Virus genome (UHGV): UHGV-0078062 | Source of the DNA: a virus | Length of the DNA: 22,357 nt | Reading direction: 5' to 3' (one strand) | Part shown: one piece after another, positions 1 to 22,357 of the stretch | Layout of the letters: each line of letters begins with the position of its first letter | How positions within the stretch are numbered: position 1 is the stretch's first letter | The notes under the pieces: generated by a model | What the model was told of the DNA's origin: nothing | The model's database searches: none | Seen by the model: only the letters and a program-made list of their open reading frames with translations | Translations under genes and position numbers: made by a program

Positions 1-50
1 GGATTTGTTCTATCAGTAATCGACCTTATTCCTAATTAAATAGAGCAAAT

Positions 51-66
51 CCCCTCAATGAAGGGG
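51..66 (+). promoter_or_regulatory. RNA stem-loop (CCCCT / loop CAATGA / AGGGG) whose 3' arm contains the holin Shine-Dalgarno
   Basis: Perfect 5-bp inverted repeat at 51-55 and 62-66; the AAGGGG SD (61-66) lies 6 nt before ATG 73. Analogous in position to the start-site-selection stem-loop of dual-start holins. Confidence 0.35.
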
Positions 67-72
67 TAGAGC

Positions 73-276
73 ATGTACCGTATGGACAAAATCAGAGAAT
101 GGTTCAGTTACAGCTTCGGAGGACTGACTGCGATGGGTGGCATTCTCTCCCTGAATGACTGGGCTGTCATCATTGGTATTCTTTGTACTGTCGGCACATT
201 TGGCATCAACTGGTACTACAAGCGCAAAGAGCGCGAGGACAGATTGAATGGCAATGTCACCGGCACTACGAAATAG
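73..276 (+). CDS. Class II holin, phage-21 S-like pinholin with dual-start antiholin/holin motif
   Basis: 67-aa ORF beginning M-Y-R-M-D-K-I (ATG at 73 and 82), two hydrophobic segments ([28 protein letters not shown]), charged C-terminal tail (KRKEREDR); immediately upstream of and overlapping a SAR endolysin. Confidence 0.8.
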
Positions 277-751
277 CGTAATAGCGGCGATAAGTGGCGG
301 GGCTATTGCTATAGCATCTGTGTTAATCACTGGACCAAGTGGTAACGATGGTCTGGAAGGTGTCAGCTACATACCATACAAAGATATTGTTGGTGTATGG
401 ACTGTATGTCACGGACACACCGGAAAAGACATCGTGCTCGGTAAAATGTATACCGAAGCAGAATGCAAAGCCCTCCTGAATAAAGACCTTGCCACGGTCG
501 CCAGGCAAATTAACCCGCACATCAAAGTCGATATACCGGAAACAACGCGCGGCGCTCTTTATTCGTTCGTCTATAACGTGGGCGCAGGCAATTTCAGAAC
601 ATCGACGCTTCTTCGCAAGATCAACCAGGGCGATATCAATGGCGCATGTGATCAGCTACGTCGCTGGACATACGCTGGCGGTAAGCAATGGAAAGGGCTG
701 ATGACTCGTCGTGAGATTGAGCGTGAAGTCTGTTTGTGGGGGCAGCAATGA
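248..751 (+). CDS. SAR endolysin (GH24 / T4-lysozyme-like muramidase, phage 21 R-like)
   Basis: N-terminal Gly/Ala-rich weakly hydrophobic signal-anchor-release segment ([18 protein letters not shown]) followed by E-x8-D-x5-T catalytic triad ([16 protein letters not shown]); GAGGA SD 8 nt upstream of ATG 248; matches recalled phage 21 R21 layout. Confidence 0.85.
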
Positions 752-1215
752 GCAGAGTAACCGCGATTATCTCAGCTCTGGTTATCTGCATCATCGTCTG
801 TCTGTCATGGGCGGTTAATCATTACCGTGATAACGCCATCGCCTACAAAGAGCAGCGCGATAAAAAAGTCAGTGAGCTGAAGCAGGCGACTGCCACCATT
901 ACTGACATGCAGCAGCGCCAGCGTACTGCTGATGCACTCGATGCTAAATACACGAAGGAGTTAGCTGATGCGAAAGCTGAAAATGATGCTCTTCGGCGCA
1001 AGCTTGATAATGGTGGTCGGGTGCTCGTCAAAGGAAAATGCCCTGTGCCATCCTCAGCCGAAACCTCCAGCGCCTCCGGCATGGGCAATGATGCCACCGT
1101 CGAACTCTCTCCAGTTGCTGGACGAAACGTTCTCGGTATCCGGGACGGAATTATCCGCGACCAAACAGCACTGAAAACACTTCAGGAATATATCAGGACG
1201 CAATGCCTTCGATGA
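748..1215 (+). CDS. Rz: Rz-like inner-membrane spanin (i-spanin)
   Basis: ATG 748 overlaps endolysin stop (ATGA); N-terminal TM helix ([20 protein letters not shown]) then charged coiled-coil-like periplasmic region; the ORF-track start at 736 is a GTG upstream of the conserved MSRVTAII start. Confidence 0.8.
968..1174 (+). CDS. Rz1: Rz1-like outer-membrane lipoprotein spanin (o-spanin), embedded in the +1 frame of Rz
   Basis: Lipoprotein signal peptide [19 protein letters not shown] with lipobox, proline-rich mature part ([11 protein letters not shown]); strong SD AAGGAG 9 nt upstream of ATG 968; entirely inside Rz. Confidence 0.8.
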
Positions 1216-1390
1216 TAGCGATAATTTTACTCATCATCCTTCACATCTGGCTCTGTAGACAGGGTGGTGATCACTTCTGGAGTGAATCCAGATTAAACAT
1301 CTCATTGCTGATGCTTGATATTGAGCATCTGGCGCGCGGTAAGGGGCTGCGTTGAGATAAGAGCCAGTCATCACAAACACCAGGATTTAG

Positions 1391-1412
1391 CCTCGCCTTC
1401 GCGGGGTTTTTT
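1391..1412 (+). terminator. Rho-independent terminator-like hairpin after the lysis cassette
   Basis: CCTCGC / loop CTTC / GCGGGG stem (one G-U pair) at 1391-1406 followed by TTTTTT at 1407-1412. Confidence 0.5.
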
Positions 1413-1436
1413 ATTCCCAACTCCATAGGTAATTTT

Positions 1437-1916
1437 ATGACCCAGTATATTGGCGTAAAACTGATTAACGCCTTTCCGATGACGAGACAGGCATATAACG
1501 ATTTTCGTGGCTGGCAGCTTCCTGCCGGAGAAAACGGCGAGGACGAAGGCTATCTGGTTGAATATCTGGATGGCGGAAAACCTAACACCGATCGCTTTGA
1601 TGGCTACGTTAGCTGGAGTCCAAAAGAAGTATTCGAAAAGGCTTATCGTCCGGTATCAGGACTAAGTTTCGGCCTTGCCATGGAAGCGTTAAAACAGGGC
1701 AAAAGTTTGCAGCGGGCAGGATGGAATGGGAAAGACCAGTTTGTTTATCTCGTGAAAGGGGAAAAATTAGCGTCTGCGTTGGGTTATGGCTTTGGCGAAT
1801 ATGTTGGCGAGCCAACTTTCAATGACACGCTTGTATTGAAAAACTCACAGAACCGCCTTGCTACATGGGTTCCATCCATTGGCGACCTGATGGCTGAAGA
1901 CTGGCAAATCATTTAA
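1437..1916 (+). CDS. Hypothetical accessory protein with DUF2829-like (Tad2-like sponge) C-terminal domain and a degenerate N-terminal copy
   Basis: 159-aa ORF; C-terminal half has ALKQGK-x4-R-x-GWNGK...FVYLV...W-x-PS...DLMAEDWQI, a pattern I recall for DUF2829; N-terminal half shows a weaker parallel (RGW...GYLVEY...SWSPKEVFEKAY). Family assignment from memory, not from a search. Confidence 0.65.
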   Translation: MTQYIGVKLINAFPMTRQAYNDFRGWQLPAGENGEDEGYLVEYLDGGKPNTDRFDGYVSWSPKEVFEKAYRPVSGLSFGLAMEALKQGKSLQRAGWNGKDQFVYLVKGEKLASALGYGFGEYVGEPTFNDTLVLKNSQNRLATWVPSIGDLMAEDWQII

Positions 1917-1925
1917 CCATGTAGG

Positions 1926-1961
1926 CATTACAAAGCCTATCTACGGGTGGGCTTGATAATG
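1926..1961 (+). repeat. Copy A of a ~40-nt imperfect intergenic repeat (ATTACAAAGCC...GGGCTTGATAATG) containing a stem-loop and ending in an ATG
   Basis: Shares ATTACAAA-GCC...TAC...GGCTT-GATAATG with copy B at 2534-2573; internal stem AAGCC/GGCTT; terminal ATG (1959) opens a 9-codon mini-ORF (MKPELISGH). Confidence 0.5.
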
Positions 1962-2151
1962 AAACCGGAGTTAATTTCTGGTCACTAATTAACGGCAGTA
2001 CAGCGAAACAACCCAAGCCAGTAAGTGGGGAAATAACACTGGCAGCCACTGAAAGATGAACCTCCTGCCTTATGGCAAAAAAAGATTCTTTGTGGTGGCG
2101 GACTGATGGAAAGACATCCTAATCAAGCAACCACTCCACAGGGTCATAATT

Positions 2152-2532
2152 ATGAACGACCAGCAAATCGAAAAAGAAATCGTTGAGAAAGGCAAAACCG
2201 CTCCGAGAATCACTCCGCAGCACATCGAAGACGTGATTAAAAGCGAGCATTACTTTACTGCTTATGATGGACGTAATGGTGCCATTTCCAGCAACGAATA
2301 TTGTGGCAGGGAAAAACCAGAAGAAGGCGATCGTGATTTATCACCATTGAAGTTGCTCACTTTCTGCGTACTGGTGCTGAAGAATGGCTTCACCGTCACC
2401 GGAGAGAGTGCCTGTGCAAGCCCGGAAAACTTTGATGCAGAAATTGGTCGGAAGATTGCCCGGCAGAATGCTGTAAACAAAATCTGGATGCTCGAAGGTT
2501 ACTTGCTGAAGCAGAAGCTAAGCGAACAGTAG
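2152..2532 (+). CDS. Hypothetical phage accessory protein (possibly N4 gp49 / Sf6 gene 66 family)
   Basis: 126-aa ORF in the lysis-to-terminase slot; motif LTFCVLVLKNGFTVTGESACASPENF...KIW.LEGY resembles what I recall of that family, but the assignment is tentative. Confidence 0.6.
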   Translation: MNDQQIEKEIVEKGKTAPRITPQHIEDVIKSEHYFTAYDGRNGAISSNEYCGREKPEEGDRDLSPLKLLTFCVLVLKNGFTVTGESACASPENFDAEIGRKIARQNAVNKIWMLEGYLLKQKLSEQ

Positions 2533-2533
2533 T

Positions 2534-2573
2534 TATTACAAAAGCCATTCCTTACTGAGTGGCTTTGATAATG
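2534..2573 (+). repeat. Copy B of the ~40-nt imperfect intergenic repeat (TATTACAAAAGCC...TGGCTTTGATAATG)
   Basis: Stem AAAGCCA/TGGCTTT with 12-nt loop, compensatory relative to copy A; terminal ATG (2571) opens a 9-codon mini-ORF (MAYTLHGIT) that runs into the hairpin GGGATA-N10-TATCCC (2589-2610) plus TTTT. Confidence 0.5.
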
Positions 2574-2635
2574 GCTTATACCCTACACGGGATAACTTAA
2601 CTGATATCCCTTTTAACGGATAAACGGAGCCAACA

Positions 2636-2878
2636 ATGGCAGAGATTATTCCCATGACTGAAGAACAGAAATTCCAGTTAGAGATTTACAAACTGGTCAT
2701 GAACCAGAACGCAGCCGCGGAGGAAGCATTTCAATTCATTGGCACTGACGAACTGAAGCTTGAGCTATTCAAAATTCACTTCCAGTCAGGCGGCGCTAAT
2801 TCAGATATCACGACCCGCACTATCGAAGCGGTGCGTAAATCGAAGGAAGCGTTAGACCTGTTCACTACCGGAGCATAA
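2636..2878 (+). CDS. Hypothetical small helical protein, apparently translationally coupled to the terminase small subunit
   Basis: 80-aa ORF, GGAG SD about 10 nt upstream; stop TAA 2876-2878 is 2 nt before the terS ATG at 2881; no recognisable family. Confidence 0.5.
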   Translation: MAEIIPMTEEQKFQLEIYKLVMNQNAAAEEAFQFIGTDELKLELFKIHFQSGGANSDITTRTIEAVRKSKEALDLFTTGA

Positions 2879-2880
2879 AC

Positions 2881-3321
2881 ATGGCACGCCCAACAAAGTA
2901 TCAAGAGGCGTATGCCGAACAGGCACGCAAACTGTGCTTGCTGGGCTACACAGATGCAGAACTTGCTGATTTCTTTGAAGTCAGTGAGTCAACTATTAAC
3001 AAGTGGAAGCTTGATTATCCTAAGTTTTCGGAGTCCATAAAAAAGGGTAAGGCCGTCGCTGATGCAGAAGTTAGTGATCGTCTTTATCAACGAGCTATGG
3101 GCTTCGTGGCTCCAGACATCGATATTCGTGTTATTGAAAACAGAATTGTCGAAACTCCGCTTGAGAAGTATTACCCGCCTGATACAACCGCTGCCATCTT
3201 CTGGCTTAAGAACAGACAGAAGGATAAATGGCGCGACAAGGTTGATCACGAGCTAACAGGCAAAGACGGCGGCGCAATTCAGATTGAAACATCACCGATG
3301 AGCACTCTATTCGGAAAATGA
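2881..3321 (+). CDS. Terminase small subunit (TerS)
   Basis: 146 aa; N-terminal HTH-like DNA-binding region (CLLGYTDAELADFFEVSESTINKWKLDYPKF) typical of small terminases; GGAG SD 7 nt upstream; overlaps the terL start by 4 nt. Confidence 0.8.
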   Translation: MARPTKYQEAYAEQARKLCLLGYTDAELADFFEVSESTINKWKLDYPKFSESIKKGKAVADAEVSDRLYQRAMGFVAPDIDIRVIENRIVETPLEKYYPPDTTAAIFWLKNRQKDKWRDKVDHELTGKDGGAIQIETSPMSTLFGK

Positions 3322-4733
3322 CCTCGATTAATCCTATCTTTGAACCGTTCATTGAGGCGCATCGCTACAAAGTCGCCAAAGGCGGTCGAGGTAGCGGTAA
3401 GTCATGGGCAATTGCGAGGCTGCTTGTTGAAGCGGCGCGTCGTCAGCCAGTGCGTATTCTCTGCGCTCGTGAACTGCAAAACAGTATCAGCGATTCGGTA
3501 ATCCGGTTGCTTGAAGACACTATCGAGCGTGAAGGGTATTCGGCTGAGTTTGAAATTCAGCGTTCAATGATTCGTCATCTCGGAACGAATGCTGAATTCA
3601 TGTTCTACGGCATAAAAAACAACCCGACGAAGATTAAATCGCTCGAAGGCATTGATATCTGCTGGGTGGAAGAAGCGGAAGCGGTAACAAAGGAATCGTG
3701 GGATATCCTGATCCCAACCATCCGTAAGCCGTTCTCTGAAATATGGGTGAGCTTTAACCCGAAGAACATCCTCGACGATACCTATCAGCGATTCGTCGTA
3801 AACCCTCCTGATGATATTTGTCTGCTGACGGTGAACTACACCGACAACCCGCACTTTCCTGAAGTTCTCCGTCTGGAGATGGAAGAGTGTAAACGCAGAA
3901 ATCCGACACTGTATCGTCACATCTGGCTTGGTGAGCCAGTAAGCGCAAGTGATATGGCAATCATCAAACGTGAATGGCTTGAAGCCGCAACCGATGCGCA
4001 CAAGAAACTCGGATGGAAAGCGAAAGGCGCTGTTGTCTCTGCGCATGACCCGTCAGATACAGGACCAGATGCTAAAGGTTATGCATCGCGTCACGGTTCG
4101 GTAGTTAAGCGCATTGCCGAAGGTCTGCTGATGGACATCAACGAGGGTGCTGACTGGGCTACTTCGCTGGCGATTGAAGACGGCGCTGACCACTACCTGT
4201 GGGATGGTGATGGTGTTGGTGCTGGGCTACGCAGACAGACAACGGAAGCGTTCTCCGGCAAGAAAATCACCGCCACGATGTTCAAGGGCAGCGAATCGCC
4301 ATTCGATGAAGATGCGCCGTATCAGGCCGGAGCATGGTCTGATGAAGTCGTACAGGGCGACAATGTTCGCACTATTGGCGATGTATTCCGCAATAAGCGA
4401 GCGCAATTCTATTACGCGCTGGCTGACAGGCTGTATCTGACATATCGGGCGGTTGTCCACGGTGAGTATGCAGACCCCGACGACATGCTGAGCTTCGACA
4501 AAGAAGCGATAGGCGAGAAGATGCTGGAGAAGCTGTTTGCAGAACTGACGCAGATTCAGCGCAAATTCAATAACAACGGGAAGCTGGAGCTTATGACTAA
4601 GGTTGAAATGAAGCAGAAGCTCGGTATTCCATCTCCTAACCTGGCTGATGCGCTGATGATGTGCATGCATTGCCCGGAGTCGGCTGCGCAACCCGACTAT
4701 TCCAGTTACTCAATTCCTTGTGGTGTAGGTTGA
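3318..4733 (+). CDS. Terminase large subunit (TerL), Sf6 gp2-like
   Basis: 471 aa; Walker A-like KGGRGSGKS near the N-terminus, ATPase then nuclease domain layout; size and sequence match the Sf6-type large terminase as recalled. Confidence 0.95.
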   Translation: MTSINPIFEPFIEAHRYKVAKGGRGSGKSWAIARLLVEAARRQPVRILCARELQNSISDSVIRLLEDTIEREGYSAEFEIQRSMIRHLGTNAEFMFYGIKNNPTKIKSLEGIDICWVEEAEAVTKESWDILIPTIRKPFSEIWVSFNPKNILDDTYQRFVVNPPDDICLLTVNYTDNPHFPEVLRLEMEECKRRNPTLYRHIWLGEPVSASDMAIIKREWLEAATDAHKKLGWKAKGAVVSAHDPSDTGPDAKGYASRHGSVVKRIAEGLLMDINEGADWATSLAIEDGADHYLWDGDGVGAGLRRQTTEAFSGKKITATMFKGSESPFDEDAPYQAGAWSDEVVQGDNVRTIGDVFRNKRAQFYYALADRLYLTYRAVVHGEYADPDDMLSFDKEAIGEKMLEKLFAELTQIQRKFNNNGKLELMTKVEMKQKLGIPSPNLADALMMCMHCPESAAQPDYSSYSIPCGVG

Positions 4734-4734
4734 T

Positions 4735-6933
4735 ATGGCAGAAAAAAAGATGAATGACTGGCATCGCAAGGTGCTGTGCAACTTTGATAATGCCTGGTCA
4801 GCAACGCAGGATATGCGTGAGCAGATTATTGAGGCTCAACGTTTCGTCAGGGTATCCGGCGCACAGTGGGAAGGAAGCACAAACGCTGGTTACTCATTTG
4901 ATGAAGGCAGGTTTGAGCATTATCCGCGCTTTGAGCTGAATAAGATTGCCCGTGAATGTGATCGCATCATTGGCGAGTATCGACAGAATCGCATAAGCGT
5001 TAAATTCAGGCCGAAGGACGATAAGGCATCGGAAGCGTTAGCCGAAAAGATGAACGGCAAATTCCGCGCTGACTATCAGGAAACATCCGGTGGCGAAGCG
5101 TGTGATAACGCATTTGATGATGCTGTAACGGGGGGATTCGGTTGTTTCCGCATGTGTGCCGATTACGAAGATGAAATGGACCCAAGTAACGAGCAGCGAC
5201 GCATCAGCCTTCTTCCTGTTTACGACCCGGCGACATGCGTCTTCTTCGATCAGGACAGCAAACAATATGACCGCTCTGATGCTATGTGGGCTATGGAAAT
5301 GTTCTCCATGACGCCTAAAGCGTTCGAGGCTGAATACCCTGATTCCATTGCGGCAAGCCTTTCTCGGGATGACACTGGTACTCAGTATGACTGGTCAACG
5401 CCTGACGCCATCTATGTTGGTCGCTACTATGAAGTCCGCATAGAGAAGGTGAAGCTCACGGCGTGGCGCAACCCTGTTAGCGGAGAAACGGCAATCTATG
5501 ATGAAGAGCAAATCAAAGATATTGTCGACGAGCTAACCGATGGTGCATTCGAACTGATCGGTGAGCGAACGGTGAAGAAACGCCGCGTTTATTGCGGTCT
5601 TCTGTCTGGCGCTGAATGGCTGGAAGAACCGAAGCGCATTCCGGGCGAACATATTCCTCTCATCCCGGTATATGGGCGTCGTTCATTTGTTGATAATCAG
5701 GAGCGAATCGAAGGCCACGCAGCAAAAGCGATGGATGCACAGCGTCTTGAGAACCTGATGGTTTCCATGATTGCAGATAACGCTACTCAGGCTGGCGGTG
5801 ATGGCATTCCTATCGTGGATGTTGATTTCATTCCCGGTCCATTAATGAATCACTGGGCAGAGAGGAATAAGAAAAGACCTGCAGTTCTTCCCATGACCAG
5901 CAAGAAGGACAAAAACGGAACGGTCATTTCAGAGGCTCAGGTTGCTGGCTGGACACCTCCGACACAAATGCCTCCTGCTCTTGCCGGGCTATTGCAGTAC
6001 ACCGGAACGGCTATTCAGCAAATTACAGGTGCGTCGCAGCTTGAGAACATGCCGAGCAACGTCGCCACCGATACCGTTGATAGCATCTTTAACCGGATGG
6101 ATACGCAGTCCTATATCTACATGGACAACATGGCTAAATCCATGCGTCGCGCTGGCGTTGTGTGGCTTTCTATGGCGCGTGAGGTCTATGGCAGTGATAC
6201 GCCGATGCGTATCGTTAATGAGGACGGCAGCGATGACGTGGCGCTGATGACTGGTGAAGTGGTTGACCGTCAGACAGGGCAGGTTATCGCGCTTAATGAC
6301 CTTTCGCAGGGCAACTATGAAGTGACTGTCGATGTCGGTCAGTCGTTCGCTACTCGCCGTGATGCAACGGTTAAGTCGTTACTTTCCATGCTGGCACTTA
6401 TCCCACCAGGAACGCCGAAGCACGACCTTGTATCGTCGATGATTCTCGACAATATGGACGGCGAAGGGATGGACGACCTTAAAGAATACAACCGCAATCA
6501 GTTGCTTCTGTCTGGAGTTATCAAGCCGAGAACACCAGAAGAACAGAAGATGGTTGAGCAGGCGAAACAACAACAGGCCAGTCAGCCAGATCCGGCTATG
6601 GTTGCTGCGCAAGGTCAGCTTCTTGCTGGTCAGGCTGAATTGCAGAAAGCGCAGAACGAACAGGCAGCCATTCAGGTTAAAGCATTCCAGGCACAGACTG
6701 ATGCTCAGGTTGCAGCGGCAAATGTTGTGAAAATACTCGCATCTGCCGATAGTCAGCAGAAATCTGATATCCGCGAGGCTCTGAAACTGCTCGGACAGTT
6801 CCAGCAACAGCAAGGAGACAATGCCCGTGCTGATGCAGAGCTTGTCCTGAAAAGTCAGGCACAGGGTCATGCGCAGCGCATGGACATCAGCAGCATCCTG
6901 CAAAAATCAACTCAGCAACAACCACAGCAGTAA
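4735..6933 (+). CDS. Portal protein (P22 gp1-like) with Gln/Ala-rich C-terminal barrel
   Basis: 732 aa; segments such as GEHIPLIPVYG and PRTPEEQKMVEQAKQQQASQPDPAMVAAQGQLLAGQAELQKAQN align with recalled P22 portal sequence; starts 1 nt after the terL stop. Confidence 0.95.
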   Translation: MAEKKMNDWHRKVLCNFDNAWSATQDMREQIIEAQRFVRVSGAQWEGSTNAGYSFDEGRFEHYPRFELNKIARECDRIIGEYRQNRISVKFRPKDDKASEALAEKMNGKFRADYQETSGGEACDNAFDDAVTGGFGCFRMCADYEDEMDPSNEQRRISLLPVYDPATCVFFDQDSKQYDRSDAMWAMEMFSMTPKAFEAEYPDSIAASLSRDDTGTQYDWSTPDAIYVGRYYEVRIEKVKLTAWRNPVSGETAIYDEEQIKDIVDELTDGAFELIGERTVKKRRVYCGLLSGAEWLEEPKRIPGEHIPLIPVYGRRSFVDNQERIEGHAAKAMDAQRLENLMVSMIADNATQAGGDGIPIVDVDFIPGPLMNHWAERNKKRPAVLPMTSKKDKNGTVISEAQVAGWTPPTQMPPALAGLLQYTGTAIQQITGASQLENMPSNVATDTVDSIFNRMDTQSYIYMDNMAKSMRRAGVVWLSMAREVYGSDTPMRIVNEDGSDDVALMTGEVVDRQTGQVIALNDLSQGNYEVTVDVGQSFATRRDATVKSLLSMLALIPPGTPKHDLVSSMILDNMDGEGMDDLKEYNRNQLLLSGVIKPRTPEEQKMVEQAKQQQASQPDPAMVAAQGQLLAGQAELQKAQNEQAAIQVKAFQAQTDAQVAAANVVKILASADSQQKSDIREALKLLGQFQQQQGDNARADAELVLKSQAQGHAQRMDISSILQKSTQQQPQQ

Positions 6934-7023
6934 TTAACCCATAACGTGCAATGGCTGTCTTTATGAGGCCTGGCACCCTATTGCCTTCCGATGGGCTGAA
7001 CATCGAGTAAACAGGGGTAACAA

Positions 7024-7917
7024 ATGGACCAGATGGCAGAAAACACACCAGAAGTTGAAATCGAAACCGACGCGTCAGAGCAGATTCCTGATGATGTCGA
7101 ACTGGCTGAAGAAGTCGAAACAGAAGATGGCAGTGAGTCATCCGGCAATGATGTAGAGGAAGCTACTGAAACTGATGACGACGAATCAGAACAGGAATTC
7201 TACTTTGGTGACGAAAAGCTGGATTCGCCAACCAGCGAAGATGGCGCAGAGCATGGACTGGTAAAACACCTGCGCAAGACGATTAAAGAGAAAGACCGCG
7301 AGCTGAAAGAGCTGATGCGTCAGTCTCAGAAACCCGTCGAGCAGCAGCCGGTAATCACTCAACCACCGCGAATGCCAAAACTGGACGATGAGGACATCGG
7401 TTTCGATGAAGAAATCTACCAGCAACGCATGGCTAAGTGGGCAGAGGATAACGGCAAGTACCAGCAACAGGAGATGGCTCGCAAGCAGAAGGAGCAGGAG
7501 CTTCAGGCTGCCTATCAAGAGCGATTATCCAAATATCAGCAACGTGTTAAGGCTCTCAAGGTTCCTGGCTATCAGGAAGCAGAACAGGCCGTACTCGAGG
7601 AAATCCCCATCGAGACACAAAACGCGATCCTGTTTGAGTCAGAGAAGCCGGAAATCGTTGTTCTGGCGCTTGGTCGCAACGCTGAACTGCGCAAGCAACT
7701 GGCAGAAGCTACCAACCCCGTAGCAATTGGTCGTCTGCTGGAACGTATCGAATCGAAGGCCAGAATCATGCCAAAAGCAAAAACCACGGCAGCCACAACC
7801 CCGACAGTTAAGGGGAGCAACGGCGCAGTAATCAATAACCTCGACAAACTGAAAGCCAAGGCGCTGGAAACTGGTGACTGGACGCCGTATTTCGCCGCTA
7901 AAAAGGCAAAAAAATAA
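7024..7917 (+). CDS. Scaffolding protein (P22 gp8-like)
   Basis: 297 aa, highly charged and helical, acidic N-terminal region, C-terminal basic helix-turn-helix-like coat-binding end (KLKAKALETGDWTPYFAAKKAKK); position between portal and coat. Confidence 0.85.
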   Translation: MDQMAENTPEVEIETDASEQIPDDVELAEEVETEDGSESSGNDVEEATETDDDESEQEFYFGDEKLDSPTSEDGAEHGLVKHLRKTIKEKDRELKELMRQSQKPVEQQPVITQPPRMPKLDDEDIGFDEEIYQQRMAKWAEDNGKYQQQEMARKQKEQELQAAYQERLSKYQQRVKALKVPGYQEAEQAVLEEIPIETQNAILFESEKPEIVVLALGRNAELRKQLAEATNPVAIGRLLERIESKARIMPKAKTTAATTPTVKGSNGAVINNLDKLKAKALETGDWTPYFAAKKAKK

Positions 7918-7935
7918 CCTATCGGAGCATTAAGC

Positions 7936-9189
7936 ATGGCTAACCAATTAGCAAAAGACCTTGAAATCATGTTCGAAAACTACGTTGAAGGCTTTGAGGC
8001 CGCCTGCGTAGTTTCCCGTAACGCTAAAAAATTCCGTCCCGGTGATACAGCAATGCAGCGAGCAGGTGATGTTCTGTATCGTCCGCAGCATTACCACATG
8101 AACATTGAGGAAGGCCTAGACCTCAGCGGCAAAACGCCAACAGCACTGGTTCAGCGCCTTGTTCCTTCTGTGTTCAAGGAGCCGAAAAACATTCTGTACA
8201 CTCTGGATGCGCGTGAAATGCGTGACCCGGAACATAAAACTGAAGCTGGTCGCGCCGCAGGTATGCGCCTTGCTGCACAGATTGACTCTGACCTGATTTC
8301 CATGGTTACGCAGCGTGCTACTAACGTGATCACGATGGCTGACTCAACCACAGGTTCACAGGGCCGTGATTTGTGGAACTGTGCGGCAGGTATTGATGCC
8401 ACCATGACGGCGATTGGTGTACCTCAGGGTATCAACCGTCGCTCTTTCTGGAACCCCTTCAACTACAAAGACCTTGCTGGCGAGCTTGGTCACCGTGCCT
8501 ATGCTCAGGGCGCAACCCTGACAGCATACGAAAAAGCGCAAATCCCTCCGGTTGCGTCCTTCGATAGCTACAAGACCGATATTTCTGGTCGTGTTCCGAA
8601 GGGTACAGCAACTTCCATTACGCTGGCAGCAGCACCTGCGCACAAGGTTGAAGCGAAAGATGCTAACGATATGCCAGTGGATAACCGACAGGGGACCATT
8701 ACGGTATCTGCTGAAGGTTTGCAGGTTGGCGATGCGTTTACCATCGCAGGGGTGAATTCTGTACACCAGATCACCAAAGATACCACCGGGCAGCCGCAGG
8801 TATTCCGCGTTCTGGCAGTAAGCGGAACGACAGTAACTATCTCCCCGAAAATTCTGCCGCCTGACAACGCGGATGTCGCCAGCCGACCATATGCAAACGT
8901 TGATGCTAATGCGGCAAGTAGCGCAGCAATCACCATTCTCAACAAAAATGCCGCACCGGCTAACCTGTTCTGGGCTGATGGTTCTGTTGAACTGATGTAC
9001 GGCAAGCTGGCGTTCCCAACTGGTCAGGGTCCACAGGTAATGACAGCAACCACCGAGCAGGGCGCTACGCTGATCATGTCTTACGCCTTCGACCACATCA
9101 AAGGTGTAACCACAGCTCGTTTCACCACTCTGTACGGTTGCTCGGTACTGGTTCCTGAATATACGGGCATCGTTATTGCCGGGCAGTAA
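7936..9189 (+). CDS. Major capsid (coat) protein, P22 gp5-like HK97 fold
   Basis: 417 aa; segments (AKKFRPGDTAMQRAG; SRPYANVDANAASSAAITILNKNAAPANLFWADGSVEL) parallel recalled P22 coat sequence; followed by a strong terminator. Confidence 0.9.
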   Translation: MANQLAKDLEIMFENYVEGFEAACVVSRNAKKFRPGDTAMQRAGDVLYRPQHYHMNIEEGLDLSGKTPTALVQRLVPSVFKEPKNILYTLDAREMRDPEHKTEAGRAAGMRLAAQIDSDLISMVTQRATNVITMADSTTGSQGRDLWNCAAGIDATMTAIGVPQGINRRSFWNPFNYKDLAGELGHRAYAQGATLTAYEKAQIPPVASFDSYKTDISGRVPKGTATSITLAAAPAHKVEAKDANDMPVDNRQGTITVSAEGLQVGDAFTIAGVNSVHQITKDTTGQPQVFRVLAVSGTTVTISPKILPPDNADVASRPYANVDANAASSAAITILNKNAAPANLFWADGSVELMYGKLAFPTGQGPQVMTATTEQGATLIMSYAFDHIKGVTTARFTTLYGCSVLVPEYTGIVIAGQ

Positions 9190-9196
9190 TTTAGGT

Positions 9197-9219
9197 GGGG
9201 CTTCGGCCCCATTTTTATT
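9197..9219 (+). terminator. Rho-independent terminator after the coat gene (GGGGC-UUCG-GCCCC plus U-tract)
   Basis: Perfect 5-bp GC stem with TTCG tetraloop at 9197-9210 followed by ATTTTTATT. Confidence 0.65.
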
Positions 9220-9230
9220 GGGAGAAGACA

Positions 9231-9419
9231 ATGGCACGAACAATGCTCTATAAGCCGGGCAACATGATCACCTGTGGTCAGTTTGCTGTCGATTACATCA
9301 TTGTTGATGACGAAGAAGTTAAATCTCACCTGAAAAAAGGCTGGGTAAAAACTCCTGAAGAAACCGCAACGAAGCAAAAAGTGGCTAAGGCGGAAGAAGA
9401 TGGCGAAAACGAAGGGTGA
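9231..9419 (+). CDS. Hypothetical small protein (62 aa) between coat and gp4-like gene
   Basis: ATG 9231 with GGAG SD 6 nt upstream, directly after the coat terminator; the ORF-track start at 9195 lies inside the terminator hairpin and is rejected; 3' end overlaps the next gene by 20 nt. Confidence 0.5.
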   Translation: MARTMLYKPGNMITCGQFAVDYIIVDDEEVKSHLKKGWVKTPEETATKQKVAKAEEDGENEG

Positions 9420-9861
9420 TCTCGTTCTTAAGGCTTTACGAAAAGCCGGGCTGTATTCCAATGCCACGTTGACAGATGCCGACCCTCAGGCAATTGAAGA
9501 TGCCATTAATGACCTCGAAGACATGATGGCAGCATGGCAGGCGAAAGGTATCGAGCTTGGATATCAGTTTGCGGATACAGAAAACGGCATCATGCCGTTA
9601 CCTGACGATGATTCAGGTATCCCTGCATGGGCAAATGATGGCGTCGCTTTGAAGCTCGCTGTGCAAGTGTGCATGGATAACGTCATTCAGCCGTCGGATG
9701 CTCTCCTGACCGCTGCTGACAGTGCATATCAGACAATCTGTATCGCTTTAACCAAAATACCACCACTTGAGCGACGAAATGACATGCCTCGCGGTAGTGG
9801 TAACAAAAGCGCGTTTACGTGGAATCGGTTTTACATCGAGAAAGATGATCCGAGTACGTGA
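9400..9861 (+). CDS. Head completion / tail accessory factor (P22 gp4-like)
   Basis: 153 aa; N-terminus TKGDLVLKALRKAGLYSNATLTDADPQAIEDAINDLEDMMAAW parallels recalled P22 gp4. Confidence 0.85.
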   Translation: MAKTKGDLVLKALRKAGLYSNATLTDADPQAIEDAINDLEDMMAAWQAKGIELGYQFADTENGIMPLPDDDSGIPAWANDGVALKLAVQVCMDNVIQPSDALLTAADSAYQTICIALTKIPPLERRNDMPRGSGNKSAFTWNRFYIEKDDPST

Positions 9862-9870
9862 GGTGAATAA

Positions 9871-11289
9871 ATGCCGATTCAGCAACTTCCGCTTATGAAA
9901 GGTGTCGGCAAAGACTTTCGAAACGCCGACTATATCGACTATCTGCCAGTGAATATGCTGGCAACCCCCAAAGAAATCCTTAACAGCAGCGGATATCTTC
10001 GCTCATTCCCGGGCATTGCCAAACGTTCTGATGTGAACGGTGTATCTCGCGGCGTTGAGTACAACATGGCGCAGAATGCTGTTTATCGCGTATGTGGTGG
10101 CAAGCTGTATAAGGGCGAAAGTGAAGTCGGTGATGTTGCCGGAAGTGGTCGTGTATCAATGGCGCATGGTCGCACATCTCAGGCGGTAGGCGTTAATGGT
10201 CAACTGGTCGAGTATCGCTATGATGGCACGGTTAAAACCGTCTCAAACTGGCCTACAGACAGCGGATTCACGCAGTATGAGTTAGGCTCAGTCCGCGACA
10301 TTACACGCTTACGTGGGCGTTATGCGTGGTCAAAAGACGGCACTGATTCATGGTTTATCACTGACCTTGAAGACGAATCGCATCCTGACCGTTACAGCGC
10401 ACAATATCGCGCAGAATCGCAGCCGGACGGCATCATCGGTATCGGCACATGGCGAGACTTCATCGTCTGCTTTGGTTCATCGACGATTGAATATTTTTCC
10501 TTGACTGGTGCAACCACTGTTGGTGCCGCTTTGTATGTCGCCCAGCCATCGTTGATGGTGCAAAAAGGAATAGCCGGAACCTACTGCAAAACGCCGTTTG
10601 CTGATTCGTATGCGTTCATCAGCAATCCGGCAACAGGTGCGCCGTCTGTGTATATCATCGGCTCTGGTCAGGTATCACCAATCGCCAGCGCGAGCATTGA
10701 GAAAATACTACGCTCCTACACTGCTGATGAACTGGCTGATGGCGTGATGGAGTCTCTGCGATTTGATGCGCATGAGTTGCTGATTATCCATCTTCCGCGC
10801 CACGTACTCGTGTACGACGCATCTTCAAGCGCCAATGGTCCGCAATGGTGTGTGCTGAAAACAGGCTTATATGACGATGTGTACCGCGCTATTGACTTCA
10901 TTTACGAAGGAAATCAGATAACGTGCGGCGATAAGCTGGAATCGGTTACCGGGAAATTGCAGTTCGATATCAGCAGTCAGTATGGGCTTCAACAGGAACA
11001 CCTGCTGTTTACTCCGTTGTTCAAAGCGGATAACGCCAGAGTGTTCGATCTTGAGGTTGAATCGTCAACTGGCGTTGCGCAGTACGCCGACCGCCTGTTC
11101 CTCTCTGCAACCACTGACGGCATAAATTACGGACGTGAGCAGATGATTGAACAGAATGAACCGTTCGTTTACGACAAACGTGTTTTGTGGAAGCGAGTCG
11201 GGCGCATCAGGAAAAATTTCGGCTTCAAATTGCGCGTTATCACGAAGTCACCTGTCACTCTGTCAGGCTGCCAGATAAGGATTGAGTAA
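9871..11289 (+). CDS. Tail accessory factor (P22 gp10-like)
   Basis: 472 aa, same length as P22 gp10 as recalled, and in the same gene position; GAGGTG SD upstream. Confidence 0.8.
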
Positions 11290-12137
11290 TGGCTGATTCG
11301 AATCTCAATGTGCCGGTAATCATTCAGGCTACACGGCTCGACACATCAGTCCTTCCACGCAATATCTTCTCGCAGTCGTATCTGCTTTACGTTATCGCAC
11401 AGGGTACTGATGTTGGTAACGTGGCTAACAAGGCCAACGAGGCCGGACAGGGCGCTTATGATGCACAAGTCAGGAACGATGAGCAGGATGTGATTCTCGC
11501 TGATCATGAGCAGCGAATTTCTGCTGCGGAAGCAACGCTTGTTAATCATGAGGAGCGAATCAGCCAGGCAGAATCAACTCTTCAGGAACATGAAACACGA
11601 ATCACTCAGAATGAAAGCGATATTGCGTCGCTTGATACCAGAGTTCAGTCGCTGGAGTCGCAGGTTTCAGACCATGAAACGCGCATTGATGCTCTGGAGT
11701 ATGCAACCACACGCAAGAAGTCAGAGGTTGTTTACTCTGGCGTATCAGTAACCATCCCGACAGCGCCGACCAACCTTGTTAGCCTGCTGAAAACGCTCAC
11801 GCCGTCATCCGGGACGTTGGCACCATTCTTCGACACTGTTAACAACAAGATGGTTGTGTTCAACGAGAACAAAACCTTGTTCTTCAAGCTGTCGATCGTC
11901 GGGACGTGGCCCAGCGGAACCGCCAACAGGTCAATGCAGCTAACCTTTTCCGGCTCTGTTCCTGATACGCTGGTCAGCAGTCGTAATGCGGCGACAACAA
12001 ACGACAACATCCTGTTAGCTACATTCTTCAGCGTGGATAAAGACGGATTTCTTGCCACAAATGGCAGTACGTTAACCATTCAGTCGTATGGTGCGGCGTT
12101 TACTGCCACAACCATCAAGATAATCGCGGAGCAGTGA
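11289..12137 (+). CDS. Tail needle (P22 gp26-like) with C-terminal knob extension
   Basis: 282 aa; N-terminus [43 protein letters not shown] close to recalled gp26; heptad coiled-coil repeats ([43 protein letters not shown]...); longer than P22 gp26, consistent with an Sf6/HK620-type knob. Confidence 0.9.
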
Positions 12138-12592
12138 TGATTCAGTTCAAACCAACGCGAAACATCGACCTGATCGAAGCAGTCGGAAATCACCCTGACA
12201 TTATTGCCGGAAGCAACAATGGTGATGGATACGATTACAAGCCTGAATGCCGTTACTTTGAGGTTAACGTGCACGGTCAGTTTGGCGGCATTGTTTACTA
12301 TCAGGAGATTCAGCCGTTGGCATTCGATTGCCACGCCATGTACCTGCCAGAGATTCGCGGCTTCAGCAAGGAAATCGGGCTGGCGTTCTGGCGATACATT
12401 CTGACTAACACCACCGTTCAGTGCGTCACATCGTTCGCCGCACGCAAATTCCGCCACGGGCAGATTTACTGCGCAATGATTGGCCTTAAGCGTGTCGGAA
12501 CCATCAAGAAATACTTTAAAGGCGTGGATGACGTGACTTTTTACAGCGCCACACGCGAAGAACTAATCGACTTCCTGAATCACGGGAGATAG
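12134..12592 (+). CDS. Virion/assembly protein in the P22 gp14 position (function unclear)
   Basis: 152-aa ORF overlapping the needle stop (ATGA) and abutting the ejection-protein genes; assignment by synteny only. Confidence 0.55.
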
Positions 12593-12594
12593 CC

Positions 12595-13287
12595 ATGTTA
12601 TATGCATTTAAGCTGGGCAGAAAACTGCGCGGCGAGGAACCTTATTGCCCTGAAAAAGGCGGGAAAGGTGGCAGTTCTGATAAAAGCGCAAAGTATGCCG
12701 CAGAAGCCCAGAAGTATGCAGCAGACCTGCAAAATCAGCAGTGGCAGACGATCATGAAAAACCTTGCTCCGTTCACGCCTCTTGCGGAGCAGTATGTTAA
12801 CCAGTTGCAGAATCTTTCCAGTTTAGAAGGTCAGGGGCAGGCACTTAATCAGTATTACAACTCTCAGCAGTATAAAGACCTTGCAGGTCAGGCGCGTTAC
12901 CAGAGTCTTGCTGCTGCGGAGGCGACGGGTGGACTTGGTTCGACAGCCACAAGCAATCAACTGGCTACGATCGCGCCGACACTCGGTCAGTCTTGGTTAT
13001 CAAACCAGATGAGCAATTACAACAATCTGGCAAACGTTGGGCTTGGTGCGCTGCAAGGTCAGGCAAACGCCGGGCAGACGTACGCCAACAACATGAGCAG
13101 CATTGCACAGCAAAGCGCAGCACTTGCCGCTGCTAATGCCAATAAACCATCAAGTCTTCAGACTGCAATTAGCGGTGGCACGTCTGGTGCGATTGCCGGT
13201 GCAGGTCTTGCCAGCCTTTTGGGAACATCAACGCCTTGGGGCGCTGGCATTGGTGCTGGTATCGGATTGCTTGGCTCGTTGTTTTAA
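12595..13287 (+). CDS. Ejection (internal virion) protein, P22 gp7-like
   Basis: 230 aa (P22 gp7 is 229 aa as recalled); N-terminus MLYAFKLGRKLRGEEPYCPEKGGKGG; Gly/Ala-rich C-terminus; syntenic. Confidence 0.75.
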   Translation: MLYAFKLGRKLRGEEPYCPEKGGKGGSSDKSAKYAAEAQKYAADLQNQQWQTIMKNLAPFTPLAEQYVNQLQNLSSLEGQGQALNQYYNSQQYKDLAGQARYQSLAAAEATGGLGSTATSNQLATIAPTLGQSWLSNQMSNYNNLANVGLGALQGQANAGQTYANNMSSIAQQSAALAAANANKPSSLQTAISGGTSGAIAGAGLASLLGTSTPWGAGIGAGIGLLGSLF

Positions 13288-13296
13288 GGGGTAATC

Positions 13297-14628
13297 ATGG
13301 CTACTTGGCAAGGAACAAACGGCGGATTGTTGGCTGGTATCGGCGGCGTCAACTCAAACGCTCCGAGCGTAAATGACATCGGCAATACGCTTCAGCTTAT
13401 CAGGCAGAACAATGATATTGAGCGTTCAGGCGCTAACAATGTTGGGCTGACTGCTTTGCAAGGCCTTTCAGGTATTGCGGGGGTGTTTCAGCAGGAAAAG
13501 CAGGCTCAGCGGCAGAAAGAATTTCAGCAGGCATACGCTAATGCTTATGCGTCTGGTGATCGCGGTGCTTTGCGTCAGTTGGCTACTCAATATCCAGAAC
13601 AGATTGAATCCGTTCGTAAAGGCATGGGATTCATTGATGAAGATCAGCGTAATTCTATCGGCACCTTAGCGGCTGGCGCACGCCTTGCGTCATCGTCTCC
13701 AGAAGCAATGCAATCATGGCTGCAAAACAACGCCGGTGAGTTAGCTCGTGTTGGCGTTAATCCTCAGGACGTCGCTCAGATGTACCAACAGAACCCGCGG
13801 CAGTTCGGCGAATTTGTCGATCACCTGGGGATGAACAGTCTCGGACCCGAAAAATACTTTGACCTACAGGATAAAATGCAGGGTCGCCAGGTTACCATGC
13901 GCGGTCAGGATCTGGATTCGCAAACCGCCGCTCGGAATCAGGCAATCACAATGCGCGGGCAAGATATCCAGGCGAATTTAGGTCAGCAGCGCATTAATCT
14001 GGACGCAGAAACAAACCGCATTAACAACGAAAATAAGCGCCTTGACCGGATGCTATCAGCAGAAACTAACGACCTGAAGCGCCAGGAAATACAGAGCCGC
14101 ATAGCAGCCAACAACCAGCAGTTGCAGCAGAAGCAGCAAGCGCTAAATGATGGCTACAAAGACGGCATCAACACCCTCACAACCAGCATGTTCACTCTGA
14201 ACGATATCGTTAGTTCTCCTTCACTTAAGAGCATTACAGGCTTACGTGGAGTAATCCCCAACGTTCCAGGCTCACAGGCTGCAGACACTCAGGCACGACT
14301 TGATACCTTTAAATCCCAAGCATACCTGACAGCGGTTCAGGCCATGCGAGGCATGGGCGCACTTTCTGATGCCGAGGGCAAAAAGCTCGACCAGGCTGTT
14401 GGTTCGCTGCAGAACTCGCAGAGCGAGGAGTCCTTTCGTCGCAACGCTGGCGTCATCCTGAACACGCTCAACCAGAAGCGTAATGAGGCGGTTGGTAAGT
14501 ACGTTCAGCAAAACGGTATCAAGCGAGTGGAAGCGCCTCAGGCTTCTATAGATTACCTGAAGCAGCACCCCGAGCTGTCAATCGACTTCATTAATCGCTA
14601 CGGATATCTTCCATCTTTGGGGCAGTAA
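13297..14628 (+). CDS. Ejection protein, P22 gp20-like
   Basis: 443 aa, Gln-rich helical protein in the gp20 position. Confidence 0.7.
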   Translation: MATWQGTNGGLLAGIGGVNSNAPSVNDIGNTLQLIRQNNDIERSGANNVGLTALQGLSGIAGVFQQEKQAQRQKEFQQAYANAYASGDRGALRQLATQYPEQIESVRKGMGFIDEDQRNSIGTLAAGARLASSSPEAMQSWLQNNAGELARVGVNPQDVAQMYQQNPRQFGEFVDHLGMNSLGPEKYFDLQDKMQGRQVTMRGQDLDSQTAARNQAITMRGQDIQANLGQQRINLDAETNRINNENKRLDRMLSAETNDLKRQEIQSRIAANNQQLQQKQQALNDGYKDGINTLTTSMFTLNDIVSSPSLKSITGLRGVIPNVPGSQAADTQARLDTFKSQAYLTAVQAMRGMGALSDAEGKKLDQAVGSLQNSQSEESFRRNAGVILNTLNQKRNEAVGKYVQQNGIKRVEAPQASIDYLKQHPELSIDFINRYGYLPSLGQ

Positions 14629-17022
14629 ATGGCTAATTACCGTGATTTGTTAGAGCAGGCTGGCGCACGTTACGGTGTGCCAGAAGGGTTGATGACTGCA
14701 CTGGGTGCCAAGGAGTCTTCTTACAACCCTGCCGCAGTAAGCTCCGCCGGGGCTGTAGGATTGACTCAGGTCATGCCTGGGACATGGCGTGATATGGGTT
14801 ATACCGATGAGCAAATGCAAAACCCCGAATATCAGGCTGACGCTGGCGCGCGCTATCTGGCAAAGATGTACCAGCAGTTTGGTAACTGGCGTGACGCTCT
14901 TCAGGCTTATCACGACGGTCCCGGCAACGTTATGAAGGCAAAGCGTGGTGAATATACGCCAGGACCTGAAGGCCGCGGTTACGTTGATGATCGCTTTGCT
15001 CAATGGGCGGGTGACCCGGTGACAGACTCAACAGTCGAACAGCGCGCCACCTCTGCAAAGGTACATCCTCAGCAAGACCCTAACAACCCGTTTGCACAAC
15101 TGGAAGTACAGTCATCCGAACAAGTATCGGCATCAGGTGTGCAGTCAGACCCAAATAATCCATTTGCTCAGATTGAGCAGCAGGCAGCCAGTCAGCAGCC
15201 ACCTCAACCCGTAAGTTCTGTCGCACCGAAACCTGTTCAGCAGCAAGGCGGAATAATGTCTGACCTTGGTAATGGACTTGCTGAAACCGGGCGCGGCATA
15301 CTACAGGCAGGAATCAACGTAGCGAACATACCTGCTGAACTCACTGATGCTGTAACAAGCGCGGCGGCTTGGGCTGGCGGTAAACTCGGCATTGGCGATG
15401 GTACATATCAACCAGCACCACGAGTAACAACGCAGGGATTAGAGCGGGACTTTGGCCTTCGGCAAGGCGCGCTGACTCCACAAACGACAGAGGGAAGGGT
15501 ATTTGCTGAAGCATTGCCTTACCTTACTCCTGCTGGCGTTGAGAGAGCGGCAGCACAGGCACCAACACTTGCTGGTCGAATTGCTCAGGGGGCAACTCGC
15601 CTTCTAGCAGAAAACGCAGTTGGATCACTTGCTGCAAATAGTGCGAAAGATGATGCGGAAGCACTCGCCACCGATTTAGGCGTTGGTGTACTTGCTGGCG
15701 GTGCTATTAACGCTGCCGGACGTGGATTAGGTGCTGCTTATCGTGGCGTTCGTGGTGCTATCGCGCCAGAAGCACAGCAAGCTATCAGATTTGCAGAGCG
15801 TGAAGGAGTTCCTCTGCACACCACAGACCTGTTACAGCCTACTTCCCGCGTCGGAAAAATGGCGCAGACTACAGCAGAAAATATTCCTCTGGCTGGCACA
15901 AGCGGAATGAGAGCAACGCAACAGGAAGCGAGAAGCCAGTTGGTGCAGAGATTTGCTGATAAATTCGGTGAGTATGATCCATCTGTTGTTATTGACAGCC
16001 TTAAAGCGAAAACATCAGGAATTCGTCGTGCCGCCGGTAATCGACTGGAGCAGGTTCAGAATGCTATGGCTGGAGTAAACATTCAGCCTGCGCGAGCAAT
16101 TCAGCAGATTGATACAGAAATATCTAACCTGCAGAAGCTTGGTAAGGTTGCTGATAACGAGACTATTTCAAAACTTCAGTCATATCGTGATGAGCTTGTT
16201 CGCAATGCTGGTCCTGATGGTCCGGTAAATCTGGATTTGAAGCAATTAAGCGATCTGCGCAGCCAGTTCAGAATGGACGTGAAGGGTGAACGACCAGTGT
16301 TACCAAACCGTTCCGATGCTGCCATTCAGCGCGTTTACAAGGCGATGACAGACGATATCAATGGTGCCATTGGTCAGAATCTTGGCAACGATACTCTCCG
16401 TAAATATCAGCAGGCCAATGCCGTATACGCTGACGAAGCGGCGAAACTAAAGAATACCAGGCTGAAGAATGTTCTCATGAAAGGCGACCTGACGCCGGAA
16501 GTTGTCAACAACATGCTATTCAGCAAGAACAAATCGGAAATTAAGACGCTGTATAACTCAGTTGGTCGCGTTGGAAGAGCGCAAATGCGCAATGGCATCA
16601 TTGGAAAGGCGATAGAGAAATCAGGTGGTTCACCTGACCAGTTCCTTCGACAGCTTAACATCCTGCAAAACCAGACTGGCATCACATTTAAAGGTCAGGA
16701 AGCCGCTTATCTGAAAGGATTGAAAAACTACCTTCAGTCCACTCAGCAGGCAGCAAAAGCGGCAGTAACAACACCAACAGGGCAGCAAACCATCCCGTTC
16801 ATTATCGGATATGGGACGGCAATGAACCCGGCGACAACTGGCGCAGCAGTAAGCTACGGACTTCTTACTCGCGCCTATGAGAGCGAGCCATTCAGAAATG
16901 CAATGCTCCGAATGGCAAACACCCCACGCGGATCAACAGCGTTTGAGAAAGCCATGCAGCAGGCGCAAAAGGCCATTAACGCCCTTACTCAGGGTGCCAA
17001 GTCTGATGCGTTGTCAGAATAG
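14629..17022 (+). CDS. Ejection protein (gp16 position) with N-terminal lytic transglycosylase (SLT) domain
   Basis: 797 aa; N-terminus GLMTALGAKESSYNPAAVSSAGAVGLTQVMPGTW is a classic SLT family motif (catalytic ES, GLMQ-like and YN elements); tandem DPNNPFAQ repeats at about aa 150-185; Ala/Gly-rich middle. Confidence 0.8.
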   Translation: MANYRDLLEQAGARYGVPEGLMTALGAKESSYNPAAVSSAGAVGLTQVMPGTWRDMGYTDEQMQNPEYQADAGARYLAKMYQQFGNWRDALQAYHDGPGNVMKAKRGEYTPGPEGRGYVDDRFAQWAGDPVTDSTVEQRATSAKVHPQQDPNNPFAQLEVQSSEQVSASGVQSDPNNPFAQIEQQAASQQPPQPVSSVAPKPVQQQGGIMSDLGNGLAETGRGILQAGINVANIPAELTDAVTSAAAWAGGKLGIGDGTYQPAPRVTTQGLERDFGLRQGALTPQTTEGRVFAEALPYLTPAGVERAAAQAPTLAGRIAQGATRLLAENAVGSLAANSAKDDAEALATDLGVGVLAGGAINAAGRGLGAAYRGVRGAIAPEAQQAIRFAEREGVPLHTTDLLQPTSRVGKMAQTTAENIPLAGTSGMRATQQEARSQLVQRFADKFGEYDPSVVIDSLKAKTSGIRRAAGNRLEQVQNAMAGVNIQPARAIQQIDTEISNLQKLGKVADNETISKLQSYRDELVRNAGPDGPVNLDLKQLSDLRSQFRMDVKGERPVLPNRSDAAIQRVYKAMTDDINGAIGQNLGNDTLRKYQQANAVYADEAAKLKNTRLKNVLMKGDLTPEVVNNMLFSKNKSEIKTLYNSVGRVGRAQMRNGIIGKAIEKSGGSPDQFLRQLNILQNQTGITFKGQEAAYLKGLKNYLQSTQQAAKAAVTTPTGQQTIPFIIGYGTAMNPATTGAAVSYGLLTRAYESEPFRNAMLRMANTPRGSTAFEKAMQQAQKAINALTQGAKSDALSE

Positions 17023-17111
17023 CTTCGCAAACACCAGGAACGTGCAAAAACCAAATATGTAGAACGCAATGTTCAGCATATCTCTTTGCATAAATCCTCC
17101 GTAACTGATGG

Positions 17112-17372
17112 TTAGCTGCTGTCTTTTTTATATAGCTCCTTGAGCGTATCAAAGACAATTTTCTTAACCATATCAGATTGTTGTTCTGCCATACGCTCTG
17201 CATCGTCAATGTAAACAGATGCAGAGCTTTGTTTAGCCAATGATTCTTCAATCGCTGCAATTATCTCTGAGTTCAGCTACCTGTTATTCATCTTCGCACG
17301 CTGCTTAATTTTCGCGTGGAGTTCATGCGGAAGTCTCAAGTGAAACTGCGCCTCGTCGTATTTGCTGTACAT
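17112..17372 (-). pseudogene. mnt: mnt-like ribbon-helix-helix repressor gene interrupted by an in-frame amber codon (TAG at 17277-17279)
   Basis: Minus-strand translation from ATG 17372 gives MYSKYDEAQFHLRLPHELHAKIKQRAKMNNR-stop-LNSEIIAAIEESLAKQSSASVYIDDAERMAEQQSDMVKKIVFDTLKELYKKDSS; both halves parallel recalled P22 Mnt (FNFRMPMEVREKLKFRAEANGRSMNSELLQIV...NDAERLADEQSELVKKMVFDTLKDLYKK). The stop falls in the loop between RHH helices A and B. An upstream in-frame ATG at 17405 is an alternative start. Confidence 0.7.
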
Positions 17373-17493
17373 CCTTGATGCCTCACCAGTTGGGTGGAAT
17401 GGCATCGTAACCTACTGGATAAATACTCAATAGTACCATTTCGGTATGCAATCACATCATGGTTGCATCATATCATTCGTCTGGAGCAATGAA

Positions 17494-22357: not shown

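What the first reader, a model, noticed from the sequence alone, without database searches (positions are those of the whole stretch)
1437..1916. Tandem-domain DUF2829-like (Tad2-like) protein in the lysis-packaging moron slot: candidate anti-defence nucleotide sponge
The C-terminal half carries the motif set I associate with DUF2829 (ALKQGK...R.GWNGK...FVYLV...W.PS..DLMAEDWQI), the fold reported for the Thoeris anti-defence sponge Tad2. The N-terminal half shows a degenerate parallel (RGW...GYLVEY...SWSPKEVFEKAY), suggesting an internal duplication, whereas the sponge domain I recall is single-domain and about 90 aa. The gene has its own upstream terminator and a structured element downstream, as expected for an independently acquired accessory gene.
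Basis: partly seen in the sequence, partly recalled or inferred. Interest (0 to 1): 0.7.

Follow-up and report, generated by a model that had tools for sequence, protein, structure and literature searches.

The report
Tad2 immune-signal sponge with unknown partner domain
This prophage gene encodes a clear member of the Tad2 family, phage proteins that soak up a bacterial alarm molecule. It is fused not to a second Tad2 copy but to a widespread, unnamed 73-residue domain that recurs on four different families of such sponges and whose role is unknown.

Summary
The ORF at 1437-1916 (159 aa) is real. Its C-terminal half (residues 75-159) is a Tad2/DUF2829 domain: Pfam PF11195 E 6e-22, and 48% ungapped identity to the crystallised SPO1 Tad2 (E 3e-26). 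The predicted fold matches (TM 0.85-0.92), and the direct gcADPR contacts W25/N26/W73/D79 are conserved as W96/N97/W144/D150.

It is instead a separate, mobile and very conserved domain, found in 1,684 clusters at 50% identity. In the 150 best clusters, 100 fuse it to Tad2, Sequestin, Acb4 or a RyR-like sponge domain. It is homologous to the N-terminal domain of the published RyR Tad (phage CB1 gp68). That domain is a strand-swapped dimer and showed no anti-Thoeris activity on its own.

The gene sits in a ~557-bp cassette absent from phage Sf6, directly upstream of an Acb4-family gene. Phage N4 carries the same gene pair. An upstream terminator is present, but no promoter was found.

Verdict: a Tad2 sponge variant with an uncharacterised companion domain.

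The parts
1370..1926 (+). Accessory-gene cassette absent from phage Sf6. It holds the terminator-like hairpin, the ribosome-binding site and the ORF.
   Evidence: blastn against Sf6: window 1180-1377 and 1926-2700 align and the block between them does not. The junction sequences show imperfect 10-bp repeats, CATCACAAAC (1370-1379) and CATTACAAAG (1927-1936), at the two ends. GC is 47.0%, no different from the flanks.
1389..1416 (+). Intrinsic-terminator-like hairpin (8 pairs, 5 G-C, loop CTTC) followed by TTTTATT
   Evidence: Consensus scan and the sequence itself. It lies inside the cassette, 20-30 nt before the ATG. No sigma-70-like promoter was found on the + strand between it and the gene.
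1427..1430 (+). Shine-Dalgarno-like AGGT, 6 nt before the ATG
   Evidence: Read directly from the sequence.
1437..1916 (+). ORF of 159 aa: N-terminal unnamed domain plus C-terminal Tad2 domain
   Evidence: ORF list. PHROG 872 matches over the full length at E 9e-70. 2,937 homologues were found, many of ~160 aa with the same architecture. The AF2 model has mean pLDDT 87.6.
1437..1655 (+). N-terminal domain (residues 1-73), sponge-associated and of unknown function. Predicted small beta-beta-alpha-beta-beta-alpha fold of SH3/Tudor type.
1659..1913 (+). Tad2 (PF11195/DUF2829) domain, residues 75-159. Predicted 3'cADPR (1''-3' gcADPR) binding residues are W96, N97, W144, S147 and D150.
   Evidence: Pfam E 6e-22. 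8SME/8WJE E 3e-26, 41/85 identical with no gaps. Foldseek against 8wje/8smf gives E 1e-8 and target TM 0.85-0.92. Contact residues come from the SPO1 Tad2 structure paper and were mapped. They are invariant in alignment A1.
2152..2532 (+). Neighbouring gene: Acb4-family (PF13876, Sf6 gene 66 homologue) candidate CBASS-signal sponge. Together with the ORF it forms a two-gene anti-signalling cluster.
   Evidence: Pfam E 3.4e-35. PDB 9E4W 'anti-CBASS 4' at E 0.007. PF13876 equals Acb4 according to Chang et al.. An Acb4 gene lies within 3 kb in 27 of 78 related viral N-Tad2 loci. The same pair is adjacent in phage N4.

Best explanation
The gene encodes a two-module anti-defence protein.

Module 2, residues 75-159 (well supported): a Tad2-family sponge. 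By homology it assembles into a homo-oligomer. It binds the TIR-made Thoeris signal 3'cADPR (1''-3' gcADPR) in pockets lined by W96, N97, W144 and D150. This keeps the signal away from the ThsA effector, so the infected cell is not killed before the phage finishes.

Module 1, residues 1-73 (inferred): a separate, highly conserved small beta-rich domain. It is not a Tad2 copy. By homology to the N-terminal domain of RyR Tad (phage CB1 gp68), it most likely forms a strand-swapped dimer that holds sponge subunits together. Because it also exists as a stand-alone gene and has an unusually conserved surface, it may have a target of its own.

Expression (inferred): the gene arrived as a ~557-bp cassette between the lysis and packaging genes of an Sf6-like prophage, next to an Acb4-family gene. 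It has a terminator in front of it and no visible promoter. It is therefore most likely expressed from the Q-antiterminated late transcript, together with the structural genes.
For: Tad2 module:
- Pfam PF11195, 78 bits, E 6e-22.
- SPO1 Tad2 8SME at E 3e-26, 48% identity over 85 ungapped residues.
- The AF2 model superposes on 8smf/8wje at target TM 0.85-0.92.
- The direct ligand contacts of SPO1 Tad2, W25/N26/W73/D79 plus S76, map to W96/N97/W144/D150/S147. These are invariant across 24 homologues.
- The beta2-beta3 insertion has the same length as in SPO1 Tad2 (ungapped). It is therefore the short type that did not bind cyclic dinucleotides.

N-domain:
- No homology to the Tad2 half.
- 1,684 clusters carry it.
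- In the top 150 clusters the architectures are N-Tad2 48, N-Sequestin 23, Acb4-N-Sequestin 9, N-Acb4 7 and Acb4-N 5, plus one N-RyR and mixed triples. That is 100/150 with a verified sponge family.
- Sequestin = PF21825 and Acb4 = PF13876.
- Homology to CB1 gp68_N. The published gp68 structure shows it is a domain-swapped dimer, and gp68_N alone had no apparent activity in the type I Thoeris plaque assay.
- In the full-length model residues 1-10 are the least confident (pLDDT 65). This is compatible with a strand that needs a partner.

Cassette and expression:
-.
- The same slot is empty in Sf6 and holds Rha in other relatives.
Against: - Nothing here tests binding or phenotype.
- The Tad2 family is functionally diverse: members inhibit Thoeris I, II and IV, CBASS and Pycsar. 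The ligand could therefore differ.
- Residues near the adenine and the bound waters differ from SPO1 Tad2: T78->G149, T65->N136, D67->Q138, H71->A142.
- The dimer role of the N-domain is carried over from a 36%-identical relative. That relative lacks the RGW and DGGKPN loops, which are nearly invariant in this branch.
- A purely structural role fits poorly with stand-alone 68-100-aa genes kept in phage genomes.
- It also fits poorly with the N-domain being more conserved than the sponge domain: 64.7% against 56.2% mean pairwise identity.
- Late expression would be unusual for a sponge. quotes the view that sponges need early expression.
Confidence: 0.68

Rival explanations
1. The N-terminal domain is an independent anti-defence module. 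It would be either a further sponge for a different immune signal or a direct protein inhibitor. The protein would then be a dual-function fusion, like the published Acb4-Tad2 and Acb4-Sequestin fusions.
For: - It follows the same 'guilt by fusion' logic that uncovered Sequestin.
- It is fused to four unrelated sponge families, in N-terminal, internal and C-terminal positions.
- It occurs alone as conserved 68-100-aa genes in the N4-type anti-signalling hotspot and elsewhere.
- 28 of 73 positions are at least 90% conserved across clusters that share no more than 50% identity, including many aromatic and charged residues: K8, R17, Y20, R24, W26, E32, D36, Y39, Y43, D45, N50, Y57, W60, Y70.
- It is small and, by homology, a homodimer, which matches the general traits of sponges listed.
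Against: - The only tested relative (CB1 gp68 residues 1-86) had no apparent activity in the published type I Thoeris assay, while the C-domain alone sufficed.
- The domain is acidic (pI 4.7), whereas known sponge pockets are positively charged.
- No ligand or target can be named.
Confidence: 0.3
2. Tandem duplication. The N half would be an ancient, strongly diverged copy of the Tad2 domain.
For: - There is a loose motif parallel: helix, then RGW/AGW, then YLV strand, then W-x-P-S/SWSP, then helix.
- Foldseek of the N-domain model against 350,542 PDB chains ranks SPO1 Tad2 chains first and second.
Against: - Those Foldseek hits are not significant: E 0.7-1.0, probability 0.21, TM 0.33-0.37, rmsd 6-10 A.
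- The Pfam Tad2 profile does not hit the N half at E<=1.
- hhalign gives probability 0.13-0.20%.
- The order of secondary-structure elements differs: beta-beta-alpha-beta-beta-alpha against alpha-beta-beta-(alpha)-beta-beta-alpha-beta.
- The same N-domain is attached to Sequestin, Acb4 and RyR domains and occurs alone. It is therefore a mobile domain, not a product of duplication within this gene.
Confidence: 0.04
3. The protein is an anti-CRISPR of the AcrIIA7 type, as automatic annotation of phage Huey states.
For: - The homologue in phage Huey is annotated 'anti-CRISPR protein'.
- AcrIIA7 (8KBI, 9KZR) is a DUF2829 protein and matches residues 76-111 at E 4e-6 to 2e-5.
Against: - The match to AcrIIA7 is far weaker than the match to SPO1 Tad2, and covers only the first third of the domain.
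- Li et al. could not reproduce any Cas9 inhibition by AcrIIA7/HgmTad2 and showed that it is a sponge.
- E. coli lacks type II-A CRISPR-Cas (general knowledge).
Confidence: 0.03
4. The Tad2 domain is a sponge, but for another signal: His-ADPR, N7-cADPR, cyclic mononucleotides or a CBASS dinucleotide instead of 3'cADPR.
For: - Tad2 homologues inhibit Thoeris II and IV, Pycsar and CBASS.
- The adenine-side and water-coordinating residues differ from SPO1 Tad2.
- The central part of the domain is hypervariable among close relatives. In phage Huey the N-domain is 95% identical while the Tad2 core is replaced. See also variants P0022, P0038 and P0070.
Against: - The closest characterised relative by a wide margin is SPO1 Tad2, which bound only gcADPR isomers.
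- All four direct contact residues are kept.
- The loop insertion is of the short SPO1 type rather than the 35-41-residue type that binds cyclic dinucleotides.
Confidence: 0.2

Closest known systems
SPO1 Tad2 (Gp34.65; PDB 8SME/8SMF/8SMG, 8WJE), Pfam PF11195 Tad2-like/DUF2829
   Same: Residues 75-159 align without gaps at 48% identity. The predicted fold is the same. W25/N26/W73/S76/D79 are conserved, and the beta2-beta3 insertion is the same short length.
   Different: SPO1 Tad2 is an 89-aa single-domain protein of a Bacillus myovirus. This protein is 159 aa, with an extra 73-residue N-terminal domain attached directly to helix alpha1, the helix that interlocks the Tad2 tetramer. T78, T65, D67 and H71 are substituted.
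Phage N4 locus tag EPNV4_gp49 (YP_950527, 'DUF2829 domain-containing protein')
   Same: It has the same two-domain architecture (160 aa) and is 45% identical over the full length. It lies next to an Acb4-family gene.
   Different: N4 is a lytic schitovirus and the pair lies in the N4 anti-signalling hotspot in the order Acb4 then N-Tad2. Here the order is N-Tad2 then Acb4, in the late operon of a temperate Sf6-like phage. I found no experimental data on the N4 protein.
RyR Tad (Pectobacterium phage vB_PatP_CB1 gp68; Fedorova et al., bioRxiv 10.64898/2026.06.04.730250)
   Same: Its N-terminal domain is homologous to the N-domain here (36% identity over 67 residues) and shares the K8, GYLV-Y, Y-SWSP, F and Y core. 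It is likewise placed directly in front of a gcADPR-binding sponge domain.
   Different: The C-terminal sponge domain is an all-helical RyR repeat (PF02026), not Tad2. The CB1 branch of the N-domain lacks the RGW and DGGKPN loops that are nearly invariant in this branch.
Published sponge-sponge fusions (Acb4-Tad2 of Pasteurella phage Pm86; Tad2-Sequestin; Acb4-Sequestin of Pseudomonas phages YH6 and Ab09)
   Same: A small phage protein built from two independently folding modules, one of which is a signal sponge, encoded in an anti-defence hotspot.
   Different: In those fusions both modules have demonstrated ligands. Here the second module has no known ligand, and its only tested relative was inactive.
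DUF1653 (PDB 3BE3) and CarD/Mfd-RID/Tudor-like small beta-barrels

Membership tests
Tad2 / PF11195 (DUF2829) sponge family | Match to the family profile above the curated threshold | tested here: met
   78.3 bits against a cut-off of 25, E 6.3e-22, profile positions 2-73 of 73.
Tad2 / PF11195 (DUF2829) sponge family | Sequence homology to a biochemically and structurally characterised member | tested here: met
   8SME/8WJE SPO1 Tad2 at E 3e-26, 41/85 identical with no gaps. Myroides odoratus Tad2 (PDB 9EIB 'ModTad2', 8V3E) at E 2e-18.
Tad2 / PF11195 (DUF2829) sponge family | Tad2 fold (alpha1 followed by an antiparallel sheet, with alpha2 and alpha3 in loops) | tested here: met
   AF2 model at pLDDT 87.6. 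Foldseek against 8wje/8smf/8sme gives E 1e-8 to 1e-6 and target TM 0.81-0.93.
Tad2 / PF11195 (DUF2829) sponge family | Conserved gcADPR-contacting residues (SPO1 W25, N26, W73, D79; S76 via water) | tested here: met
   They map to W96, N97, W144, D150 and S147, all invariant in 24 homologues. The peripheral residues T78, T65, D67 and H71 are not conserved.
Tad2 / PF11195 (DUF2829) sponge family | Homotetramer with pockets at protomer interfaces | not testable with these tools
   Only monomer prediction is available. SEC-MALS or a multimer model is needed.
Tad2 / PF11195 (DUF2829) sponge family | Binds and sequesters a TIR-derived signal; relieves Thoeris defence | not testable with these tools
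   Requires binding assays and plaque assays.
Internally duplicated (tandem) Tad2 | Both halves detectably homologous to the Tad2 domain or to each other | tested here: not met
   [not shown]
Sponge-associated N-terminal domain (as in RyR Tad gp68 residues 1-~66; unnamed, not in Pfam) | Sequence homology to the gp68 N-terminal domain | tested here: met
   BLASTP gives 36% identity over 67 residues, pairwise E 1e-6. The shared invariant core is K8, G38, L40, V41, Y43, Y57, S59-W60-S61-P62 and Y70.
Sponge-associated N-terminal domain (as in RyR Tad gp68 residues 1-~66; unnamed, not in Pfam) | Strand-swapped homodimer (beta1 donated to the partner's sheet) | not testable with these tools
   Reported for gp68. 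Here there is only a monomer model. Low confidence for residues 1-10 in the full-length model is compatible with it but is not a test.
AcrIIA7-type anti-CRISPR | Close homology to AcrIIA7, and Cas9 inhibition | tested here: inconclusive
   Only a partial match: residues 76-111 at E 4e-6 to 8KBI. The Acr activity of AcrIIA7 itself was not reproducible. The phenotype cannot be tested here.
Phage moron (autonomous accessory transcription unit) | Insertion relative to close relatives | tested here: met
   Block 1370-1926 is absent from Sf6 and is flanked by an imperfect 10-bp repeat. The slot is variable among relatives.
Phage moron (autonomous accessory transcription unit) | Own promoter upstream and terminator downstream | tested here: not met
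   No + strand promoter-like site lies between 1100 and 1437. The terminator-like hairpin lies upstream of the gene, not downstream. This is a simple consensus scan, so a weak or non-sigma-70 promoter is not excluded.

The most novel reading that the evidence does not exclude
The 73-residue N-terminal domain is a previously unrecognised family of phage counter-defence modules with its own target. That target could be an immune signal not yet known to be sponged, or a defence protein. The domain travels as a cassette with Tad2, Sequestin, Acb4 and RyR sponges and also works alone. It could also serve as bait for finding further anti-defence domains among its ~40 unassigned fusion partners.
Probability: 0.3. 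Interest if true: 0.8.

Novelty: new variant of a known kind. Interest (0 to 1): 0.5.

Why it matters
Sponges that sequester immune signals are a main way phages defeat Thoeris, CBASS and Pycsar, and new families have recently been found by looking at what known sponges are fused to.

This gene shows that E. coli Sf6-like prophages (45 of 5,426 complete genomes) and the model phage N4 carry a Tad2 sponge permanently joined to a domain in no curated library. That domain is more conserved than the sponge itself. It recurs on four structurally unrelated sponge families in at least 1,684 protein clusters.

If the domain only dimerises, it is a general assembly handle for sponges, and it would explain how different sponge folds are combined. 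If it has its own target, it is a new anti-defence family. Either outcome can be tested with a handful of constructs.

Tried and rejected
- **Named family for the N-domain.** Searched Pfam, NCBIfam, PHROGs and PDB, by single sequence and by profile. Only PHROGs of unknown function matched (872, 9467, 32732, 18865).
- **Lockin, TadIV-1 and Tad3-8 as identities for the N-domain.**
  - Lockin is a curved beta-rich hexamer that its authors could not find in INPHARED phage genomes. TadIV-1 is a two-helix dimer of T4-like phages. Neither description fits.
However, Fedorova et al. list Tad3 as known while calling gp68_N a fold of unknown function.
- **RNA element.** An Rfam scan of the whole window found nothing near the gene.
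- **Downstream 'structured element'.** z -1.99 only, and shared with Sf6.
- **Compositional anomaly of the cassette.** None.
- **Search of a sponge paper's supplements for the SWSP and YLVEY motifs.** The aim was to see whether a two-domain Tad2 had been tested. No occurrence in the text held.
- **A word-indexed protein search seeded with CB1 gp68_N.** It returned only six stand-alone relatives.
- **One preprint (10.64898/2026.08.10.743972) on phage N4 and Acb4.** It could not be opened.

Full report
**The object and its setting**

The window is the late region of an Sf6/P22-like (Lederbergvirus-type) prophage. In order it holds:
- a holin (73-276), an endolysin (248-751) and an Rz-like spanin (736-1215);
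- a 50-aa gene-65-like ORF (1203-1355);
- the ORF in question (1437-1916);
- a PF13876 gene (2152-2532) and a DUF2560 gene (2636-2878);
- the small and large terminase genes (2881-4733), then the head, tail and tailspike genes;
- an O-antigen-type acyltransferase, an integrase and a truncated tRNA at the window end.

Megablast finds the ORF region at 95-99% identity in Escherichia phages Huey, IME10, HZ41 and Kapi1. It also finds it in 45 of 5,426 complete E. coli genomes, always on the chromosome, where RefSeq names it 'DUF2829 domain-containing protein'.

**Checking the observation**

The C-terminal half matches Pfam PF11195 'Tad2-like' over the whole profile (78.3 bits, cut-off 25, E 6e-22).

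Against solved structures the best matches are the two SPO1 Tad2 constructs (8WJE, 8SME) at E 3e-26. Residues 75-159 align to the whole SPO1 protein without a gap, with 41/85 identical. The AlphaFold2 model (pLDDT 87.6) superposes on SPO1 Tad2 chains at target TM 0.81-0.93.

The SPO1 Tad2 structure paper names these ligand residues:
- W25, W73, N26 and D79 as the main contacts of 1''-3' gcADPR;
- S76, D67 and H71 as coordinating waters;
- T78, I63 and T65 as touching the adenine.

Mapping through the ungapped alignment:

| SPO1 Tad2 | This protein | Status |
|---|---|---|
| W25 | W96 | conserved |
| N26 | N97 | conserved |
| W73 | W144 | conserved |
| S76 | S147 | conserved |
| D79 | D150 | conserved |
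| T78 | G149 | changed |
| T65 | N136 | changed |
| D67 | Q138 | changed |
| H71 | A142 | changed |
| I63 | L134 | changed |

The five conserved residues are invariant in 24 homologues. The insertion between beta2 and beta3 has the SPO1 length. It is not the 35-41-residue insertion that gives HgmTad2 and SptTad2 a second pocket for cyclic dinucleotides. Membership of the C-terminal half in the Tad2 family is therefore met on every feature that can be tested in silico.

**The N-terminal half is not a second Tad2 domain**

- The Pfam Tad2 profile does not hit it even at E<=1.
- BLASTP of one half against the other gives E 1.8.
- hhalign of profiles of the two halves gives probability 0.13% with 24 sequences and 0.20% with 251 against 136 domain sequences.
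- Modelled alone, the domain is very confident (pLDDT 93.7). Its element order is beta(2-5), beta(9-14), alpha(17-24), beta(38-43), beta(57-62), alpha(63-69). That differs from Tad2, which has alpha1 followed by beta1-beta5 with two loop helices.
The scores (E 0.7-1.0, TM 0.33-0.37, rmsd 6-10 A) are what chance gives. I record it as an unexplained hint, not as evidence.

**What the N-terminal half is**

A full HMMER scan of 1.84 billion cluster representatives with residues 1-74 finds 1,684 clusters at E<=1e-3 and 882 at E<=1e-10. The domain sits at the N-terminus, in the middle or at the C-terminus of proteins of 70-370 aa.

Pfam on the 150 best clusters shows only three recurrent partners: Tad2-like (52), PF21825 crAss001_48 (37) and PF13876 Phage_gp49_66 (22). 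The literature identifies both of the latter as verified sponge families:
- PF13876 is Acb4, a 3'3'-cGAMP sponge (Chang et al.).
- PF21825 is Sequestin, a 3'cADPR sponge that was itself discovered because it is fused to Tad2 and Acb4 (Tal et al.).

My own domain-order census of the same 150 clusters:

| Architecture | Clusters |
|---|---|
| N-Tad2 | 48 |
| N-Sequestin | 23 |
| Acb4-N-Sequestin | 9 |
| N-Acb4 | 7 |
| Acb4-N | 5 |
| Triple combinations | 6 |
| Tad2-N | 1 |
| N-RyR | 1 |
| Domain alone (some are truncated ORFs) | 10 |
| With unassigned extensions | 40 |

The fourth partner emerged from the literature. Fedorova et al. (2026) describe 'RyR Tad', gp68 of Pectobacterium phage CB1, as a gcADPR sponge. 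Its C-terminal RyR-like domain does the binding. [quoted passage not shown]

I fetched gp68. Its N-terminal domain is homologous to the N-domain here: 36% identity over 67 residues, pairwise E 1e-6. The shared invariant core is K8, G38, L40, V41, Y43, Y57, SWSP and Y70.

In that paper gp68 residues 1-86 'had no apparent activity' in the type I Thoeris plaque assay. In the crystal structure the N-domain forms a domain-swapped dimer, donating beta1 to the partner's five-stranded sheet. The coordinates are not in the PDB copy available here: neither a sequence search nor a profile search finds them.

**Inferences about the N-domain's role**

The published structure makes a dimerising, assembly-stabilising role the default explanation, and I adopt it. 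Three observations do not fit a purely structural handle:
1. The domain is kept as a stand-alone gene. Proteins of 68-77 aa lie in CB1-like phages at the same position after the primase, with no sponge domain attached. Proteins of 94-118 aa occur in the main branch.
2. It is more conserved than the sponge it accompanies: 64.7% against 56.2% mean pairwise identity, and higher in 76% of pairs. In phage Huey the N-domain is 95% identical while the core of the Tad2 domain has been replaced.
3. In the main branch, 28 of 73 positions are at least 90% conserved across clusters that share no more than 50% identity. These include the loops R24-G25-W26, E32...D36 and D45-G-G-x-x-N50, which the tested CB1 branch lacks.

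The negative result for gp68_N therefore need not apply here. Against a classical sponge role, the domain is acidic (pI 4.7), whereas known sponge pockets are basic. I put about 0.3 on an autonomous anti-defence function.

**The cassette and its expression**

Compared with Sf6, the window has an extra block at about 1370-1926. The block is flanked by CATCACAAAC and CATTACAAAG. It contains a terminator-like hairpin (1389-1408 plus T-run), the ribosome-binding site and the ORF.

Other relatives carry a Rha gene in this slot.

No sigma-70-like promoter is found in front of the gene, and the hairpin ends 28 nt before the ATG. The simplest reading is expression by readthrough of the Q-antiterminated late transcript. 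This is an inference. The scan is crude, and late timing would be unusual for a sponge.

The 235-nt stretch downstream folds only slightly better than shuffles (z -1.99). It is shared with Sf6, so it is not a feature of the cassette. GC content is unremarkable.

**Neighbourhood**

The next gene (2152-2532; Sf6 gene 66 homologue) is an Acb4-family member: Pfam E 3e-35, PDB 9E4W E 0.007. The locus is therefore a two-gene anti-signalling cluster.

The same pair is adjacent in phage N4, in the order Acb4 then N-Tad2. The N4 protein is 160 aa and 45% identical to this one. In the 80 closest IMG/VR loci, 78 encode N-Tad2, and 27 of those have an Acb4 gene within 3 kb.

**Comparison with what is known, and novelty**

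- The C-terminal domain is a new member of a known family.
- The two-domain architecture is common: about 120 listed clusters of ~160 aa, plus N4. The databases annotate it only as DUF2829. In the papers I could read, it is not discussed, and none reports a test of this subfamily.
- The N-domain has been mentioned once, for a divergent relative, without a family description.
- In what I could search, its systematic association with four sponge families, its scale and its conservation are not described.
- I rate the whole as a new variant of a known kind, of moderate interest. The Tad2 call is ordinary. The companion domain is a concrete, testable lead.

**Limits**

- Nothing here tests ligand binding, oligomeric state or phenotype.
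- The Tad2 family is functionally diverse, so the ligand assignment rests on closeness to SPO1 Tad2.
Identity of the N-domain with one of those is excluded only indirectly.

Noticed in passing
window 2152-2532 (+): The gene after the finding (Sf6 gene 66 homologue) belongs to PF13876, now known as the Acb4 family of CBASS-signal sponges. Automatic annotation in phage Huey calls it 'anti-CRISPR protein'.
   Followed up: partly
proteins P0137, P0163, P0171/P0194, P0233, P0239, P0241, P0245, P0146: About 40 of the 150 best N-domain clusters carry extensions of at least 40 aa that match none of the four sponge families. Some are frameshift debris. Others look like folded domains (one pair recurs). 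They could be further unknown anti-defence modules, so the N-domain could serve as fusion bait.
   Followed up: partly
L001 2638-3138 (phage Huey) against window 1437-1916: Intragenic mosaicism. The N-domain and both ends of the Tad2 domain are ~95% identical, but the central ~50 residues of the Tad2 domain (the beta2-beta4 region) are replaced by unrelated sequence. Variants P0022, P0038 and P0070 show deletions or insertions at the same place.
   Followed up: partly
L004 2609-3462 (phage N4, tags EPNV4_gp48 and gp49): The model phage N4 encodes an Acb4-family protein immediately followed by an N-domain-Tad2 protein, 45% identical to the one here. The RefSeq tag numbering is offset from the Pfam name 'N4 Gp49' used for the Acb4 family.
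   Followed up: partly
L005-L008 3001-3216: In CB1-like N4-type phages from metagenomes, the N-domain is a stand-alone 71-aa gene between the primase and the Sak4-like gene, followed by ~190 bp with no called gene. It sits where CB1 itself has the N-RyR fusion.
   Followed up: partly
window 1917-2151 and 2061-2082 (-): The intergenic stretch is conserved with Sf6. It has modest predicted structure (z -1.99) and a terminator-like hairpin on the minus strand. Its function is unknown. Phage Huey has a 37-aa ORF annotated here.
   Followed up: no
window 19741-20739 (-), 20984-22177 (-), 22306-22357 (-): An Acyl_transf_3 gene (probably O-antigen acetylation, as with oac of Sf6), a tyrosine integrase and a tRNA gene cut by the window end. 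This is the prophage's conversion and attachment end.
   Followed up: partly
window 2636-2878 (+): A DUF2560 protein (Sf6 gene 67 homologue) lies between the Acb4 gene and the small terminase gene. Its function is unknown, but it sits in the same accessory region.
   Followed up: no
[not shown]
   Followed up: partly

Follow-up and report, generated by a model that had tools for sequence, protein, structure and literature searches.

Two intergenic hairpins, H1 and H2, found in the window (the whole stretch of 22,357 nucleotides of virus genome UHGV-0078062 that was analysed) are members of a widespread family of 33–40-nt intercistronic hairpins in temperate phages of Enterobacterales. Common to its members are a closing C-G or U.G pair, a 4-bp A/U-rich foot and an invariant 2x2 internal loop (5'-CA / 5'-GA), followed by an upper stem of 8–10 bp of free sequence and a loop of 3–6 nt. 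Breaks in between-phage homology coincide with the edges of these hairpins. We give roughly even credence to a composite function in which the hairpin would serve as intercistronic punctuation of the late mRNA and its conserved sequence would double as a crossover point. The principal alternative is a function confined to the DNA level.

The window represents the late region of a P22/Sf6-like (Lederbergvirus) prophage (Table 1). The records most similar to it are those of phages Huey, IME10, Sf6, HK620 and numerous other P22-like phages; parts of the late-region stretch are also matched by HK97-like and Stx2 phages. Downstream of the DUF2560 gene the genes for the small terminase, the large terminase and the portal protein follow in this order. 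The conserved non-coding block that separates H1 from the next accessory gene contains one-nucleotide indels within a G-run and an A-run, and a search for covariation on both of its strands found none. Insertion of cassettes, the gp49/66 gene being one example, takes place behind the right edge of this block (...GGAAAGACATC), which is their left anchor.

Table 1. Features of the late region of the window that are relevant to hairpins H1 and H2
Feature	Position	Strand	Remarks
Holin gene	73-276		
Lysozyme gene	248-751		
Rz gene	736-1215		
Gene 65 homologue, small	1203-1355		
Vestigial 5' foot CATCACAAA	1369-1377	+	From alignment with Sf6, L032 and L073
Canonical intrinsic terminator	1389-1414 (1389-1408 plus T-run)	+	8-bp stem; heads the Tad2 cassette; found by terminator scan
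Tad2-like accessory gene cassette	1437-1916	+	PF11195; stop codon 9 nt before the closing C of H1 (1926)
Hairpin H1	1926-1961	+	C-ATTACAAAGCCTATCTACGGGTGGGCTTGATAAT-G including closing pair
Mini-ORF MKPELISGH	1959-1988	+	Probably an incidental result of the structural UAAU-G foot
Inverted repeat GTTAATT-N10-AATTAAC	1970-1993		Not conserved
Conserved non-coding block	1990-2115	+	Present in 78 loci including P22, Sf6 and HK620
N4 gp49 / Sf6 gp66-family accessory gene cassette	2152-2532	+	PF13876; stop codon 1 nt before the closing T of H2 (2534)
Hairpin H2	2534-2573	+	T-ATTACAAAAGCCATTCCTTACTGAGTGGCTTTGATAAT-G including closing pair
Mini-ORF MAYTLHGIT	2571-2600	+	Conservation inseparable from nucleotide conservation of the DUF2560 leader
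GGGAUA-N10-UAUCCC plus UUUU	2589-2614	+	Weak terminator-like hairpin in the conserved 62-nt DUF2560 leader
DUF2560 gene (P22 orf80 / Sf6 gene 67)	2636-2878	+	First conserved gene 3' of H2

Each of the two copies forms a single hairpin in which the ATTA and TAAT ends pair with one another and the base preceding ATTA pairs with the final G. The initial annotation had correctly recognized a conserved stem-loop in two copies, but the structure is longer than described there because the pairing of the ends and the 2x2 internal loop had been left out. H1 consists of foot C-AUUA/UAAU-G, internal loop CA/GA, a 9-bp upper stem (AAGCCUAUC/GGUGGGCUU, two U.G pairs included) and loop UACG. In H2 the foot is U-AUUA/UAAU-G (extendable to 2531-2576), and the same internal loop is followed by a 10-bp upper stem (AAAGCCAUUC/GAGUGGCUUU, with one U.G pair) and a 6-nt loop. 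As RNA, the + strand folds with -18.1 kcal/mol (z -4.2) in H1 and with -20.4 kcal/mol (z -5.6) in H2, compared with only -10.2 and -12.7 kcal/mol for the respective - strands. This advantage of about 8 kcal/mol is due to the G.U pairs used by the + strand.

The presence of the two copies is not a matter of chance, as 0.00 occurrences of the combined H1/H2 pattern are expected from window shuffles. A covariance model trained solely on hairpins from other phages matched the window exclusively at the H1 and H2 sites (44.9 bits, E 3.5e-7; 27.3 bits, E 1.3e-3). Likewise, when the window was searched for nothing but the architecture (any 5-bp foot, CA/GA loop, stem of >=7 bp), H1 and H2 alone were returned, both on the + strand, with 0.07 matches expected per shuffled window; further copies, which the initial annotation had proposed to look for, were thus not found in the window by either approach. 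The whole Sf6 genome was matched by the covariance model only at the two homologous sites (37835-37870 and 38499-38538). Copy number is therefore two in the window and two in the whole Sf6 genome, and the late-region segment of P22 that was examined contains one copy (40312-40347).

Homologous copies of H1 are present in Sf6, HK620, Emek, mEpX1 and more than 50 IMG/VR loci. The wider family was gathered from viral contigs by a loose pattern search combined with a fold filter, the latter removing the chance matches that made up most of what the loose patterns had collected. Members obtained in this way have the common frame ATTA-CA-[9-10 bp]-loop-[9-10 bp]-GA-TAAT-G and quite different stems. 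They are hosted by P22, Sf6, HK620, HK97-like, Stx2, Mu-like and T7-like temperate phages, by siphophages of Erwinia, Cronobacter and Klebsiella, and by prophages of Enterobacterales; a genome scan located additional members in Serratia, Yersinia, Enterobacter, Raoultella and Mangrovibacter. An Rfam scan of the window and six other family loci returned no family on the hairpins at the gathering thresholds. Full-text literature searches with the hairpin and block sequences yielded chance matches only, and the hairpin was described neither in papers retrieved by searches for stem-loops of P22-like late operons nor in the genome papers of epsilon34 and phage L. With no match in Rfam or the literature, the family is apparently undescribed so far. 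The only Rfam match nearby was int-alpA RNA, which adjoins the third hairpin of locus L155.

Pairing within the family is maintained by compensatory changes. The initial annotation had pointed to covariation between the two copies of the window; this comparison is weak when taken alone, and the signal becomes strong only across the wider family. Among 56 distinct members, 99.1% of the cells at stem positions are paired, as opposed to 36–55% in slid controls, percentages of pairing being inflated because the tools of collection (patterns, fold filters, covariance model) favor pairing and because many of the loci are close relatives. Changes on both sides were observed in 10 of the 14 pairs and amounted to 110 compensatory cells. 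None of 500 shuffles reached the values for paired cells, compensatory cells, pair types or covariation, and three of them reached the number of pairs changed on both sides. Pairs of the G.U type occurred 88 times in the same 56 members, other non-pairs seven times. As a counterpoint to a role as RNA, G.T pairs and covariation would equally be kept in a single-stranded DNA hairpin that is read by a DNA enzyme.

Double-sided changes are less affected by the biased collection, and so is the comparison of orthologous sites. A search for empty sites around the contexts of L125 and L203 found no orthologous site devoid of the hairpin; in the case of L203 it led to a set of orthologous hairpins located between the major tail protein gene and the DUF6246 gene in siphophages of Erwinia, Cronobacter and Klebsiella, a comparison that is free of the collection problem. 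Here it is the foot that covaries (AUUA/UAAU, AUUU/AAAU, AAAA/UUUU), whereas the closing C-G pair and the CA/GA loop are constant. Thus, the invariant core of the family comprises the closing pair, an A/U-rich foot of 4 bp and the 2x2 CA/GA loop.

A second orthologous site is that of H2, which was compared over 80 IMG/VR loci sharing the DUF2560 gene. In about 75 related loci the 3' end of the hairpin is at a constant position, -65 from the DUF2560 start. Two alleles occur there, ATTACAAAAGCCATTCC...GAGTGGCTTTGATAATG (allele A) and ATTGCAGAG(G/A)CCATTCAATGAGTGGTCTCGACAATG (allele B), and the differences between them, in the foot as well as in the upper stem, are compensatory. In every one of 80 contexts examined for the family, the base that precedes the foot (C in 68, T in 12) pairs with the G of the ATG. 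The initial annotation's view of a structured, conserved and repeated element is thus supported.

The hairpins are located where the mosaic of these genomes changes. BLAST matches of many phages start exactly at position 1926 of the window, and among H1 contexts homology begins with the base preceding the foot. H1-type hairpins are combined with 13 different left and seven different right neighbours in a total of 21 combinations. For allele A of H2 there are at least six left neighbours, including the gp66 gene, another small gene and several terminator-ended cassettes; allele B always has the conserved non-coding block on its left. The slot of H2 is taken by a hairpin of the H1 type in L030 and L064, with the junction located exactly at the 3' foot. 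A vestigial 5' foot forms the left joint between the terminator-plus-Tad2 cassette and the sequence downstream of the gene 65 homologue. In the alignment, CATTACAAA is followed directly at the joint by GCCTATC... in Sf6 and by TACCAGG... in L032 and L073, and in the latter two loci the 5' foot is duplicated and flanks the inserted terminator segment. A short conserved sequence is hence found at the very position where flanking homology changes, and the reading as a repeated module-boundary element, which the initial annotation had offered as one of two possibilities, fits the comparative data on neighbours, junctions and flanks very well. Identical hairpins of 35–36 nt with both flanks unrelated were recorded in 58 context pairs, an arrangement that is equally explicable by mobility of the hairpin. 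DUF2560 homologues have a hairpin on either side in L155, L161 and L194, and L155 has three hairpins within 430 nt with one 'empty' interval between two of them.

Junctions at both hairpin edges and at the end of the 5' foot, identical hairpins in unrelated surroundings and the closely spaced hairpins of L155 are all compatible with a model in which the element acts solely as DNA. An extruded single-stranded or cruciform hairpin would then be the site of recombination or mobility and its transcript would have no role; it could be a passive 'linker' that is kept for cassette exchange or a miniature palindrome that is mobilised by a recombinase or an HUH-type nuclease. The paired ends, the unpaired central loop and the variable stem, which are loosely reminiscent of integron attC sites, also agree with such a model, as does the fact that single-stranded DNA hairpins tolerate G.T pairs. 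We nevertheless consider it rather unlikely on several grounds. The number of copies is low (1–3 per genome), and copies within the same genome are deeply diverged yet compensated, unlike the products of recent transposition. At the tail-gene site the foot sequence has changed and the structure has been kept, so that selection there cannot be for sequence microhomology. Neither a target-site duplication extending beyond the closing pair nor an associated recombinase gene was seen. Finally, orientation of the hairpin always follows the flanking genes: an architecture scan of 615 kb of related loci gave 99 matches on the gene strand versus two weak ones on the opposite strand, the latter corresponding to the background rate that 1.6 Mb of unrelated sequence had given. 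Unrelated phage types likewise carry the hairpin in the same orientation as the adjacent genes; there it precedes a Mu GemA gene, precedes a Terminase_2 small subunit gene, follows a Rha gene or resides in a temperate phage with a T7-like structural module.

The position of the hairpin relative to genes is also characteristic. In about half of 86 distinct contexts it starts 1–10 nt past a stop codon, and in the remaining ones it is preceded by an intrinsic terminator or a non-coding block. Close spacing after stop codons is what one would expect of a translational operator or coupling device, in which a terminating ribosome would melt the hairpin, or a phage protein such as the product of DUF2560, a gene often found next to it, would bind it, and initiation at the downstream gene would be controlled in this way. 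In the wider family the Shine-Dalgarno sequence and ATG of the next gene indeed lie 19–26 nt downstream of the hairpin in many members, the invariant internal loop suggests a specific binder, and the DUF2560 homologues enclosed by hairpins in the three loci mentioned above would be in line with this model. On the other hand, the downstream Shine-Dalgarno sequence is outside the hairpin, about 190 nt of non-coding sequence follow H1, and several copies are located behind terminators or non-coding blocks instead of ORFs. Moreover, judging from the immediate neighbours, which were compared, the family adjoins unrelated genes in Mu-like, T7-like and siphophage contexts, and no relative of known structure or function was found when one was sought for DUF2560. 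We therefore regard translational control as improbable.

In the window, a 9-codon ORF starts from the ATG at the end of each hairpin and runs into a second inverted repeat. These features, which are present as the initial annotation had stated, had led to the proposal of a leader-peptide attenuator, i.e. translation of the 9-codon ORF would govern a downstream terminator hairpin. The model could further refer to the H2 ORF, whose stop codon falls within the loop of GGGAUA...UAUCCC-UUUU, and to a purine-rich, Shine-Dalgarno-like GAGUGG or GGGUGG in the 3' arm. It is, however, largely refuted by sequence comparison and retains next to no probability. The ORF that is opened by the ATG of H1 has 3, 9, 13, 21, 25, 30 or 60 codons in relatives, and the G of this ATG is part of a structural pair in all contexts compared. 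Variation in the MAYTLHGIT ORF consists of one synonymous change that is common and several non-synonymous changes that are rare, and the ORF is lost in P22 and L009. The inverted repeat behind H1 is missing from downstream variants D0, D1 and D5 and its bases pair otherwise in the minimum-energy fold; judging from the sequences, it probably arose by chance. The hairpin behind H2 is weak, was not reported by the terminator scan and is too invariant to show covariation; P22 and L009 have no such DUF2560 leader. When positions 2530-2640 were folded, the minimum-energy and centroid structures contained nothing but the hairpins. Added to this, there is no U-tract behind the main stem, and late transcription in lambdoid phages is Q-antiterminated. 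The mini-ORFs are thus probably by-products of the hairpin, among them P22 orf25, a probably spurious gene call whose ATG lies within the hairpin loop of P22.

Other identities of the element were tried and rejected. An intrinsic terminator is not compatible with a tail (GAUAAUG) lacking a U-tract, nor with the replacement of AAA/UUU at the stem base by GCA/UGC in many members or the AAAU of the 3' foot at the tail-gene site; the terminator scan found the terminator at 1389-1408 and neither of the hairpins. GATAAT is not a plausible promoter element because a -35 partner at a distance of 16–18 nt is missing and allele B has GACAAT instead, and no promoter-like site was detected at or beside either hairpin. 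The RNase E motif RN/WUU is not enriched at the 5' foot, the purine at -2 being present in only 35 of 80 contexts.

According to the composite model that we prefer, the hairpin would be included in the Q-antiterminated transcript of the late operon, with selection acting on the fold of the sense strand, and would provide mRNA 'punctuation' between gene cassettes. Given that the phages carrying the hairpin share few genes, the invariant internal loop and the foot may be read by a factor common to their Enterobacterales hosts. By analogy with the intercistronic hairpins of T7, the likeliest activity would be processing of the RNase III type or the blocking of 3' exonucleases, and each of these could uncouple stability and folding of neighbouring cistrons. 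RNase III in particular is possible but doubtful, as a helix of 14–17 bp with a 2x2 loop is short for a typical site of this enzyme (roughly 20 bp or more). At the DNA level, 35–40 nt of conserved sequence at each cassette joint may offer a place for recombinational crossover in the way proposed for the PeSL motifs of T4-type phages, and we therefore propose that the Tad2-like and gp49/66 genes are exchanged as hairpin-bounded units. It is tempting to speculate further that a dedicated nuclease, recombinase or RNA-binding protein acts in trans, recognises the hairpin and actively moves or exchanges cassettes. If true, temperate phage genomes would harbour an integron-like or miniature-mobile-element system, which would explain the identical hairpins within wholly unrelated flanks, yet we see this as a long shot.

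How mosaic phage genomes swap modules precisely at gene boundaries is an old question, and conserved 'linker' sequences have been a proposal with thin support for decades. Described here is a compact element that is defined by covariation, is present in easily manipulated model phages (P22, Sf6, HK620) and sits at the joints of a hotspot of accessory genes, in the present case the Tad2-like and gp49/66-family genes. RNA punctuation and crossover at the hairpin thereby become hypotheses that are testable with simple mutants. The hairpin may also be used as a search handle for cassette boundaries in prophages, and it helps to correct the annotation of the mini-ORFs including P22 orf25.

Structured boundary elements of phages are already known, as exemplified by PeSLs, bsq and REP-like stabilisers, and the hairpin shares individual features with these and other systems. 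Integron attC sites are 57–141 bp long, possess an R''/R' core (RYYYAAC...GTTRRRY) and are recombined by the IntI integrase. Like them, the hairpin is an imperfect palindrome behind a promoterless cassette, with conserved ends, a variable middle, an unpaired centre and structure prevailing over sequence. Unlike them, it is much shorter, has no R''/R' core, ends in (C)ATTACA...GATAAT(G) and is oriented with transcription. An integron integrase was neither seen among the minority of window ORFs that were screened nor annotated in the Sf6 record, where the phage integrase (gene 16) is the sole annotated tyrosine recombinase.

REP elements have a stabilising effect on the mRNA upstream of them, and morons carry a hairpin at their end. 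With REP/BIME elements and moron terminators the phage hairpin has in common that a palindrome is placed just 3' of a stop codon in a transcribed intergenic region. REP or RAYT-associated palindromes combine a GTAG tetranucleotide with the palindrome and reach high copy numbers in chromosomes; by contrast, the hairpin is phage-borne, has a low copy number and lacks the GTAG-palindrome organisation, the bases upstream of it being variable except for the closing C/T. It also differs from moron terminators in not being an intrinsic terminator, and true terminators adjoin it in the window (1389-1414) and at several other loci.

In the polycistronic mRNA of T7, intercistronic hairpins with an internal loop are processed by RNase III, which leaves a protective 3' hairpin. 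The element described here is likewise an intercistronic hairpin with an internal loop in a long phage mRNA, its cleavage being hypothetical; the T7 sites have two helices of roughly 10 bp, whereas the lower helix of the phage hairpin has 5–8 bp.

The notion of modular evolution via 'linkers' is said to go back to Susskind and Botstein, and boundary sequences (bsq) of lambdoid phages were reportedly described by Clark et al. in 2001 for HK620. They are short conserved sequences at the boundaries of mosaic modules for which a function as recombination guides has been proposed. The hairpin resembles them in being a short sequence that is conserved between phages at a module boundary, but the family is defined by a covarying hairpin and bsq are not. 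In the Sf6 record, bsq2 to bsq7 are annotated elsewhere and both hairpin sites are unannotated.

In T4-type phages, PeSLs are composed of a strong sigma-70 promoter and a stem-loop that is an effective terminator, according to Arbiol et al. (2010, PMC2839356). These motifs flank small non-essential genes in variable regions, and through their conservation they supply recombination sites for modular shuffling (see also Comeau et al. 2014, PMC4122927). Although the hairpin has neither a promoter nor a U-tract, is defined by its CA/GA loop and A/U foot and is carried by temperate enterobacterial phages, it shares with PeSLs the organisation as a conserved stem-loop motif that is found beside variable accessory genes, at junctions of insertion, deletion and replacement.

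The gap between the lysis and terminase genes has the look of a hotspot for accessory or anti-defence genes, given that it harbours cassettes with a Tad2-like gene and a gp49/66-family gene and that both of these genes are labelled 'anti-CRISPR' by automated annotation in phage Huey. The Tad2-like cassette opens with a vestigial 5' foot of a family hairpin (CATCACAAA) and, after it, a canonical intrinsic terminator; in two related loci (L032 and L073) two copies of the same foot surround the inserted terminator segment.

The conserved block between the first hairpin of the window, H1, and the gp49/66 gene is found in 78 related loci, those of P22, Sf6 and HK620 among them. Single-nucleotide indels in a G-run and an A-run show it to be non-coding. 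Its right edge (...GGAAAGACATC) represents the fixed left anchor at which cassettes insert. A search for covariation within the block was negative, and it has no Rfam match.

Features of the window and of related phage loci, with their positions
Feature	Position	Setting
Vestigial hairpin 5' foot CATCACAAA and canonical intrinsic terminator	window 1369-1414	head of Tad2-like cassette
Tad2-like (anti-Thoeris family) protein gene	window 1437-1916	cassette bounded by hairpins
Conserved non-coding block (~125 nt)	window 1990-2115	between H1 and gp49/66 gene
N4 gp49 / Sf6 gp66-family protein gene	window 2152-2532	cassette bounded by hairpins
P22 'orf25'	L329 2813-2907 (P22 NC_002371 40312-40406)	region of P22 hairpin
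Three family hairpins	L155 586-620, 893-928, 980-1015	region 586-1083
Family hairpin architecture	L203 3231-3263; L330-L333	between major tail protein gene and DUF6246 gene

Two minor repeats were also observed in the window. The palindrome CCCCTCAATGAAGGGG (51-66), located just 5' of the holin start codon, is similar in reverse orientation to the apex of some family hairpins (E 0.66 with the covariance model built from hairpins of other phages), a likeness that is probably due to chance. An 18-nt inverted repeat with arms of 89% complementarity (1734-1751 and 2681-2698, 929 nt apart), one in the Tad2-like gene and the other in the DUF2560 gene, is possibly fortuitous.

In P22, the annotated start codon of 'orf25' is the ATG in the hairpin loop, from which the reading frame crosses the 3' arm of the hairpin; 'orf25' is probably not a real gene.

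The family hairpin architecture also occurs next to the major tail protein gene, at an orthologous site in Erwinia, Cronobacter and Klebsiella siphophages, where the CA/GA loop never changes and the foot shows covariation. The Klebsiella copy resembles a terminator because its foot is AAAA/UUUU. In the lysis-to-terminase region of another phage (L155), whose HNH endonuclease gene adjoins the terminase genes, three family hairpins frame a DUF2560 homologue together with an 'empty' interval, and the third of them is directly followed by an Rfam int-alpA RNA (RF02996, 44.9 bits).

Follow-up and report, generated by a model that had tools for sequence, protein, structure and literature searches.

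A P22-like phage genome with a predicted Acb4 cyclic-dinucleotide sponge gene and a conserved DUF2560 gene between its lysis cassette and terS

The DNA analysed here, referred to as the window, is a stretch of 22,357 nucleotides of the virus genome UHGV-0078062. Two small genes located immediately upstream of its terminase small subunit gene (terS) were characterized. They are probably unlike in character: an Acb4 sponge gene coding for a 126-residue protein and a DUF2560 accessory gene coding for an 80-residue protein, both located between the lysis cassette and terS. Each belongs to a family already on record, the described Acb4 family for the 126-aa gene and the known P22 Orf80 family for the 80-aa gene.

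Both open reading frames start with an ATG on the + strand, at 2152..2532 (126 aa) and 2636..2878 (80 aa), as an earlier note on this DNA had reported from the sequence alone. The 126-aa protein covers profile positions 1-82 of 82 of PF13876 (Phage_gp49_66; E 3.4e-35, 120.8 bits, cut-off 27) and the 80-aa protein positions 1-72 of 72 of PF10834 (DUF2560; E 1.1e-43, 147.7 bits, cut-off 25). With scores so far over the curated cut-offs they are genuine genes and not chance ORFs. Homologues number more than 8000 for the former and 93 for the latter.

Genomic context of the two genes

The window opens with a lambdoid lysis cassette made of a lysozyme gene (248-751), Rz (736-1215) and an embedded Rz1. 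The accessory region is followed by the packaging and head genes, i.e. terS (2881..3321, + strand; phrog_309, E 9.7e-68), terL (3318-4733) and a P22-type portal gene (4735-6933). Identity of the portal protein reaches 99.5% with that of Escherichia phage phiv205-1, 55% with that of Sf6 and 34.5% with that of P22. Because of these identities and of the gene layout, the window is assigned to a P22-like phage or prophage of the E. coli/Shigella type.

Between the end of Rz (1215) and the first accessory gene lies an intrinsic-terminator-like hairpin with a T-run (1389..1418, + strand), whose 8-pair stem contains 5 G-C pairs and is followed by TTTTATT. A sigma-70 promoter scan found none in the intergenic regions upstream of the 126-aa and 80-aa ORFs, with counts at chance level, and for this reason independent moron transcription of the two genes is not claimed. 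The Rfam scan of positions 1100-3400 at E <= 1 matched no family. The three proteins of the accessory region gave no match in a PADLOC scan and are therefore not considered to be components of a defence system.

The 126-aa protein belongs to the Acb4 family

Acb4 of Bacillus phage SPO1 forms a tetramer that soaks up 3'3'-cGAMP and CBASS signals related to it (PDB 9E4W), and the Acb4 family was equated with PF13876 (Chang et al., bioRxiv 10.1101/2024.12.30.630793). The earlier note had linked the 126-aa protein to the N4 gp49 / Sf6 gene 66 family through a conserved-looking core (LTFCVLVLKNGFTVTGESAC...KIWMLEGY). This core is present in the translation and the link was right. The protein is identical to gp66 of Shigella phage Sf6 (Q716B1), one of the proteins after which PF13876 is named, at 125 of 126 positions, residue 3 being D in the window and G in Sf6, and Escherichia phage Huey encodes it with 100% identity. 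It shares 45% identity over 109 residues with the Acb4 protein of coliphage N4. The description of the family as one of unknown function is outdated, PF13876 being the Acb4 cyclic-dinucleotide sponge family. Chang et al. (bioRxiv 10.1101/2024.12.30.630793) list the Sf6 protein Q716B1 itself, with the same sequence, among the 1,331 Acb4 homologues of their Table S3. Overall, the family occurs in 640 phage records from many genera.

The profile search and the structure prediction that the earlier note had proposed both lead to the SPO1 structure. The 126-aa protein retrieved 9E4W at E 0.007 with phmmer, and hhalign gave 94% for the pair. Its AF2 model (pLDDT 88) contains strands at residues 29-36, 69-76 and 81-87 and a helix at 96-125. 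When this model was compared to the PDB with Foldseek, the chains of 9E4W were the sole significant match (probability 1.00, target-normalised TM-score 0.61-0.70) and the next match was found at E 0.29. The model displays the monomer fold of 9E4W, with three antiparallel beta-strands, N-terminal helices and long C-terminal helices.

The published ligand contacts of SPO1 Acb4 were carried over to the 126-aa protein through sequence alignments, including that of hhalign. The pocket loop between beta3 and alpha4 is kept (ENFxxEIGR; E92-N-F-D-A-E-I-G-R100 in the window and E60-N-F-N-D-E-I-G-R68 in SPO1). The stacking and hydrophobic contacts F48, F62 and I66 of SPO1 are also kept as F80, F94 and I98, and N63, a backbone contact, aligns with D95. 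Among 43 close homologues of the 126-aa protein, N93, F94, D95 and G99 are invariant and E92, E97 and R100 nearly so. Other contacts are replaced: the guanine-specific K36 and E49 of SPO1 by L68 and T81, and the phosphate contacts Y57, T70 and K81 by A89, I102 and M113. Since these five contacts are not conserved, the ligand spectrum of the 126-aa protein could differ from that of SPO1 Acb4. Their loss bears on the specificity of the SPO1 protein and not on Acb4 family membership.

This raises the alternative that the 126-aa protein has the Acb4 fold and serves another signal, such as c-di-AMP-type or cUA-type molecules only or a cyclic trinucleotide, or plays another role. The five replacements are in its favor, as are the 29-residue insertion found between beta1 and beta2 relative to SPO1 Acb4, the 18-residue N-terminal extension relative to the short forms, and the variation of ligand specificity known within the Acb4 family. 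Against it, 3'3'-cGAMP was bound by 8/8 purified Acb4 homologues, c-di-GMP being bound by 0/8 (bioRxiv 10.1101/2024.12.30.630793), and the pocket loop and stacking residues are those of the family. Additionally, others modelled the short-form proteobacterial homologue A0A0B3RSW4, which has the NGFTVTGESACASPENF core in common with the 126-aa protein, as a tetramer (ipTM 0.93) and presented it with the sponges that have positively charged pockets. A change of signal or role is accordingly regarded as unlikely.

The assembly expected of an Acb4 protein is a homotetramer with the ligand pockets at the protomer interfaces. By homology, the 126-aa protein would assemble in this way and would sequester CBASS-type cyclic dinucleotides, most likely 3'3'-cGAMP and c-di-AMP-type signals. 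Those of the purified homologues that come from phages of Gram-negative hosts bound 3'3'-c-di-AMP too (bioRxiv 10.1101/2024.12.30.630793). With the signal soaked up, the CBASS effector would never be activated. Binding of cyclic dinucleotides or inhibition of CBASS was demonstrated for SPO1 Acb4 and the eight homologues, the Pm86 fusion and Ab09 gp59. Acb4 family membership of the 126-aa protein is well supported by sequence comparison and the predicted model, as is, by homology, a sponge mechanism, and its exact ligand set is predicted by analogy with the assayed homologues. The anti-defence role that the earlier note had suggested for the 80-aa protein is, for the 126-aa gene, backed by homology to Acb4 sponges. 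The same activity may have a cost. N4 Acb4 is both required and sufficient for activation of the Panoptes guard system, in agreement with sponge activity, and DAC-based guards (PanDA/Panoptoo) also respond to Acb4. Like other Acb4 proteins, the 126-aa protein should expose the phage to guards of both kinds.

A Tad2 neighbor and a known moron slot

The gene preceding the Acb4 gene (1437..1916, + strand) was identified as a Tad2 (anti-Thoeris sponge) gene by its match to PF11195 and to the SPO1 Tad2 structure. The Tad2 domain occupies residues 75-159 of the encoded protein (PF11195, E 6.3e-22; SPO1 Tad2, PDB 8SME/8WJE, E 3.4e-26 for 8SME). Residues 1-74 form an unnamed N-terminal domain that is encountered elsewhere alone or fused to Tad2 or Sequestin (PF21825). 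In a by-eye comparison, a similar N-terminus was seen ahead of the Acb4 domain in A0A1S8PGY5. The presence of Tad2 beside Acb4 therefore points to a small two-sponge anti-signalling island between the lysis and packaging genes, which would be read from the late operon.

The insertion point of the Acb4 gene could be delimited against empty sites. A conserved non-coding block, read from the sequences as CTGAAAGATGAACCTCC...GGACTGATGGAAAGACATC (2049..2118, + strand), makes up the left edge of the slot. In HK97, P22 and ST64T, this block is directly followed by the boundary hairpin described below and the empty site reads ...GGAAAGACATC-GG-TTATTGCAGAGGCC..., with GACATC GG ahead of TTATTGCAGAGGCC. 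At the same site, the window carries GACATC, the insert and then TTATTACAAAAGCC... The insert is the Acb4 cassette (2119..2533, + strand; ~415 bp), composed of a 33-nt leader and the gene. The slot directly upstream of the DUF2560 gene is the site of the P22 pid moron and is empty or filled with another insert in related phages (Cenens et al. 2013). The Acb4 cassette would thus have been dropped into a known moron slot. Upstream of an identical DUF2560 gene, Acb4 was found in 15/65 loci and Tad2 in 4/65. The earlier note had located both genes at a site of variable cargo in P22-like phages. The label of cargo suits the 126-aa gene, given its sporadic occurrence at a published moron site, and not the 80-aa gene, the one that stays constant in this region.

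Hairpins at the boundaries of accessory genes

Two copies of a hairpin of the form ATTACA-stem-loop-stem-GATAATG bound the accessory genes. Copy 1 (1927..1961, + strand; fold z-score -4.0) is located 11 nt past the Tad2 stop codon and copy 2 (2535..2573, + strand; fold z-score -5.4) 3 nt past the Acb4 stop codon. Across 80 related loci, the late-operon strand carries 124 occurrences of the flank pattern, and a hairpin of 8 bp or more is present in 123 of these; the opposite strand carries 35 occurrences, all of them lacking a hairpin. When the inner segments were shuffled, a hairpin appeared in 0.7% of the trials. Pairing reaches 97% in 27 hairpin variants and 8 of the 14 pairs change on both sides, i.e. 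covary, in this set of related loci picked with the hairpin filter. For half of the hairpins, an accessory ORF (Acb4, Rha, Tad2 and others) has its stop codon no more than 20 nt from their start. Covarying, strand-specific hairpins are thus located at the 3' ends of accessory genes in the slot. They contain no U-run and match no Rfam family. Candidate roles are a weak terminator, an RNase III site or 3' stabiliser, or a recombination joint. If functional, the boundary hairpins would account for cargo exchange at the hotspot.

A bolder proposal makes the accessory region a hairpin-punctuated cassette array, in which the hairpin is a dedicated signal for the swapping of anti-defence cassettes and DUF2560 with its leader is the fixed anchor. 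Every gene inserted there (Tad2, Acb4, Rha and a number of small ORFs) would end in an ATTACA-stem-GATAATG hairpin acting either as a recombination joint, comparable to the attC site of integrons, or in the processing or stabilisation of RNA. Anti-defence cassettes would pass between lambdoid phages of Enterobacterales through this hairpin, and DUF2560 itself could be a new counter-defence protein. The proposal as a whole appears improbable.

The DUF2560 gene is a constant element under purifying selection

The 80-aa gene encodes an acidic protein (pI 4.7) predicted to form four helices. Its identity is 98.8% with Orf80 of Salmonella phage P22 and 100% with the proteins of HK620 (HkbM), Sf101 and epsilon34; the gene 67 region of Sf6 shares 97.4% nucleotide identity with the window. 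The family is small: clustering at 90% identity leaves 93 groups, and clustering at 50% leaves 75, in a set of 1.84 billion representative proteins. All its named and phage matches come from Enterobacterales. Across 37 diverse members, the length of ~80 aa and the four-helix pattern are kept down to ~27% identity, and the conserved positions are hydrophobic or alanine, so that no polar motif stands out. The median pI of the family is 4.8. The position of DUF2560 genes is invariably between the lysis cassette and the terminase genes, and Klebsiella and Proteus phages conform to this, the distant members being placed from annotated phage records.

The 80-aa gene is under strong purifying selection. 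In a set of 81 loci selected for identity of the 80-aa protein, this protein is encoded by 73 distinct nucleotide versions in which 35 of the 40 variable sites are third codon positions. The leader of the gene (2574..2635, + strand) is conserved too. It comprises a second, small hairpin (GGGATA...TATCCC followed by TTTT, ~2589-2614) and the Shine-Dalgarno sequence GGAG at 2626-2629, is nearly invariant in 78 loci and is also found in HK97.

The search for relatives of known function was uninformative. Neither the PDB sequences, searched with the 80-aa protein and with the 37-member family profile, gave anything under E 0.1, nor did the structure searches return an informative relative, the Foldseek matches in BFVD being uncharacterised proteins that are probably family members. 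Literature searches on DUF2560, PF10834, hkbM and Orf80 yielded nothing functional beyond a P22 deletion. A Sequestin-like sponge (PF21825) was also considered, the 80-aa protein being small, helical and located beside sponge genes. This candidate was rejected: no Pfam match to PF21825 was obtained at E <= 1, and hhalign of the DUF2560 profile against a PF21825-Acb4 fusion gave a probability of 0.5%. The acidity of the family is a weak argument against it, some known sponge pockets being not strongly basic.

Possible roles of the DUF2560 gene

The earlier note had proposed that the 80-aa protein is translationally coupled to terS and is possibly a packaging accessory factor working with it. 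The gap of 2 nt on which this rests is real. At the junction (2870..2883, + strand), the TAA stop codon of DUF2560 (2876-2878) is followed by the ATG of terS (2881-2883), and the terS Shine-Dalgarno sequence GGAG (2870-2873) lies inside the 3' end of the 80-aa ORF. The constant position of DUF2560 homologues ahead of the terminase genes would fit such a factor, as would their presence in most enterobacterial P22-like phages (178 phage records for roughly 150 with a P22-type portal, a rough comparison). Nevertheless, coupling to terS holds as physical adjacency in the window and no further. The +2 junction is found in 25/81 loci with an identical 80-aa protein; elsewhere, Orf59c, orf129, orf134, a 162-aa ORF or an HNH gene separates DUF2560 from terS. 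The identical protein precedes at least three types of terS (P22-type, Sf6-type and that of the window), without co-variation, and in Klebsiella phages DUF2560 is located upstream of packaging modules with HNH and P27-family terS genes. The variable junction and the diversity of terS types make a dedicated packaging role unlikely. In addition, a P22 delta(orf25-orf80)::Km mutant remains able to form plaques and to lysogenise (Hsu and colleagues, PMC11016777). Mapping of its primers onto P22 yields a 904-bp deletion in which codons 1-74 of orf80 are gone. Taken with the varied terS partners, this viable deletion argues against an essential or terS-specific role in packaging, although the mutant was scored for plaques and lysogeny on one host and a quantitative defect in packaging or burst is still compatible with it. 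HK97-like phages (HK97, HK022 and relatives) keep only the leader and the first 28 codons of DUF2560, directly upstream of gp74. Finally, DNA binding is unlikely for so acidic a protein, and homology to packaging proteins, which the earlier note had named as what would overturn its reading of the ORFs, was looked for and found neither in Pfam nor in PHROG or PDB. A packaging partnership with terS is consequently considered improbable, and the 2-nt junction would result from tight spacing of genes in the late operon, perhaps accompanied by incidental translational coupling, and would not mark a functional pair.

The truncated HK97-type version also bears on a different explanation, according to which the DUF2560 segment is kept mainly as DNA or RNA, the protein being secondary. 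The leader, the hairpins and the 5' end of the gene would then join the accessory region to the head module as a recombination linker or serve there as an RNA-processing site. What HK97, HK022 and their relatives retain is the 100-nt leader with the first 28 codons (93-96% aa identity), the 100 nt upstream of DUF2560 are almost invariant in 78 loci, and the hairpins covary. The coding sequence tells otherwise: its 80-codon length and helical pattern persist down to ~27% identity in the 37 diverse members, and variation among the 73 nucleotide versions falls almost entirely on third codon positions. Both are marks of selection on the DUF2560 protein, and preservation of the segment mainly for its DNA or RNA is very unlikely. 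The DUF2560 protein most plausibly acts through protein-protein binding, in a conditionally useful, host-directed role. More specifically, it might be an accessory protein, expressed late, whose partner is a protein of the Enterobacterales host or of its immunity, a tentative suggestion that could well prove wrong. Against it, so widespread and so strictly conserved a gene would be atypical of counter-defence cargo.

Significance

In RefSeq and GenBank, these genes are still labelled 'Gp49 family protein', 'DUF2829 domain-containing protein' or even 'anti-CRISPR protein'. Under the Acb4 and Tad2 reading, common P22-like prophages of E. coli, Shigella and Salmonella would carry a two-sponge island in their late operon. 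Such an island would bear on phage host range, on the choice of therapy phages and on which prophages should trigger Panoptes or PanDA. DUF2560 is a near-universal and strongly selected late gene of the best-studied podovirus family, dispensable under laboratory conditions. The role of this gene, the unnamed domain at the N-terminus of the Tad2 protein and the hairpins at the cassette ends are the points of residual interest.

Comparison with known systems

The closest counterpart of the arrangement is found in Sf6, where gp66 occupies the same position as the 126-aa gene and is followed by gene 67 (DUF2560). The terS located downstream in Sf6 is unrelated to that of the window. P22 Orf80, HK620 HkbM and Sf6 gp67 all have the same place in the late operon as the 80-aa gene. 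In P22, however, orf59c is interposed between orf80 and gene 3, and the element upstream of orf80 is the pid moron instead of Acb4. The pid moron shares its insertion slot with the Acb4 cassette of the window but is transcribed in the opposite direction from its own promoter, has a Rho-independent terminator and targets the expression of dgo in the host instead of immune signalling.

Among the Acb4 proteins, that of N4 (N4 gp48/gp49) comes from a phage of the same host group as the 126-aa protein. N4 is a virulent phage whose Acb4 gene resides in another hotspot, and its protein is devoid of the first 18 residues of the 126-aa protein and has a C-terminal tail. SPO1 Acb4 has its Pfam family and fold in common with the 126-aa protein at an identity of ~24-29%, the latter differing by a longer N-terminus and the beta1-beta2 insertion. 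SPO1 Acb4 was shown to be a tetramer and a 3'3'-cGAMP sponge, whereas the 126-aa protein is likened to it from sequence and a monomer model. The pairing with Tad2 also has precedents, fusions of Tad2 and Acb4 being frequent in other phages. The Acb4-Tad2 fusion of Pasteurella phage Pm86 and the Acb4-Sequestin fusion of Pseudomonas phage Ab09 (gp59) combine sponge domains against CBASS and Thoeris, and the Pm86 protein blocks type I Thoeris and type I CBASS. Close homologues of the 126-aa protein are likewise fused to Tad2 (P0193) or to PF21825 Sequestin (P0200). In contrast with these fusions, Tad2 and Acb4 are encoded in the window by separate adjacent genes, 235 nt apart, each with its own 3' hairpin.

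Hairpins between the lysis cassette and terS

Two hairpins with the pattern ATTACA-stem-loop-stem-GATAATG lie on the plus strand of the window, at 1927-1961 and 2535-2573, each at the 3' end of an accessory gene. Hairpins of the same family were found in related locus L004 (at 2428 and 2739) and in HK97 (about 1400-1440 of its locus), and 123 copies were counted in loci L006-L085. They form a covarying and strand-specific family that marks the 3' ends of accessory genes located between the lysis cassette and terS. Inserted cassettes adjoin the 5' base of the hairpin. The hairpins lack a U-run and correspond to no Rfam family. In the stretch from Rz to the Tad2 gene, within the late operon, there is a separate strong hairpin with a T-run (1389-1418, plus strand) that resembles an intrinsic terminator. 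Some of the related loci, such as L033, L038 and L062, have similar terminators immediately 5' of their boundary hairpin.

The sponge genes and their annotation

The labels that the Tad2 and Acb4 genes carry in public records are outdated or misleading. In Escherichia phage Huey both genes (1538-2038 and 2273-2653 of its locus, respectively) are referred to as 'anti-CRISPR protein', and in the RefSeq entries of E. coli genomes Tad2 is entered as 'DUF2829 domain-containing protein' and Acb4 as 'Gp49 family protein'. The N-terminal domain of the 159-aa Tad2 protein (residues 1-74, window 1437-1658) gave no match in Pfam or the PDB. Elsewhere it makes up a whole protein of about 75 aa by itself, or is found in fusions with Tad2 or Sequestin (PF21825), and a Clostridium protein among the Acb4 homologues has, as judged by eye, a similar N-terminus ahead of its Acb4 domain. 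By the same fusion logic that led to the discovery of Sequestin, residues 1-74 are a candidate further anti-signalling domain.

DUF2560 and its flanking sequences

In two related loci (L019 and L064) a 162-aa ORF (MTTIAWDGKTLASDTQASSGD...) lies between DUF2560 and terS, directly downstream of DUF2560 (+1), and the junction itself is therefore an insertion site. The conserved non-coding block at 2049-2118 of the window is common to P22, ST64T and HK97, and its A-run has one more A in the window than in P22 and HK97. In ST64T the block is in frame with the DUF2560 homologue and is read together with it as 'Orf-118'; in many metagenome gene calls it yields 'long' DUF2560 proteins of 105-129 aa. 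The HK97-like siphoviruses have retained the conserved leader but only the first 28 codons of DUF2560 (1503-1586 in the HK97 locus; also in HK022, HK544, HK75, mEpX1 and mEpX2), with the HNH gene gp74 directly 3' of this remnant, an arrangement that represents a mosaic joint within the DUF2560 gene.

Follow-up and report, generated by a model that had tools for sequence, protein, structure and literature searches.

The window analysed here is a stretch of 22,357 nucleotides from a viral genome (UHGV-0078062), and the features discussed below are collected in Table 1. The open reading frame under study lies on the + strand, runs from ATG to stop and encodes 797 amino acids plus the stop. Its ATG is placed immediately 3' of the TAA that ends the gp20 homologue (GGGGCAGTAAATG). 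The gene order is gp26, gp14, gp7, gp20, this ORF and a Head_binding tailspike, which makes the ORF the third gene of a gp7-gp20-gp16 operon. The gp7 and gp20 homologues (12595..14628) are the other two ejection proteins of this operon. The 'DNA transfer protein' profile phrog_770 covers aa 108-797 over profile positions 3-666 of 668 (E=1.7e-239), and the homologues recovered from the representative search carry the precomputed family PF26808 (Phage_P22_gp16). On the strength of this gene order and this profile match, the identity of the 797-aa protein as the gp16-type ejection protein of a P22-like (Lederbergvirus) prophage is confirmed at the level of sequence; an earlier note on this DNA had described it as an enlarged third ejection protein. 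The note also described the protein as much longer than P22 gp16, and it is indeed so, P22 gp16 having 609 aa (PMC8954989).

Table 1. Features of the ejection operon in the window (nucleotide positions are those of the whole stretch)
Feature	Position	Strand	Basis
gp7 homologue	12595-13287	+	Pfam P22_gp7, E=1.8e-134
gp20 homologue	13297-14628	+	Pfam Inj_translocase, E=3.8e-68
Mosaic cassette: C-terminal ~265 aa of gp20 + gp16 aa 1-204	13834..15240	+	blastn break points
gp20 C-terminal tail IDYLKQHPELSIDFINRYGYLPSLGQ, proposed docking partner of both motifs	14548..14625	+	tail type shared with motif class
gp16-type (third) DNA-ejection protein gene with N-terminal SLT	14629..17022	+	ORF listing, phrog_770, IME10 match
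Lytic transglycosylase (SLT, family 1 / GH23-type) domain, aa 7-110	14647..14958	+	Pfam PF01464
Predicted catalytic Glu29 codon, GAG	14713..14715	+	alignment to Slt70 E478
Q/P/S/A/G/V-rich tether (69%), aa 121-209, predicted disordered	14989..15255	+	composition, AlphaFold
Motif copy 1, DPNNPFAQLE, aa 150-159	15076..15105	+	N-x-F-[AD]-Q-[LIF]-[EDG] class
Peptide QQDPNNPFAQLEVQ, covering motif residues N153/F155/Q157			
Motif copy 2, DPNNPFAQIE, aa 174-183	15148..15177	+	sequence
Sf6-type gp16 body, aa 210-797	15256..17019	+	nt identity to Sf6 gene 13, AlphaFold

The N-terminal part of the protein (aa 1 to ~120) is a family-1 lytic transglycosylase (Slt70/MltC/EmtA type) with intact catalytic motifs and, presumably, the corresponding activity. 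The SLT profile PF01464 matches at 88.6 bits (E=2.8e-25; positions 2-110 of its 117), far above the curated gathering cut-off of 21.3 bits, and the string that the earlier note had quoted as an SLT motif, ESSYNPAAVSSAGAVGLTQVMPGT, is located at aa 29-52. E29-S30 aligns with E478-S479 of E. coli Slt70, E478 being the catalytic residue of that enzyme. Position 29 is Glu in 130 and position 30 is Ser in 127 of the 132 aligned SLT homologues. The motifs E29-S30, G44-L45-T46-Q47 and A93-Y94-H95-D96-G97 are all intact and are kept in 119-132 of these homologues; in the AYxxG motif, His95 takes the place of Asn (A-Y-N-x-G), as it does in 17 of the 132. The earlier note had named a missing profile match or a non-conserved catalytic Glu as what would speak against a transglycosylase, and a strong match and a conserved Glu were found instead. 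Among solved structures, the best homologue of aa 4-102 is Slt70 (PDB 1QSA; E=1.7e-11), in which the catalytic Glu and the family-1 motifs align. However, Slt70 has 618 aa, serves as a housekeeping enzyme, is secreted and includes a superhelical U-domain; only the catalytic core of ~100 aa is common to both.

A further solved match is gp16 of phage T7 (internal virion protein D; PDB 7K5C, 7EYB; E=6e-4), the largest ejection protein of that phage, which likewise starts with a family-1 SLT domain; identity to gp16 of the T7-like phage phiEap-1 is 32%. Mutants of T7 in the gp16 SLT domain are impaired at 20 C and on stationary-phase cells. The fusion of an SLT domain to an ejection protein is thus already known, T7 gp16 being the classic case, and RefSeq already names such proteins. 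The T7 domain is a documented entry enzyme (PMC8954989, citing Moak and Molineux 2000), and this bears on whether the domain studied here could be of the endolysin type, or a vestige, with no role in entry. Such a reading draws on P22 gp16 and Sf6 gp13, in which no Pfam or NCBIfam match to an SLT domain is present; the phages infect normally without it (PMC8954989), so that, under some conditions at least, the enzyme can be done without. Nevertheless, it is scarcely credible, as the window holds a dedicated phage lysozyme gene in the lysis cassette (248-751), the catalytic signature is intact, the homologous T7 domain serves entry, and, of the 70 E. coli genomes with the SLT module, 68 carry it at 99% identity or more, the flanking gp20 segment being more variable.

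Behind the enzyme domain lies a stretch of low complexity in which the peptide DPNNPFAQ occurs twice, at aa 150-157 (nt 15076-15099) and aa 174-181 (nt 15148-15171); these are the only two occurrences in the six-frame translation of the window. The copies had been noted before as separated by about 20 residues with diverged codons, and on measurement they stand 16 residues apart, which gives a period of 24 aa. The two 24-nt copies, GACCCTAACAACCCGTTTGCACAA and GACCCAAATAATCCATTTGCTCAG, differ at six bases, all of them third-codon and synonymous, with no non-synonymous difference, and outside the eight motif codons the remainder of the 24-aa unit has diverged. The repeated 8-mer has a z of 7.6; when the first 300 aa were shuffled 200 times, no shuffle reached it. 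Since Tandem Repeats Finder detected no DNA-level repeat, the pair is an old duplication retained at the peptide level.

It is possible in principle for such repeats to have no specific function and to be a chance or slippage duplication in the spacer between the SLT domain and the body. The surrounding 89 residues are rich in Q/P/S/A/G/V and predicted to be disordered, and such regions tolerate duplications. This explanation is nonetheless quite improbable, because the motif codons differ only synonymously within an otherwise diverged unit, the DNA carries no detectable tandem repeat, and the motif class is found paired in phages whose SLT domain is only 42-63% identical to this one as well as in SLT-less homologues. 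The class, N-x-F-[AD]-Q-[LIF]-[EDG], is paired in Skarpretter, Kc237, IME279 and 14 of 113 family representatives. More broadly, a significant paired 8-mer is present in the first 250 aa of 32 of the 113 representatives and in the last 250 aa of none. The DPNNPFAQ repeats are one variant of a paired N-terminal motif that occurs across gp16-type proteins. The suggestion of the earlier note that they form a flexible linker or a binding motif pointed in the right direction: the region is predicted to be disordered, while the motif itself is conserved, paired and co-varies with the tail of gp20. Full-text search for the motif strings found no paper, within a literature in which that on the P22 channel was partly covered.

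A further parallel with T7 may lie in this region. T7 gp16, like the 797-aa protein, carries an extended segment after the SLT domain with an element of the PNxP[FY]A[KQ] type, and in T7, residues 157-228 form a 'molecular tape' that holds gp16 to gp15, the protein of the periplasmic tube (PMC8954989). PNNPFAQ (aa 175-181) aligns with PNEPFAK at aa 202-208 of phiEap-1 gp16, and also with PNTPYAK, PNVPYAK or the AKPFAK of T7 (aa 204-208), the last being inside the tape. PN.P[FY]A[KQ], a 7-residue pattern that was picked after being seen, arose in 7 of 200,000 shuffles; with the same post-hoc choice, it had no other occurrence in 115 kaa of fetched proteins. The T7 protein has one copy of the element, whereas the 797-aa protein has two. 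The profile phrog_342 ('internal virion protein with endolysin domain') aligns to aa 3-190 (profile positions 14-217). No homology to the ~1100-aa body of T7 gp16 was detected beyond about aa 190 with phrog_342, and the PDB T7 gp16 matches cover aa 3-112 only; the body here belongs to the P22_gp16 family (PF26808 / phrog_770), not to that of T7 gp16.

The 797-aa protein is a recombinant, in which an Sf101-type module of SLT domain and repeats is set on an Sf6-type body. From nt 15241 on (aa ~205-797), the sequence is 94-95% identical in nucleotides to Sf6 gene 13, and the 665-aa gp13 of Shigella phage Sf6, at the same operon position, is 96.6% identical in amino acids to aa 208-797. The cassette upstream of this point is unlike Sf6 and matches Shigella phage Sf101; the gp20 homologue is 94% identical to Sf6 gp20 in its N-terminal part and 39% in its C-terminal part. 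In Sf101, the N-module of gp13 (911 aa; nt 1-618) is 99.5% identical, both DPNNPFAQ copies included, and gp20 is the same as here (98% nt); its gp13 body differs, being of the P22 type with insertions and about 20-45% identical to the body studied here. Sf101 gp13 is annotated as 'transglycosylase' or 'lytic tail fiber protein'. Phages Dewey and Huey are grouped with Sf101 as carriers of the same N-module. The closest relative overall is an ORF of phage IME10 (NC_019501.1 31064-33457), unannotated in its record, which is 97% identical in nucleotides and 98.7% in amino acids over all 797 aa and has the same SLT domain, paired motif and Sf6-type body, with point differences only. A RefSeq E. coli prophage 'lytic transglycosylase domain-containing protein' carries the same N-module, and the RefSeq transglycosylase name is also put on SLT-less homologues. 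In comparison with the earlier note, the architecture is thus one already catalogued through IME10, Sf101 and the RefSeq naming, the protein joins two known gene types, and the repeats are a feature of the whole family.

Salmonella phage P22 gp16 (609 aa), at the same operon position, is 35% identical over aa 330-786. The N-terminal modules of Sf6 gp13 (MAKAWKDVIASPQY..) and P22 gp16 (MKVTANGKTFNFP..) differ from the one here, and so do the matching gp20 tails, which have SNFSSLWGD in Sf6 and GIKFTVE in P22 as against the ..FINRYGYLP.. element of the gp20 homologue here. The SLT domains nearest to this one, at 42-63% identity, belong to the gp16 proteins of the virulent P22-like podophages Skarpretter (977 aa), C130_2 (1021), IME279 (1047) and Kc237 (1044). 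These agree with the 797-aa protein in motif class and in gp20 tail type, and their bodies are longer and divergent. In the virulent podophages, one motif copy precedes the SLT domain (MANVFDQFDQ, aa 1-10) and the other comes behind it (GGNVFDQFGD), whereas here both follow the domain.

The class of the N-terminal motif tracks the C-terminal tail of gp20. The tail type ..YL.xNP....F..[KR]YG[YF][LR]P.. is present in all ten loci whose gp16 has the DPNNPFAQ motif class. When six gp16 N-terminal classes were compared, each had a gp20 tail of its own (10/10, 2/2, 2/2, 2-3/3, 2/2 and 4/4 loci). In Gally, the C-terminal part of gp20 is of the P22 type (81% identity), yet it ends in the class-B tail SNFSSLWGD and is followed by a class-B gp16 N-terminus. 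Among complete E. coli genomes, the SLT module is present in 70 and this gp20 C-terminal type in 69, and wherever both occur among the genomes listed, the two adjoin each other while the gp16 body varies. It could also be that such co-inheritance reflects linkage, or a sequence position permissive for recombination, rather than physical interaction, because the gp20 tail and the gp16 N-terminus are encoded side by side, with conserved sequence on either side of the two. P22 ejects about 12 gp16 and about 30 gp20 (PMC8402733), and these copy numbers are compatible with two gp20 sites per gp16.

The same comparison helps to weigh another role for the paired motifs, namely that of an encapsidation signal read by the scaffolding protein (or the portal), with no role in the assembled channel. 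Incorporation of P22 gp16 depends on the scaffolding protein and is lowered by deletion of the scaffold N-terminal loop (PMC12005531); in the SLT-less homologues, moreover, the first motif copy lies at the extreme N-terminus, as many targeting peptides do. We still regard this role as unlikely, since the scaffold type and the gp16 N-terminal class are not coupled to each other. In phage 720R6, a scaffold gene of the type found in the window (98.3% nt) goes together with class-B forms of the gp16 N-terminus and the gp20 tail. CUS-3 and Kapi1 share the scaffold type too, yet neither they nor 720R6 are among the SLT-module matches listed; conversely, IME10, Dewey and APC_JM3.2 have the SLT module, yet are not among the scaffold matches listed. 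The motif class follows the gp20 tail and not the scaffold type.

Recruitment of a host periplasmic protein, in the manner of the disordered translocation domains of colicins that bind TolB or OmpF, was considered as well. The N-terminal stretch is predicted to be disordered and offers two short aromatic epitopes, which have to work in the periplasm, and 'NNPF' is loosely similar to 'NNPW' in the TolB box of colicin E9. The TolB-box resemblance was rejected because the NP of 'NNPF' is not conserved elsewhere in the same motif class (NVFDQF, NFFDQF). In addition, the N-terminal classes are unrelated among phages that share these hosts (E. coli, Shigella, Salmonella), and the motif class follows a phage protein, gp20, not the host. 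Recruitment of this kind is therefore very improbable.

The reading we favour, to which a probability of about 0.7 is assigned, is that the SLT domain opens the peptidoglycan while the two motifs dock onto gp20; enzymatic activity, delivery to the periplasm and motif-gp20 binding are the parts that we infer. According to this proposal, a P22-like temperate phage, here integrated in E. coli, would load the gp16-type protein into its head and, at infection, eject it by way of the tail along with gp7 and gp20. In the periplasm, aa 1 to ~120 would cut the MurNAc-GlcNAc bonds of the peptidoglycan locally and so let the trans-envelope conduit pass, as the SLT domain of T7 gp16 does. The segment of aa ~121-209, predicted to be disordered, would serve as a tether, each DPNNPFAQ[LI]E copy docking on the C-terminal tail element of one gp20 subunit. 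Through such docking, the enzyme and the membrane-inserting body would be held on the periplasmic gp20 tube, much like the T7 gp16 tape on gp15, and the Sf6-type body (aa 210-797) would complete the channel at the inner membrane. The repeats belong to a family-wide paired motif that probably clips gp16 to its neighbouring ejection protein.

A wider version may be put forward, though only tentatively. The DPNNPFAQ pair might be the local form of a coupling device common to the P22-type ejectosomes, in which two short peptides at the gp16 N-terminus would each sit on the C-terminal tail of one gp20 subunit and so set a 2:1 ratio of gp20 to gp16; the device would share an evolutionary origin with the T7 gp16 tape. 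Tail and peptides would be swapped as one cassette by recombination in Q/P-rich linkers, and cargo domains (SLT here, others elsewhere) would be inserted before or between the peptides.

Of 5426 complete E. coli genomes, 70 contain the N-module at 95% identity or higher, and the SLT module is also present in several phages whose ejection operon is of the P22 type. One and the same gp16 body is found naturally with the SLT domain (the 797-aa protein, IME10) and without it (Sf6), and such matched pairs make it possible to test directly under which conditions a phage gains from carrying a wall-cutting enzyme in its virion. Likewise, the co-variation of motif and gp20 tail lets one ask, concretely and at little cost, how the inner-membrane component is attached to the periplasmic tube, and it would link the P22 and T7 systems, which are otherwise little alike in sequence.

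As regards structure, the AlphaFold model of the full-length protein (149-sequence alignment) predicts an all-helical domain at aa 380-797, with pLDDT >90 for most of it, and is of low confidence at aa 101-375 and in the SLT catalytic loop. A model of aa 1-245 from the single sequence was poor (pLDDT 57). In both models, the catalytic loop (aa 29-47) and, with the exception of the motif residues, the tether have pLDDT <50. Because Foldseek returned no match for the full-length model at E<=0.001 against the PDB, no structural assignment is made for the body. An internal start at M210 that would give an SLT-less isoform was ruled out, the Met not being conserved (Ile in BTP1). The segment of aa 210-375 is Gly/Ala-rich and modelled at low confidence; within it, aa 342-370 is Gly/Ala-rich and moderately hydrophobic, and is the sole hint in the sequence of insertion into the inner membrane.

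The ATG of the 797-aa ORF that follows gp20 directly adjoins the TAA of the upstream gene and, as the earlier note had stated, the product is longer than P22 gp16 (609 aa). The profile search that the note had proposed gave an SLT match at aa 7-110 (Pfam, 88.6 bits against a cut-off of 21.3; E=2.8e-25), and the segment ESSYNPAAVSSAGAVGLTQVMPGT spans aa 29-52. E. coli Slt70 is the best solved relative, with its catalytic E478-S479 aligned to E29-S30. Among 132 aligned homologues, the Glu at E29 is retained in 130, Q47 in all 132, and Y94 and G97 in 131. The T7 gp16 structures 7EYB and 7K5C are also matched (E=6e-4), and gp16 of the T7-like phage phiEap-1 is 32% identical over the SLT domain. 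Most of the protein, aa 108-797, matches phrog_770, 'DNA transfer protein' (E=1.7e-239). An AlphaFold model made from an alignment of 149 sequences has a confident all-helical domain at aa 380-797 and low confidence at aa 101-375, including a Q/P/S-rich tether (aa 121-209); no PDB relative was found for this model. The protein belongs to the gp16-type ejection proteins; its SLT signature is intact and its tether disordered. A main rival view is that the SLT domain acts in lysis or is vestigial; a phage lysozyme is encoded in the window (Table), and the residues of the signature are kept. A role in ejection is favoured here: by the T7 precedent, the SLT domain of the ejected gp16 would cut the peptidoglycan around the growing conduit.

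Table. Features of the window and the matches that identify them
Feature	Position	Support
Phage lysozyme	248-751	
Tad2-like (Thoeris anti-defence 2) domain in 159-aa ORF	1437-1916 (+)	E=6.3e-22
Tail needle, Sf6-type	11289-12137	Pfam
gp14	12134-12592	Pfam
gp7	12595-13287	Pfam, E=1.8e-134
gp20, Inj_translocase	13297-14628	Pfam, E=3.8e-68
gp16, ATG to stop, 797 aa	14629-17022 (+)	Window ORF listing
DPNNPFAQ, first copy (aa 150-157)	15076-15099	
DPNNPFAQ, second copy (aa 174-181)	15148-15171	
Two 42-aa ORFs	17112-17405 (-)	
Tailspike with P22 head-binding domain	17446-19740	Pfam
Acyltransferase, Acyl_transf_3	19741-20739 (-)	
Tyrosine integrase	20984-22177 (-)	

The two DPNNPFAQ copies with diverged codons, also described earlier, differ at 6 of 24 nucleotides, all of them third-position and synonymous. 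No third copy is present in the six-frame translation of the window. Outside the motif, the 24-aa repeat unit is diverged between the copies, and Tandem Repeats Finder found no DNA-level repeat for the pair; the peptide repeat has z=7.6 and lies above 200 of 200 shuffles. The pair is an old duplication that has been kept constant at the protein level. What the earlier note stated as fact, the P22 gp16 length among it, was all borne out, and its interpretation was essentially right, the kind of protein being already known.

Comparison of homologues shows the repeats to belong to a family-wide feature of gp16 proteins. The SLT-bearing gp16s of virulent phages carry a related peptide exactly twice, once on each side of the SLT domain: MANVFDQFDQ and GGNVFDQFGD in Skarpretter, MANFFDQFDQ and SGNFFDQFDE in IME279, and MANMFAEFMP and AGNMFAEFAE in the homologue P0253. 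The common pattern is N-x-F-[AD]-Q-[LIF]-[EDG], to which DPNNPFAQ[LI]E conforms. SLT-less relatives hold the same pair at the extreme N-terminus (e.g., MANPFDQFDE..SNPFDQFDD in P0132), and others have pairs of different peptides, namely PFDPDAYLA, [KN]PW[ED]KY, LPEGFVLD and [DS][RK]FGG[IV]P. A significant paired 8-mer was found within the first 250 residues of 32 of the 113 full-length representatives, and within the last 250 residues of none. Widely spaced copies enclose an inserted domain; in the gp16 of the window and in P0131, the cargo lies upstream of both. It is a main rival explanation that this region is a functionless spacer; the synonymous divergence and the recurrence of pairs point to motifs under selection.

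Further arrangements of cargo plus paired motif were seen among the representatives. P0131 (1386 aa) looks like one, with a ~740-aa N-terminal extension followed by two NPYAQF copies and the gp16 body; P0164 and P0197 (~700 aa), with ~100 residues set between two NFFDQFDE copies, look like others. Neither the extension nor the inserts have a Pfam match. At the C-terminus of the homologue P0247 (1043 aa) lies a PF18823 'InPase' domain (aa 858-990, E=5e-56), which suggests that cargo fusion is also possible at this end of gp16.

The gene is mosaic. Its closest full-length relative is in phage IME10, where the gene is complete (97% nt, 98.7% aa identity) and unannotated, the record showing no feature over the 797-aa gene (NC_019501.1 31064-33457; fetched stretch L003, 3001-5394). 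Sf101 gene 13, Dewey and Huey share nt 1-618 of the gene (99.5% identity); the Sf101 product has 911 aa and a P22-type body. Sf6, whose gene 13 product has 665 aa and no SLT domain, is 94% identical over window 15241-17092 (gene nt 613 to past the stop), and by megablast 95% from gene nt 676 on. The Sf101-like block extends upstream through gp20, and gp20 is 94% identical to that of Sf6 in the first 180 residues and 39% beyond. The exchanged cassette thus comprises the C-terminal part of gp20 and gp16 aa 1-204 (window 13834-15240). Close relatives show three N-terminal modules, each leading through a Q/E/P-rich linker into either body type: MKVTANGKTF.FP.. in P22 and BTP1, MAKAWKDVIASPQY.. in Sf6, VSe13, Gally and 720R6, and the SLT domain with the repeats in IME10, Sf101 and the window.

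It was observed that the last 10-28 residues of gp20 track the N-terminal class of the downstream gp16. With the N-x-F-x-Q class, gp20 ends in ..[LI][DN]YL.xNP....F..[KR]YG[YF][LR]P.. at 10 of 10 loci, the window tail being IDYLKQHPELSIDFINRYGYLPSLGQ. P22 and BTP1 share ..SKSGI[KQ]FTVE, with gp20 N-terminal parts only 27% identical and gp16 bodies of different types. The tail ..SNFSSLWGD is common to Sf6, VSe13, Gally and 720R6; in Gally, the remaining C-terminal part of gp20 is P22-like (81%) and the tail alone is switched. The PFDPDAYLA, PW[ED]KY and LPEGF classes have one distinct tail apiece. In complete E. coli genomes, the window gp20 C-terminal type (69 genomes) adjoins the SLT module (70 genomes) in all listed genomes having both. 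The motif class moves together with a specific gp20 tail, and linkage through genomic adjacency could alone produce part of this co-variation. Another main rival assigns the motifs a role in scaffold-dependent encapsidation. Scaffold type is unlinked to the gp16 N-terminal class: 720R6 shares its scaffold gene with the window (98.3% nt), yet has a tail and gp16 N-terminus of the Sf6 class, and the SLT-bearing IME10, Dewey and APC_JM3.2 gave no match among the scaffold hits. The last main rival, recruitment of a host protein by the motifs, is to be weighed against a partner signal lying in gp20. As a separate observation, the last ~11 residues of Gally gp20 (L006, its fetched stretch; OV696608.1) become Sf6-type after a Q/P-rich stretch, which places the recombination joint within the linker that immediately precedes the tail.

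Binding to gp20 is also favoured by a likeness to T7. The local alignment of gp16 aa 1-225 with phiEap-1 gp16 extends past the SLT domain and stops exactly at PNNPFAQ (aa 175-181)/PNEPFAK (aa 202-208); the phrog_342 alignment likewise covers aa 3-190. The element reads PNTPYAK in IME205, PNVPYAK in LL2 and AKPFAK in T7. Shuffling the T7-like segment 200,000 times produced the pattern PN.P[FY]A[KQ] in 7 cases, and no other protein in the 115,000 residues compared contained it. Residues 157-228 of T7 gp16, within which the counterpart falls, form a 'molecular tape' by which gp16 is cemented to gp15, the protein of the periplasmic tube (PMC8954989). It is proposed, from the co-variation and the T7 similarity, that each motif would bind one gp20 C-terminal tail and so hold the enzyme, together with the inner-membrane body, on the gp20 tube. 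A gp16 with two gp20 sites would fit the gp20:gp16 ratio of ~30:12 reported for P22 (PMC8402733).

Of 5426 complete E. coli genomes, 70 have the SLT module and 336 the Sf6-type body. Since the identity of the SLT module is at least 99% in 68 of the 70, whereas the adjoining gp20 segment (13900-14628 vs 14629-15303) is 95-99% identical in 29 of 69, the module is unusually uniform, via recent spread or strong constraint. With family representatives taken at the 50% identity level, ~10 of 149 have the SLT domain. The closest SLTs (42-63% identity) are in gp16 homologues (977-1047 aa) of Skarpretter, C130_2, IME279 and Kc237, virulent podophages whose ejection operons are of the P22 type. Because these exist, together with phrog_21143, a PHROGs family for the module, and the names 'lytic transglycosylase domain-containing protein' (RefSeq) and 'transglycosylase' (Sf101 records), the architecture is already catalogued. 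T7 gp16 is its well-studied paradigm. The finding is real and, as first stated, concerns a known kind of protein present in databases; the added value lies in recognising that the N-terminal motif is paired, that a gp20 tail is its proposed partner and that T7 has a counterpart, points which appear undescribed in the literature searched and are directly testable.

Some annotations deserve mention. The SLT name stands on 665-aa Sf6-type gp13 proteins of E. coli C41 (NZ_CP127252.1; stretch L013, 2126-4123) and VSe13 (L005, 1222-3219) in RefSeq/GenBank; a Pfam and NCBIfam scan found no SLT domain in the C41 and Sf6 proteins, and all three begin MAKAWKDV... SLT-bearing relatives seem to be the source of the name, passed on via the shared body. 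In Kosakonia phage Kc237 (MW258710.1; L008, 3902-7036), the SLT-bearing gp16 homologue is encoded by a single 1044-aa ORF that starts with GTG and immediately follows the gp20 homologue; the record shows there a 747-aa 'lytic transglycosylase' and three small genes marked hypothetical.

The window comes from a P22-like (Lederbergvirus) prophage, of which it is the late region; E. coli chromosomes hold related prophages with 96-97% identity across ~80% of it. The acyltransferase and integrase genes past the tailspike mark the prophage end; the former probably encodes an O-antigen acetylase like those of Sf6 and Sf101. The Tad2-like ORF lies between the terminase and lysis genes. The tailspike ORF is listed from 17446, yet its Head_binding domain starts at aa 17; by analogy with P22 gp9, the true start looks like 17494. 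Between gp16 and the tailspike, the upstream 42-aa ORF (17277-17405, minus strand) resembles an Arc/Mnt ribbon-helix-helix protein (FHLRLPHELHAKIKQRA). Because Sf101 has a single 97-aa CDS annotated at the site of the two small ORFs, the window copy may be split.

Follow-up and report, generated by a model that had tools for sequence, protein, structure and literature searches.

In a P22-like phage or prophage we identified an mnt gene, placed after the final ejection gene and before that for the tailspike, that is interrupted by a single amber codon and that probably represents a rare, recent loss-of-function allele within an already known type of locus, the mnt-only 'ant moron'. The stretch of DNA analysed here (the window, 22,357 nt) corresponds to the late region of a phage or prophage that belongs to the P22-like group (Lederbergvirus), and carries, in order, lysis genes, a Tad2-like gene, terminase, portal, scaffold, coat, head-completion and ejection genes, ending with a gp16-like gene (797 aa), after which come a short leftward mnt-like gene, the tailspike, an acyltransferase and an integrase. 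The late genes are all full length when compared with those of Sf101. The gp16-like ejection protein gene (14629-17022, + strand), recognised by translation and by the match to an N-terminal SLT domain, ends in TAG, and the tailspike gene (17494-19740, + strand) encodes a P22-type head-binding domain (Pfam Head_binding, 4.4e-67) and starts where PGAP places its start in E. coli W, which leaves a gap of 471 bp between the two. From the similarity breakpoints the moron extends approximately from 17093 to 17479: in phages without this mnt the similarity to the window ends at about 17092, and Sf6 and HK620-like phages resume it at about 17478-17480.

The region is an mnt-only ant moron, in which a leftward mnt is flanked by the homologues of gene 16 and gene 9 and no other regulator lies between them. 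In the explanation that we favour, it would be a minimal version of such a moron, made of one leftward gene for an Mnt-family RHH repressor with a Pmnt-like promoter and an Omnt-like operator, and would sit between the final ejection gene and the tailspike in a P22-like E. coli phage or prophage that is intact in other respects and was sampled in a metagenome. One C to A transversion would have changed Ser32 (TCG) into an amber codon, leaving a 31-residue product that is predicted to be inactive.

The mnt-like gene and its amber codon

The mnt-like gene comprises 86 codons on the minus strand (17112-17372), is interrupted at codon 32 and has its natural stop, TAA, at 17112-17114; the assignment is based on the translation and on Pfam, PDB and RefSeq matches. 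The minus-strand frame from 17405 to 17112 translates to MPFHPTGEASRMYSKYDEAQFHLRLPHELHAKIKQRAKMNNR, a stop, LNSEIIAAIEESLAKQSSASVYIDDAERMAEQQSDMVKKIVFDTLKELYKKDSS and the final stop, and reads KMNNR, stop, LNSEII around the interruption. When codon 32 is repaired to Ser, the resulting 86-aa protein matches the Pfam families PF03869 Arc (7.5e-15) and PF11423 Repressor_Mnt (3.4e-14), as well as the PDB entries 1MNT (3.4e-19) and 1QEY, the Mnt tetramerisation domain (1.7e-08), and shares 48.8% identity with P22 Mnt. The two halves scanned separately each match their own Pfam domain, and the part before the stop alone still matches Arc (4.7e-05). Of the features of the Mnt family, the N-terminal RHH domain is thus present and the C-terminal tetramerisation helix is encoded, the latter downstream of the TAG, where translation is not expected, and it is the uninterrupted frame that is absent. 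The original prediction had described a full-length Mnt-like RHH repressor from the letters alone and had suggested aligning it to intact mnt genes; this description was borne out, as both halves match Mnt domains and the alignment shows a single-base difference from the gene of E. coli W.

Compared with RefSeq WP_000287053.1, whose gene is annotated in the corresponding position of E. coli W and ET665, the repaired protein is identical in 85 of 86 residues. At least 1000 public contigs encode exactly the intact 86-aa protein, and an identity of this level to such a protein indicates that the frame is a real gene and did not arise by chance. The same gene (97.7-100% protein identity) is intact in the viable phages Sf101 and IME10 and in the E. 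coli W prophage, whereas the window copy is broken. The most likely start is the ATG at 17372 (86 codons, as in PGAP), which gives a truncated product of 31 aa. The alternative ATG at 17405 (97 codons), annotated as the start in Sf101, was rejected, since it falls within the conserved -10 element TACGAT (see below).

The interruption reads CTA on the + strand at 17277-17279, and hence TAG on the minus strand, in place of Ser32, which is encoded by TCG, TCT or TCA in relatives, as judged from the alignment with ET665, E. coli W, IME10 and Sf101 and from a codon census. Its counterpart in mature P22 Mnt is Ser29, part of the conserved motif GRS(M/L)NSE with which helix B begins, in agreement with the amber codon in the helix A/B loop that had been predicted. 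In E. coli W, ET665, IME10 and Sf101 this codon is TCG or TCT, and the remainder of the 401-bp alignment is 99% identical; counting from the start of the gene, the amber base is the sole difference between the window and E. coli W from -130 to +200. Given this identity to the E. coli W allele, a single C to A change on the coding strand, a transversion, accounts for the replacement of TCG by TAG.

In the census, which was gathered by a pattern that leaves the codon free and which counts both the window and its own copy (L069), codon 32 is TCG in 125 of 161 occurrences, TCT in 23, TCA in 10 and TAG in 3. The three TAG occurrences correspond to the window, its own source contig and one further locus, L011 (run SRR8095690), and among the pattern-anchored loci TAG is found only in the window's own contig. 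The corresponding part of the gene is present in 251 complete E. coli genomes, and none of them has the 61-mer with the amber codon. L011 has the same TAG in a different prophage background, in which mnt and the tailspike are separated by an HNH gene, and both the C-terminal mosaic of mnt and the neighbour of gp16 are different.

We considered the possibility that the TAG arose from faulty sequencing or assembly and that the real phage carries TCG. Positions 8294-22357 of the window are 100% identical to a metagenome assembly contig (IMGVR_UViG_3300045988_132863), at least 10 similar P22-like contigs from the same metagenome point to strain mixtures, and the change affects a single base in an otherwise perfect copy, all of which is compatible with an error. 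However, substitution errors are uncommon in consensus assemblies, and the identical change occurs in an unrelated data set and in a different prophage (L011), so the amber allele exists in nature. An error is therefore unlikely, and we retain the reading of a genuine, rare allele.

The surroundings of codon 32 show a further peculiarity. Six metagenome or Logan contigs stop exactly after mnt codon 31 (about 17279-17280 in the window), and the DNA similarity to phage VSe13 starts at codon 31/32. From these sequence comparisons, the conserved RS(L/M)NSE stretch resembles a junction of mosaic recombination as well as a branch point of assembly graphs.

Conservation of the mnt-only layout

P22 carries arc, ant, sar and sieA at this place, whereas the gap between the gp16-like gene and the tailspike in the window is devoid of them and has an mnt interrupted by the amber codon. 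No homologues of Arc, Ant, KilA or Rha were found anywhere in the window, and tblastn searches of it with the antirepressors of P22, CUS-3, Kapi1 and VSe13, plus KilA and Rha, gave zero matches. No Rfam family, sar included, was matched in 16500-18000 up to E = 1, and no ORF that could be an arc divergent from mnt is present in the 121 bp that separate mnt from the ATG of the tailspike. With regard to the P22 immI set (mnt-arc-ant-sar), ant, arc and sar are thus all absent. The original prediction was correct in stating that arc, ant and sieA are missing from a gap of about 470 bp, and the search for an ant homologue and for Mnt operators that it had put forward yielded no ant in the window and an Omnt-like palindrome at 17433-17447 (see below).

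The same arrangement is found well beyond the window. An 801-bp query spanning the end of gp16, mnt and the start of the tailspike gene has full-length matches in 143 complete E. coli genomes and in phage IME10, and phage Sf101 matches from mnt into the tailspike, with mnt alone in the same slot. P22-type arc, ant or sieA were found in none of the 161 related loci. The spacer between mnt and the tailspike is exactly 121 bp in 120 of these 161 loci, and that between gp16 and mnt is 89 bp in 96 of them. Among approximately 150 full-length copies of mnt, all but about five are intact (roughly 97%), and the broken ones comprise the amber alleles, a 1-bp deletion (L121) and C-terminal replacements (L068, L167). 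Over codons 1-70 we counted 40 synonymous and 42 nonsynonymous distinct segregating changes, and the resulting per-site nonsynonymous to synonymous ratio of about 0.25 indicates that mnt is under purifying selection. The DNA-binding beta-strand is nearly invariant across the copies.

The mnt-only layout is therefore inherited, widespread and maintained, and the region is not a decaying one. It had been proposed that the antirepressor module was deleted and that its repressor is decaying; a recent deletion of this kind in the window is not supported, given the presence of the layout in 143 genomes, the lack of arc, ant and sieA in all 161 loci and the ratio of 0.25. The related description of the region as a 'decayed immI' holds inasmuch as mnt carries an amber codon and stands without arc, ant and sieA, and fails inasmuch as the region is conserved and the only damage in the window is one nucleotide.

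The mnt-only module has already been described: such 'ant morons' were reported for ST64T, ST104 and L (PMC2629481, PMC8022706), in a slot that bears this name, that is in rapid flux and in which damaged genes were reported (PMC2629481, PMC8022706). In these Salmonella phages, as in Sf101, IME10, the E. coli W prophage and the window, no regulator other than mnt stands between the ejection genes and the tailspike. L and ST64T differ from the window in having an intact mnt, plus orf62, and another Mnt specificity type. For the mnt of phage L, both a new function and a remnant were considered (PMC8022706).

Two minor observations came from the same set of loci. About 15 of the 161 have an HNH endonuclease gene between mnt and the tailspike (L011, 6992-7492), with a spacer of 654-728 bp and not 121 bp, and the same gene is annotated in phage Kapi1. 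In addition, two records labelled as E. coli DH5alpha (NZ_CP026085.1 and NZ_CM135829.1, 4.83 Mb) carry this P22-like prophage with the same score as E. coli W, and the strain labels of these records may be wrong.

Predicted promoter and operator of the mnt gene

The region upstream of mnt was aligned for the window, JEP4, VSe13, L, Gally and P22, guided by the positions annotated in P22 for Pmnt, Pant, Oarc and Omnt. A Shine-Dalgarno sequence, GAGG, is located at 17381-17384 (minus strand), 8 nt before the ATG at 17372, within a stretch, GAGGCATCA(A/G)(G/A)(A/G)ATG, that is kept in VSe13, L and Gally and that is slightly different in JEP4 (GAGGCATTGATGATG). Further upstream, a putative Pmnt-like -10 element, TACGAT (17404-17409, minus strand), which contains the ATG of the 97-codon ORF, aligns with the -10 of P22 Pmnt, TATCAT, and has TATGAT, TAAGAT or TACGAT as counterparts in L, Gally, JEP4 and VSe13. 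The corresponding -35 element, TTGAGT (17425-17430, minus strand), aligns with TTGAGA of P22 and shows 0.22 distinct mutations per site across 127 loci. The spacer between the two elements is 15 nt in the window type, 2 nt shorter than in other Mnt types, and this unusual length makes the promoter assignment uncertain. A promoter scan also predicted CTGACA-17-AATGAT (17500-17472), which we judged less likely than the P22-homologous Pmnt, since it is unconserved in other Mnt types.

Directly 5' of the -35, at 17433-17447, lies the Omnt-like palindrome ATACCGAAATGGTAC (mnt strand), in the position of the P22 mnt operator GGTCCACCGTGGACC; it has 0.33 mutations per site. The two operators differ in sequence (GGTCCAC-C-GTGGACC in P22 versus ATACC-N5-GGTAC in the window), and so do the DNA-binding beta-strands of the proteins (PHFNFRM in P22 versus AQFHLRL in the window). 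Across Mnt types the operator half-sites co-vary with the residues of the beta-strand, HFNFR being paired with GGTCCAC in P22, QFNLR with AGACCAC in Gally and L, and QFHLR with ATACC in the window, JEP4 and VSe13. Based on this correspondence, we infer that ATACCGAAATGGTAC is the Mnt operator, the promoter and operator both being predicted from homology of position and sequence. In the 127 loci, the operator and promoter have 0.22-0.33 distinct mutations per site, versus about 1.0 at synonymous sites. The window shares with P22 an mnt that is placed between genes 16 and 9 and runs opposite to the late operon, a predicted palindromic operator immediately 5' of the promoter -35, and a protein that combines an N-terminal RHH domain with a C-terminal tetramerisation helix.

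A second palindrome, ATGCAATCA-N5-TGGTTGCAT (17446-17468), is specific to the window type. It was rejected as an operator, since JEP4 and VSe13 lack it in spite of their identical DNA-binding strand, and since it is more variable than the adjoining stretch (0.70 per site). A rightward Pant-like promoter was also rejected, as its hexamers are degenerate by manual comparison with P22, and the promoter scan of the + strand found none. A search for the operator upstream of ant genes in other loci used a 14-base pattern that proved too loose; among the informative matches listed, the operator was always next to the tailspike gene or to an HNH insertion before it.

The truncated product and the role of an orphan Mnt

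The residual open frame (17280-17372, minus strand) encodes 31 residues, which from translation, domain scan and alignment to 1MNT contain the beta-strand and helix A only. In Arc and Mnt, helix B forms the core of the RHH dimer. Translation would stop before helix B and before the C-terminal tetramerisation helix, and without these elements the 31-aa product should neither fold nor bind DNA, as expected from what is established on the folding of Arc and Mnt, and hence should be inactive. With no ant to derepress, loss of Mnt forces no induction, which would make a null allele tolerable and would explain its presence in an otherwise intact genome, where it presumably can persist for a while.

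It is conceivable, on the other hand, that the amber allele is itself functional or selected, either by suppressor read-through, by re-initiation at the TTG at 17240, giving a 42-aa C-terminal tetramerisation fragment that would act as a dominant negative, or by an advantage of losing Mnt. The same codon is amber in two prophage backgrounds, out of only 39 one-step nonsense mutations possible in the gene, and a promoter-like site (17287-17260) and an in-frame TTG are present downstream of the stop. Nevertheless, the second case was retrieved by an exact look-up of the identical truncated peptide, a procedure that is biased to the same site and to which other nonsense alleles are invisible, and a coincidence of about 1 in 39 is not compelling, so we discounted the recurrence as a sign of selection. 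The allele is also very rare, and the other disruptions of mnt (L121, L068 and L167) are of different kinds. No Shine-Dalgarno sequence precedes the TTG. Of the seven contigs with a '42-aa protein' that the peptide look-up gave, six turned out not to be amber alleles, their genes being cut by contig ends. Recoding of the stop codon or suppression, a role for which had been entertained in the original prediction, was rejected, as the window contains no tRNA gene and the neighbouring gp16-like gene terminates at TAG, which is thus an ordinary stop here; read-through of the mnt TAG is unlikely. Taken as a whole, a functional or selected amber allele appears quite improbable, and a simple loss-of-function allele is the interpretation that we maintain.

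The intact relatives raise the question of what Mnt regulates in these phages. The tailspike-proximal Mnt of JEP4, VSe13 and CUS-3-like prophages has an identical DNA-binding strand and the same operator type as that of the window, and always adjoins the tailspike, but diverges in the C-terminal half (63-68% identity overall). The morons in question differ from that of the window in that their left part also has either Rha/KilA or a complete mnt-arc-ant set, and in the CUS-3-like ones two further mnt genes, an arc-like gene, ant and kilA are found to the left of the tailspike-proximal mnt. One CUS-3-like ant moron (L222, 7309-10680; IMGVR_UViG_2648501336_000006) has three Mnt-family genes, two in tandem and one by the tailspike, together with ant and with arc-like and KilA-like genes, and its tailspike is of the K1 endosialidase type.

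That this Mnt type is always by the tailspike, even beside a full mnt-arc-ant set, argues that the target of the orphan Mnt is not ant. Our best guess is that in the intact relatives it acts in autoregulation and/or in the control of transcription entering the tailspike gene. Mnt control of transcription into the tailspike gene was raised for P22 by Adams et al. 1985, as cited in PMC2629481. The purifying selection, together with the operator, the adjacency to the tailspike and the occurrence beside a full mnt-arc-ant set, would fit an ant-independent role. As a tentative proposal, the tailspike-proximal Mnt (AQFHLRL, ATACC-N5-GGTAC) might be a regulator with a conserved role of this kind, setting transcription into the tailspike gene or acting in trans on another phage, in which case the amber allele of the window would be a natural knock-out of that function.

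The opposite view, that the whole region is a decaying immI remnant and mnt a functionless relic throughout the lineage, is one of the two possibilities raised in the phage L paper (PMC8022706), and it fits the lack of an ant left to regulate and the degenerate Pant-like hexamers. It is nonetheless very improbable in light of the purifying selection acting on the gene and on its operator and promoter, the intactness of nearly all of the roughly 150 copies, the record of the exact protein on so many contigs, and the retention of the same Mnt type by the tailspike where a full mnt-arc-ant set is also present. On its own the finding carries little weight, as it concerns a rare null allele of an accessory repressor whose gene lies where P22-like late operons vary most. 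Of more consequence is that an orphan mnt and its operator are kept by selection in hundreds of E. coli prophages without an antirepressor, which sharpens the question raised for phage L of what Mnt does without ant, and the natural amber and frameshift alleles could be used as knock-outs to probe this role.

Some features of the surrounding genes are also worth mentioning. The SLT domain at the N-terminus of the gp16-like protein is of the lytic transglycosylase type. A gene on the + strand between the lysis genes and the terminase (1437-1916) encodes a 159-aa protein with a Tad2-like domain (Thoeris anti-defence 2, PF11195), and the tailspike is followed by an Acyl_transf_3 gene (O-antigen acetylase-like) and an integrase (19741-22177), as in Sf6 and Sf101. 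Just downstream of mnt and on the same strand, there is a hydrophobic ORF of 25 aa, MQRDMLNIAFYIFGFCTFLVFAKLF (17014-17091, minus strand), which has GGAGG 4 nt upstream and overlaps the final three codons of the gp16-like gene. This ORF is free of stops and frameshifts in 96 related loci, with 10 synonymous versus 13 nonsynonymous distinct changes, and it may encode a small membrane protein that is co-transcribed with mnt.
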